64,000 bases of DNA from Octopus bimaculoides (lineage: Eukaryota), in contig NC_068995.1 in the NCBI RefSeq assembly GCF_001194135.2, positions 41,149,296-41,213,295 on the forward strand, read 5' to 3'. The notes under the pieces are model-generated. The model searched no databases and was not told the origin of the DNA. It saw nothing but the letters and a program-made list of their open reading frames with translations. The position numbers and the translations under genes are program-made. Below are positions 1-64,000 of the stretch, piece by piece (position 1 is the first letter of the stretch; the number at the start of each line of letters is the position of its first letter).

Positions 1-258
1 CGCAATGGCCCAGTGGTTAGGGCAGCGGACTCGCGGTCATAGGATTGCGGTTTCGATTCCCAGACCGGGCGTTGTTTCGATTCCCAGACCAGCCTTGTCA
101 CACTGTGTCACGCTGAATCTCCCCGAGAACTATGTCAAGGGTACACGTGTCTGTGAAGTGCTCAGCCACTTGCACGTTAATTTCACGAGCAGGCTGTTCC
201 GTTGATCGGATCAACTGGAACCCTCGACGTCGTAAGCGACGGAGTGCCAACAACAACA
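1..258 (+). mobile_element. tRNA-derived SINE family A, internally deleted, 5' end at the window edge
   Basis: tRNA-like head GGCCCAGTGGTTAGGG...GTTTCGATTCCC and (AAC)n tail. Near-identical to the copies at 4825, 11209 and 47025 but lacks ~140 nt of the body. Confidence 0.9.
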
Positions 259-824
259 CTGTAGCAGGTTGAAAAATGTTAGCCCAGAAAGATTATAAGT
301 GACATCTAGATAAAGTCTGCCTCAATTTACACCGGAAACTTTGCAAAGAGTGTAGATACAATACTTCAGACAAGTGGTTCAATTATTTATCGGGAAATGC
401 TGTAAATGAATTTGATAAACTCGAAATCTTATGTGATTTTAACATCGAAACCCAAACGGAACACTTGAAAACCTGATACCAGCTATCATTATACATGGCA
501 TGAAAAAGTGAATGCCACATAACAGACACTGCGATTCTTGGAGACAAAAGCATTGTAGACAAAGAAGTAGAAAAGATTTTGAAATATACTGAACTAAAAG
601 TAGAGATATGAATGTGGGAATGGTTTGCAGGGGAAAATTAGAGTTGTATAAGTTAACGTAGAAGTCGTGGTTTCACTCCTCCAAAAATATCATACTAACT
701 GGAACAGTTAAACATCAAGACAGACAAGTGAGTGCTCCAAAAATCTGCTCCTCTTGAAACGCCTCATTTTCTTCAAACGGTACTTTCTGTCCAAAGCCTT
801 GGAGGGAAATTGCACGACAAATGA
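259..824 (+). mobile_element. Decayed 3' end of an RLE-type (R2/R4-like) non-LTR retrotransposon
   Basis: Translation with stops and frameshifts: LAQKDYK*H.DKVCLNLHRKLCKE...EILCDFNIET...CHITDTAILGDKSIVDKEVEKILKYTELKVEI...QKSAPLETPHFLQTVLSVQ. This is the zinc-knuckle/restriction-like endonuclease pattern. Confidence 0.85.
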
Positions 825-1068
825 AATACTTCATATCCATTCTGTGCTATGAAATATAATCACAATAGCGATTATGATTATTTTGGCTGACGCTCAGCAA
901 TTTTAGGAAGAGAGTTTAGTTGAAACTATTGATCCAGTACTTCACTACTTCGATATATTATCGACTCTGAAGAGAAGGGTAGCAAAGTTGATTTCAACCG
1001 GATTTAAACTGAGAACTCAAGGATTTTTTTCCCGATGGTCAAACTATTCTGCCAACCACCACTGCCCT

Positions 1069-1102
<34 letters not shown>

Positions 1103-1384
1103 ATAATGATACTAATGTGTGTATGTGTACATGTGTGGTCAGTGTAAAACAAAATAAGTTGTCAAAATTTAGATATTTTCTATGATGTTTTACCTGATAT
1201 TAATAAGCTTAATCAAGTTTCTGTCATATTTTACTGCCGAGCTTTCTCAGAAACCCCTTATTTTACGAATATCCCCTCCCTCATCAAATTCCGTGATATT
1301 TTGGGGATTCGTAAAATCCTACATTCGCTACTATTAGGGAAGTCTAGCACCGAGCACCAAAAAGAGTCTGTTCCTTGACGTTTC

Positions 1385-1559
1385 TCTTTTACTTGTCTCA
1401 GTCATTTGACTGCGACCGCAGGACTTATTCTTTATAAGCCTAGTACTTATTCTATCGGTCTCTTTTTGCCGAACCGTTAAGTTATGGGGACGTAAACACA
1501 CCAGCATCGGTTGTCAAGCGATGGTGGTGAGGGGACAAACACAGACACACAAACACACT

Positions 1560-1597
<38 letters not shown>

Positions 1598-1634
1598 CAT
1601 ATATACCACGGGCTTCTTTCAGTTTCCGTCTACC
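1385..1634 (-). mobile_element. SINE family D (internal microsatellite), running into an N-gap
   Basis: Same sequence as the D copies at 12762, 34139, 44370, 53925, 59535 and 61266. Confidence 0.85.
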
Positions 1635-2212
1635 NNNNNNNNNNNNNNNNNNNNNNNNNNNNNNNNNNNNNNNNNNNNNNNNNNNNNNNNNNNNNNNNNN
1701 NNNNNNNNNNNNNNNNNNNNNNNNNNNNNNNNNNNNNNNNNNNNNNNNNNNNNNNNNNNNNNNNNNNNNNNNNNNNNNNNNNNNNNNNNNNNNNNNNNNN
1801 NNNNNNNNNNNNNNNNNNNNNNNNNNNNNNNNNNNNNNNNNNNNNNNNNNNNNNNNNNNNNNNNNNNNNNNNNNNNNNNNNNNNNNNNNNNNNNNNNNNN
1901 NNNNNNNNNNNNNNNNNNNNNNNNNNNNNNNNNNNNNNNNNNNNNNNNNNNNNNNNNNNNNNNNNNNNNNNNNNNNNNNNNNNNNNNNNNNNNNNNNNNN
2001 NNNNNNNNNNNNNNNNNNNNNNNNNNNNNNNNNNNNNNNNNNNNNNNNNNNNNNNNNNNNNNNNNNNNNNNNNNNNNNNNNNNNNNNNNNNNNNNNNNNN
2101 NNNNNNNNNNNNAGGGAGGTAATCATAAAAAAAAAGCCCAAACGTGTTCCTTTCTACTTCACCATTCCGAACTAACCAAGGATTGATCAACTTGCTAGAA
2201 ATAGCAGTCAAA

Positions 2213-2444
2213 GGCGGCGAGCTGGCAGAAACGTTAGCACACCGGGCGAAATGCTTAACGGTATTTCGTCTGCCGTTGCGTTCTGAGTTCAAATTCCGCC
2301 GAGGTCCACTTTGCCTTTCGTCCTTTTGGGGGTCGATAAATTAAGTACCAGTTACGCACTGGAGTAGATGTAATCGACTTAATCCCTTTGTCTGTCCTTG
2401 TTTGTCCCCTCTATGTTTAGCCCCTTGTGGGCAATAAAGAAACA
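2213..2444 (+). mobile_element. tRNA-derived SINE family B with 16-bp TSD
   Basis: GGCGGCGAGCTGGCAGAA...GAGTTCAAATTCC head. TSD AGAAATAGCAGTCAAA at 2197-2212 and 2445-2460. Inserted into the dispersed 'gctagaaatagcagccaaatctc' repeat. Confidence 0.92.
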
Positions 2445-2730
2445 AGAAATAGCAGTCAAAATCTCCAACACATCATAAACCACAGGCGGAAGATACATTA
2501 AATAATGTGGCTCTAGATACACTATACCTACTCCAGACCCTCGATAACCACCAAGCCAACATTCTCTAAAACTCAAGTGAGGAACACAGTACGATGTCGC
2601 TGCGACATACAGACATTCTGGGATTCAGCCAGAGAATGATCTTTTGGGACTGATTGATATAAAATTTTTCACAGACACACTCCAACCTAATCACCCCCAC
2701 ACCTGCTGTGTCCTCTCTCTCTGCTCTTTA

Positions 2731-2794
2731 TACTACTACTACTACCACCACCACTACCACCACCACTACTACTGCTACTACTACTACTACCAAC

Positions 2795-2844
<50 letters not shown>

Positions 2845-2848
2845 CAAC

Positions 2849-2886
<38 letters not shown>

Positions 2887-2889
2887 CAA

Positions 2890-2922
<33 letters not shown>

Positions 2923-2926
2923 CAAC

Positions 2927-2961
<35 letters not shown>

Positions 2962-2964
2962 CAA

Positions 2965-2997
<33 letters not shown>

Positions 2998-3030
2998 CAA
3001 CACCACCACTACTACTACTACTACTACAAC
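2731..3030. repeat. Compound (TAC)n/CAA/(CAC)n microsatellite with higher-order 33-45 bp units
   Basis: Blocks of (tac)n caa (cac)3-4 repeated about 7 times. Confidence 0.95.
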
Positions 3031-3308
3031 AAACAATGGCTTCCGTTTCTCGGAATGGCTGCTTTCGAACCACCTCCTCGCAGGACTCTCTATACTCATT
3101 TGTTTTCCCATTCCCATGCTGTATCTGACTCGCCCCCACCCACTTCCTACTCTACCCCCACTACCAATCCTTCTTCCCCCAGAAGTTTAATTTGCCTGGA
3201 ATTAACCCCCATCTCAGATCACAGTTTAAGCAAAGAGGTTAACGGCATGAATTTCGTCTGTCTTGAGAAGGCCCACAGGCACGAGCTTTCATTCCAGATC
3301 TAGGTAAT

Positions 3309-3318
3309 AACAACAACA

Positions 3319-3350
<32 letters not shown>

Positions 3351-3610
3351 AACGACAACAACAACAACAACAACAATAATAATAATAATAATAATAATAA
3401 TAATTAATAATCCTTTCTATTATAGGCACAAAGCCTGAAATTTTGGAGAGGGGGACTAGTCGATTACATCGACCCTAGTGCTTCACCTTTATTTAATTTA
3501 TCGACCCTGAAAGGATAAATGGCAAAGTCGACCTCGGTGGAATTTGAACTCAGTACGTAAAAACGGACGAAATGCCGTAAAGAATTTTGCCCGGCCTGCT
3601 AACGATTCTG
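3309..3610 (-). mobile_element. SINE B copy (minus strand) with (AAC)(GAC)(AAT) microsatellite tail
   Basis: Reverse complement of the family B body at ~3430-3610; trinucleotide run at 3309-3408. Confidence 0.8.
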
Positions 3611-3936
3611 TAATAATGATAATGATAATAATAATAATTATAATAATAATCCTTTCTACGGGAGATACAAGGCCTCAAATTTGTGGGGAGGGGACTAGTC
3701 GATTACATTGACTCCGTTGTTTCACTGGTACTTTATTTATCGACCCTCGGGNNNNNNNNNNNNNNNNNNNNNNNNNNNNNNNNNNNNNNNNNNNNNNNNN
3801 NNNNNNNNNNNNNNNNNNNNNNNNNNNNNNNNNNNNNNNNNNNNNNNNNNNNNNNNNNNNNNNNNNNNNNNNNNNNNNNNNNNNNNNNNNNNNNNNNNNN
3901 NNNNNNNNNNNNNNNNNNNNNNNNNNNNNNNNNNNN

Positions 3937-3989
<53 letters not shown>

Positions 3990-4824
3990 ATACGTTAGTC
4001 CGAAGAGGAAAAGTATTGTCCCTGGCCTGTGAATATCCACCCACACTATTGAGAATAATGCGGTTGATGTTCAGTTTGACGATCATCAAATCAAAGTCTG
4101 CTAGTGACATGTGGTGAGTTAGGAATTAGGTCTCGATGTCTGCAACGGAAATCATACCGTCCAAGTCCACCAAGGTTCTGCTGCTGGTGGTGGTGGTAGT
4201 GTGAGACACCATCAAGTTTAGACTTAATGACGCTTAAACTGTATGTATGTGTGGGTCTAAATGTGTGTGTGTACGTGTGATATATAATTCCAAGTGGTAT
4301 GAAATGTGAAGCAATTTGATTTTTAAAATGATAACATTGCATACACAAATTTTTTTTTTGGGGGGGGGTGCTAGTAAGTGTTATTTCTTGTTTGCTTCTT
4401 TCCAGATAAAGATCAAAGGAAATGACTACTGTCCCCTTCAAACTTTGCTTTTGTGACCTGGACATCAATGTTTTGAAACTGGTCTATTTTCCATTACATT
4501 TCAGAGATTCATCGTTAAATTGCTTAAGCAGAAATATCGTTCCAACAAATATTCTACTCAATACCACAGATTTGCTTGCCAGTTGCTTGATTTTAACCAG
4601 TTGAGCATGTCTCTTAGTGGCTGACAATATGTGCATCTCTGATCAGGAGTAGGAGTAGTCGGGGAGCACCATAGCTATATCTTGAGAGGGGTTTGTAACG
4701 GGTGTTGTTTATGTTGAAGAAGAGAAAAGATGATGTGGATGTCGTTGTGTTGGACTTCAAGGAATAAGGAGAACATTAGTCGAAGTTGTAGATCATATAT
4801 TTTATTGCACCGTTACATATAATC

Positions 4825-5210
4825 GTGGAGGTGCATTGGCCCAGTGGTTAGGGCAGCGGACTCGCGGTCATAGGATCGCGGTTTCGATTCCCAGACCGGG
4901 CGTTGTGAGTGTTTATTGAGCGAAAACACCTAAAAGCTCCACGAGGCTCCGGCAGGGGATGGTGGCGAACCCTGCTGTACTCTTTCACCACAACTTTCTC
5001 TCACTCTTACTTCCTGTTTCTGTTGTGCCTGTAATTCAAAGGGCCAGCCTTGTCACACTGTGTCACGCTGAATATTCCCGAGAACTATGTTAAGGGTACA
5101 CGTATCTGTGGAGTGCTCAGCCAGTTGCACGTTAATTTCACGAGCAGGCTGTTCCGTTGATCGGATCAACTGGAATCCTCGACGTCGTAAGCGACGGAGT
5201 GCCAACAACA
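4825..5210 (+). mobile_element. Full-length SINE family A (~385 bp) with 10-bp TSD
   Basis: TSD ACATATAATC at 4815-4824 and 5211-5220; tRNA-like A/B-box head; AAC tail. Confidence 0.95.
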
Positions 5211-7399
5211 ACATATAATCATTTCCTAACTACGACGGGTAGGTGTGTATAAAATAAATTAGTTGAAAAGCATACCAGGTAAAAGAGAGTTGTATTTTCG
5301 TGTATGGTCTTAAGTTCACATACCCTCTTCGTTCTAGCAGCAGGAAAGAAATAGATAGAGTGGTGTTTGTTAAAACGGCGTGAGTGAACAAGTGAGAGAA
5401 GTTGTATGGTGAAACACCATAGCCGCCGGTCGCTTTGTGTCTGCCTCTGTCTGATCTGCTTGTATTTATAAGTATGCAGACTAGCTAGAAAAAGATGTAT
5501 ACCGTTGTAACTGTAACTAGTCACCTGCGGGGCAACTTATTTTATTTATTTAAACTCTTTGTAGCCTTGAAAGTGTTATGGGTCAAGAGGAAAACGCGTC
5601 AATCGAATGTTGGCAAGGCCATAGGTTGAACGAAACGACGTTGTTTCTCGACAGAACAATAAGGCTGTATAGTTAGGGGGAAGTTTAGCGATTCGGTTTC
5701 GAACCTCAGGTATGACCAAGCAAGGTGTCTACAGCTTCTTTGAGGTTTGAATAAATGTAAGTAAAGCAAATTTTGTAGGAAATATAGTAAGCAAAAAAGA
5801 AATACTCGAGGACAAAAGTCATGTTACACTGTGTAATTAAGAAAAAAGGAGAAAAAAAAAACGTAACGGATTTGTCTTTCGTTGAATGTTTGTAAAAAGT
5901 GTGGCGGAATCAGATGTAAAAAACATTAGACGTTTAAATTCATATTCTGAAGCTATTTCGGTGTTACAACCGACACGATGAGACTGCTAGCCTTCTTCTG
6001 ACTCAACCCAGAAAAAATATCAAGTTCAGTCAGGCAATGAGATACAGTGTCTGTTTTTAAAATGTCTGAATGGCGTCGACATTTTTATAGCGAAATGTTA
6101 GACAAGTATGTGATGGCTTCACGGTCGCTGTCGACATCTGCTGCTATTTTAACAGCAAAACTTTTATTCATCGGTGATTGTAGGTTGAAAAGAAATCAGC
6201 CAAGAACTATTTGTAAGCGGAAGTAATGTTCTGTTATTTTGCCTCCAGATGGCAGTTATATCGAGGGCGAATAGGTGATGACATTTAGACGACATTTTAA
6301 TACCAAATATTCGTCTTAATTACGAAAACAACTTGGTGTAGTCGTGATGGTAGTGGTAGTGGTGGTAGTAGAGATGTTGGTGGTTTGTTCTTGACATTCA
6401 GATGCTATAACAATACGGTTTGAGAGCGCTAAGCAGTAATGTGTATAGACACAAACTTGTTATCAATTCAAATATACGGGCTCGAATATACCTCAGGCAT
6501 ATTTGAACTGGTAACAAGTTTGTACTACTAAAGTAATGTATTTTGTATTTTGACTCTACATGGTCACTGAAACTGCTTGAAATAACTGCCAAATCTCCCT
6601 CAAAATCACATCATCCTACTGCATTGTTTTTAAACGAAATGACCACTAAATAATATGAACCTAGATATATTATGACAAAAGATTAAAAAAAAAAACTATG
6701 CAAGAAACGGTAGGTTAGTCATGTCTGGAATGGCTTTTGATCATTTTGATGTGCTTCATAAACGGTAATCTGGGGTTAAGCTATAACGTTTATCCCTTAT
6801 TTATATTTTTGTCTGTTTGGCCTTACTAAATTCTAAAACCTTCGTTCTGGTTAAAGGGCCGAATACACAGAGTCATCACAACATCGGATGGAATGGCTAG
6901 ATCTCTGCATTTTGAGTTCAAATCCCACTGCAGTCAATTTACCTACCGTCTTTTCGATGTCAAAGTACAAATTAGCTGAATTGTTGGAATGTCGGACGAA
7001 ATGCATCGTGGGATCTGTTCCGGTTGTTTGGGTTTCACACAGCAATGTCTGCGTCGACCCTGGTATCAAGCTGTGATGACATTGTCTTTCTCTTAGACAA
7101 AACATCAGTGCTAGCGAGATGAGAGGAGACTTGCATGGACAACTGTTGTTCGTCTATAAAATACGTTGTATGTACTCAAGAGTGGAACTTTTCACTTACA
7201 GATATACTGCTTCTGGAGACATTCGGAAGCCTTAGCTCTTGGTGAAGGAATGACTGTCAGAACACATCAGGCAGCCAGTTTGTTCCATGTTTGGTTCACT
7301 AGTTTATGGATCTTTGTTCAAACCACGCCAAAGCACATTCCTACTCCTAGGCTCGATACAACAAATACCTGAAATGTACTGAGTTCAATTGTGGCACGA

Positions 7400-7922
7400 G
7401 GTCAGAAATTTCGTGGGAGGAGGAGTAAATTGATTACATCGACCCCAATGCTTAACTGGTACTAATTGTGTCGACCCCACCAAAGAATGAAAGGCAAAAT
7501 CGACCTCGGCAGAATTTGAACTCAGAACGTAAAGACGGACAAAATCCCGCTAAGCACTTTGCCCGGCGTGCTAACAATTCTGCCAGCTCAAGGAAGTGGG
7601 TAAGTCGATTACATCGACCTCACTGAGTTAGGCAAGGCTGGCCCTTTGAAATACAGGTACAGAAGAAAGAGTGAGAGAANNNNNNNNNNCAAGGAAGTGG
7701 GTAAGTCGATTACATCGACCTCACTGAGTTAGGCAAGGCTGGCCCTTTGAAATACAGGTACAGAAGAAAGAGTGAGAGAAAGTTGTGGTGAAAGAGTACA
7801 GCAGAGTTCGCTACCACCTCGCGGAGGTTTAGGTGTTTTCGTTCAATAAACACTCACAACGCCCAGTCTGGGAATCGAAACCGCGATTCCACGACCGTGA
7901 GTCCGCTGCCCTAACCACTGGG
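7400..7922 (-). mobile_element. SINE B copy (~7400-7590) next to a SINE A 5' half joined to a B-like tail (~7592-7922)
   Basis: Reverse complements of the B and A consensus segments. An ~88-nt segment is repeated on both sides of the 10-N gap. Confidence 0.75.
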
Positions 7923-10900
7923 TTACATGAGCCGGTATAGTCTTACCTACAATATATATGATAATGTATAGCCCAGTATTTCTTCAAAAGAAGAAACCTA
8001 ACCTGTGATAGTAATTTTCAGGAAGACATTTAAGGAGTCTAGTAGAGGAATTTTGTTTTTAAGTTTAAAAATTCTTTTTATTATTTTCACTCCTATCTCG
8101 ATTTATTTTCCTTGTAAAATTGATTTTAAAGATGCAAATATTGAATCAGTATAAAGGGTTGTTGACGCTTTTGTAATAAATCGTACTGTATACAGAACTA
8201 CTTGTTACTTAGCATTTGCAGGGAGGGAGTAATCGGGTAGGTAAACTGCTAAAAGGCAACTACAGGAAAATTATTAAGAAATACTGGTAGAGTAGATTAA
8301 TTCGATCCCCAGAACTTAACTGGTACCTATTTTATTATCTCCAGAAGATTAAGACAAAGCTGATCTCAGTAGGATTATCCAACGCTATAACGACTCTGGT
8401 GTCCTTCACAAAAATGAGTGACGCTAGAAAAAAAAAAAAAAATTTATGTTTAGTTCAATGTAGATTTGAGCAAAAGCTGAGAGATGAGACATAAGAGGTC
8501 TCACTCCATACTCATCTCAGCGACTTCATTCTCGTAGCATATATGGTAGAGGGAAAGATGGAGCAGCGTGTTTTGAGTTGAGACTCAGTTAAAGTCAGCT
8601 TATTTCGCACCAGTAGTCAAGACCTTGGATTGTTTAAATAGACGAACAAATAAGTGGTAGAATCACTTTTGCATCGGACAGACTGTCCCGAGATCAAATC
8701 TCACCAAAATTTGTTGTGATTTTCATCTTTCTGAGTTTGATGAAATAAAAGCTCCAGCGAAATACCTAGAGTAGATTTATGTTCCTGTAATGCAGCCCAA
8801 ATAGGAATGGAATTATAATAGAAGAAAATTCCACCATTTACTAGTAACTTCTTAGATATGAATATGATTATAATAGAAATCTACCATTTTACACTCCCCT
8901 TATATAGTGGATAGGTGGAGATGGCATAACACTGCAGATTTCTTGAATGAAAGTTTGACAATATTTACTTTGGTGATTCACGTGAAATCTTCCCAGTTCA
9001 TATCTACAAAGAACAAATGTTTCTCACCTCGCTCTTTATCCATCTGAGTGATAATAAAGACGATACCAGTAATACAACATGATTATCTTATTCAACTGAA
9101 TGCTTTTCCATCCAAGTTCCGTTACCAGACTTTGGTGCCTGGGGGTGCTTCAGAATATTCTGGGTGGGCACTAATTCTTAATAATGTTAAAGTGGAGATT
9201 CTAAATAATAAGTGTATCACTATAGATCTGAGGGTGTAACATTGATTTGTAAAAGAGCAGTGCTGTCTAATGTACCTACCCTTCCTTAGCGATGAGTATG
9301 TTTTCATCTGACAATAATGCCTTTAAGTTCAAACAAAATAGGTTGTTTAACTATGGCGAGAAAAGGCGAAGGGCTGGAAACAGGTTTAAAGAAGAGATTG
9401 AGGCCAAATAGTCAAGTAACAGAGATGTAATTCTGAAGTACAGACGCCGACCAAATGGTCAGTTTCTTGTAGTTTCTGAGTGCAGACACCGCTAGAATTT
9501 GTTACTATAGTTTTATCAAATCATGCCTTACCGTCTAATAGAGAACGCATAAGTTAGTATATATAACAGCTTAAAAAAAAGAGAAAAAGAAAAAAAGAGG
9601 CGAGATGGTCACGGCTAGAATGTTTATAATGGTAGGTTTGTTTGATCAGGGCTGACCTGGAATATTCAATGACACTGCCACTCTCATTAACAACACTCAG
9701 TAATCGACCATATTCCCCTCGCTTATATCATTGATATTTCACTTGCTTTTTCTTAAAAGTACACTGGTCATTGTAGAACCACCACTACCACCACCATTTG
9801 AACTATTCAAATTATGTCAAGTTTTCTCTTTTTCTATGTTCAATGAAACCGTTTTGTGCTATTCCGTTATCCCGGTCAAGAAAGTGTTACCTCCCTTGTT
9901 TATGTGGTTGCTTTATTACCTCCCTTACATTCCATAAGCCCGTTATAGAGCCTTCTATATGGTCATATGACTTGTTAGAAATAGCAGCCACAATCTTTCT
10001 CGAATCACATTGTCTTGGGGAGGGAGGGAGGGAGAGAGAGAGAGAGAGAGGGGNNNNNNNNNNNNNNNNNNNNNNNNNNNNNNNNNNNNNNNNNNNNNNN
10101 NNNNNNNNNNNNNNNNNNNNNNNNNNNNNNNNNNNNNNNNNNNNNNNNNNNNNNNNNNNNNNNNNNNNNNNNNNNNNNNNNNNNNNNNNNNNNNNNNNNN
10201 NNNNNNNNNNNNNNNNNNNNNNNNNNNNNNNNNNNNNNNNNNNGGGTGTATGGAAATAAAGGATATTTAGCTGCTATTTCTAGCTAGTCACCAAACAGAA
10301 GTGCAAAAAGTTCAGTGGAATATATTTTGGGATCTTTTTGGTTTGACGGGCAACATTTTTCATTAATGTTTTATGTAGTGTTTTTGGTACCGAAACACTT
10401 TCAAACTTCGTATATTTTGTATTATAGAACAGATAAAAAATTTTGTATTCGAAGTTATTTCATGTAAAAAGTTGTCGTATTTCGGTAATTTCAACCAATC
10501 ACTGACGTCTATTGAGGTGAAAACAATTAATGGCGTGGAATGTATTTGTTATTTAATGTGTCCTTCCTTTTTAAGGCAGTAAGGATGATGTTTGAAGTAT
10601 ATTTGCCTACTATTTTTAGCAAGGTGAAGTACCCACATTCAGTCCCTTTTGTTTTGTCTTTCGTTGTTTAAGCCCAACTCCTTAGGTCCTGATTGAGCAA
10701 ACCTATAATAAAACTCTCCAACTATGACCATTTCGACTTAACGAAGAAGTACATCCAGTACAACACTATCCAAGTGTCCTTTCTTTTTAAAACAGGTAAG
10801 ATTTGTTTGGCTGCTATTTTTAGCGGGTCAAGCAACCACATAGATTAATAATAAAGACAATATCCACTTCGTCCTCGTCGTAGTTGTTGTTGTTTTTGTT

Positions 10901-11208
10901 ATCTAGAACCGGGTCATCTGATTGTGCATGACTATGATAAAAGGCATTCCAGCCGTGACGGTCCAGTGTTTTTCTTTACGCAGACATCCAATGTATCTCT
11001 CCTTGTTAAAGTGATTGCGTGAGATGGGGCCGGAGTTTCAAGCAATTCGAGCGACTTGTTGCTAACGGAGGTAGAAGTGGTGGTGGTAATGGGATAATTG
11101 TAGTGTTGACTGTAGCTCTGGTGGTGGTGTTTAATGTCAAGTTGACAGTGATTAAGCAAACAAATGATGTGTTGCAGGTTGGTTTTGATAGTGTTGCTAT
11201 GAAGGTTA

Positions 11209-11593
11209 GTGGAGGCGCAATGGCCCAGTTGTTACGGCAGCGGATTCGCGGTCATAGGATCGCAGTTTCGATTCCCAGACCGGGCGTTGTGAGTGTTTAT
11301 TGAGCGAAAACACCTAAAAGCTCCACGAGGCTCCGACAGGGGATGGTGGCGAACCCTGCTGTACTCTTTCACCACAACTTTCTCTCACTCTTACTTCCGG
11401 TTTCTGTTGTGCCTGTAATTCAAAGGAACCAGCCTTGTCACACTGTGTTACGCTGAATATCCCCGAGAACTACGTTAAGGGTACACGTGTCTGTGGAGTG
11501 CTCAGCCACTTGCACGTAAATTTCACGAGCAGGCTGTTCCAGTTGATCGGATCAACTGGAACCCTCGACGTCGTAAGCGACGGAGTGCCAACA
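11209..11593 (+). mobile_element. Full-length SINE family A with 11-bp TSD
   Basis: TSD GCTATGAAGGT at 11196-11206 and 11594-11604. Confidence 0.95.
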
Positions 11594-11944
11594 GCTATGA
11601 AGGTGGTGGTGGTGGTGGGTTTTATGCTGGTGTGTGGGAGAGTTGTTGCAATGATGTTGGTGTTAACAGACGTCAAGAGGCAGAGATCAGACGTCGAAAA
11701 CGCAAAGAGCGATACGCTCTTCCTCGTCCTCCACGAACTCTCCCCTGCGATAAATGCCCCCTCCCCCGCTCTTCTATATTGCCCCTGGCCTGAACAGCCA
11801 CCTGGGGCACCGGCACCCATCATGATGAAGAGTCAAACCACTGGCTACAGATCTACGGACATGAGTTCGCCGTCGCCGCCGACTACTGTAATGGCGGCAG
11901 TAGCGTTATAACAATGATGATGGTGGTAGAGGGTGCCTCTACGT

Positions 11945-12650
11945 GGTTACTAAACCTTCTAAAAATAGCAGCCAAATCTCTCTCAACCTTCTTCGTCCTA
12001 GAAAAAGCTACACCAAGTAATGTCTTCTTGGGTACTCTCTATTTTACTTTGATGGCAATATTGCTGTTTAGCCACGAATGAGTAGCACAATGATCAGAAG
12101 CATTATATAGTAGGGAGATTTGACTACTGTATCTAGCAGGGCGACAGACTGCATGGAGGCTTAATCTCAGGTTTGATGGGATCTATTATAAAATATGTTC
12201 CAGCCACGACCATCATTTTATTGCTCACTTCTAGAATTGATAGTACAGACTAAGATTTGACTGCTATATCTAGCAGGCCGCGCGACCGCACGGGGACCCG
12301 CTTCGCTGTTATTATTTAGCTGTGTGTCTGCTCTGATTGAGTAGATCTATGATGAAAAACATTTCAGCTTCGACAAGCCATCTTAATTTCAAATATAGAA
12401 TAATATAGAGATGCACCATATAGCATTCCTTTTTTAAAATGGCAAAGTTTCATTGGAGAGATATAGCTGCTATTTTTAGCAGGTAAGGTGACCTCTTAGA
12501 AGTACTTACATTGTTCTGAAGCACGAAGTCGTGACTACGTTATCTGAAATATGGTATGGGGTATCGACAGCTTTCACCTATGCTAGACCTGCTAGAAACA
12601 GCAGCCAAATATCCCTCCAATAGCACCCTGCCGTAGTGTTTCTCATAGGG
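11945..12650. repeat. Cluster of the dispersed 'ctagaaatagcagccaaatctccctcaa' repeat, in both orientations
   Basis: The same motif recurs at ~6570, 9970, 10260, 10560-10840, 13790-13950, 21200, 22800, 23290, 29260 and 49080. Family type not determined. Confidence 0.7.
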
Positions 12651-12761
12651 AAGGGGGCTTCTTTAAACTTTTATCTTTAAAGTCGAACAAATCGACCCCA
12701 GGAATTGCTTCTTTTTAAAGCCTTGTACTTATTCAATCATTCTCTTTTGCTGAACATTGAG

Positions 12762-13460
12762 CAGGCGTGGCTATGTGGTAAGAAGCTTGCTTCCCTACCA
12801 TATGGTTTTGGGTTCAATTCCCCTGTATAGCACCTTGGGTAAATGTCTTCTACTATATCCAACCAATGCCTTGTGAGTGGTTTTGGTTGATGGTAACTGA
12901 GAAAGGTATATATCTGTGTGTGTGTCTTTGTCCCCACCACCACTTAACAACCGGTGGTGGTGTGTTTACGTCCCAGTAACGTAGCAATTCGGCAAAAGAG
13001 ACCGATAGAATAAATACTAAGCTTCAAAAATATCAAGTCTTCGGCTGGATTTATTCGACTAAAACCGTTCAAGACAGTGCCCCAGCATGGCCGCAATCAA
13101 ATGACTGAAACAAGCAGAAAGATAAAAAAAAATATTGAAAATCAAATTCGTTTTCCTCAAGGATGCACCGTTTCCGAGCTTTTTTGGGGGGGGCTAATCA
13201 CACACACAAAACCACGTACACTTATATATATGCATATATGTATGTATGTGTGTGTGAGTGTGTGTGTGTATGTCCCCCACCACCGATTGACAACCGGTGT
13301 TGGTGTGTTCACGTCCCTGTAAATTAGACGTTCAGCAAAAGAAACCGATAGTACCGGGCTTTAAAAACAATAAGCACTTGGGTCGATTACGTTCGACTAA
13401 AAATTATTCAAGACAGTGCCCCAGTATGGCCACAATCTAATAACTAAAACAAATGAAAAA
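12762..13460 (+). mobile_element. SINE D copy (~12762-13125) followed by a second D 3' half (~13262-13460)
   Basis: CAGGCGTGGCTATGTGGTAAGAAGCTTGCTT head, internal TG repeat, AATGACTGAAACAAG..AAAGA tail; the 3' half is repeated. Confidence 0.8.
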
Positions 13461-15810
13461 AAATATATGCATGAAAAATACCTGTTAAATAATGGAATCA
13501 ATGTTATCGATTAACCTCTCCCCTCGAAAATTTTACTGGTTTTGTTCTGAAGTAATCGGTAAGAAAGAAGCGGGAATAGTACAAAATCTCCCCTTAATAT
13601 TTTGGCGGTGGTGGTATTTGAAATCTGCCCAAAGATCTTGAAATAAAAGAAGAAAGACAGGAAACATTTTATAATGGATACGCTATATCTGAAAATAAAA
13701 GTGATGGTCATATCTGGAAGGTTTTTTTTTTTTGACTATAAGTCTTTTCGATTAAGAGTTGAAATGGGACAAAGAAAACCTCTCTCAATGAGGGTGCCCT
13801 CTACATGGTTACTAAACCTGCTAAAAATAGCAGCCAAATCTCTCTCAACCTTCGTCCTAGAAAAAGTTACAGGTGATGTCTTCTTGGGTACACTCTATCT
13901 TGGGAAAATATGGAGATGTTCACGGTTGGAACGTCTTTGATCATAGATTTGTCTGTTGACTGGGGTTGTAAAACAACATACGTAACGGTTTGGCAACGGC
14001 GTCCCGCGAAAGAGAGAGCGAGAAACACTAAAAGGGGTGATAATGTTTAACCGAAGGTTAGGCGTTATAAAGTAATCCTATGATCAAAGACGTTCCACCT
14101 TTGGCTACCATATCTCTTTTTTTTTTCTGTATTTGAGATAGTAGGAGTGGTGGGGCTATGTGATTAGAGGCAGATTTCGCTGCTGTTTCTAGCAAGATCT
14201 AGCGACTGCATAGCAACTTCTTCATTCTTCATGAGGGGGAGGTAAGTAGCTGCAGAAAAACCAACCAATCAGAATTAATGTTACATTGTGTGTTTGGCTG
14301 ATTCCAAAACTTCCTTCCATACGGGAGGCAATTGGTGGGAGATAACGACTAAAGCTTTGGTTCCACCGCCGCCACCATCACCACCACAACTGTTGCGACT
14401 ACCACTACTACTCCTTAGCTACAACAATAACATTACAGCTAACGATAGTAGTAACTACTGCAGCAGTGTTAGACTCGGCTGGGATAACTTTTTTACCTGA
14501 GTCTTAGAAACAAGTCTGTGCACTGTATATATACATATATACACATATATATAGATATATATATTTATGTTTGTATATGATTTAGTAGTTGTAATAAATA
14601 ATGCTTTGAATGAAAACGAAGGACAGCGAAACAAAATAAGAAAATAACTAAACTGGTGCCTTACATATATTCATACATACATATACACATATATATATAT
14701 AATATATATGTGTGTATATGTATGTGCGTATATATGCCTTGGAAAGAGACGAGGATAACATACATGATAGACAGGATTTCATCTTGTGGATTACATAATA
14801 ATTACTGGAATAACAGACATCAAAGAGAACTGGAAACAGAAACAGAAACCCCCATTTTGATATACCTTACTTTCCAAGGGACCAAGCTTAATTAATTGTT
14901 TCTTGTGTCACCCCCACTGTTCCCTTAATTTGTTTTATTTGTTGCGTGCCGCTTTCCGGAAGAAAGAATGTATTTCTTTGAAGAAGAAATGACTAAATTT
15001 ATGAACAATTTACTGGTCTCCATCTGAAGAAATATTAGACAGGTTATAAACAAAATAACATAAAAAAAAAACAAGCAAAAAAAAAAAGACAACCTTTACA
15101 AAATGCGGAATTTCCGTTTTATTCCAAGATGTGGCATTACATCATCACATCTCACTCCACAAACTCATTAACACATCACTTCACCGTAAACCACATCGTT
15201 TCTCCCCAAAAGAACACGTTACACAGCACTGACTCAACACCTACAATTTTAATCACCTAAATATTTTCCCTAAACCCAAAATACACCCAGAAAATTAAAG
15301 AAACACACGCATAAAGCTGCAACCATTTTTAAAGAATCTAAGTTTCTTCTAGAATTTCTGTATAATTTTGAGAAATGAATGGGGCTTTCTTTTCACTAGA
15401 AATTATTCTATGTTGAGTTTATTGTGACTAATATATTAAGTGGGCACTTAGAAAGACCTAGACTAGGGATAATTGATTTGTTTAATTTAACCCTTGTGTA
15501 TTATATGTCAGGACAGTTCTTGTGTCCCGGCAAGAAATATTTGGCGAGTTTATTAATGCAGATATAGTCAAGATTAACCTTAGTGATTAGTCGATGATTT
15601 AATGTAGACTTAGGCGAAATAACCCTTGAACAATGTGGTTATTTTATTGTTACCTTGACCACGTCTGAGATAACGCGGTTAGTTTGTTGAAGAGGTGCAA
15701 TCCCGGAATATGTGAATATTTCATTAAGAGATAGGTTAGGTTGAAAGACTCGCATTGTTTGTGCATTACCTCTGGAAAAAAGTCTTCGACGGGGAGTAAT
15801 ATAATTAAGG

Positions 15811-15850
15811 GGGAAAAAAAGGGCGGGGAGCTGTCAGTTACGTCATATAT
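15811..15850 (+). promoter_or_regulatory. Candidate SCAPER proximal promoter: GC box and CRE-like site
   Basis: GGGCGGGG at 15821-15828 and TTACGTCA at 15838-15845, in non-repetitive DNA ~150-180 nt upstream of ATG 16000. Motif match only. Confidence 0.35.
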
Positions 15851-15999
15851 TTGAAGGACCGAACTTCTCGAATATAGGAATTGTTTAAATTAACGAACTG
15901 GACCAGTAATATGTGAATTTATTTCAAGGATTCCACCCTGACTCAAAGTTAAACCCTCTATTTTAACCCTAATTTCTCCAAATAAAGTCAAGTAGGGAT

Positions 16000-16311
16000 A
16001 TGAGTGAGTCGAAGAGGAAGAAAGCAGCGGCTGTGCAAAATGTTGACTACGTTATCCAGGTTCGAACCGGACCGACAGCAGTACATCAACCACCAACATC
16101 CAACGGGGGTGACGGATTTAGTAACACCACTAGTACCACAAATAACTGCAACAACACCACCAGTGCCACTTTTTCTAACAGTACGACGAACAACAACAAC
16201 AGTAACAACGCACATTATCATCATGCATATAATTGTTATCACCATCATCATCATCATCACCAGAGGGGACGGAGAAGTATGGCTGCTTTGAACCAAAATA
16301 ATGGCAGGACC
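16000..16311 (+). CDS. SCAPER: Probable first coding exon of SCAPER (MSESKRKK...HHHHHHH...MAALNQNNGRT)
   Basis: ATG at 16000, open for 104 codons, then a strong donor ACC|GTAAGT at 16312 (phase 0). The next recognised exon starts at 28916 in phase 0 and in frame. A GC box lies ~170 nt upstream. No homology recognised for this peptide, so the linkage is inference. Confidence 0.6.
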
Positions 16312-16572
16312 GTAAGTGTCACCCCTCTCATCCTCATCATCTTCTCTGTTCTATGGATGTGTGTGTGTATGTATGCGTGCATTGTAGATATGTGTATGTA
16401 TGTATCCATGTATTTGTACGTGTATACAATTATGTACGCAAGTTTGAATGTATAATTTTGTAATCCTGTATATGCATTGTGTATGGGTATATATGTATAT
16501 ACAATACAGGTATACTTTGTTAAATTGTTTTTTTTTAGCCTTTTTCTGTAAACCTCCCTCCAACCCGGTCAG

Positions 16573-16690
16573 CATATTCTGATTCCCTCCCCCCGACCTC
16601 GTCGACATATTCTGGTCCCCTCCTCCGACCCCGTCGGCATATTCTGGTCCCCTCCTCCGACCCCGACGGCATATTCTGATCCCTTCCCCC
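16573..16690. repeat. 32-33 bp GC-rich minisatellite, ~3.7 units
   Basis: Unit CATATTCTGGTCCCCTCCTCCGACCCCGTCGG starts at 16573, 16606, 16638 and 16670. Confidence 0.92.
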
Positions 16691-17192
16691 ATATATGATA
16701 AGAAATATTGTCTAAACAACACTGACATAAAGTTAAGACATTTTATTAACTTGAAACTAAATCAAAATAATCTTTAGACAAACAGTGCCAATAATGGTAA
16801 GTTTTCTACTTTGAAAAAAAAAAAAAAATTCTTGACTGGAAATGTCAAATTTTCTCAGAGGAATACTGAAATATCTCTACCCAGCTCCTACCCCACAGGT
16901 TAAGAATGGTGAAATTCTCTTCTTGGAGAATAATGAATAAATGAAAACCATTGAAATGGTGCAGGGGGTTACAGAATAGCTGTTCCTTCAAGATCGTCAT
17001 GACAAAAAAAAAAGCGGGGGTACGGAAATAAAGGGCAAGGTTTATTTAAAATTCTAATTATGGGGTAAAAATAGTTCTTTACGAATGTAATTTGCTGTGT
17101 ACAGAACACAGGAATATTTTTAAAAAATGAAGTGGAGAAACTGTACCCTTTTCCTGTCACCATGAGGTATGGGACTTCTAAGCAGAAACTTC

Positions 17193-17378
17193 AGTAAATT
17201 TTCAGATTAACACCCACACGATTTTCACTAGGGTGTTAGGATTAAGGTTTTAGGGTTTAGGTTTTAAGGTTAGGGTTAGGGACGGAATTTCCTAACCCTA
17301 AAACCCTAACCTTGATCCTAAAACCCTAATCCTAGCACCCTAGTGAAAATCGTGCAGGTGTTAATCTGAAAATTTACT
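17193..17378. mobile_element. 186-bp foldback element with telomere-like (TTAGGG-variant) arms
   Basis: Terminal AGTAAATTTTCAGATTAACACC / GGTGTTAATCTGAAAATTTACT form a perfect 22-bp inverted repeat. The inner arms remain complementary with ttagggtt/aaccctaa runs. Confidence 0.85.
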
Positions 17379-17772
17379 TCTTTGTGGGCTTTTACCTTTG
17401 CTCCTTCTGGAGGTGGGGTTTGATAAAGTAACTGGTCAGGCACAGAGGTTGATAGAACAATTTGTACTTACTCTAATATATGGCTTAAGATAATATCAAT
17501 ATTGTTGCTCTAGCCTAATCTTAATCTGGGCTATGGTGTGCATGTTGTCATTGGCATTAACTCATATCCGAGTGGTTAATCTATAGTGAGTGATTGAGCG
17601 TCTTCATCTTGATGGGTGCAAATGGTGTCAGTGCCTGAGGTGGCTGTTTGGGTCAAGGGTGTTATGGAGGAGCCAGAGGCATTTATCGCAAGGGAAGGTT
17701 GGTAGGGTACGAGGAAATCTGAGTCGCTCTTTGATGTCTGATTTCTGCCTCTTGAAATCTGTTATTTTCCTG

Positions 17773-17997
17773 TTTCTTTATTGCCCACAAGGGGCTAAAC
17801 ATAGAGGGGACAAACAAGGACACACAAAGGGATTAAGTCTATTACATCGATCCCCAGTGTGCAACTGGTACTTAATTTATCGACCCCGAAAGAATGAAAG
17901 GCAAAGTCGACCTCGGCGGAATTTGAACTCAGAACATAACGGCAGATGAAATACTGCTAAGCATTTCGCCCGGCGTGCTGACGTTTCTGCCAGCTCT
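17773..17997 (-). mobile_element. SINE family B, near full length
   Basis: Reverse complement of the 2213-2444 element. Confidence 0.9.
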
Positions 17998-18099
17998 CCG
18001 CAGAAATATGTTATTTTCCATTAGGTCTGTTCCTTTGACAATGACATGCTCCCATTTTGGGCAGTCTCTCTTTCCCTCAATCTGTTCCTCTCACTCACT

Positions 18100-18590
18100 C
18101 TTTCTCCTCTTCTCTCTCTCTCTCTCTGTTCTTCTCTTTGCAGCTGGGTAACCATGTATCTCCTCCATAGTAAAACATCTGTTTTTGCCTCTCAGTCTCA
18201 CTGAAACCGTTCATCATCTGACACAAGATAACCTCCCCCCTAATGCTCCTTCCCCTCTCACATATTCCTTGTCTTGCAAGTTACTTGGTAACTCTGCTGG
18301 TGCTGGTGCCACATAAAAAGCATTCAGTCCACACTGTGAAATGGTTGGCATTTTGAAAAGCATCTAGCTGTAAAAGCCATGCCAAAACTGTCCTCATCTG
18401 TGTTGGTGCCATGTAAAAAGCACTCAGTCCACTCCGCGGGGTGGTTGGTGTTAGAAAGGGTATCCAGCTGTAAATATCATGCCAAAGCAGACACAGAATC
18501 CTGGTGTAGTCTTCTACTTGACCGGCTTATGTCAAACCGTCCAGCCCATGCCAGCATGGAAGGCAGATGTTAAATGATGATGATGATGAT
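18100..18590 (+). mobile_element. Retroposon with family C 3' module ending GTTAAATGATGATGATG
   Basis: Shared 3' module ...CCAGCATGGAA.GC.GA.GTTAAA(TGA)n. The upstream CT-rich part is shared with ~30500-30830. Confidence 0.75.
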
Positions 18591-18639
18591 GAAAGCAGCA
18601 GAGGAGAATAACCTTGAGCTGCTCTTGGAAACAGAATTT

Positions 18640-18850
18640 AAGGGCTCTATGTAGTCTGGTGCCTAAGGTCAACTCCACAAAGAGGGGCTGATGCAGAGGT
18701 GTATTTGAAGCGTATGTATGATGTGTTTTGACCAGCAGAGGTGGTGTCGTGCCATTGTAGCTTCAATGCGGGAACCTTTTCATTGGTAATATAGTCCTGC
18801 CATCGAATCCTCATGTGTCTATATACATGTGATTTGGTGATCAATGAAAC
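18640..18850 (-). mobile_element. RTE-like LINE ORF C-terminal relic
   Basis: Minus-strand MRIRWQDYITNEKV resembles the RTE-clade RRI..I.WQD.ITNEEVL motif. Short and degenerate. Confidence 0.55.
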
Positions 18851-19019
18851 TCTAATATTTATCTTTATAAAATGTCATCAACATCAGGATGTGCAGCTCA
18901 AGGAAACCATAGAAACACTTTGACAACCACCCATCTCTCCTTCCTTGTTCCCATATCATTGGTCATCTGGGAAGACTGCAGTCTTTTGTCCATCTGCTTT
19001 ATGAAATTATCCATGTTTT

Positions 19020-19222
19020 GCAGAAACGTTAGCACGCCGGGCGATATGCTTAGCAGTATTTCGTCTGCCACTATGTTCTGAGTTCAAATTCTGCCGAGGT
19101 CGACTTTGCCTTTCATCCTTTCGGGGCTGATTAAATAAATACCAGTTACGCACTGGGGTCGATATAATCGACTTAATCCGTTTGTCCCCTCTGTGTGTAG
19201 CCCCTTGTGGGTAGTAAAGAAG
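19020..19222 (+). mobile_element. 5'-truncated SINE family B
   Basis: CAGAAACGTTAGCACGCCGGGCG...CCCCTTGTGGGTAGTAAAGAA. Confidence 0.88.
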
Positions 19223-19223
19223 T

Positions 19224-19950
19224 AATGGTGATAAAATGATATTATCTCTGTCATCCAAGGGTTCGCAATTACATTCTTTTCTCTCCAAGGACCATGTCTT
19301 CTCTCAGAAGCCATTGTTTTTTCATCCTGTGCTCATCCATAGATCTACTATTACAAAGACAGATAAAGCAGGAATATTTAGTGTATCCACTCAGCTGACC
19401 CAGGAGAAAATTCATCATCTTAAGATCCTCACAGATTAGCCATTGGTGATCATGGTATAATATTTTTTACAAGACCAGAGCAACTGTCTCATGCTGCTCA
19501 GTCATCTTAATTGAGTGACCAATTGGAATTGATCCATATTTGTTGGTATTGTGTAGAAGCACGCCTTTTAATTTTTGCTTAGAACCATCTGTGAATAACT
19601 TCCGTTCACTTGGTACATATTTTAACAAACCGACTTTCATCAGCAAACCTTGAGCATTGTTGCAAAAACATGAAATCATTTTCCTCTGAGAAGAATAGTG
19701 AATCCATTTCTCTGTTGCAATAGTGCATGATTTTGGTACATTTATTAAGTACATTATCTCAAAATCTACAGATGCTAGAATCAAATGATGGTCATATTCT
19801 TATTCAGTGGCATGAATATACTGAGAATCAGATGTAAAATCTGAGGTACCAAGAAGTAATTGCTAAAATTCCTTCTCTTGTGAAGAGCACTAACCGTAGG
19901 TTAAATCTCTGACAGACAGGTATGTTGTTCAGATATCAAGTCTTGTGCTA
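19224..19950 (-). pseudogene. DNA transposase relic, Chapaev3-like (CMC superfamily)
   Basis: Minus strand reads FCNNAQGLL...RKLFTDGSKQKLKGVLLHNTNKYGSIPIGHS...VL*KILYHDHQWLICEDLKMMNFLLGQLSGYTKYSCFICL...EPLDDRDNIILSP, with an in-frame stop and frameshifts. The protein family is recognised with confidence; the Chapaev3 label is from memory. Confidence 0.75.
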
Positions 19951-20165
19951 TCATTTCCTAAAACACCACAGAAACCAGGATAAGCGTCATCCTAATAGGC
20001 TGATAGACTTAAGACAAACTTCAATTTTATGTAAAACTGCATTGTCTGACATGTCCTTTCCTTGTTCAAGATTTTAAGTTGTGAATTCAAGAAGATTTAA
20101 ACAAACATCACCTTCATATAAGCAGTGTCCCTCATTTCCAATCTTGGGAAATATTACTTGGATAA

Positions 20166-20349
20166 AATGGTGATAAAATGATATTATCTCTGTCATCCAA
20201 GGGTTCTCAATTACATTCTTTTCTCTCCAAGGACCATGTCTTCTCTCAGAAGCCATTGTTTTTTCATCCTGTGCTCATCCATAGATCTACTATTACAAAG
20301 ACAGATAAAGCAGGAATATTTAGTGTATCCACTCAGCTGACCCAGGAGA
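20166..20349 (-). repeat. 184-bp direct duplicate of 19224-19407 (transposase segment)
   Basis: Identical apart from one substitution seen (gttcgcaatt vs gttctcaatt). Confidence 0.95.
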
Positions 20350-20620
20350 GCATCTGGATGTAAAAAATTCTGCTTGGACAATTTCTGTCTGCTCCAGACA
20401 AACAGAAAAGTCAATGTTAAAATGCAGATTTGTCATATTTTCCTCAATTATTCCAACAGACGAGGGTAGGTGACAGCCAGAGCATGTGAATGTAGAAAAT
20501 CTGCCATGACAAATTTTGTCTGCTCCATGCAAGCATGGAAAAATCAGTGTTAAAACAAGGATTTGTCATGTTGTTTCCAATGCTACTGTGAATGGGATTT
20601 TTTTCTCTCTTTTGTTTCCT

Positions 20621-20654
<34 letters not shown>

Positions 20655-21257
20655 AATTACGGATATTTGCATATTGCTGAAGGTCTTACTGTAGCCAGAC
20701 ATCGTTGCTACTGCTATATGACTCAGCAGGTGGAACTTGGTAATCAGCCAGGCAGATTGTGGCGAGAGCAGTTGCAATTTGAACATTTTTACCTCGTAAG
20801 ATTTGATCTCCCGATCACGAAGTCATTAGTCCAGTCTACTTTATCTCACATTCATTATATCGACATATATCGAAACCGGAATATGTTATCTCTGAAGTTT
20901 ACTCGGACTGAGCAACCCCCACCAGCACGGAAGTAGGAGGTGGAATGCAGCTAATGGATGCAGCAGCAACATCACTGCATGCTTATCATCTCATGGTCAT
21001 TTTGTTCTTTCTGCACAGCATCCCGTCTACTTCTCAACTGGTTGCTATGCAATCTAACTTGATGCTAGGTGCAGTACCATAGCCCTTTACCATTTTTATT
21101 TTGCAGTCTCAGATCCTTAAAAGTAATTCTTTGGACAGTTTGCACCTCACTCCACGTACATTGGGCCACCACAGAAACTTCTAAAGGGTTGTGTGCTTGG
21201 CTTGAAATAGCAGCTGAATCCCCCTCAAATCACACCCTACAGACTTGGAAGAGGACA

Positions 21258-22513
21258 TCTATATATATAAAAATGAGAATGTGTGTCTGTCTGTCTGCCT
21301 GTCTGTGTGTGTGAATCCCTAAAACTCAAGAACTACGCAACCAATTTCATTCAAATTTTACAGATGCCTTACTTAGGGTTCCAGTTGTGTTATAGTCAAA
21401 AAAATTTTAAAACTTCTTGCAGAGTTCGAGCCCATGGCAACATAATATCTCCTCCACTATTTAAGTATTACGTGTCAAAAATGAAACAAAAACACTCATG
21501 TCAAATACTTTCACTTTAAAAATGAAACTATTCCACTAACTGAAACAATCACACTTCGATACTGNNNNNNNNNNNNNNNNNNNNNNNNNNNNNNNNNNNN
21601 NNNNNNNNNNNNNNNNNNNNNNNNNNNNNNNNNNNNNNNNNNNNNNNNNNNNNNNNNNNNNNNNNNNNNNNNNNNNNNNNNNNNNNNNNNNNNNNNNNNN
21701 NNNNNNNNNNNNNNNNNNNNNNNNNNNNNNNNNNNNNNNNNNNNNNNNNNNNNNNNNNNNNNNNNNNNNNNNNNNNNNNNNNNNNNNNNNNNNNNNNNNN
21801 NNNNNNNNNNNNNNNNNNNNNNNNNNNNNNNNNNNNNNNNNNNNNNNNNNNNNNNNNNNNNNNNNNNNNNNNNNNNNNNNNNNNNNNNNNNNNNNNNNNN
21901 NNNNNNNNNNNNNNNNNNNNNNNNNNNNNNNNNNNNNNNNNNNNNNNNNNNNNNNNNNNNNNNNNNNNNNNNNNNNNNNNNNNNNNNNNNNNNNNNNNNN
22001 NNNNNNNNNNNNNNNNNNNNNNNNNNNNNNNNNNNNNNNNNNNNNNNNNNNNNNNNNNNNNNNNNNNNNNNNNNNNNNNNNNNNNNNNNNNNNNNNNNNN
22101 NNNNNNNNNNNNNNNNNNNNNNNNNNNNNNNNNNNNNNNNNNNNNNNNNNNNNNNNNNNNNNNNNNNNNNNNNNNNNNNNNNNNNNNNNNNNNNNNNNNN
22201 NNNNNNNNNNNTGAGAGGCTGGTTGTTCTAAGACATTTATCGATTGTAAATTTTGTCTGCACAGTTACCTATCGGTATCGTGGTCATTTGCAAACTCCAG
22301 AGGCGACACTTTCATTTCCTTTTACTCCAAACGTCACACGTTGTTATTTCAGTTGGGTCATGCCCTTCCAATTGCTATAGATCCGTAATGCATCTTACAG
22401 CTGTGCCTGTCACCTGTATGGTGAGGAATCCTACATGTATTGGGAATGTGTGTGTGTGTGTCTGTCTGTCTGTGTGAATCCCTAACCTGGGCAACGCCTG
22501 GTATTTCTGCTAG
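21258..22513 (+). mobile_element. Non-autonomous Helitron-like element spanning an N-gap
   Basis: 5' a|TCTATATATATAAAAATGAGAATGTGTGTCTGTCTG and 3' CCTGGGCAACGCCTGGTATTTCTGCTAG|t. TC...CTAG termini inserted between A and T, with a GC-rich subterminal hairpin-like motif. Confidence 0.7.
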
Positions 22514-23689
22514 TATTGGATAAATGTGTTTTGGATTCCTTGCGTATAGGAAAAAGACAGGATGGCCAGAGTTGGATTGCCTTTGATTATAAGTTTACTC
22601 AATCGACACTGACCTTGGGCTAAACAATGAGTAATTGTATGAGTGATTAAGAGGAAAAATGGCGTTGTTTGTAAAGGCTGGTGTTGTTGTTTAGCCCTGG
22701 GTCAGATATGATCAAGCAACTATGACCATCCCATCCTGTCTTTTTGTATATTCAGGATTATAGTATTTTATATATCCTTCCCTGTTTTAAATGGCCAGGT
22801 CTTTCGAGGGGAAGTAGCTGTTATTTCTAGCAGATTGAGTAGGTTGCATAGAAGTTTCTTCTTTGACTTGTGCGTGTGTATGTGCGTGTGTTGGATGACA
22901 TATCTGTAATGAACCAATTAGTCAGGTTTTGTTGACAAGATATTAGGTTGGTTTTAATTGCTGCCAGTATATTATTATTGATCTGATGCAGTTCAATATA
23001 TTGATCTTTTAAAGAAAAACATCAATTTCTTACATAGACTAGACTGTTTTAGATGTATGGGAGAAGGGAAGGAAATGAAAATACCAAACTGTACGATTGT
23101 CTTGGGCATTTAATGGCATATGGTCACCTTTGCATCTAAGAAGGGCTGAAATTGTATGTAATACCCATGAGAATAGATGTTGTCATTGTTGTTTAGTTCA
23201 TTAGCATTCAGCCTTAATTAACCAGCCATCACCATCCTCCAAGACTAAATTATCTAATGTGTCTCCAACTTTTTTTTTAAAGATAGTTGTGTGTGATTTC
23301 TTAGAAATTTTGGCTGCTATGTCTAGCAGACTGAGCAGCCAGATAGTGTTTCTCTTTGGCTCAGTGGAAATTGATTGGTTGAGACAGTTGACTGCTTCTC
23401 ATTTGCAGTGGTCGAGGGATGTAGATTTAGAAGAGTACTGCCGGACAAAAGATCTAAAACGAGTTAGGTCTTTTTTATGTTCTTTAAAAGTTGATCAAAA
23501 TAAATACAAATCAAAAACTGGGGTCTAGTTGAATATCTTTCCCCTCTACAAAATTATGGCTTTATACCTATATCAGAAGCCATTCTTGTTATTATTTTTC
23601 TTTGAATCTGCAAGTTGGATGCAATCACTTGCTGAGATACCCTAGAGTAAGTGAAGATTAAGAGATGTTGAAAGCCTGGGGAGGACAGT

Positions 23690-24005
23690 ACAGAAATACA
23701 TTCATATAACACGACGCAAATGTTTAAATTAAATAGGTGTTTTCTAACAATGTAGGCAGTACTTGTCAACAAAATCTTTTGGATTTCTTTGAAATATGGT
23801 TCTCCTGGGATGTTGCCTAGATTTTTCTGACATCCCCTTTTTATCATTCCTAGGCTACCCCACAATAACAGGAACAGTTTTTGCTTTAAGATGCACCATC
23901 TTTTGTATTTCACTTTCCAAGCCCTTTTGTTTTGCTAAGATTGTCAAATTCCTTTACATATTATCAGTGGGAACACGTCTATCAATCTACAAGTATTTTC
24001 TTCCC
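23690..24005 (-). mobile_element. Second RLE-type (R4/Dong-like) LINE 3' relic
   Basis: Minus strand: ID..VPTDN...LESEIQKM...GSLGMIKRGCQKNLGNIPGEPYFKEIQKILLTSTAYIVRK. Confidence 0.78.
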
Positions 24006-25101
24006 TATCTCTAATAATTATGTCTGGTTGATTATTATTATTATTATTAGGAGATTGATGGAATCCTTAGTGTTTTGCATTAAATGCCTTGTGGTATTTC
24101 TTCTGCCTCTTTATGCTTTTACTTCATATCCCACTGAGTTCAATTTTGTGTTCATCCTTCTGGGATTGATAAAATAATGTACAAGTAGAGTACTGGAGGT
24201 CATATAATTGGCTGTTCTCCACTCCAAAAATTTCAGGTCTTATACCCAAATCAGAGACAATTACTTAAGGCTGGTGGATTGGCAGTCATGAGAACATTGA
24301 ACAAAATAGCTTGCGGCATTTGTTGTAGTTCTGTGATCCGAGTTCAAATTCTGCCAAAGTCAACTTTGCCTTTCATCCTCCCAGGGTCGATAAAATAAAG
24401 TGCAATTTGGTCCAAATGATTATAAAAGAGTGAGCTTTGCTCTAAGGAGTTGGTAGACATTGGTGTTAAAGAAAGTGATGAGCTAAACCATACATTTTGA
24501 ATACTCTTTTGCTGGTGGTTGTCTAAATAAGCAAAGGGCTTGAAATTTGGGGTGTGGTGTCTAATTAATTACATCAACCCATTGGGGATATCAGTAAAGT
24601 ATTGATTTTACTGATATCTAGTTTATTGACCCCCAAAAGGAAAAGTTGACCTTGGAGGAATTTGAACTCAGAATACCAAGCCAGAAGAAATACCTCAAAG
24701 CATTTTATTCCACCGTGCTTAATGATTCTGCCAGCTTGCCAATAAGTCATATTGCAAATATTAGAATATTTTGAAATATTTGGAGAATTTCAAATATTGG
24801 ACTATTCTGAAGATTCTGTTTACCATGGCCAAAGGAATGAGTCGTCTTCTTAGTTATTTCTTGATTTTTTTCTGTTTCTGTATTTTTTTTTTTGTTTTTT
24901 CATATTGGTTTAAAGAAAATGATTTGATTATGAAATTTCAATTAATGCTCTAATTGCTGGATGTTAGACCAAAATGTGTGTATGTGGATATGTCTGTCTG
25001 TCTGTATGTATGTATAAAATATGAGTTTGCATCTGTAAAAGAACATGAAAAAAATATGGAATATACTTGATAGAATTAACCACTACGCCATAAGCCCGTG
25101 G

Positions 25102-25325
25102 GTATATGGCGTAGTGGTTAAGAGCATGGGTTACTAACCCCAAAATTCCAAGTTCGATTCCAGGCAGTGACCTGAATAATTATAATAATATCGAAAAACA
25201 CCTTAGGAATAAGAACCCAGGTTCGAAATTTCCCCTAGACATCTGATGAAGGCTGGTGGGTATATCAGCCGAAACATAACAACAAACAAGATGAGGACAA
25301 ATATCCGTCAGTTGTAAATAATGTA
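25102..25325 (+). mobile_element. tRNA-derived SINE family F, preceded by an inverted copy of its own 5' end
   Basis: ATGGCGTAGTGGTTAAGAGC (A box) and AAGTTCGATTCCAGG (B box). The tail CTGATGAAGGCTGG...CCGAAAC resembles Penelope-type 3' ends (inference). Confidence 0.72.
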
Positions 25326-25939
25326 GAATTAGTGGAGTTTATTCGTATTTTCAAAACTGGAGCATCAGTTTGTTAAATGAGTTTCTCGTTAATATCATGT
25401 TCCAAAATCATCACCACCATCATCATAACTATTTGATGTCTGTTTTTCTATGTTGGCATGGGTTGGACTCACCTTGAATAATGAAATATTAGTGTTGAAG
25501 GGAAGCTTCAGCTTTGAATAGATGTGTGTATACTCTATTTGTAGGTTAAGAATGCAACCAATGGTTTCATGTGAAGTGTTCCTCACAATTGTTTAAGCAT
25601 GCCACATGTAAATGTTGGTACTCATCTCCATTTTGTTGAGACACACACACACAGGTGCATGTGTTCACGCACGTGTGCACTTGCAGATGTATGAAGTATT
25701 GTATTATCATTATCATCATCTTCATTGTTTTAATGTGCACTTTTCCATGCTTGCATGGATCTAGGGAATTCATTGGGGTAGATTTTCTTCAGCAGGATGC
25801 CCTTCCTGTCACCAGCCATCATCTGTTTCAATGTAATATTTACCCTCAGCATGGCATGTTTTATGGAAGATGGGTAATGAAGTACACTTCTTGTTTGATA
25901 GTGATGTTTGTGTAAAATCATCACTTGGTACCAAGATTT

Positions 25940-25978
<39 letters not shown>

Positions 25979-26433
25979 CATAATTGGCTTCTAGCAAGTT
26001 TCCATCTCACTATAAAGAGTTAGGTGAGTGGGTTCGGTAGAGATACTTGTCCAAGGTGCCATACAGTGGGACTAAACTTGAAACCAACTGGTTGAGATGT
26101 TCATCACGATTCCATTCTGGTAGAAGTTGGTTGGTTCTGTTACAACTTATTTCTTAGTCATTTGTCATGTGACACACAATGGAGAAACAAAAAAAACATC
26201 AGATTTTGTAACCTAGCTGCAGATATGAATGTGTAGATAAGAAGTTTGCTTTGCAACCATATGGTTTCTGGTTCAATCTCACTACAGGGTGGCTAGGATG
26301 TCTTCTATTATAGATCTGTGAATTTGGAAGAAAGGAACTCTGTGAAGGCTTATATATATATATATAGCCTTGATAACATTAACATTTTTGAGGATATTAA
26401 TATTAATTTTAATGATATTTTATATATATATAT

Positions 26434-26860
26434 CATCATCATCATCGTTTAACGTCCGCTTTCCATGCTAGCATGGGTTGGACGATTTGACTGAGGACTG
26501 GCAAGCCAGAAGGCTGCACCAGGCTCCATCTGATCTGGTAGAGTTTCTACAGCTGGATGCCCTTCCTAATGCCAACCACTCCGAGAGTGTAGTGGGTGCT
26601 TTTATGTGCCACCGGCACGAGGGCCAGTCAGACGGTACTGGCAACTGCCATGCTCAAAAATGTGTTTTTTACATGCCACCTGCACGGGAGCCAGTCCAGC
26701 GGCACTGGCAATGACCTCGCTCGAATGATTTTCTAACGTGCCACCAGCACAAGTGCTAGAAGGCAACGCTGGTGACGATTATGTTCAAATGGTGCTATTT
26801 ACGGGCCACTAGCACGGAAGCCAGACAGCTGCCCTGGCAATGAACATGCTCAGACAGTGC
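26434..26860 (-). mobile_element. Family C retroposon (antisense), with internal ~60-bp subrepeats
   Basis: CATCATCATCGTTTAACGTCCGCTTTCCATGCTAGCATGGGTTGG. Other copies at ~25715, 31305, 33758, 34910, 36355, 45620, 48060, 48585, 50695, 51897, 58812, 61100 and 62185. Confidence 0.88.
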
Positions 26861-28349
26861 TGTTAGTGCTCTACTGGCGCAATGTATATATATATACATA
26901 TTTGTTATATACATGTGTATATGTTAATGCAAGAGAAACAGTTGTCGACTTTATAAGGTGAGATCTGTAATAAAGATATAGCTTTTCTCTATACATATTG
27001 TTATGTATAGATATTATGTGTGTGTGTCTTTGTATTTGTCTCTTACCACTTGCCAGCTGTTGTATGTCATTGATTACTGTGGGAACCGGTCCATAGTAAA
27101 TGAAGAGACGGACATTGTTGAATAGGTATGCAACAATTGCTTGCTGGAGGTAAACCTTGGGAAAGACTGTGTCGCTGAGATGATGGCAGTTAGGGAAGTG
27201 TGGCAGACACCAGTCAATGGAACCTTGGTGAGTTGGCAGAATTATTAGCAGAATCGTTAGCAGACTTAATGACATTTCACTTGTCTTTACGTTCTGGGTT
27301 CAAATGTTGCTGAGGTCGACTTTGCTCTTCACCCTTTTGAGGTTGATGGATTAAGTACCAGTTGAGGACTGGGGTTGATGTAATCAACTTAACCCCCTCC
27401 CCCCCTTGAACTTGCTGACCTTGTGCTAGAATTTGAAACCATTATTATTTTTTTGATGAAATCTCACAGCTTATTTTGCTCGGTCTTATGGAAAGGGTCA
27501 GCTGTCCACAGCCAGCAAACTAAGGTGACACTTGTTTACTAATTATGCTTCAAGAACCCTGTGGAGAACTCTTGCAGTTCCAAGCAGCGATGATTTTTGT
27601 AGGTGTTCTATCTTTACTCTAGTACCAATCTTTTTGAACCATGTTGGTAGTTGAGTTCTGACACTTTCAAGTGTGCCAGTTGCCATTGGTATCATTTCTA
27701 ATCTCCTCATTGACAACAACCTTCGTATTTCCCACTTTCAAGTCGTCGTAATTGTTGACTTTTTCTTCTTCTTTCTCTATGATCCTGTTGTCACCAGAAC
27801 ATTATTATTATTGAGTGAGAGAGCAAGAGCAATGCATATCAACAAAGTGACACTGGGGTACAAATGCACGAAGCCCAATATACCCATCATGACGACCCGT
27901 CTGATAAGGGTGCATCAAGCACATGCATCACAACCACATGTGCATGACATGGTGATCTCGTATCAAGAGAAACTGTGCATAACTTTGCAAGTGGGTCCCA
28001 ATTAGAATTTTCTTCTGGTCAAGTTGCCCATCGTGCTCAAAAATAAGATTTGTTTAAGGATCCATGTTTCCCGGGGTGAATTATTCAAATCCCAAAGAAT
28101 TCCTCTCAACACATGGCTATGATACTCCCCCACTACTCCTGCTCATGATCAAAGATGCACATATCGTCAGCCACCAAGGGACATGCTCAACTGGTTATGG
28201 TCAAGCAACTGACAAGCAAGTCTGTGGTATTGAACAGAACATTTGCTGTAGCCCATCTTTTATACCAAGACAAAACATGTGCATGATAGCACTTCCAATC
28301 AGTTAAGATCAGAAGCCATGAGAGCCAGTGCTTGGTATTGCATCAGGGC

Positions 28350-28391
<42 letters not shown>

Positions 28392-28862
28392 GGTGGTAGA
28401 ATTGTTAGCATGCTGGATGAAATGCTTAGCTACATTCCGAGTTCAAATTCCACCGAGGTCGACTTTGCCTTTCATCCTTTTGGAGTTGATTAAATAAGTA
28501 CCAGTTACATGCTGGGGTCAATGTAATCGACTTAATCCCCTCGCCTTTTATCCTTTCGGGGGCGATGAAATAAGTACCAGGTACACAATGGGGCAACTAG
28601 CCTCCTTCCCCACCAAATTTTCAAGGCCTTGTGCCTAGACTGAAAATAATTATTATTATCATCATTATTTTTATTAAGGTGGCGAGCTAGCAGAATCACT
28701 AGCATGCCAGGTGAAATGCTTACCTGTATTTTGGCTGCCGAGGTCAACTTTGCTTGTCATCCTTTCAGGGTAGAAAAATTTAGTACCAGGTGAACACTGG
28801 GGTCAATGTAATCGACTTGTCCCCTCCCACAAAATGTCTGCCCTTGTGGTAAAATTTGAAAC

Positions 28863-28895
<33 letters not shown>
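28392..28895 (+). mobile_element. Stack of three SINE B copies or fragments separated by (ATT)n tails
   Basis: Repeated GGTGG/GGCGAG..GCAGAA heads and AAGTACCAG...GGGGTCAATGTAATCGACT bodies, ending in AAATTTGAAACC(ATT)n. Confidence 0.78.
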
Positions 28896-28915
28896 CATTG
28901 TTGTTGTTATTGCAG

Positions 28916-29039
28916 CCTTTTACAAGAATGAGTGGCCTTGACCGTGTTAGAAGAATTGTTCAAGAGGAAGGACGGACAGCCAGGAATCTTGTGCAGTACA
29001 ATTTACCACTCCAAGAGAGACCTGTCAGTGAAAGAAGCA
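28916..29039 (+). CDS. SCAPER: SCAPER exon: PFTRMSGLDRVRRIVQEEGRTARNLVQYNLPLQERPVSERS
   Basis: ttgcag| acceptor and |gtaagt donor (phase 1). Matches the vertebrate SCAPER N-terminus (DKVRRIVAEEGRTARNL). Internal ATG at 28928. Confidence 0.93.
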
Positions 29040-29623
29040 GTAAGTTTACCAATTCTTTTCCTTTTGAAGTTTTGCTTTGTGTAATTGTCCTCCTCCTCCT
29101 CATTTAATGTCTGCTTGAATGGTTTCTTAGAATCAGGAATTTATGTACAACTGAGGAAACTAAAATGAATCCTTTATGAATATATTGAGTAGAGGATGTT
29201 GGCTAATTTGGAGAAACGTTTGATTAGTGAAAATAATGGTTGAGCCTGTAAGTGGTTACTTAGCTTGCTAGAAATAATAACTAAACCTCTCTCAAGTCAG
29301 GCTCTTCTATAGCATAATCAGGAGATAAAGAACAGACATTGATAACCATTTCTAGGGTCTCCAATATTGGTGCAACTAAAACCAAGAAGGATTCAGTGGA
29401 TAATGTAGTGCTTCACAGCCCCTCCTTAAAAAGGTCTGGCCGTGGGTGGACTGCTTTTGATAATTGTTTTACTTGGTTTACTCAATCAAGATTGAACTGG
29501 GACTAGATAGCAACAGCAATCCTTGACCTGATAGATGATTTATTTAATACAGATCAATATCTTGTTGTGTTTGTGTGTGAAATCAATATTGTCCAGATTT
29601 TATCATGAGGTGGCGGTACATAT

Positions 29624-29727
29624 GTACTAACAACGGCGGTACATATTCTAAAATTGGAACGATGCTGAGATTAGCATGGCCCCTGTGTAATGATGACATG
29701 CAAATTCGTGAAGTGTTCCATATTTTT
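29624..29727 (+). pseudogene. U6: U6 snRNA retropseudogene (near full length), fused at its 3' end to a retroposon
   Basis: ACATATTCTAAAATTGGAACGAT...AGATTAGCATGGCCCCTG...GATGACATGCAAATTCGTGAAGTGTTCCATATTTTT matches canonical U6. The ACAGAGA box is destroyed (GCTGAGA plus a 3-nt deletion) and three CpGs read TpG. Match is secure from ~29635. Confidence 0.93.
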
Positions 29728-30024
29728 GTAAAGACATTCGAGCGAGATTGTTGCCAGTGCCGCTGGACTGGCTCCTGTGCAGGTGGCACATAAAATACAC
29801 CATTTTGAGCGTGGCCGTTGCCAGTACCATGTGACTGGCCCTCATGCCGGTGGCACATAAAAGCACTCACTACACTCTTGGAGTGGTTGGCCTTAGGAAG
29901 GGCATCCAACTGTAGAAACTCTGCCAAATCAGATTGGAGCCTGGTGTAGCCATCTGGTTCACCAGTCCTCAGTCAAATCGTCCAACCCATGCTAGCATGG
30001 AAAGCGGACGTTAAACGATGATGA
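29728..30024 (+). mobile_element. 5'-truncated family C retroposon joined directly to U6
   Basis: Sense copy ending GCGGACGTTAAACGATGATGAT; begins immediately after the U6 TTTTT. Confidence 0.92.
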
Positions 30025-30935
30025 TCTAATACTTTTATCATAATGTTATTACTAAGAATAATGACAACGGACCGAGATTCTGGTGATATGAAGTTCTTAA
30101 GAAAACCTTTCCACGTCAGTGAAACCGAGATCCAGAAACGCTGTGTGTTCCACCTATATGTAACAAGAAAACTTATCATACACCCTACCCCAACAAACCA
30201 AACTACATCTCTTTGACGAACTATACTTATCTCTCACACTCCAGTTTTGTCCTCTCGGCCCTGTCCACTGCATCATTGCTATCCAGTAGCCCACCCCCAA
30301 CTATATACCCAGGTTTTCACCACTCACCACATTCCCCTCCCCCACTCTCTACTCATGCTTCTTTGGCAATCCCCTGCCACTTAGATTATGACCTCCATAC
30401 CTCAAGGGTATTCCCTGGCATTTCCACCATCTATCTATCTATCTATCTATCCCTTCTTTTACTCAACCATCCCATCTATATTCTGATCCCCCATCCCTTG
30501 TGAGTATGCCTGGCATTTTGCCACCATCTTTCTCCTGCTCTCTCTTGCACTCCTGCTGTCTTCCACTCTCTCTCTCTCTCCTTCTCTTGCTCTTCCTTCA
30601 TGTTGGATAACCATGTATCCCCCCCTTACAGCAGCACACCTGTTTTTGTCCTCATTTTTCTCTCTCTCTCTGGTTGGGTAACCATGTGCCTCCCCTACAG
30701 CAAGACACCTGTTTCTGATTCTTTGACTCACTATAACCATTCACCATCTGACACAGGACCCCCCCCTCCATTGCCCCCTTCTTTCTCATCTCAAAGATTC
30801 CTTGTTTTGCAAGTTACTTGGTGGTCCTGCCAGTGCTGGTGCCATGTTAAAGAGACCGATAGAATAAGTACTAGGCTTACAAAGAAGAAGTCCTATCCAC
30901 AGTCAAAAAACTGAAACAAGTAAAAGAGTAAAGAG

Positions 30936-31248
30936 ACATGCTGGACTGTGCAAACCTCAACCCTGACTTTATGAAGATCTTCATCACTTGTGATGAGACA
31001 TGGGTTTATGGTCTCTGCGTGATGTGTTTGGTCATCTTGCATGGAAATGAAAATCTGACGAGTGAGTAAGTACTACATGTCTGTACTCTAGGTGTAACAG
31101 CTGGGAACTGATGCAGCCTACTGGTGCAAAAATGTTCATGCATGCACAGGAAGGGTGTCATCGCCTCCCACCCAAAGCATTTTGCTGACACGACATTAGT
31201 TTTGGAAGAAAAAAGTAAAGTTAGATACTTTTTGAATGCACCTCATAT
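30936..31248 (+). mobile_element. Internally deleted mariner element
   Basis: MLDCANLNPDFMKIFITCDETWVYG is the first catalytic D motif (I.TGDETWVY). The end ATACTTTTTGAATGCACCTCATA+TA resembles a mariner 3' TIR followed by TA. Confidence 0.78.
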
Positions 31249-31861
31249 ACATACTCACAAGTGTATAAAATAGTGGAAAAATATATACCAAAGATATTTC
31301 ATCATCATCATCGTTTAATGTGCACTTTCCATGCTGGCATGGGTTGGATAGTATGACTGAGGGCTGGCAAGCCAGGAGGCTGCACGAGGTTCCAATCTGA
31401 TCTGGCAAGGTTTCTACAGCTAGATGCCTTTCCTAGCGACAACCACTCCGAGAGTATGGTGGGTGTTTTTTACATGCCACCAGCATGGGGGTCAGTCAGG
31501 CGGCACTGGCATTGACCACGCTCGAATGGTGCTTTTTACGTGCCACCAGCACAGGTGCCAGTCAGGCGGCACTGGCATCGGCCATGACTACGATTTCACT
31601 ATAAGATAATATTTTCTGGAAACTGTGAAGACTTCACAAACTCAGAGCTTCTTGTAACTAATCAACAAACAGTTGTTAGTATTTAGATCAATGCAATAGT
31701 TTATAACTGTTCCTAATTACCAAGTCAGTGAATAAACATTTAAAGCTACCATTTCTAGCCGGTGGAATAACTACATAGAGGCTTCTTTGTTGGTTTGAGT
31801 TGCCATCTTGTTGATGATAGGGATGTCGAGAATTATATTTTTGTCCCTTTGTGTTTCCCAG

Positions 31862-32124
31862 GCAGAGCAGTGACACGACAATGGAGAATGAGTTCCAAGC
31901 TGCGGTCTGTGTCGGTTTCAGCCAAAGACAAGATGATGTGTGGCAGTGGTATTTCCACCCTCAAGTGCTTCCAGGATTTAACTAAGTCACCAAAATCTGA
32001 CAGTAGTACCAAGAGAGCTGATGTGAGGGCCCGCTATTGGGCATTTCTATTTGACAATCTTCAGCGTGCTGTCGACGCTATTTATGAAACTTGTGAACAA
32101 GATGAAAGTGTTGTTGAATGCAAG
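31862..32124 (+). CDS. SCAPER: SCAPER exon: ...RADVRARYWAFLFDNLQRAVDAIYETCEQDESVVECK
   Basis: tttcccag| acceptor (phase 1 matches) and |gtaagt donor (phase 0). Hallmark SCAPER N-terminal motif RARYWAFLFDNL.RAVD.IY.TCE.D.SVVECK. Confidence 0.97.
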
Positions 32125-33244
32125 GTAAGTTATATAATTCTTCTGTCTCCTGTCCGCTTTGTTTGGCAGTGGCTGAGATGACTGGCAAAATAATTTTTAA
32201 AATGTCACATTCTTTGCTGATGTGATCAGATTAAAATTAAAACATGCAAATTTTTGTTTCCCATATATGCCAAAGACATTTAATATACTTTGTAGTATGT
32301 TATGATAGCATAATGAAATACGGTGTTTCTACAAGTCATTAATATGTATGTACCAACTAACAGGAATGTGTTTAATATGTAAAATTAGTATATCCAATAA
32401 CGTAACTGTGCTATTGTGGATGGTTAATAGGTTGAATGGGTGTTGATGAAGGAGCAAAACTCCTGGAATATGGCATATACACCCATTATCCATCTTTCAT
32501 CTTCACTTGCACTGTTGTTTATATTAGACATACAAAATCAGTGCTAATCCATTGTTGATTCTCTATTAATTTAGATTTACTGAATCATAAGAGCATCACA
32601 TGAAATGGCTTGCTGTATTATTCTGGCTCTTTGCATTCTGAGTTCAAACCTTATTGAGGTCAATTTTTTGTTTAACATTTTGGAGTTGATAAAGTAAAGT
32701 ACTAGTCAAGTATTCAGGTCATGTGATGATGTGAGAAACAATTATTGTGGGTGGTGGATTGGCAGAATTGTTAGAGCACTGGTAAAAATGCCTTGGGTTT
32801 GGCTCCCTATGTTCTGAGTTCAAATTCTGTCAACCCTGTTTTGCCTTTCCTCATTCTTTTGGTGAGTGGACTGGTGAAGGTGGGGTGTCCTTGAAGTACC
32901 AGTTGAACACTGGAGTCGATGTGATAAATAAGCCCCTCCCTCCAAATTTCAGGCCTTGTGCCTATAGTAGAAAGAATTCTTATTATTATTAAGCTAGTAT
33001 GCTGGTAGACTTATTTGAATGTTGGACAAAATGCTTTGCAGTATTTCTTTCTATTTCTGCATTCTGAATTCAAACCCTGCCATTGTCAACTTGGCCTTTC
33101 ATCCTTACAAGTTTGATAAAATAAAATAGCAGTTGCGCCCTGAGGTCAATACAGTCGACAATCCCCTGCCCAAAACTGTTGGCCTAGTTCAAAAATTTGA
33201 AACCATTGATATTATCATTTTTATTATTTTCTCTATTTTTCCAG

Positions 33245-33348
33245 GAAGTGATCATGATGTTGGAGCAGAGCACCAAAGATTTTAACTGTTTGATAAAAAG
33301 ACTGCAGTTATTACGAGATTTTGATAATGCTGCCAAAGATGGTGACCG
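33245..33348 (+). CDS. SCAPER: SCAPER exon: EVIMMLEQSTKDFNCLIKRLQLLRDFDNAAKDGD(R)
   Basis: ttttccag| acceptor and |gttagt donor (phase 2). Continues VVECK-EV.MML as in vertebrate SCAPER. Confidence 0.93.
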
Positions 33349-33391
33349 GTTAGTGTAACATATGCATACATATATGTCTGTGTGTGTGTGT

Positions 33392-33422
<31 letters not shown>

Positions 33423-33725
33423 GTTTGTGTGTTGTAGCCCATGCTATCATGGAAAGCGGACGTTAAACAACAATGATGATGATGATATATATATATATAT
33501 GTTTGTGTTTTTATATATATATATATGTATTATATGCACACGCACATATACATATAAGTACTAGTATCTATCTGTATCTATCTGTCTATCTATCTGTCTA
33601 TCTGTATCTATCTGTCTATCTATCTGTCTATCTGTATCTATCTGTCTATCTATCTGTCTATCTATCTATCTATCTATCTGTCTATCTATCTGTCTATCTA
33701 TCTATCTNNNNNNNNNNNNNNNNNN

Positions 33726-33760
<35 letters not shown>

Positions 33761-33971
33761 TCATCATCATCATCATTTAACATGCATGTTCCATATTGGC
33801 ATGGGTTGGACAGTTTGACATGGAGTTTGCTAACTGGAACTATCCAGACTCCAGCTGTCTGTTGGGGCATGGTTTCTATGGTGGATGCCCTTCCTCATGC
33901 CAGGAAAGTTTGCACTTATGGACATTGAACTTATCTCTTTTGATAGAAAAGAAAAACCACCAAACCCTTAA

Positions 33972-34527
33972 CCCTTTAGCATTTAAACTGGCCCAAATAT
34001 TCTGTTTTATGTTCAAACTGGCCAGATCCAGCACCTCATACATACCTTACAATGTCATTCTAAAAATAATCACATCTTGAAAATCTTGAAGCTACAAGGT
34101 AGTACATGATTAATTTTAAAAAATGTTAATAAATAGGTGCAGGCATGGCTGTGTGGTCAGAAGCTTGCGTGGCACCTTGGGCAAGTGTCTTCTAGTATAG
34201 ACTAGGGCCAACCAAAGCCTTGTCAATGGATTTGGTAGACGGAAACTGAATGAAGCTTGTCATGTATATATTTATATATATATATATATTTATGTGTGTG
34301 TGTGTCTTTGTATCTGTGTTTGTCCCCACCACCATTGCTTGACATTGTAACTTAGCAGTTCGGAAAAGAGATTTATAGAATAAGTACTGGGCTTACAAAG
34401 AATAAGTCCTAGGGCCAATTTCTTTGACTAAAAAAACCCCTTCAAGCATGGCTGCAGTCAAATGACTAAAGTAAGTAAAAGAATAAATAAGGATTACATT
34501 TGATAAATTAATCTGAATGCTAAAGGG
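33972..34527. mobile_element. piggyBac-like MITE (TTAA target) with a nested SINE D
   Basis: ttaa|CCCTTTAGCATT...AATGCTAAAGGG|tcaa. The SINE D at ~34136-34481 has TSD AATAAATA (34128-34135 and 34482-34489). Confidence 0.82.
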
Positions 34528-34702
34528 TCAATGCAGTTGCAGTTTTTCTAGGATGATGTCCCTACCTGCAACCAAATTGTAACAGCTTAATTAATAAATT
34601 TAATGAGAATTTATTCAATTGATTTACTCTTTTTAAAAAATTTTTTTTTACCTGTTTTGTGTCTCATATTAATTTTTGTTGCTTATTTTTTCAAATTTCT
34701 AG

Positions 34703-34846
34703 TCCTATTTCAATTGCTTGGGAAGTAAGAAAAATGTCACCTGGTAAAACCACATCTCACAGTCCGATACAAGATTGTTGTTCTCCGACATCTGCCCAGC
34801 GGGTTCTCAACTTTGGCACATCAAATGCCACAATTCAACCTTTGGA
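34703..34846 (+). CDS. SCAPER: SCAPER exon: (R)PISIAWEVRKMSPGK...AQRVLNFG...
   Basis: tttctag| acceptor and |gtgagt donor, phases 2/2. Matches RPTSLAWEVKKMSPG and RRSLNFG. Confidence 0.95.
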
Positions 34847-35439
34847 GTGAGTATTTTGTAACAAAGTAAAATTCAGTTTGAATGTTATATTCTTGACATA
34901 ACATCACCGTCATTCTTTAATATCTGTTTTCCATGCTGGTATGGGCTGGATGGTTTGACAGGACAAGAACTGGTCAGTCAGAGAACTGTCCAGACTCTAG
35001 TTGTCTGTTTTGGCACAGTTTCTTTGACTGGATGCCCCTCCTAATGCCAGCCGTTTTACAGAGTGTGCTGGGAATTTTTTGTTTCACCAGCACGGGAGCA
35101 TTGACATAGCACCAGCAGAAGTGCATCTCATGTGGCATCAATGTGAGTGCATTCTACGTGGCATCAATGTGAGTGCATTCTATGTGGCACCAGCAACTGC
35201 AAAACAAAAACCTCTCAGCCGGGAGAGGGATTTGGGGGGGGGGCATGGCCATAAAGAACATAATTGTATGTATGCATTGTAACAATTATCATTTTCCACA
35301 TTACTAACTTCATCTGTGGAATTGGCAGTTATATCTTCAGCATCATCATCATCATCATTTTAATGTCCATTTACCCATGTTTGCATAGGTCAGATGAAAT
35401 TCTTTAAGGCAGTTTTTTTCTACAGTTTTGGGTTATAAT

Positions 35440-35472
<33 letters not shown>

Positions 35473-35730
35473 CTCACTTTTGGTGAGTGGGTAAGTTAAT
35501 TACAACAACCACAGTGCTCACCTGGTAGTTACTCAACTGGTAATCAAGCCCAAAAGGATGAAAGGCAAAGTCGACCTTGGTGGAATTTGAACTCGGAACA
35601 TAAGGATGAAATGCCACTAAGCACTCTGCCAGCTTACCAACTCAGAATTTGAATGCAGAACGTAAAGATGGATGACATGTGACTAAGCATTTTGTCCAGT
35701 GTCCTAATTATTTTGCCAGCATGCTACCTT

Positions 35731-35767
<37 letters not shown>

Positions 35768-35814
35768 TATTCATAAAAACTTTAGTAAATGTGCTCTTGA
35801 TTCTGTTGATAAAG

Positions 35815-35951
35815 GTCTCCTGTGAAATCACCCCTGGGCAACAGCTGGGCAGACCGAGTGAAGGGTATAACATCTGGACACAGTCCAGCTGTGAATAACA
35901 GTGTCACCTCAAGTGTTGCCCCCAATGAGGAGTTGAACCAAGAGAACGATG
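35815..35951 (+). CDS. SCAPER: SCAPER exon: SPVKSPLGNSWADRVKG...NEELNQEND
   Basis: AAG| acceptor forced by in-frame TGA TAA just upstream; |gtaagt donor (phase 1). Contains the SWAD.VK motif. Confidence 0.88.
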
Positions 35952-36313
35952 GTAAGTCATGTTAAAATCAAAATTGACTGTTCTGTTTTCCGTTGTTGGA
36001 ATTTTAAAAAATGTCTTTTCACTTTTCAAGTGTCAGGTGGTGGTGTAATACTGGGGGGTGAACAGGTGTGAATCTAAAAGGTTTTTCAGTTGAACCAGAT
36101 TCAGTCATTAGGTCAAACTGAGGCAATACTTAGCCAAGATACTGTGCACTTGAATGTTACCTGGAAACCTGAAATTGCAAATTAAACACTTAAAAACCAC
36201 TTGGTCATGTTTAATTCTTTTTACCTTTTTGTTTTTTGCCAAAATGGCAGTCATTGCTGTCTGACTCTCTCACCTACTGTTGTTCATTTAATTGACGAAT
36301 ACCACAAATAGTA

Positions 36314-36344
<31 letters not shown>

Positions 36345-36804
36345 ACATAATTGGGCATCATCATTTAACGTCTGCTTTCCGTGCTGGCATGGGTTAGACA
36401 GTTTGACTGGAACCGGTAAGCCAGAGAGCTGCACCAGGTTCCAGTTTGATTTTGACTTGGTTTCTACTGCTGGATGCCCTTCCTAATGCCAACAACTCCA
36501 AGAGTGTGATGGGTGCCTTTTACGCATCGCCGTCACAGGACACTTGTCTATATACATATATGCAGTTTTGTGCATGTGTGTGTGTGTGTGCACATGCATA
36601 TTTAACTATGTTTATGTATTCTTGAGTATGTGTATGTTTGTGTAGCTCCTTGTGCATTCATGCTTATACACATGTGTATGCATGCTGGGAGGTGTGTGTC
36701 TGTACTGTAACTACAAGAAACTTAAGGCACATTACATTGCAAGTGAAGTGCTATGCCTAATGACGAAAGTAAGTCATTTAAATCCTGGCTCAGCTTGTCT
36801 AATG

Positions 36805-36965
36805 CAGTGGTTCACAGCTGGAGTCCATATGATCCTTGGGGGTCTATATAAGATTCTTTTTGGTCCATACAAGCAAAAATAGTAAATTGGAGGTCTGCAA
36901 GTAGTGTTTTAGGGTCCATGAAAGAATTTTTGCTTTAGATGTATTTATATTGCAAGAAACAACTA
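36805..36965. mobile_element. hAT-like MITE fragment, same family as 46641 and 59192
   Basis: CAGTGGTTCACAGCTGGAGTCCAT...CCTTGGGGGTCTATATAAGATT; right end not seen. Confidence 0.55.
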
Positions 36966-37952
36966 GGTTTTTTCTGACATTTTACATAGTTCCTGAAGAT
37001 GTGTAAAGAAATTTTGATTTATTAAGTCTCTTAATGAATTCTTTATACTGAAATATATATTGAAGAAGATAAATATGTTCATTTGAATATATACGTTTTT
37101 GCGTCGTAACTCCTTTATTATTATTAATATAACCAAAAGGATCGATTCTTGAAGAGTCTGCATACCTTCACTGTCGTTTCTTTCTGCTATTTTGGTGATG
37201 ATTTTTTGAGTTAGCTTACCAATCATTTTTGTTGGTAGTTNNNNNNNNNNNNNNNNNNNNNNNNNNNNNNNNNNNNNNNNNNNNNNNNGGTATGTGAAAG
37301 CACGTGGTTGGATGTATAAAAGATAATAAGAGTGAAAAAACTACAGAAGGCTTGTGTTACATGGTTAAAGTATATATTTAAATTATGTCAGAAAAATGTT
37401 AGAAAAATGTCATAAAATCTTTTTGGTATATAAACATTGTATTTTGAGAAATAACCGGTTTCGTGTTGTCTTTTCAAATTTCTCTACTTCATTGTGTCGT
37501 GTTCACTCCAGTTATATAAATATAAATATATAACTATTCCCAGTGGCTTTTTGAAACTGGCACCACCAAGAAGAAACAGTATCATTGACAACAGCATGAA
37601 ACTGTTATGATCTCTTGGACATTGACTGATGAGGAATTGGTTACAAATTTTCTGTTTGTTATGGTTTTGTGAAATTCTCTGTTATGTTTTTGTTTAATTT
37701 TTCTGTTTTTATTAAATCTTCGAAACACAAATACACATGTTGACAACTTTCTCCATCTTGTTAGAGTAACACCCAATTTTTTCTGCTGTTTTAATGGTGA
37801 TACTACGTTGAAAAGATATCACTTTCTTGTCTGTATCATACAATACATATTTCAATGCTTCTAGAAAAAAACAACATATTTGTTTGTGTCCATTTATATA
37901 CACACATGGTTGTTATGTACGTTATATATTTTTTAATTTTTTATTTTTCTAG

Positions 37953-38890
37953 ATGAAGCAGATGGCTGGGAGACTGTGCAGCGTGGAGGCAAATCTAAAT
38001 CTCGAAACCACAACAATAATAATAACAGTAATGTTGTTAATAATAATAATAATAATAGTAGTCGATCTGAAAAGTCTTATCATAATAATAATAATAACAG
38101 TAATAACAATGTAGCTGGTTTTGCGAAAAGCCGACGCTCAGAAAAATACTCAAATAATCGAACGTTTGTTGAATCCAACAACAACAACAACAACAACCAT
38201 AGTTGTAATAACAGTCATAATAATAATAATAATTCAAATTTCTCCAAGTCCACCGTTTATCTTCCTGGTCAGAAGGACCGTGTCTTCAGCTCTTCACCAA
38301 CTTCCATACATTCTAACTACATTTTGCCATGTTTTTCTGATCAGAAGCTCCACACAAACTGCCCCAAATCTCCCCAGCCCCACAACAACAACAACAACAA
38401 CAACAACAAAAACAACAGCAGCCACACAAGAGCATACCATGGAAACCATATGACCCCGTTGTCGTCATCGTCGTCGTCAGTGAAACACTCTGTCAAGTCC
38501 CCTCCAACTCCCTCGGGTGCAGCGGAGCATGGAGGCCGGACTGGCAGGACTCAAAGGCGCGAACACACTCCTGACCGGTTCTACGGGAGCCGAACCTGGG
38601 ACTCTGGGATCGGCCTTCATGAGAGGACGCATAGTAAAGAGAGCGAGAAGGAGAACATCCCTGTGCTTGGTTGTGATCTGGATGCCAACGACGGGGATGA
38701 TGAGGCTGAAGATGAACTGTTGTTGGACATATACGAACTTGAGGATTACAACTCGTTGAAAGACGAGGAATCGGACCATGTTGTATTCAGTGAAACTGAA
38801 GAACTACATTCAATGTCTTCCCAGAAATCTCCAGAAATCTCAGATGACGACAAAGTGAATTTTGATGAGGATGAAAAGAAAGCATTTGCT
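37953..38890 (+). CDS. SCAPER: SCAPER large exon: DEADGWETVQRGG... poly-Asn low-complexity region ...KENIP...KKAFA
   Basis: tttctag| acceptor (phase 1) and |gtaagt donor (phase 0). 938-nt open frame. GWETVQRG and the later EKENI resemble vertebrate GWETVQRG and DKENV. Confidence 0.92.
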
Positions 38891-38948
38891 GTAAGTCACC
38901 TCACTCTTTACTTATATTTTTATACTATCGACATTTTTTGGGTGCCAT

Positions 38949-39116
38949 TTTAGCATGCAGTCTACTTGGCCATTTACACTTTAGCATGAAGTATATCCCT
39001 AACCTAACCATAATTCTAATCCTAATCCCTAACCTTAATTCTAATCCTAAACCTTTACTCAGATCAGGTTATTTCACAGTGTAGGCTTCAGATATTGTGG
39101 TAGACTGCATGCTAAA
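38949..39116. mobile_element. 168-bp MITE with 17-bp TIRs and internal CCCTAA-like repeats
   Basis: TTTAGCATGCAGTCTAC (38949-38965) and GTAGACTGCATGCTAAA (39100-39116) form a perfect inverted repeat. Interior ccctaacctaacc...cctaatccctaacc. Confidence 0.82.
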
Positions 39117-39149
39117 TTAGCAATCAGTTTTTCAAATTATTTTTTTTAA

Positions 39150-39367
39150 CACTTTAGCAATTAAACCAGTCATATCCAGTCAAAGTATTCTGCCTGTTTT
39201 ATGGTCAAACTGACCAGATTTGGCCTCTCACAACAACCCTATAATATCACTCTAAAAATTAAGTTACCTCCTCAAAATCTCATATCTACAAGATAATGCA
39301 TAATTAATTTAAAACATAATGAATAAAAAAGTATTACATTTGACGGAATAATGTAAATGCTAAACGG
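39150..39367. mobile_element. piggyBac-like MITE, empty version of the 33972 family
   Basis: ttaa|CACTTTAGCAATT...AATGCTAAACGG|ttta; body similar to 33972-34527 minus the SINE. Confidence 0.72.
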
Positions 39368-39592
39368 TTTATCTTGTAATACTTCAGTTACCATTCTGCT
39401 TTAAACAAAGGACTGTAATAACAAAGTTATTTAATAAATTCTTCATTATTGCAAAATTAATTGAAACAAAAGCAACAAAAAAGTTCAAAATATAAAAATC
39501 TAGGCTTTTTGCTTCTTTCTGGTTAATTATTTTTACTTTTAATGAATCCATACTTTATCGAGTGTGTACGTATGATGCTTTTTATTTTGCAG

Positions 39593-39736
39593 GAACTGAC
39601 TTCAGCCTTAGATGAAGCTGACAAGTTAAGCAGTCAGTTGGAATTGGCAAACCAACAAGAACAAAATTGGCTTGAAAAACTGGCGCAAGAAGAGAGTACT
39701 CCGATTGCTGATGTTGAAACAGAAAATGAAATTGAG
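39593..39736 (+). CDS. SCAPER: SCAPER exon: ELTSALDEADKLSSQLELANQQEQNWLEKLAQEESTPIADVETENEIE
   Basis: ttttgcag| acceptor (phase 0). Similar to ELADRLEKANEE...IETDND. The donor |gttaaa is weak, so the 3' end is less certain. Confidence 0.8.
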
Positions 39737-40274
39737 GTTAAAACTTGCTTCTTTCATTCGAATGAATCTGCACTCAGACAATGATCATCATTATTTTTAT
39801 CTCTTTCCACTTCCTGGCCACTCCTACCCTCTCTTCCACAATATGAGTAGCTGTGTAGCTCCCGTACAACAAGAGAACTGTTCTGTTTTGGCCCCTCCTT
39901 AATATTTTAACCTCTCGTTTCCAAGCATAAAGCCACCTCCTTCTCTACTGTAGCCTCACTCACTTGAAAGGGATCTTCATCATGCAAGCTGCATGGTCAC
40001 CTCACTTGTGCTGGTGCCATGAATAAAGCACCCAATACACACTGTAAAGTAGATGACATTAAGAAGGGGATCAAGCTGTAGAAACCATGCCAAAGCAGGC
40101 ATTGGAGGATGATGCAGACTTTTGATCCATTGGATCCTGTCAAGCAAGTCCAACCATGTTAGCGTGGAACATAGATGTTAAATGATGGTGATGACAACGA
40201 TGTGTGTTTGTGTGCACCCATGTATTGGTTTACCTTTTGCCAATAAATATGTACGCTATTTATTTGGTCTTGAC

Positions 40275-40672
40275 TTCTATGATTATTGCTAGTTTGTCAG
40301 ATTTCTTTTGTCACACATTCGGTGACCTCTTCAATGACTATCTGCGATGGTTGTAAACCACTTTCCCATGGAACCACATGTCTGGTCATGGGGAAATATT
40401 ACCTTGTTTGGAAACAGGTAAGGGTTGGTGACAGGAAGAGCATCCAGCTTTAGAATATCTGCTTCAACAAATTCTATGATTATTGTTAGTTTGTCAGAGT
40501 TCTTTTGTCACACATTCGGTGACCTCTTCAATGACTATCCGTGATGGTTGTGAACCACTTTCCCATGGAACCACATGTCTGTTCATGGGGAAATATTACC
40601 TTGTTTGGAAACAGGTAAGGGTTGGTGACAGGAAGAGCATCCAGCTTTAGAAAATCTGCTTCAACAAATTCT
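40275..40672. repeat. Tandem duplication, 197-bp period, two copies
   Basis: TTCTATGATTATTG(C/T)TAGTTTGTCAGA starts at 40275 and 40472; few substitutions between the copies. Confidence 0.93.
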
Positions 40673-41179
40673 GTGTGATCCCAAGCAAGTATGGGATATG
40701 TGAACATTAAAACAATGTTGATGATGATATAATTAACAATAAAGGTGTAGAAATGGCAGTCATTAAAGAGAAAAATAGAATAATTGTGGTATTCCAGCTC
40801 TCTGTGCTCCTAAGTTCAAATCATGCCAAGGTTACCTTTTGCCAGCCGTCCTTCCAATAAGTTTTTAGTCAAATTATTTGACCATTGGATGGACTATTTT
40901 ATAGTATCTGAAGCAGCAGTTTCTGTTCTGATTTTAAATTGCACCAGAGCTAAACACCCCTCACCATAAGAGTGCCCTGTCCACTGTGGAGAAGTTAGAC
41001 TACAGCCTGCATTGATAAAATTGTAATGGTGTGCTGAGGCTTTCATCCATCGCTGATGAAAAAATGACTGAATGGAAGTTTCATTTACTTTATTGGAAAG
41101 TTTCTTTTAAATTGTATCATTTAGTGATAGTCATTTCCCTAATAAACACGCACACTATTTACTTGATCTTCATTTCAGC

Positions 41180-41228
<49 letters not shown>

Positions 41229-41353
41229 GTTTATTTGTCAGAGTTCTTTCATTACACATTCTGTGACTTCTTCAATGGCTATTTATTCTTCTCTCTATCT
41301 TGTCTTCCCTCTGGTTTTGTTCTGTCTATGCTATCTTTTTTTTATATATATAT

Positions 41354-42305
41354 NNNNNNNNNNNNNNNNNNNNNNNNNNNNNNNNNNNNNNNNNNNNNNN
41401 NNNNNNNNNNNNNNNNNNNNNNNNNNNNNNNNNNNNNNNNNNNNNNNNNNNNNNNNNNNNNNNNNNNNNNNNNNNNNNNNNNNNNNNNNNNNNNNNNNNN
41501 NNNNNNNNNNNNNNNNNNNNNNNNNNNNNNNNNNNNNNNNNNNNNNNNNNNNNNNNNNNNNNNNNNNNNNNNNNNNNNNNNNNNNNNNNNNNNNNNNNNN
41601 NNNNNNNNNNNNNNNNNNNNNNNNNNNNNNNNNNNNNNNNNNNNNNNNNNNNNNNNNNNNNNNNNNNNNNNNNNNNNNNNNNNNNNNNNNNNNNNNNNNN
41701 NNNNNNNNNNNNNNNNNNNNNNNNNNNNNNNNNNNNNNNNNNNNNNNNNNNNNNNNNNNNNNNNNNNNNNNNNNNNNNNNNNNNNNNNNNNNNNNNNNNN
41801 NNNNNNNNNNNNNNNNNNNNNNNNNNNNNNNNNNNNNNNNNNNNNNNNNNNNNNNNNNNNNNNNNNNNNNNNNNNNNNNNNNNNNNNNNNNNNNNNNNNN
41901 NNNNNNNNNNNNNNNNNNNNNNNNNNNNNNNNNNNNNNNNNNNNNNNNNNNNNNNNNNNNNNNNNNNNNNNNNNNNNNNNNNNNNNNNNNNNNNNNNNNN
42001 NNNNNNNNNNNNNNNNNNNNNNNNNNNNNNNNNNNNNNNNNNNNNNNNNNNNNNNNNNNNNNNNNNNNNNNNNNNNNNNNNNNNNNNNNNNNNNNNNNNN
42101 NNNNNNNNNNNNNNNNNNNNNNNNNNNNNNNNNNNNNNNNNNNNNNNNNNNNNNNNNNNNNNNNNNNNNNNNNNNNNNNNNNNNNNNNNNNNNNNNNNNN
42201 NNNNNNNNNNNNNNNNNNNNNNNNNNNNNNNNNNNNNNNNNNNNNNNNNNNNNNNNNNNNNNNNNNNNNNNNNNNNNNNNNNNNNNNNNNNNNNNNNNNN
42301 NNNNN
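41354..42305. other. Largest assembly gap. Others: 1635-2112, 3752-3936, 7680-7689, 10054-10243, 21565-22211, 33708-33725, 37241-37288, 50169-50255, 55632-55661, 59770-60039
   Basis: Runs of N. Confidence 0.99.
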
Positions 42306-42545
42306 AAAACGAGGCATTTGTACTACAGAGCCAGAGGCGGTTTCTGGCCGGTTGGTATTAAAAGAGTTAAAGATAAGGTGTGATACAAGGTAGATTTGTC
42401 TGCTGTATCTAGCAAGTTGAGTGACTGTATAAACGCTATTCCCTTGACTTTTGTACCGGTAATATTTGGATTTCACTTCATTCTGTTTGGATTTGTATCC
42501 AATCCTTATTATTGTTTTTTTTTTTTCATTCTATCTCTCAAATAG

Positions 42546-42660
42546 ATTCTGAAAGTTATAAGAGTAAGTCGTGGGGAGAAATTGTCGACGAGGCCGACGC
42601 CAGAACTCCAGGACACGGCGTCCATATGCATGAAAAACTTTCTTCTCCATCTCGTAAACG
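42546..42660 (+). CDS. SCAPER: SCAPER exon: SESYKSKSWGEIVDEADARTPGHGVHMHEKLSSPSRK(R)
   Basis: aatag| acceptor after a long pyrimidine tract (phase 1) and |gtaagt donor (phase 2). Matches SWGDIVEEEPARPPGHGIHMHEKLSSPSRKR. Confidence 0.96.
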
Positions 42661-44369
42661 GTAAGTAATTATTGCCACCTTCACCTCTGCATGATAGATA
42701 CAGGTGTGGGTGCGTGGTTAAGAAATTTGCTTCCCAACCACATGGTTTTGAGTTTAGTCCCAGTGTGTGGCACCTTGGACAAGTGTCTTCTGCTATAGCT
42801 CTGGACTAACCAAAGCTTGTGAGTGGATTTGGTAGGTGGAAACTGAAAGAAGACCTGTGTGTGTGTGTTTATGTTTGTGTCTCCTTGTCCTTGACATCAT
42901 GTGATAGTTGTAAACGAGAGTCACTGTCATACAAGCAGTATCATTTGTTTCCAAAAAATTCTGCTTGTCTGCAAGGAAATATTTCCTCTCTTGGAAATGG
43001 GTTGAGGTTGGCAACAGGAAAGGCATCCAGTCACAGAAAATCTGACCCACGCAAGCTTGGAAAAGTGAACATTAATAGTGACAATGAAAATTCTTTCATT
43101 ACCTTCTCCATGTTTATTGTCTAAGTTTCACAATTTCCCTTGAGTTTGCTGTTATCTGTCTAGTTCAAGGATACTTTTTGGATTGGTTTTTTTTTTGAGA
43201 CGTTCTGTGGCCAAACTGGAGCAGAAGCCCTACTATCAGTATTATTTCTTGCTTGATCAGTAAGGTCTTAGGATTAGCTGCTTTCTTACTGAGATTCTCA
43301 CCACTCCTAAGCATGGGGCTAAAACCCTTATTTATTAGTTTCAGTTACAAGGGTCAATACTAGTAATCTTCTAGACTTACAAGCATGCTGTCTCCCCTTT
43401 TCGTTTTTTCTATAGTGACTCTTATGGTCTCCTTTCCTTGGAGCTGGCTGCCTCACACCTCCAGCACTCAGACACATCTGTTTACCTATATGCACTTAAC
43501 ATAGCATAGACCGCTGAGCACATTTTATGAAAATGAGACGGCCATACACACATAAAAAAACAAAACATAGTTAAAGTATCTTCTTAGTATATAATGGTGG
43601 CAAGTTTCACATCATCTGAAGTCATTAGTTGAACTATTAATCCTCTTGCATTCTGGTGGGTATCGGAGCATTTGAGTGACATTAGACCCCCAACACACAT
43701 CCATATATTAAATGCATCTATCTGGGCCATGATCATGGCCTGTCGATCTGTGCCTGACAGCCATGATCGTGGCCTGTCGCACTTTGTGTTAAGATGGCTA
43801 CTAAACATGGTCATTGGATACGTCTCGTGCATACACATTATATAAGAGGCATGTGAAACTGTGTTGTGAAATAAACAAACTTTTGGATCAGTTCCAATAT
43901 GTTTAGTTCATATTTGACTGTAAAAAAGCCGTTTTCATAGCAGTTTGCCATGGAGAAAATTTTTGCTTTTGGTAAAAATTGTTAAACACACCAACACTCA
44001 TTTCAGAGCGCCCCCTGTGAACCAATGTATGCAGTTCAAGCTTTTTAGTTATTGTCAGCACTGGATACCAATTGGGACAACCATGAAATGACTTTGGTTG
44101 TCATAGCTTCCTTATAGAAAGTCAGTCAAAACTATCTGCATGTGATGTAGGTAAATGGCTGTTGTAGTTTGTCCTGTGGAATGACTGCTAGTGTTTTTAC
44201 CTTAAAGTGAAGACTTTCTGCATGGCAAACTGTTGTGAAAATTGCTTTTTTTTTTACAGGTCAAGCACATCCTAAATTCATTGAAACTAATCTGAAATGT
44301 TGTTGCCTCATTGAATGCATGAAAGCAAGAACTATGTGTGGCTCTAGGCAAAGGTATGGCTGAGATAGG

Positions 44370-44732
44370 TGCAGGTGTGGCTGTGTCATAAGCAGTGCTT
44401 CCCAACCACATAGATCCTGGTTCAGTCCTGCTGTGTGACACCTTGGGCTGGCCAAAGCCTTGTGAGTGGATTTGGTAGATGGAAGCTGAAAGAAGCCCAT
44501 TATGTAAATATATATACAAGCACACATATACATATATGTGTGTTTGTACCCCACAATCACTTGACAACTGGTGTTGGTGTGTTTACATCCCTGTAACTGT
44601 TTGGCGAAAGAGGCCAATAGAATAAGTACCAGGCTTGAAAAGATATGTATTGAGGTCGATTCATTCAACTAAATATTCTTCGAAGTGGTGCCCCAGCATG
44701 GCCTCAGTCTAATGACTGAAACAAGTAAAAGA
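44370..44732 (+). mobile_element. SINE family D
   Basis: CAGGTGTGGCTGTGTC head and AATGACTGAAACAAGTAAAAGA tail. Confidence 0.83.
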
Positions 44733-44846
44733 TATATATGTATACACACAAATACACACTATTTAAATGTATGGCAGGCATTTAAAGAATTAATTAGGAT
44801 TCTTCTGTCTTTTTCTCTCTCCACATCACCTCTTCTTTGGAATTAG

Positions 44847-44958
44847 GTCTCCCACTGAACGAAAGAAGCGTCATGAACAGAAGCAAGCCAAAGCACAGGA
44901 ACTCCGTACAAAACTGAACCGAGAGAAGGCTGCTAGATTAAAAGAAATCTCAAGGAAG
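44847..44958 (+). CDS. SCAPER: SCAPER exon: SPTERKKRHEQKQAKAQELRTKLNREKAARLKEISRK
   Basis: attag| acceptor (phase 2) and |gtatga donor (phase 0). Coiled-coil similar to ESKKKHEEKQMKAQQLREKLREEK. Confidence 0.93.
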
Positions 44959-45936
44959 GTATGAAGCCGACTATTTTTGGTCATTTTTGATTGCTGTCTC
45001 TTGGATTGTTAGCATCAATTTGGATACGATGTAAGCACTACTTCATCAATTCTTCTCATCCTAACACCCCATACTGACTCTACTCCATCTCTGCTAGTCG
45101 TCCACTTGTCATAAACCTCAGCCCCATCACCTAAACTTCATTGTAACCCCATGTCTTAACTATAAACTTTAACTAAATATAGAAATAAAGTTTTTGTAGA
45201 ACCACCCACCATTTCAAATAAGTTTTGGTTCTGAAACCCACCGCTACTGCCACTTCAATAATTCTCCCTCCCCCCATCCAAAACTGACTTGAAACTATAA
45301 AATTCTAATTCTGAAATATCATCGGACTAGAGATAACCAAGTTACAACAGGTATATAGTCCATTTTTTAAATTCTATAGTGCATTGTTATACCTTTCTAA
45401 ACCTTTTATTCTTTACAAACAATACACAATGCTGCAAGCAAACTACAATACTCTCTTATAAAATTAACTCTTTCATTGTTAATAACATATGGAATCACTC
45501 CATCACACTGACTTACATCCCTAGGCTTTACTTCTTAATCTTACAATGGTTATGATCTGAGGATCTTGTTTGTGTGTGTGTACACACACACACACATACA
45601 TACATATACATGTAAAAGCATCCTTGCTGGTGACATAAAAATGACCCACTACTCTCTTGGAGCGGTTGTCGTTAGAAAGGACATCTCGCCACAGAAACCA
45701 TGCCAAATCAGACAGGAACCTGGTATAGGTTTCGATGATGTAATTGTGTATTTTTAGAACAACATTGTATGATATGTGTGACAGGCCAGATCTGGCTGGT
45801 TTGAACATAAAACAGATAGGATACTTTGAACGGATATGGTTGCTTTAAATAAGTTGGTGCTTAAAAGTACCTCTGAAAGTTGACCATGTCTGTCTCATCG
45901 GTTTAATTTTTTTATTGTATGTATATTATTACCCAG

Positions 45937-46077
45937 GTTGAAGAGGTTCGAGCTTGGAAAGATGATTTACTTCGTCAGAAAAAGGCTACCATGGAACGGA
46001 AACTACTTCAGGCTGAAGAGAAACGCCAGATGCAACTCAAAATGAAGGCACAGAAGGCTCATGATGAAGAGGCCAAG
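45937..46077 (+). CDS. SCAPER: SCAPER exon: VEEVRAWKDDLLRQKKATMERKLLQAEEKRQMQLKMKAQKAHDEEAK
   Basis: cccag| acceptor and |gttaat donor, phases 0/0. Matches DVRKWKEELL...MEEKLLHAEFKR...KAQEEEAK. Confidence 0.94.
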
Positions 46078-46640
46078 GTTAATATTTAATTGCAATTACC
46101 TGCCTGGTTTTCATATTGCTTCAGTGTAGCGTGTTCATTTATTGTGAATGTTGTTGTTGTTGTTGTTGCTATGGCTTCCCTTTTCTTTTTTTTGTTTCAT
46201 TGTTTTAAAAGAATAACTTTTTCATTTCTGTTTTAACACAACTGTCCTGTAATACTTTAACTTCAACCTGTCTCTAATTACACTCACATATTCACCTGGA
46301 ATATTGCACAAGTGCTTTACACACCTGGCTGCCCTCTACATAGAACAAGCAGACCACCTGATTAGTTAGTTGATTCACCCAAAACAGATGTTAAATGTCA
46401 ACATGCATCCAATAGCATTCAGTGTCCAGACTACATGACATTATATCTTGGAATGATTGTAGAACATGGTCTCAGACCCTACTAGCTGATGGCATTTTTT
46501 AAGTAGATGACACCTGTAAGTCGGTTCTAAATCTTAAAATTACTCTTCCATGTGAATCCTTAAACATGCTGGAGATAATTTCTTCATTTGGTTATGTTGT
46601 CACATATGAGGCCACAGTGAAAGGTTTTAGAGGTGTGAAG

Positions 46641-46870
46641 CAGTGGTTCTCAACTGGGGTCCATGTTGCCCTTCCCTTGGAGGTCCATATAAGATTTTGT
46701 TGTTAGAATTTTTCTGCAATAAATTAACCACTTTTTATACAGTTCCTAATAATATTTGATTATAAAAATACAGCAGTTTTTAAACATTGAATGACTAATG
46801 AGGGTCCCCACTTCCTGTGTAAGATAGGAATCAACGGGGTCCATAAGCAAAAACTGGTTGAGAATCACTG
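46641..46870. mobile_element. hAT-like MITE
   Basis: TIRs CAGTGGTTCTCAAC / GTTGAGAATCACTG; 8-nt flanks gtgtgaag / gtatagag match at 5 of 8 positions (eroded TSD). Confidence 0.75.
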
Positions 46871-47024
46871 GTATAGAGAATTGAAGTGATTGTATTTTCT
46901 GATTGGTTGTTTATTATATAGCCATCAGAATAGTGAACTGAACTCCTGCTCAGTTTGAACTCAGAATGTTAGGAGATGGAGAAAATAGTGTCTGGGTATT
47001 TAATCATTTAATCTACCACTTGAA

Positions 47025-47417
47025 GTGGAGGTGCAATGGCCCAGTGGTTAGGGCAGTGGACTCGCGGTCATAGGATCGCAGTTTCGATTCCCAGACCAAG
47101 CGTTGTGAGTGTTTATTGAGCGAAAACACCTAAAAGCTCCACGAGGCTCCGGCGGGGGATGGTGGCGAACCCTGCTGTAGTCTTTCACCACAACTTTCTC
47201 TCACTCTTACTTCCCGTTGCTGTTGTGCCTGTAATTCAAAGGGTCAGCCTTGTCACACTGTGTCACGCTGAATATCCCCGAGAACTACGTTAAGGGTACA
47301 CGTGTCTGTGGAGTGCTCAGCCACTTGCACATTAATTTCACGAGCAGGCTGTTCCGTTGATCGGATCAACTGGAACCCTCGACATCATAAGCGACGGAGT
47401 GCCAACAACAACAACAA
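47025..47417 (+). mobile_element. Full-length SINE family A flanked by ~100-bp direct repeats
   Basis: 46921-47023 matches 47418-47520 with about 5 mismatches. Confidence 0.93.
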
Positions 47418-50400
47418 GTCATCAGAATAGTGAGTTGAACTCCTGCTCAGTTTGAACTCAGAATGTTAGGAGATGGACAAAATAGTGTCTGGGTATTTAA
47501 TCATTTAATCTACCGCTTGACCACCTCTACCATTCCACTGCACTCTGTCACTTCCATCAACATCATTCTTAATCTATCATTTAATGCGTGCGTCTAAGGT
47601 TGGGTCTTCCTGTTTCATTCTTATTCCATATGAATGTGTACATTTGCTGCTGATATAGATGTTTTGTTACCTGTTGTATTGACTGGTTGTGATGTTTGTG
47701 ATGGTGTTGTATTGATGGTTGGTTTGTCTGGTGGTGAGCAGTTAAATCTTTTGTATTGACTATAGTGTGGTTTATATTTGAGACATGGAATATCAAATAT
47801 TGAAATATTCCTGTATAAGTTGTTTTACTTTTTTTTTTTTTTTATAAATGTTAATTAGTTTTTAATCCAAATAATGTTTGTTACATAATTACAATTAGGT
47901 TTTCTTTTGTTGGTGTTTTTTTGTTTTTTTTTTTTTACTTTTTGTGTCTGTCTTATTTGTTAATTCTGGGTGAAGTGTTTGTTGCATTATTTAATGATAT
48001 ATTTAGGAAATCTTTGTTTTTCCCCTCTTCACAGCACACAAAGGGCTCTTAGTTTTATCTTCATCATCATCGTCATCATTTAACATCTGTGTTCCATGCT
48101 AGCATGTGTGAGATAGTAGCACAAGAGCCGGCCAGGCCGAAGCCTGCACCAGGCTTCTGTGACTGTTTTGGCAGGATTTTTACAGCTGGATGCCCTTCCT
48201 AACACCAACCACTCAACAGAGTTCTGTAGGTGATAAATATACAGAGAATATTCTCATCAGCTGAATTCAAATTTATCAGTTTTATTCCTTATGTATCTTT
48301 TCTAACAAGCTTCTGGTGAAAAGCTTTTGTTCCCATTTCCATAGCCAAGAAATTCGTAACTTCCAGTTCAAGAAAGACCTGGAAGGAATTATCAAGGTCT
48401 TGTCTGGACAAATCCCCATATCTTGACACTTGATAGAAAGGTGTTAATGATTAAATATAGTTGTCTATAGAATTATAAGGCTTAGATACTGAATGGAAAA
48501 CTGCTTTTGTAAATGATGATGACTCGTCATTTGAGAAGATTTGTCAATACAAATGAAACCGTAGTCTCCGCCAATGCTAGTATCGTGGAACTGGCACCTG
48601 TGTTGGTGGCACATAAAAAGGAACCATTTACACTCTTGGGGTAGTTGGTGTTAGGAAGGGCATCCAGCCATAGAAAACCATGTTAAATCAGATTGGAGGA
48701 TGATGATGATGATTCTTTTGTATTTGATCTTAATTCCTTCAAAATAGTCTGCTTATCTCCCACAGGATAGCGAGCAATGTCTATTTGCTTCAGTAGAATC
48801 CACAGTGGATCATCTAACTTTACCCCTTGTAACTTAAACTTAGCTTGGGCCAACAACTCTACCGCTGGTTGTTATGAAATTTAGAATCTAACTCTTTACC
48901 CCCATTGCAGGCTCTTACATGACTCATAAAATTACTAATCAATGAAAATCCTGCTACTGTGTCAGATGACAAGGACTCAATACTTCATACATGTGACATT
49001 TGTACACGGACTTTTTCAAGAATATACAGAAAGTATAAAAAAGGCAGACTTTGTGTGTTTACTCAAGCTGTGAACAATAACTACTAAATCTTCTTTAAAC
49101 CATACCCTGTTGTCTTAAAAAGCGAACATATTGAATATTGTAGTCTTAGGTAGACAGTATCTGAATACAAAACAAGATGGGATAGTTATCACTACAGCAT
49201 CTTTGAGCATAGGTCTGCTCTGTCGGTATTGACTCAGAACTAAACAACAGCAACTCTTGGAGGCAGCAGATCTGTTTAGCATGAAGCTAGAATTATCTGT
49301 GGCCCTGGAGGAAGTGATGTGACTCTACATACATCAGTTTTTACTTACTGTAATTTCTGCCAGAGGTGACATAAATGCTAGAATGGAGATAATATAATTC
49401 TTCATATTTACTATCTTTTATTGATGTTGTTCCCACCTGTTATGGTTTTTATGTTTGATATTCATTTGTGAGTCTTAAGTTGCTGGATTATTGACCACAA
49501 AATCAAGAGTTTAAATGTTACTGTTGCCACTTTGTATTCTCTCTGTCCAAGATGCCTAACTATGTTGATTCAAGATTGTGTGACAATGTGGAAAAGCCTG
49601 GTTCTATCTTTGATCCCCCCTTTTTTATAAATATATTCATATTTATTACCAGCATTTAAAATTCATCTTTTCATGCTTGCATATATAAGATCACTCCTCC
49701 CCCCCCATACACACATACATATTAGAATGGTACTCAAAGGGCTTAGGTTTTAATTATTCAGGAATCTCTTGAAAATATGCTTGTTGTCTTCTAGTTAGAA
49801 GCCAAGTGGTTGCTATAGAGATGAGAGGACATCCTCCTGTCATGTATTTATGGCTTCTTCGCATCAGATACCTGGGAACTTTTGCCTTCTTCACAATTTA
49901 GTATAAATTTAAGGGGAAAGAAATTATTGATGCTGTTAATGGTGTGGAGAAACAAGCAACGAAACACATGGTTCCGAGTTCTGTTCCACTGCATGCCATC
50001 TTGGGGAGGTGTCTTCTTCTATAGCTTTGGGCTGACCAAAGCCTTGTGAGTGGATTTGGTAGACAAAAACCAAAGGAACCTGTTGTGCACGTGTGTGTGT
50101 GTGTGTGTGTGTGCATTTGTCCCCCTCCACTGCTTAACGGCAAAAAAAAGATTGATAGACTGTGTACTNNNNNNNNNNNNNNNNNNNNNNNNNNNNNNNN
50201 NNNNNNNNNNNNNNNNNNNNNNNNNNNNNNNNNNNNNNNNNNNNNNNNNNNNNNNTTAATAAAATAAATACTGGGGTTGATTTGTTTCAAGTTGGTGCCC
50301 CAGCAAGGCCGCGCCCAATGACTGAAACAAGTAAACGTTAAAAGAGACACACACACACACACACACACACACACTGTTGTAAGAAAACAAATTCATTTAC

Positions 50401-51449
50401 TTGTTAACATGTTGTGGCTTCAGTTGTTGCTGTTGTGACATGTTGAATAGAGATAAAATGACAAGACGATTTTGTGTGTGCGCATGCGTGCATTATATTT
50501 TCATATTCTGACCATGGGTAAACTCTGATCAAAGGAAAATCTCGGTATTGTTGTTGGTCCTTAATGCTGTGAGTGGGTTTACAGAATCTTCTAGAAAGCC
50601 TGTCTGAGATGACTTGTAGTATTTTCTTTCATCCCTCCACATTCTAGGTTCAAATTCTACCAGGATCAACTTTATTTTCATACTTCAGGATTTATCATCA
50701 TCATCATTTAATGTCTGTTGTCCATGCTGGCATGAGTTGGATGGTTTGACTGGACTGGCATGCTTGAAGGCTGTGCCAGGCTCCAGTCTGATTTGGCATG
50801 GTTTTCTATAGCTGGATGCCTTTCCTAATGCCAACCACTCCGAAAGTGTAATGGGTGCTTTTACGTGCCACTAGCGCAGGTGCCATTTGCATGACACCAA
50901 TATCTGCCATGATTGCAATTTTGCTGAGCTTGATGGGTCTTCTTTTCAAGCACAACATAATGCCAAAGGTATTGGTCATTGCCTCCATGGGGCCCAAAGC
51001 CTGAAAGGAACCAGCCACATAATGTTATCAGGGTATATTTCAATTAAGTTTCCAAATTATAGCAAAGAATCTAAAACGACAATCAATAAAGTAATTGTAA
51101 CATCTGTCTTTAATTTTTTGTTCTGCTTCTTTGTGAAGATGTGTAGTCTAGGGGTAAGGGTGTTTGTTTCACAGTCATAAGGTCCATGGGTTCAATTCCT
51201 CTACTGGGGAGAAAACATTGTGTCCTTGAGCAACGACACTTTATTTCATGTTGCTACATCAGTCTACTCGGCTGTAAATGAGGACCACCATTGCAGTGCT
51301 GGTGCAGGTCTCTCTCCCTCCAGTTGTCACACCCTGAATGTTCTGCTGGGGAAAGAGTGAAGGGAACTGATAGAGAGAGAGAGAGAGAGAGAGTGTGTGT
51401 TGATGTCTACCTGAGACTACAGAGACACTTGGTTTTTGTTCTGAAGTTA

Positions 51450-51751
51450 TGTTGTGTTGTTTGTGCCTTCTCAAGCCATGCCTGGCTCATTAGGGCCGGT
51501 TTCATTGGTGTTTAGGTTCCCCATGTGTAAGGGACGCCGGTCAGTCTCAGATGAGCTGCTTAGATGCAGGAGGAAAGAGTGAGAGAAAGTTGTGGCAAAA
51601 GAGTCAGCAGAAGTTCACCATCACCTTCTGCCAGAGCCACATGGAGCTTAGTTGTTTCGCTCACAAACACACACATTGCCTGATCTGAGATTCGAACCTG
51701 TGATCCCGCGACCGCGATTCTGCTGTTCTAGCCACTAGGCCATGTGCCTCC
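51450..51751 (-). mobile_element. SINE A-related element with a different 3' half (A'); second copy at ~53585-53808
   Basis: Head GGAGGCACATGGCCTAGTGG and CCACAACTTTCTCTCACTCTT are shared with family A. The tail ...GGGGAACCTA.AC.CCAATGAAACCGG...GAGCCAGGCATGGCT is unrelated to the family A tail. Confidence 0.72.
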
Positions 51752-52953
51752 ATGTTCTGAAGCTATACTCGCTCCCAAGTGATAGCTGGCTTCTACCATA
51801 AACTCTATTTTCTTCCTAAGTTGGTGTTTGGATCACAAACTGTTCAGTCAAATCATGCTGGAATTTTTATCTCAGGAGTTATTTAGTCTCAGAATCATCA
51901 TCATCATCATCGTTTAACGTCCGCTTTCCATGCTAGCATGGGTTGGACGATTGACTGAGGACTGGTGGACCAGGAGGCAACACCAGGCTCCAATCTGATT
52001 TGGCAGAGTTTCTAATGCCAACCACTCCGAGAGTGTAGTGGGTGCTTTTACGTGCCACCGGCACGAGGGCCAGTCAGGCGGGTACTAGCGTCGGCCACGC
52101 TCGAAATGGTGTATTTTATGTGCCACCTGCACAGGTGCCAGTCCATCGGCACTGGCAATGATCTCGCTCGAAAGTCTTTTCACGTGCCAGGAAGGCGACG
52201 TTGGTAAAAGTGTCATATCCATAACTTTCCATTTTCCTCAGACTACATTACCATTTTACCTTCCGCACTTACCACAAACAGTATAAATAAGTCACTTCAC
52301 AAATAACGTGTCTAGCCCACTTTTAACTAAATACAAGTTCTCTATTCACTCTTCTTTGTATTAAATATCTAACACCACTTGTTCAAATTATTAGTGTAAT
52401 ACTCCAGTTGTTAACTTGTTATACACTTATATTATACTTATATCCCTTCTCTTTGTTTATTTGTATCTTCTTCCTTTATTATTCTTCTTCTTATTATTGT
52501 TCGTGTTGTTGTTCTCTGATGGTTCTGTTTCGTACATTTTCTAAAATTTTCTTTTCAACCAACCATTCTTTGATTTTTACCTGTTCTACACCATTATAAT
52601 CTTTTAATTCTTTCTGTATGGTTTACACTCTGCATGCATGATTCCAGTTAGTGTCAGTGGTATTTAAGTTATTATTATTATTATTTATTATTATTATTGT
52701 TGTTGTTATTCTTTATTCGTTGTTATCGTTGATTTTAATATTATTAGGGCAGTGGACAACTGAATTGAGAAGAGGTTCGACACCAAATATTATTCTATTG
52801 TCCTTTACATTCCAAATTCAGATCTTGCTGGTCTGATTAAACCAACCATGCCCTTCTGTAAATATGTGTCCTTGTGTCTTTATTAGTGGTCAGTGGATGG
52901 ATAAATCATCTGACCATCAGACTAACTGCTCTGCAGTATTTTATCACACCTTT

Positions 52954-53318
52954 ATGTTGCTACATCAGTCTACTCGGCTGTAAATGAGGACCACCATTGC
53001 AGTGCTGGTGCAGGTCTCTCTCCCTCCAGTTGTCACACCCTGAATGTTCTGCTGGGGAAAGAGTGAAGGGAACTGATAGAGAGAGAGAGAGAGAGTGTGT
53101 GTTGATGTCTACCTGAGACTACAGGTGGCACATAAAATACACCATTTCGAGCGTGGCCGACGCTAGTACCCGCCTGACTGGCCCTCGTGCAGGTGGCACG
53201 TAAAAGCACCCACTACACTCTCGGAGTGGTTGGCATTAGAAACTCTGCCAAATCAGATTGGAGCCTGGTGTTGCCTCCTGGTCCACCAGTCCTCAGTCAA
53301 TCGTCCAACCCATGTTAG
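52954..53318. repeat. Composite local duplication: direct copy of 51248-51422 joined to an inverted copy of 51933-52129
   Basis: Near-identical sequence; shares a private deletion in the C element; CAG microhomology at the junction (53122-53124). Confidence 0.9.
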
Positions 53319-53924
53319 TTCAAATCCCAGTAGGGTTGACCTTGTCAGTTATTTATCGGGTTGAAAGAGTACATATCAATCGCACACTGGGGTTAACACA
53401 GTCTTCTTCTTTCCACCAGATGGCGTGGCTGTATATCTATGTCAGAAACAATTATAATTACTGAGTTTAGTTCCGACAAGAGTTTCAGGAACATCAGAGC
53501 TTCAGACTAAATACCTTACAGTATCTACTTAAGTTCTGGGTTCAAACCCCACCAACACTTTATTACAAACTTTATTTGTAACGCTGTTTGTTCTTTCTTG
53601 AGCCATGCCTGGCTCATAAGGGCCAGTTTCCCGGTTTCATTGGCGTATAGGTTCCCCACCTGGACAGGATGCCAGTCCATCTCAGGTGAGCTGCTAGATG
53701 CAGGAGGAAAGAGTGAGAGAAGGTTGTGGCGAAAGTTCACCATTACCTTCTGCTGGAGTCGCGTAGAGCTGCGAGTCCACTGCTCTAACCACTAGACCAT
53801 GTGCATCCACTGGTCTGATAAAGTAGGTACCAGTAATATACTGAGGTCAATTCAGCTAATTATGCCCCCCCTCCCTTCATCTTCCTATTTGATTGTGGGT
53901 TGGCGCCAATCTGACAAACTATTA

Positions 53925-54322
53925 CTCTCTTTTACTTGTTTCAGTCATTTGACTGCGGCCATGCTGGAGCACCATCTTTAGTCGAGCAAATCGACCCCAG
54001 GACTTATTTTTTGTAAGCCTAGTACTTATTCTATCTGTTTCTTTTGCCGAACCGCTAAGTTACGGGGACGTAAACACACCACCATCGGTTGTCAAGCGAT
54101 GGTGGGGGGGGGGGGACAAACACAGACACACAAACACACATACATATATATATATATACGACGAGCTTCTTTCAGTTTCCGTCTACCAAATCCACTCTCA
54201 AGGCTTTGGTCGGCCCGAGGCTATAGTAGAAGACACTTGCCCAAGGTGCCACGCAGTGGGACTGAACCCGGAACCATGTGGTTGGTAAGCAAGCTACTTA
54301 ACCACACAGCCACTCCTGCACC
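53925..54322 (-). mobile_element. Full-length SINE family D
   Basis: Complete reverse-complement copy with (CA)n(TA)n core. Confidence 0.9.
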
Positions 54323-56109
54323 TATTCTATATTTTTAAAGTTTTGTAGATATTAAAATTGGTTGAGCAACAGACATAATGCTTTGTGCTATTTAATTATG
54401 TCTCTTTATGTTCTAAGTTCAAATCTCACTGAAGTTAACTTCAAGTTTAATTTCTCAGACTTGTGGGTGAGGGTAACATTAGAATTAGTAAATGAGTACT
54501 AGGGTGACTAGGGAGGTCACCCTAACACCCACCACCCAATAAAAAAATTCCTGGCTTACCTAAGAAATTATTATTTAGTATCGTTATCAGTTTTATTTTG
54601 TATTTTCTTATTTGATTTTGTTTTCATTTTTCTCTGTAAATATTTCTTCCTGGTTTATATTAACGAATTCATGTTAAAATATTTGAGTTATTCACATTGA
54701 TTCCTATTTTCCCTGTGTCTAATTATCTACACACTGCTTACATTTTACTGTATATTTATTTATATATGTTTAAACTGGCCCTTTTTCCTTTCCCCTGCCA
54801 TACTGGTAGGTATAATCCTGTGCTTTGTGCTTACCCCAGTTCTTTTTAAAATGCCAAGTACACCTGAGAAAATATGTCTCCTGGAATAGAACACCTATCG
54901 TTGGTTATAAATTTTTGTCTGTGGATGCAGGATTTGAACTCAGCACTAGGCTGTCACTAAGCTCCTCTCAGTAATACAGTGGGTGTCTATCCTACTGCCA
55001 ACAAAAGTGATCTGCACCTCCACATGGTACCTATTTGTAAGCTTATGGAGTGAGGGTCTTCAGTATCTTTGTAGACGGAGCAACAGAAATCCAGTCAAAC
55101 ACTCAAATAATCCATTGATACTGGTGCTATGTATACAGCTGTAACCCTCAGATATTGGTGGTATTGTTTATACTTCACTTTTGTAATTAGGGATAACATA
55201 GCATAATTAAAACATATTTCATTGACTCGCACTGCCCTTCTTGTGAAACAGCCAACTTGACCCAGCAAAGTTAATGTGGCTTGACCAGTAAGATTTGAAC
55301 TCATGATCTAGTGGTCTGTGGTCCACTATTTTAACCATAACAAACCAAGCCTTTAATTCCCAGAAGTCCTGTCTCACTTTATATTCTCTATGTACACCTT
55401 GTGCTTCCCTACCATCGTTAATAGTGCAGAAGGAGGAAGGACTCTGCTATAGTTTGTGGTTCCTAAACTTGTTTGGCCTGCTGCCCTCGTGGCACATGAG
55501 CCCCATTCCTATCATGCCCACCACCATCATGAACATGGAACACTTTCTGCAGCAAATTCCTAACAACTGTATTTCACAAACAAAACTTAACCTAATTAAC
55601 CCATTATTTCATTGTTCTGGCCACCCCATCCNNNNNNNNNNNNNNNNNNNNNNNNNNNNNNCCCCCCCAGATCATTCCACTGCTCACAGTGGGGTGGTAC
55701 CACCCTCTTCCAGAACCACCAGTTTATATCATCATCATCATCATCATCAACATGTTTCTTTTTCTTACCTGGTATTTGTTGGGTGGTTCAAGTGCACAGC
55801 ATCTTCCAAAATGCAGGTTTGTGGTTGTGGTTTTGAATTGGTGGTGTGATTCTGAAGAGTAAGATGCCATATCTTTCTGCAACTGTTGTGATTAATTTAG
55901 GCATGTTTGTTTTGGTACCAATGCTGGAAGTGTTTTCTTTCTCTTTTGGGGTCCTCTCCACCTTCTGGGTGTCGTGCCGGTTATAAGTTACCACTGGCCG
56001 AAACAAAACTAAAAAGATGTGTTTGTTATGTATATCAGTGTAGAGGTAATTCTACTAGAGATAGTTAGGGTGGCAATTGCATTCATTTAGCTTGTTCAGA
56101 AGGATGGAG

Positions 56110-56715
56110 AACTTTATAGTAGTGGTAGAAGAGACAGGGAGAGGACACAATGTATGTGAGCATGTGGTGGTTGTAGTTGAAAGTACAAGAGAGAGAGAGA
56201 AGGTGCAGTATGTCTTTGAGTCAGTGGCTGTTGTAGTAGGAGTAAATGAGACAACAGTATGTGATCCTGTGGGTATTGTAGAAGTAGAAGAGACTAGCAG
56301 AGGACACTATGTCTGTGATCCAGTGGGTATTGTAGAAGAGACAAGGCAAGGACACTATGTCTGTGAGCCTGTGGCTGTTGTGGAGGAGGTATAAGAGACA
56401 AGGTTGAAGAGACATGGCAGTGAGCTAGCAGAAACATTAGCATGCCGGGCGAAATGCTTAGCGGTATTTCGTCTGCCGTTATGTTCTGAGTTCAAATTCC
56501 GCCGAGGTTGACTTTGCCTTTCAACCTTTCGGGGTCGATTAAATAAATACCAGTTACGCACTGGGGTCGATGTAATCGACTTAATCCCTTTGTCTGTTCT
56601 TGTTTCTCCCTTCTATGTTTAGCCCCTTGTGGGCAATAAAGAAATAAGAAGAGACAAGGAGAGGACACTGTGTCTGTGAGCCTCTGGGTATTGTAGAAGT
56701 GGTAGGAGAGACAAG
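56110..56715. repeat. Degenerate ~50-60 bp minisatellite interrupted by a SINE B (~56416-56647)
   Basis: Repeated GTAGAAGAGAC...GAGGACACTATGTCTGTGA. The SINE is flanked by GAAGAGACA on both sides. Confidence 0.8.
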
Positions 56716-57346
56716 GAATACCCTTTTCTTTTAGTGATGATATTCTTGTAGGGGCACCTAAACTTTCCAGATTTTGTGGCTGGCTAACATCCTCCTCATG
56801 TTGTAGTAGGCTGTGGCTGTCTTCTGTCTCCTCCTTTTGTCTGTACTGTTGTTTCCATGTTATGGTTGAATCATTTTGAGATTTTAGGGGAGTTACAAGT
56901 TTTGGTTGTGTGAAGGAAGTGAAGCGACTTGCTTGAGGGTTCGGTTTTGCGCCGACCCGCCATCTTCATCAATTAGGTATGAAGTGAAGTGATTGATATT
57001 TCTTATTCGTCTGTATGTGTATGTCTCTATGCACATGTGCATATATCTCTCTATGTGAGTACGTGTATGAATATTTGTGTGTTTGTGTATATATACATAT
57101 GTATGTATATTATCATATACACTCATGCATGGAGTTTTTTCTTTCCTCTACTTAATACAACAAACCTTCCTTCATTGGTTCTTTCTCCCTGGGTATCTTT
57201 TTTCAACACTACCTTCTTTTCCCTCATCCTCCTCTTCCTCTGTCTGTCTGTCTGTCTGTATGTCCCCTTCTCTCTCCATGTAAACTTACATCGAACTAAA
57301 CCCGAAACAATGAATGAATCGACGCTCGTTGGTTTATATTTTCCAG

Positions 57347-57448
57347 GCAAATGAAATTGCCTTTATCAACTCTTTGGAGGCTCAAAACAAGAGGCATGAC
57401 ATTCTCTCGAAGCACCAGGAGTCTGAAGCCAGATTGCAGGACATGCAA
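57347..57448 (+). CDS. SCAPER: SCAPER exon: ANEIAFINSLEAQNKRHDILSKHQESEARLQDMQ
   Basis: ttttccag| acceptor and |gtaggt donor, phases 0/0. Near-identical to NEIAFINTLEAQNKRHDVLSK. Confidence 0.96.
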
Positions 57449-57549
57449 GTAGGTGCACCAACTTGCAGCTTTGGGGAGGTTGGGGATCACTCACACAACA
57501 CATGCACGAACGTATGTTTGTCTGTGTGTGTGTGTGTGTGCGTATATAC

Positions 57550-57596
<47 letters not shown>

Positions 57597-57806
57597 TTTG
57601 TGAGTATATGCATGTGTGTATATATGTGTTTGAGTACATGTATTTATATATATATATGTGTGTGTGCTTGTGTATGCATTGATGCGTGTATATATGTGTG
57701 TATGTATGGGTGTATACATATATATGTATACATGTACACAAACATTACTATTACTACTATTTCAAAAATTACTGACCCTGCTGTTACTATGTCACAAATG
57801 TATCAA

Positions 57807-57837
<31 letters not shown>

Positions 57838-57895
57838 TTATTGCTGTTGCTTCTACAAACACCACCATGGCTACTAATTAATGTCATATTATTAC

Positions 57896-57926
<31 letters not shown>

Positions 57927-59001
57927 TCCACCACCACAACCTCTCTTGCTTGTTGATAGAGTTAATGTTTTAGTTGTAATCATTTCTAGAGAAGTGGGTA
58001 AAAAACTTATATATGGCTTCTTGTTTGTGTGTCCCTTACTTGGAAACAAGGTTTGTTGACAGGGTTAGGGTGTCCCACTGTAGAATACAGCTTCAACCAG
58101 ATTTATCCAACTCGGACCAGGATGGAAACTATGAGCATAAGAATGATGAAGTTACATGATGTTCTTAGATTGATAAATCTCAAAGTGTACTTGGTTATGT
58201 GTCAAATGGTAAGGGATATTACTTTGTCAGCATCACAGTTGTTTGGCACTGCTAAAGGGAGTGATACTGTCAGAAGGTCGTCAGACCATTGTCATTTCTA
58301 TTCAACATGTGATAAACTGGGTGTTCTTGAATGTAAATTATATGATAAATTGATAAATTTTAGCCTGGTTAGCTTTCATACAAATCAGAAAAATGTTTTG
58401 TTTACCGATTTCTATATCAGAACAAGCATTTCCAGCTTGGCTCAGAACATCTGCTGTATTCATCCCTGAGGAGACTAAATCAAGTCAAAACTACTGTGTC
58501 TGGTGATCCGCCAGGGTTCTGAGCAAAGCCTTTGATTTTTAACACAAATCTTGTTGAGAAATTTTCTCTAAGACAAAATATTACATCAAGTGCTGTTCCA
58601 TGTTGGTGTATACAGTATAAATGTTTTTATATACTCGGTTTCTTTTAGTTTCTGTTTGAGTTTCACTCACAAGGTTTTGGTTGGCCAAGGACTGTAGTCA
58701 AAGACAATTAGCCACAGTGCTGTGGGACTGAACCTGAAACCACAAGGTTGAGAAGAAATATTCTTAACCATACAGCCATGCCTGTATTTGTGCATGTGTG
58801 TGTGTATATATGACTGGCCCTCGTGCCGGTGGCACGTAAAACGCCCACTACACTCTCGGAGTGGTTGGCGTTAGGAAGAGCATCCAGCTGTAGAAACTCT
58901 GCCAAATCAGATTGGAGCCAGGTGTCGCCTCCTGGTCCACCAGTCCTCAGTCGAATCGTCCAACCCATGCTAGCATGGAAAGCGGACGTTAAACGATGAT
59001 G

Positions 59002-59099
<98 letters not shown>

Positions 59100-59191
59100 A
59101 CACACACGCACACACACATGCACATATATATTAATAATAATTATGGATCTTCCATGTTGACATGGATAAGGTAGTTTGTCAGGATCTCATG

Positions 59192-59491
59192 CAGTGGTTC
59201 TCAATCAGGGTCCATGTGACCCTTGGAGGTCTATCCCGTTTTTTTGTTTTGCTAAAATTTATCTACAATAAAATTGGTTATGCTTCTGCAATATACAAAA
59301 TATTTTAGCAATTTTTTTTATCCGATTCCTTATAACATTTAAATAATAAAAATGTAATAGGAATTTTTAAACATGGAAAAAAAAATTCACAAACGTTAGG
59401 TAAAATTTAAACATGGAATGGCAATGAGGATCCATCCTTGTGAAATATGAATCAAAGGGCTCCATATGTAGAAAATGGTTGAGAACCACTG
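59192..59491. mobile_element. hAT-like MITE
   Basis: Perfect 13-bp TIRs CAGTGGTTCTCAA / TTGAGAACCACTG; flanks atctcatg / atctgata match at 6 of 8 positions. Confidence 0.82.
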
Positions 59492-59534
59492 ATCTGATAG
59501 GTTGGAGGATTGCATCGTGCTCCAGTGTTTGCTT

Positions 59535-59733
59535 TATACTCTTTTACTCTTTTTAGCCATTTGACTGCGGCCATGCTGGAGCACCGCCATTAGTCGAGAA
59601 AATCGACCCCAGGACTTATTCGTTGGATGCCTAGTACTTATTCTGTTGGTCTCTTTTGCCGGCCGAACCGCTAAGTTACTGGGACGTAAATACACCAGCA
59701 TCGGTTGTCAAGCAATGTTGGTGGGGTCAAACA

Positions 59734-59769
<36 letters not shown>

Positions 59770-60039
59770 NNNNNNNNNNNNNNNNNNNNNNNNNNNNNNN
59801 NNNNNNNNNNNNNNNNNNNNNNNNNNNNNNNNNNNNNNNNNNNNNNNNNNNNNNNNNNNNNNNNNNNNNNNNNNNNNNNNNNNNNNNNNNNNNNNNNNNN
59901 NNNNNNNNNNNNNNNNNNNNNNNNNNNNNNNNNNNNNNNNNNNNNNNNNNNNNNNNNNNNNNNNNNNNNNNNNNNNNNNNNNNNNNNNNNNNNNNNNNNN
60001 NNNNNNNNNNNNNNNNNNNNNNNNNNNNNNNNNNNNNNN

Positions 60040-60072
<33 letters not shown>

Positions 60073-60233
60073 TACGACAGGCTTCTTTCAGTTTCTGTCT
60101 ACCAAATCCACTCACAAGGCTTTGGTCGGCCCGAGGCTATAGTAGAAGACACTTGCTCAAGGTGTCACACAGTGGGAATGAACCCGGAACCATGTCGTTG
60201 GTAAGCAAGCTACTTACCACACAGCCACTCCTG
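59535..60233 (-). mobile_element. SINE family D with an N-gap in its internal microsatellite
   Basis: D tail to the left and D head to the right of gap 59770-60039, which is bordered by (CA)n and (TA)n. Confidence 0.88.
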
Positions 60234-61265
60234 CGCAACACCAACACTAATGAGGTGACTATGCAGCTTGCAAGACTAAGATCCTTTATGACTGAGTAGG
60301 GCACAGTTGAGGGTCAGCTGGCTTAATGCTAGGAGGGAAGGGTCCAGAACAGAATAAGTACCTTGCTATTGGAGTGCTCCATGGCTACTCGTATTCTAGA
60401 AGAGAGGGTGGGAGGGACTGGTGTAGAGCTGGAAAGAGGTAGTGGTGGTGAAGCATCAAGGGAGACATGCACACATGTGGCACATTTTTATTTTGGCCCA
60501 AGGGCTACATAAGTAAAATTGAATGTATTTCTGTTGTTCATACTTTACCTCAAGTCATTAAACAAAATAAACGAATTTGGTTTGAATCAAGAATCGGAAC
60601 TTGGTCAAACATTCTCCAAGAACTGGATTCTTTCTACATTCTGATCACAGCCGATAATTCTTGTATTTCCCATGAAACCAGGTATTCATGTGGTTGATAT
60701 TGTTTCCACGAAATATATCACGTAATTTTATATTTAACAATCTGTTTGTCTGCATGGCTATTATTCTATGGATAAGCTTTGGATATATTTTATTTACCTT
60801 ACGATGTTTCATTTTAAATATTTTTCTTCATTTGCTCTATAGACTGTTTATATGTGTGCATATGTATGAAAATCAGAGTCTAAGCTTTTAATATAAACGA
60901 CATTATACATATATATGTGTGTATATATGGTATAAATGTATGTGTATTAGTCAATGCCTAGCTTGCGATGTATTACCGTTATACATGTATATATGAAATA
61001 AATGCATGTGTAAATGTATATATATATGTGTGTATATATAAATGTATATATTTGTGAATGTATATATATATCAATGGATGAGCTTTTAATGTAAATACCA
61101 TAATGCATCCAGCTGTAGAAACCATGTCAAAACAGAAAATAGCGCTTGGTACATTTCTCAGGCTTGCTAGCTCTCGTCAAACCATCTGACCCATGCCAGC
61201 ATGAAGAATGAATGTTAAGTGATGATGATGTATATATATGTGTGTGTGTGTGTGTGTGTATACTC

Positions 61266-61455
61266 TCTCTCTTTTACTCTTTTACTTGTTTGTCATTTGA
61301 CTGCGGCCATGCTGGAGCATCGCCTTTAGTCGAGAAAATCGCCCCCCCAGGACTTATTCTTTGTAAGCCTAGTACTTATTCTATCGGTCTTTTTTGCCGA
61401 ACCACTAAGTTACGGGGATGTAAACACACCAGTATTGGTTGTCAAGAAATGGTGG

Positions 61456-61525
<70 letters not shown>

Positions 61526-61683
61526 GACGGGCTTCTTTCAGTTTCCATCTACCAAATCCACTCACAAGGTTTTGGTCAGCCTGAGGCTATAGTAGAAGAC
61601 ACTTGCCCAAGGTGCCACAGTTGGACTGAACCCGGAACCATTTGGTTGGTAAGCAAGCTACTTACCACACAGCCACTCCTCTG
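61266..61683 (-). mobile_element. SINE family D, full length
   Basis: Complete reverse-complement copy with (CA)n(TA)n(CA)n core. Confidence 0.88.
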
Positions 61684-61686
61684 CAC

Positions 61687-61773
<87 letters not shown>

Positions 61774-62111
61774 ATTGTTAATCGGAAATCTGCAATGGCT
61801 CCATAACTACCGTTTTGGCTTGGAACCCTAGTAATCCATTACAGCACTTATCTAGCGTGCCTAATCGTTTAGATCACCTGTAAACTATAACCACACCCCA
61901 TACTTTGTGTATATATATACACACACACATATATAGGTATTGTAGATAGATAATTTATTTGGGTGAAGATGTAAACCATTACACTTGAAGTTTCCAAACA
62001 TTAATGTCTTGGTTTACATAAAGAAACTCGGCAACCAACTGCTTTGATCAAATAAATTTTTTGTATGCAACTATTTGCATTGAGAACTTGTTCTCCTGTT
62101 CATTTCTACCA

Positions 62112-62189
<78 letters not shown>

Positions 62190-62539
62190 CATTCAGTCTA
62201 CTCTGTAGAATGGTTGGTGTTAGGAAGGGCATCCAGCCATAAAAACCATGTCAAAACAATGAAGCATGGTGCAGTCTTTTGTCTAGCCATCCCTCTCAAA
62301 CAGTCCAAGCCATGCCAGCATGGAAAGCAGACATTAAATGATGATGATAATGGTGTGTGTGTGTGGGTTACAGATCTATATTATAAATACAAATATATCC
62401 AGTTTGGCGTCCTTTATTTTCTTCTTTCCTCTGATGCTTTCGTATTTCGTTTTAAATCTTTCAAAATATCATTTTACTTATTTAGGTTTTTTTTTTTTTA
62501 TATATAAATTTACACTAATTTGAATTTGTCTTTTTGTAG

Positions 62540-62593
62540 GAAGAGCGTCAAAGAAAACATGAAGAGAAGTTAGCTAAGGAAGCTGCAGTAGAA
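62540..62593 (+). CDS. SCAPER: SCAPER 54-nt exon: EERQRKHEEKLAKEAAVE
   Basis: tttttgtag| acceptor and |gtaagt donor, phases 0/0. Matches EERQRRQEEKQARDEAVQ. Confidence 0.92.
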
Positions 62594-63337
62594 GTAAGTA
62601 AATCTTGGTCAGCGCCATCATCATCATCTTCATCATCATAACTGATTCATTTTCATAACTGATTCATTTACCATTGTTTGGAGTTGTGCCTGGAAAAACC
62701 AAAGTCATTATACCGAGGCATCAAAACCATGGCGTAAAAAGGATGCTGTCGTTACACTAAATCTTTGTACTTTTGTCATAGGAATTTTTGCTTACACCCT
62801 TCTCATGTACCAATTCTTGTTTGCCTTCCTCTCATGTCTATATTTCTCAAATGAAGCAGTCTCTGTTATCACTCTTCTCATGTGGCAATTTCTGCCTGCG
62901 CTTTTCACATTTAGCTGTCTCTGTTTGCCTCCTTGTCAAGTGGCAACTCTTACTGGAGTGATCATTCTTGGAGTTGCATCATCTAGCAGTCCTTCTCCTA
63001 AATGTGACCCTGTCATGTCGCACTTCTTGTTTCCAGGTTTCTCAAGTTGCTGTTCTCACATGTAGCAAGTTTAGCTACAACTTGCTCCTGCCACAGTATT
63101 GTCATGTTGTAAACCATGTCACTGATATTTAACCAGAACCCCTGCTTTGTTGCTGTAGTTGCTACCATCTCCCTTTTAGCTGCCCTGCCTTCTTCATACA
63201 TGTTCAGTTGTGATGTGAATGTAGATTCATGATATCAAGGACCAACATTCACATTTCAACGGAACCATTGTTTCGCTTCATCATATGTTGATGCTGAAAA
63301 ACCAGGTCCTGATTCCCTGTTTATGTCCTTTTGACAG

Positions 63338-63480
63338 GAACGACGGAAAGCTCTGGAAGCTGATCGTAAGAAGCGTCTCCATGAGATGCAGGAAAAGAGG
63401 AAGCAACGTGATGCCAGGGTTATCCAACAACTGCAAGAAAAAGAAAAGGAACGACTGGAGGTTCTACGGGCCAAAGAGCG
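63338..63480 (+). CDS. SCAPER: SCAPER exon: ERRKALEADRKKRLHEMQEKRKQRDARVIQQLQEKEKERLEVLRAKE(R); gene continues beyond the window
   Basis: ttgacag| acceptor and |gtgagt donor (phase 2). Matches ERKRALEAERQAR...QQRQEKEKAR. No stop reached. Confidence 0.93.
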
Positions 63481-63841
63481 GTGAGTGCTGTTGTCTTATT
63501 TTGATTTTTGTCAGTTGTTGATCCATGAGACTTTTGAAAATAATATCTACAACATAGAAAGGCGGAGAAGTCAGTTGCTTCACCATGTGGCTTCAAGTTC
63601 AGTCCCACAAACATACAGTTACACTTCACTAATGTACATACATATATATACATACATAAATGATATATGTTGGTGATATGCTTCTTTCAGTTTCTGTCTA
63701 CCAAATCCATTCACAAGGCTTTGGTTGACCCAGGGCTATAGTAGAAGACACTTGTCCAAGTTGCTATGCAGTGGGACTGAACCGACATCCATGTAGATGG
63801 GAAGCGGAAATGTTAACGACACAACTATCTCCTCCTATCAC

Positions 63842-63899
<58 letters not shown>

Positions 63900-64000
63900 G
63901 TACACTACAGATGTTTAGTTGTGTCTCTGAAGCCAAGATATTTTCCTCCAGTTCTTCAGTTTTGGATTCCTGGGAGGTTAGGAAGCAGGCTTTTTCAGAG

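Follow-up and report, generated by a model that had tools for sequence, protein, structure and literature searches.

A U6 snRNA/retroposon chimera with a (GAT)n tail in the genome of Octopus bimaculoides

A single Rfam match was detected by cmscan in the window (the whole 64-kb stretch of Octopus bimaculoides DNA that was analyzed). This match was to the U6 snRNA model (RF00026) on the plus strand, with a score of 82 bits (gathering score, 44; E = 2.6e-19) and coverage of positions 1 to 105 of the 105 in the model. The U6 copy ended in ATATTTTT, a short T-run resembling that of the mature RNA with 4 to 5 T at the joint, and was followed directly by 298 nt (29728 to 30025) of a retroposon, termed family C, which lay in the same orientation and ended in GTTAAAC(GAT)3. 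The original prediction had placed a near-full-length U6 copy within 29612 to 30024 and had it running, without a spacer and in the same orientation, into family C. The Rfam match and the homology to C bore out this arrangement in the assembled sequence, with the U6 copy being of full length and its true 5' end being shifted to 29624. This 5' end was confirmed by many U6-like contigs from three of the organisms compared (A, the source species; B; and E), which began to match at 29622 to 29625 and had unrelated AT-rich sequence upstream. The features of the locus are listed in Table 1.

Table 1. Features of the U6/C insert and its target site (window coordinates)
Feature	Position	Strand	Basis
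Left target flank TTTTATCATGAGG	29598..29610	.	Contigs of organisms B, C, and F align to 29610, then diverge
Locus-specific 5' extension, 13 nt, TGGCGGTACATAT	29611..29623	+	Sequence comparison, depth
Full-length U6 snRNA retropseudogene	29624..29727	+	Rfam RF00026, alignment to canonical U6
U6/C junction without spacer	29727..29728	+	Loose ends before 29727 and 29730
5'-truncated 3' part of retroposon family C	29728..30016	+	BLAST against the window, alignment
Palindrome CCATGCTAGCATGG	29987..30000	+	RNAalifold, 13 window copies
C tail (GAT)3	30017..30025	+	Last AT (30024-30025) also in the empty site
Right target flank ATCTAATACTTTTATCAT...	30024..30060	.	X13 598-nt contig, loose-end sequences

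Other parts of the window were also surveyed. The locus had been placed in a SCAPER intron; Pfam analysis of three open reading frames (ORFs) detected nothing relevant to such a context, and the best ORF had no match in a protein search. An ORF at 37976 to 38953 on the plus strand encoded 325 amino acids, with an acidic C-terminal part and long low-complexity stretches rich in Asn; it had neither a Pfam match nor a homologue in the protein collection and is probably either noncoding or a lineage-specific disordered exon. The otherwise single-copy upstream flank of the insert contained two short mid-repetitive segments (29082 to 29133 and 29238 to 29315), whose depth was tens of times that of single-copy sequence in all of the species tested. 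Downstream, positions 30825 to 30940 belonged to a second repeat of extreme abundance, present there as a fragment (...GGTGCCATGTTAAAGAGACCGATAGAATAAGTACTAGGCTTACAAAGAAGAAGTCC...; word depth of 8 to 21 million in organism A). This repeat had the upstream family consensus TTTACGTCCCCGTAACTTAGCGGTTCGGCA and represented another SINE-like family. The window contained 2,915 N in several gaps, many of them beside microsatellites, and is thus part of a gapped scaffold assembly in which joins internal to repeats should be read with caution.

The U6 copy was compared to the canonical 107-nt U6 sequence (human RNU6-1). Seven changes were located within the 5' stem-loop (29624 to 29642; GTACTAAC AACG GCGGTAC), which was nevertheless intact, all five of the five model pairs being standard. 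Outside this stem there were 8 substitutions and a 3-nt deletion, and the changes detected along the copy included ATATACT to ATATTCT, four CpG-to-TpG changes, and one G-to-T change. The ACAGAGA box was destroyed: GATACAGAGAAGATT had become GATGCTGA followed by a 3-nt gap and GATT, such that the ACAGAGAA of a functional U6 gene was replaced by GCTGA and a 3-nt deletion (GCTGA, gap, GA). Four of the changes outside the stem are CpG transitions, and those around the ACAGAGA box look like the product of one complex event. The DNA upstream of U6 was the orthologous target flank, which is also present in species without U6, indicating that no U6 promoter (upstream, polymerase III type 3) came along with the copy. 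Since the ACAGAGA box was destroyed and there was no promoter, this U6 is a dead copy and, judging by its sequence, would be expected to have no function. Complete coverage of the model, the mature-type 3' end, and upstream sequence consisting of target DNA are features of the U6 part of a U6/retroelement chimera. The variant 5' stem-loop was not confined to this locus. U6-like contigs with this stem were detected in organisms A, B, C, D, and E; approximately 50 copy-equivalents per genome aligned through it (GTACTAACAACGGCGGTAC) at ≥85%, and ~230 shared the core that follows. This stem may be the normal U6 stem of the genus or may mark a dispersed variant family.

The 13 nt preceding U6 were locus specific, with a single-copy depth in the same species (55 in run X3) and a depth of zero in other species. 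Twelve of these nucleotides were identical to U6 nucleotides 12 to 23 (29635 to 29646), a match with a probability of ~5e-6 for random filler. On this sequence identity, the segment appears to be a partial second copy of U6, which was overlooked in the original prediction, and because the extension repeats U6, the insert would be tripartite, consisting of a U6 fragment, a full-length U6 copy, and the 3' part of C. The last five bases of the extension, CATAT, were the same as the first five bases of the target segment that was deleted on insertion (see below).

Family C was characterized by a BLAST search of the region against the window, in which more than 15 other copies or fragments were detected with 70% to 92% identity (for example, 26727 to 26438, 91%; 52182 to 51903, 86%; and 58808 to 59003, 92%). 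The aligned copies shared a 3' domain with the end GTTAAAY(GAT)n, preceded by internal subrepeats of ~67 nt, and the tail motif was observed 13 times in the window compared to an expectation of 1.8. In organisms A to D, C words reached depths in the millions. Within the chimera, the C part began with the end of one subrepeat (29728 to 29752), continued through two further subrepeats (~29753 to 29819 and ~29820 to 29886), and then entered the unique 3' domain. The longest copy in the window, at 26438 to 26885 on the minus strand, carried at least two more subrepeats and extended at least 150 nt further 5'; since family-level depth (1e5 to 1e6) persisted to ~26885 in this copy, longer C elements of at least 448 nt exist. 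The claim that the C part of the chimera is 5' truncated and that its junction sequence is preceded by element sequence in another copy was borne out by this copy and by a common upstream consensus in organisms A, B, and C. The subrepeats (GCCAGTGCCGCTGGACTGGC...GGTGGCACRTAAAA...GAGCGTGGCC) varied in number, as seen at 29728 to 29886 and at 26600 to 26885. C depth dropped 10- to 100-fold between the 3' domain and the 5' subrepeats, reflecting either heavy truncation or the existence of several families with one common tail.

Its short length, very high copy number, simple-repeat 3' tail, and variable 5' truncation are traits that C shares with SINEs. No tRNA-like sequence was detected by ARAGORN in the window, in which the sole long C copy (26438 to 26885) may itself be 5' truncated; as no tRNA-like head was found, C is referred to here as a SINE-like retroposon and its head is left unnamed. 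A literature search with C sequence strings produced no relevant match. The most conserved block of C was the palindrome CCATGCYAGCATGG, 10 nt before the tail, for which RNAalifold detected a 5-bp stem that was kept in 10 to 13 of the 13 window copies, with no covariation. This palindrome is a candidate for a stem-loop recognized by the partner LINE, and C may in this respect resemble LINE systems with simple-repeat tails that recognize a 3' structure. It has been argued that in such systems U6 is mobilized only when attached to a simple-repeat tail (PMC4476161). Most of the 13 tailed copies (12 besides that of the chimera) had no target site duplication (TSD) candidate of ≥7 nt, and the few candidates were dinucleotide-repeat matches. 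This scarcity of TSDs fits microsatellite-tailed LINE systems, since U6-L2 chimeras have TSDs of 1 to 9 bp (PMC4476161). Six or seven of the 13 tails (3' ends at 26441, 33769, 36357, 40189, 59000, 61226, and 62345) ran straight into microsatellites of the (TA)n, (CA)n, or (GT)n type. Together with the scarcity of TSDs, this adjacency suggests that the partner LINE either prefers microsatellite targets or generates repeats in association with the tail.

Runs from five other organisms shared words with the region. Single-copy contigs of three of these (organisms B, C, and F) matched both flanks with ~95% identity and had 19 bp (CATATATTATTTTAATTAC) where the window has 29611 to 30023 (413 bp). 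For organism B (run X13), one 598-nt contig with a single-copy depth of 24.2 spanned both flanks: contig positions 29 to 423 matched window positions 29218 to 29610 with 18 mismatches, positions 443 to 597 matched 30024 to 30178, and 19 nt lay between the two blocks. In contigs aligned to 29524 to 29623 only, the sequence following 29610 was CATATATTATTTTAATTAC and then ATCTAATACTT in organism B, CATGTATTATTTTAATTAC and then ATCTAATACTT in organism C (X14), and CATATATTATTTTAATTAC and then ATCCAATACTT in organism F (X19). The three species therefore have ...TTTTATCATGAGG, 19 nt, and ATCTAATAC..., and the window has ...TTTTATCATGAGG, the 413 bp of 29611 to 30023, and ATCTAATAC...; the left flank was present and unchanged in the species with the empty site. 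As three species have 19 bp in place of the insert, U6 and C arrived together, as a single unit of 413 bp whose insertion deleted 19 bp of the target. An empty site in a related species had been named as a means of examining the feature, and in all three species found U6 and C were absent together, with the 413 bp corresponding to the feature as first delineated. An empty site lacking both parts is what is expected of a U6/retroelement chimera inserted in one event. A precise loss of U6 and C that left 19 unrelated bases is mechanistically implausible, and hence the insertion is a derived state of the organism A lineage, which differs from organism B by ~4.6% in the flank. The U6 part has diverged from the canonical sequence by more than would be expected from this flank divergence, a finding that counts against our preferred explanation but is tempered by the four CpG transitions and by the apparent complex event at the ACAGAGA box.

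These results bear on whether the two parts could have arrived separately after the species split, with a U6 retropseudogene inserting first and a truncated C element later landing exactly at its T-run, or in the reverse order. C is so abundant that nested or adjacent insertions are common, and no TSD ties U6 and C together. Two insertions would, however, require an exact abutment, and the chance of the 5' end of a same-strand C element falling within 1 nt of U6 is ~4e-4, given the nine other plus-strand C matches in 64 kb. Neither part has a TSD or tail of its own, U6 lacking a poly(A) or any other primer-binding tail; the 19-bp deletion would need to have one end point precisely at the final T of U6; and neither a U6-only nor a C-only intermediate was seen at the locus in organisms B, C, and F. 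We consider separate insertions improbable.

The original prediction also noted the lack of a clean TSD, which proved correct: no duplicated bases flank the whole unit, and this is explained by the 19-bp target site deletion seen against the empty site. A TSD is the classical hallmark, and its absence counts against our preferred explanation. No microhomology was observed at the 5' joint (0 nt), and that at the 3' joint, the priming site, was limited to the 2 nt AT. The sequence TTTTATCAT, which occurs on both sides, was considered as a TSD and rejected; its upstream copy is in the old flank, which was matched by the empty-site contigs without listed differences, and its downstream copy lies in flank to which the contig of organism B aligns, those bases not having been read directly. 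TSDs of L2-type chimeras are small or absent as well (PMC4476161), and the presence of a TSD therefore defines the L1 subclass rather than U6 chimeras as a class. The deletion, the lack of a TSD, and the 0 to 2 nt of microhomology are also what would be produced if a pre-existing U6-C DNA or cDNA fragment had been end joined into a double-strand break without target-primed reverse transcription. The insert, however, stops exactly at the (GAT)n tail native to C, and its start lies at or close to the native 5' end of U6, as would be expected of a retrotransposed sequence and not of a random fragment; an origin by such capture is hardly credible.

The internal junction between U6 and C was examined with assembled contigs and short words. 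C homology began at 29727/29728, with an overlap of at most 1 nt (a T) with the U6 T-run. Contigs of organisms A, B, and C aligned to 29706 to 29800 showed that members of the C family stopped matching at 29727 to 29730 and continued upstream with a common sequence (...GCCTTCCTGGCACTTGTGCCGGTGGCACG followed by TGAAAAGACATTCGAG; loose-end consensus of the three organisms), indicating that the junction lies inside a C subrepeat. The C part thus has the same orientation as U6, a truncated 5' end, and its native tail, which are hallmarks of the retroelement part of a U6/retroelement chimera. Of three sampled 31-mers in 29703 to 29762, one was present in the nine organism A runs listed, which come from three studies, and in no other organism; the other two were absent from all nine runs, including those from 2015. 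With two of three 31-mers missing, the assembled 60 nt must differ from the reads in one or more bases, which points to a base or homopolymer-length error (possibly in the length of the T-run), or a rare allele, in the assembly near the U6/C joint. A 60-nt k-mer query of 29698 to 29757 matched only unrelated organisms (G to N), and these matches disappeared when the query began at 29703, indicating that the words concerned were dominated by U6. Depth at 29706 to 29725 was zero even in the source species for both contigs and raw reads (~0.7x), a region where the method is blind because 29667 to 29732 is human U6-like.

The missing words, the lack of a contig or read across 29706 to 29725, and the gapped state of the assembly (2,915 N) would all fit an artifactual internal join, with U6 and C both present in the insert but not directly adjacent or with the junction bases being wrong. 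We regard this as a real reservation about the locus but as very unlikely. The absence of reads coincides with the blind region, an error in one base or in the length of the T-run would account for the missing words, the one locus-specific word occurs in multiple studies of organism A and in no other species, and both outer junctions were confirmed. At the 5' outer junction, a 780-nt X3 contig from the same species (depth, 55) covered 29560 to 29662 with 0 mismatches; at the 3' outer junction, a 175-nt X1 contig, also from the same species, covered 30002 to 30176 with 0 mismatches.

The 5' outer contig is also relevant to the possibility that the insert was copied from an already existing composite element with a U6 head, that is, an snRNA-headed SINE in which the chimera had formed once elsewhere, with the junction ...CCATATTTTT joined to GTAAAGACATTCGAG. 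Arguments for such an element come from the rather diverged state of the U6 part, the occurrence of the variant 5' stem in ~50 copy-equivalents per genome in four species, and a 2026 repeat annotation of Octopus vulgaris in which SINE/U and U-L1 appear as automatic classes with no description (PMC13282606). The flank, the 13-nt leader, and U6 as far as 29662 were, however, located on a unitig of single-copy depth, indicating that the 5' end of the insert does not belong to a recently amplified family, and the junction region 31-mers were detected only in organism A. Furthermore, U6 is transcribed from an external promoter. A U6 retrocopy would therefore not be transcribed on its own (PMC4494074), and descent from a U6-headed SINE appears quite improbable.

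Overall, the most probable interpretation is that the octopus insert arose by one chimeric retrotransposition, carried out by the LINE that mobilizes C, with U6 having been joined to C through RNA ligation or template switching; we hold this with good though not full confidence. A composite cDNA would have been inserted once, in the lineage leading to the sequenced species. In this event, the LINE reverse transcriptase would have been primed on the (GAT)n tail of the C RNA at a target nick after ...TTAC and would have copied ~298 nt of C before continuing into a mature U6 RNA with ~5 U at its end. By one route, U6 would already have been ligated to a 5'-OH fragment of the C RNA by an RtcB-type reaction, as established for U6/L1, where, prior to reverse transcription, RtcB joins the 2',3'-cyclic phosphate end of U6 to an RNA fragment with a 5'-OH (PMC6789731). 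By the other, the enzyme would have switched templates from C to U6, in the manner of the template switching from retroelement RNA to U6 described for U6/L1 (PMC4476161). Human U6 in its major mature form has 5 U at its end, and the U6 parts of genomic U6/L1 chimeras have 5 to 7 T (PMC6789731); the 4 to 5 T at the octopus joint fit a mature U6 end under either route and do not discriminate between them at this locus. U6 would then have been copied to its 5' end, and 13 nt from U6 positions 12 to 23 would have been added at the 5' joint, either through another template jump or through a step guided by microhomology; double template jumps have been documented for Magnaporthe chimeras (PMC2104539). 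Joining to the upstream DNA would have removed 19 bp of the target instead of duplicating it.

The original prediction of a U6/retroposon chimera with an architecture like that of U6/L1 and a non-L1, (GAT)n-tailed partner is thus supported by the empty sites in three species. Its account of established cases, confined to mammalian U6/L1, was too narrow, as U6 chimeras with L2, RTE, and their SINEs have been published for platypus and Anolis, and the octopus case is therefore less novel than first judged (PMC4476161). No report of U6 chimeras in molluscs, cephalopods included, was found among the papers searched. The case for this process in the octopus genome is based on one locus. A broader proposal, that U6 capture is a recurrent route in octopuses and that most of the ~50 to 230 dispersed U6-like copies per genome are chimeras on (GAT)n-type SINE/LINE tails, is tentative, and we give it somewhat less than an even chance. 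If it is true, U6 ligation or template switching would be an ancient bilaterian property from which snRNA-headed repeat families could arise, the SINE/U class annotated automatically in O. vulgaris being an example.

U6 chimeras are a well-studied by-product of retrotransposition; to the vertebrates and the fungus in which such by-products were known, this case adds a mollusc, along with a new SINE/LINE system. The empty site dates the insertion and provides cleaner evidence than is available for most published non-L1 examples. The locus lends support to the view that the joining of U6 to retroelement RNA is general to non-LTR retrotransposition or to RNA ligation of the RtcB type, and it offers a concrete marker for octopus phylogeny. 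As far as is visible, the insert has no functional importance for the host.

Chimeric U6/L1 retropseudogenes of mammals were reportedly described by Buzdin (2002) and by Garcia-Perez (2007) and ascribed to template switching. The octopus insert resembles the mammalian U6/L1 elements (PMC4476161; Moldovan 2019, PMC6789731) in having a full-length U6, a short T-run, and a same-orientation truncated retroelement with its native 3' tail, all inserted as one piece. It differs in its cephalopod host, in a non-L1 partner that has a (GAT)n tail and no poly(A), in a 19-bp target deletion compared to the 6- to 19-bp TSDs of U6/L1, and in the extra 13-nt U6 fragment at its 5' end. Closer in type are the U6 chimeras of platypus, which involve L2 and the SINE Mon-1 with a TGAA tail and TSDs of 1 to 9 bp, and those of the Anolis lizard, which involve L1, L2, RTE, and AnolisSINE2; from these it was concluded that U6 chimera formation is general to non-LTR retrotransposons (Doucet 2015, PMC4476161). 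As in the octopus, U6 is combined with a SINE or LINE mobilized by a microsatellite-tailed LINE and TSDs are small or absent, but in the octopus case the phylum, the SINE family, and the tail repeat are all different, and most platypus U6 parts are 5' truncated whereas the octopus U6 is of full length and carries an added fragment.

The tripartite retrogenes of Magnaporthe grisea (PMC2104539) are similar in having three joined segments and more than one template jump per LINE reverse transcription; in the fungus other RNAs and another LINE are involved, whereas the third segment of the octopus insert is only 13 nt and would derive from U6 itself. The SINEU elements of crocodilians (Kojima 2015, PMC4494074) also have an snRNA-derived head on a retroposon body or tail and are thought to have originated through template switching. 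These are amplified families with U1 or U2 heads, which show that snRNA joining events can seed SINEs, in contrast to the octopus element with its U6 head and single-copy depth at the 5' end. The U6-C insert is thus a mollusc example of a kind of fusion already known in vertebrates, in a new phylum and with a new partner.
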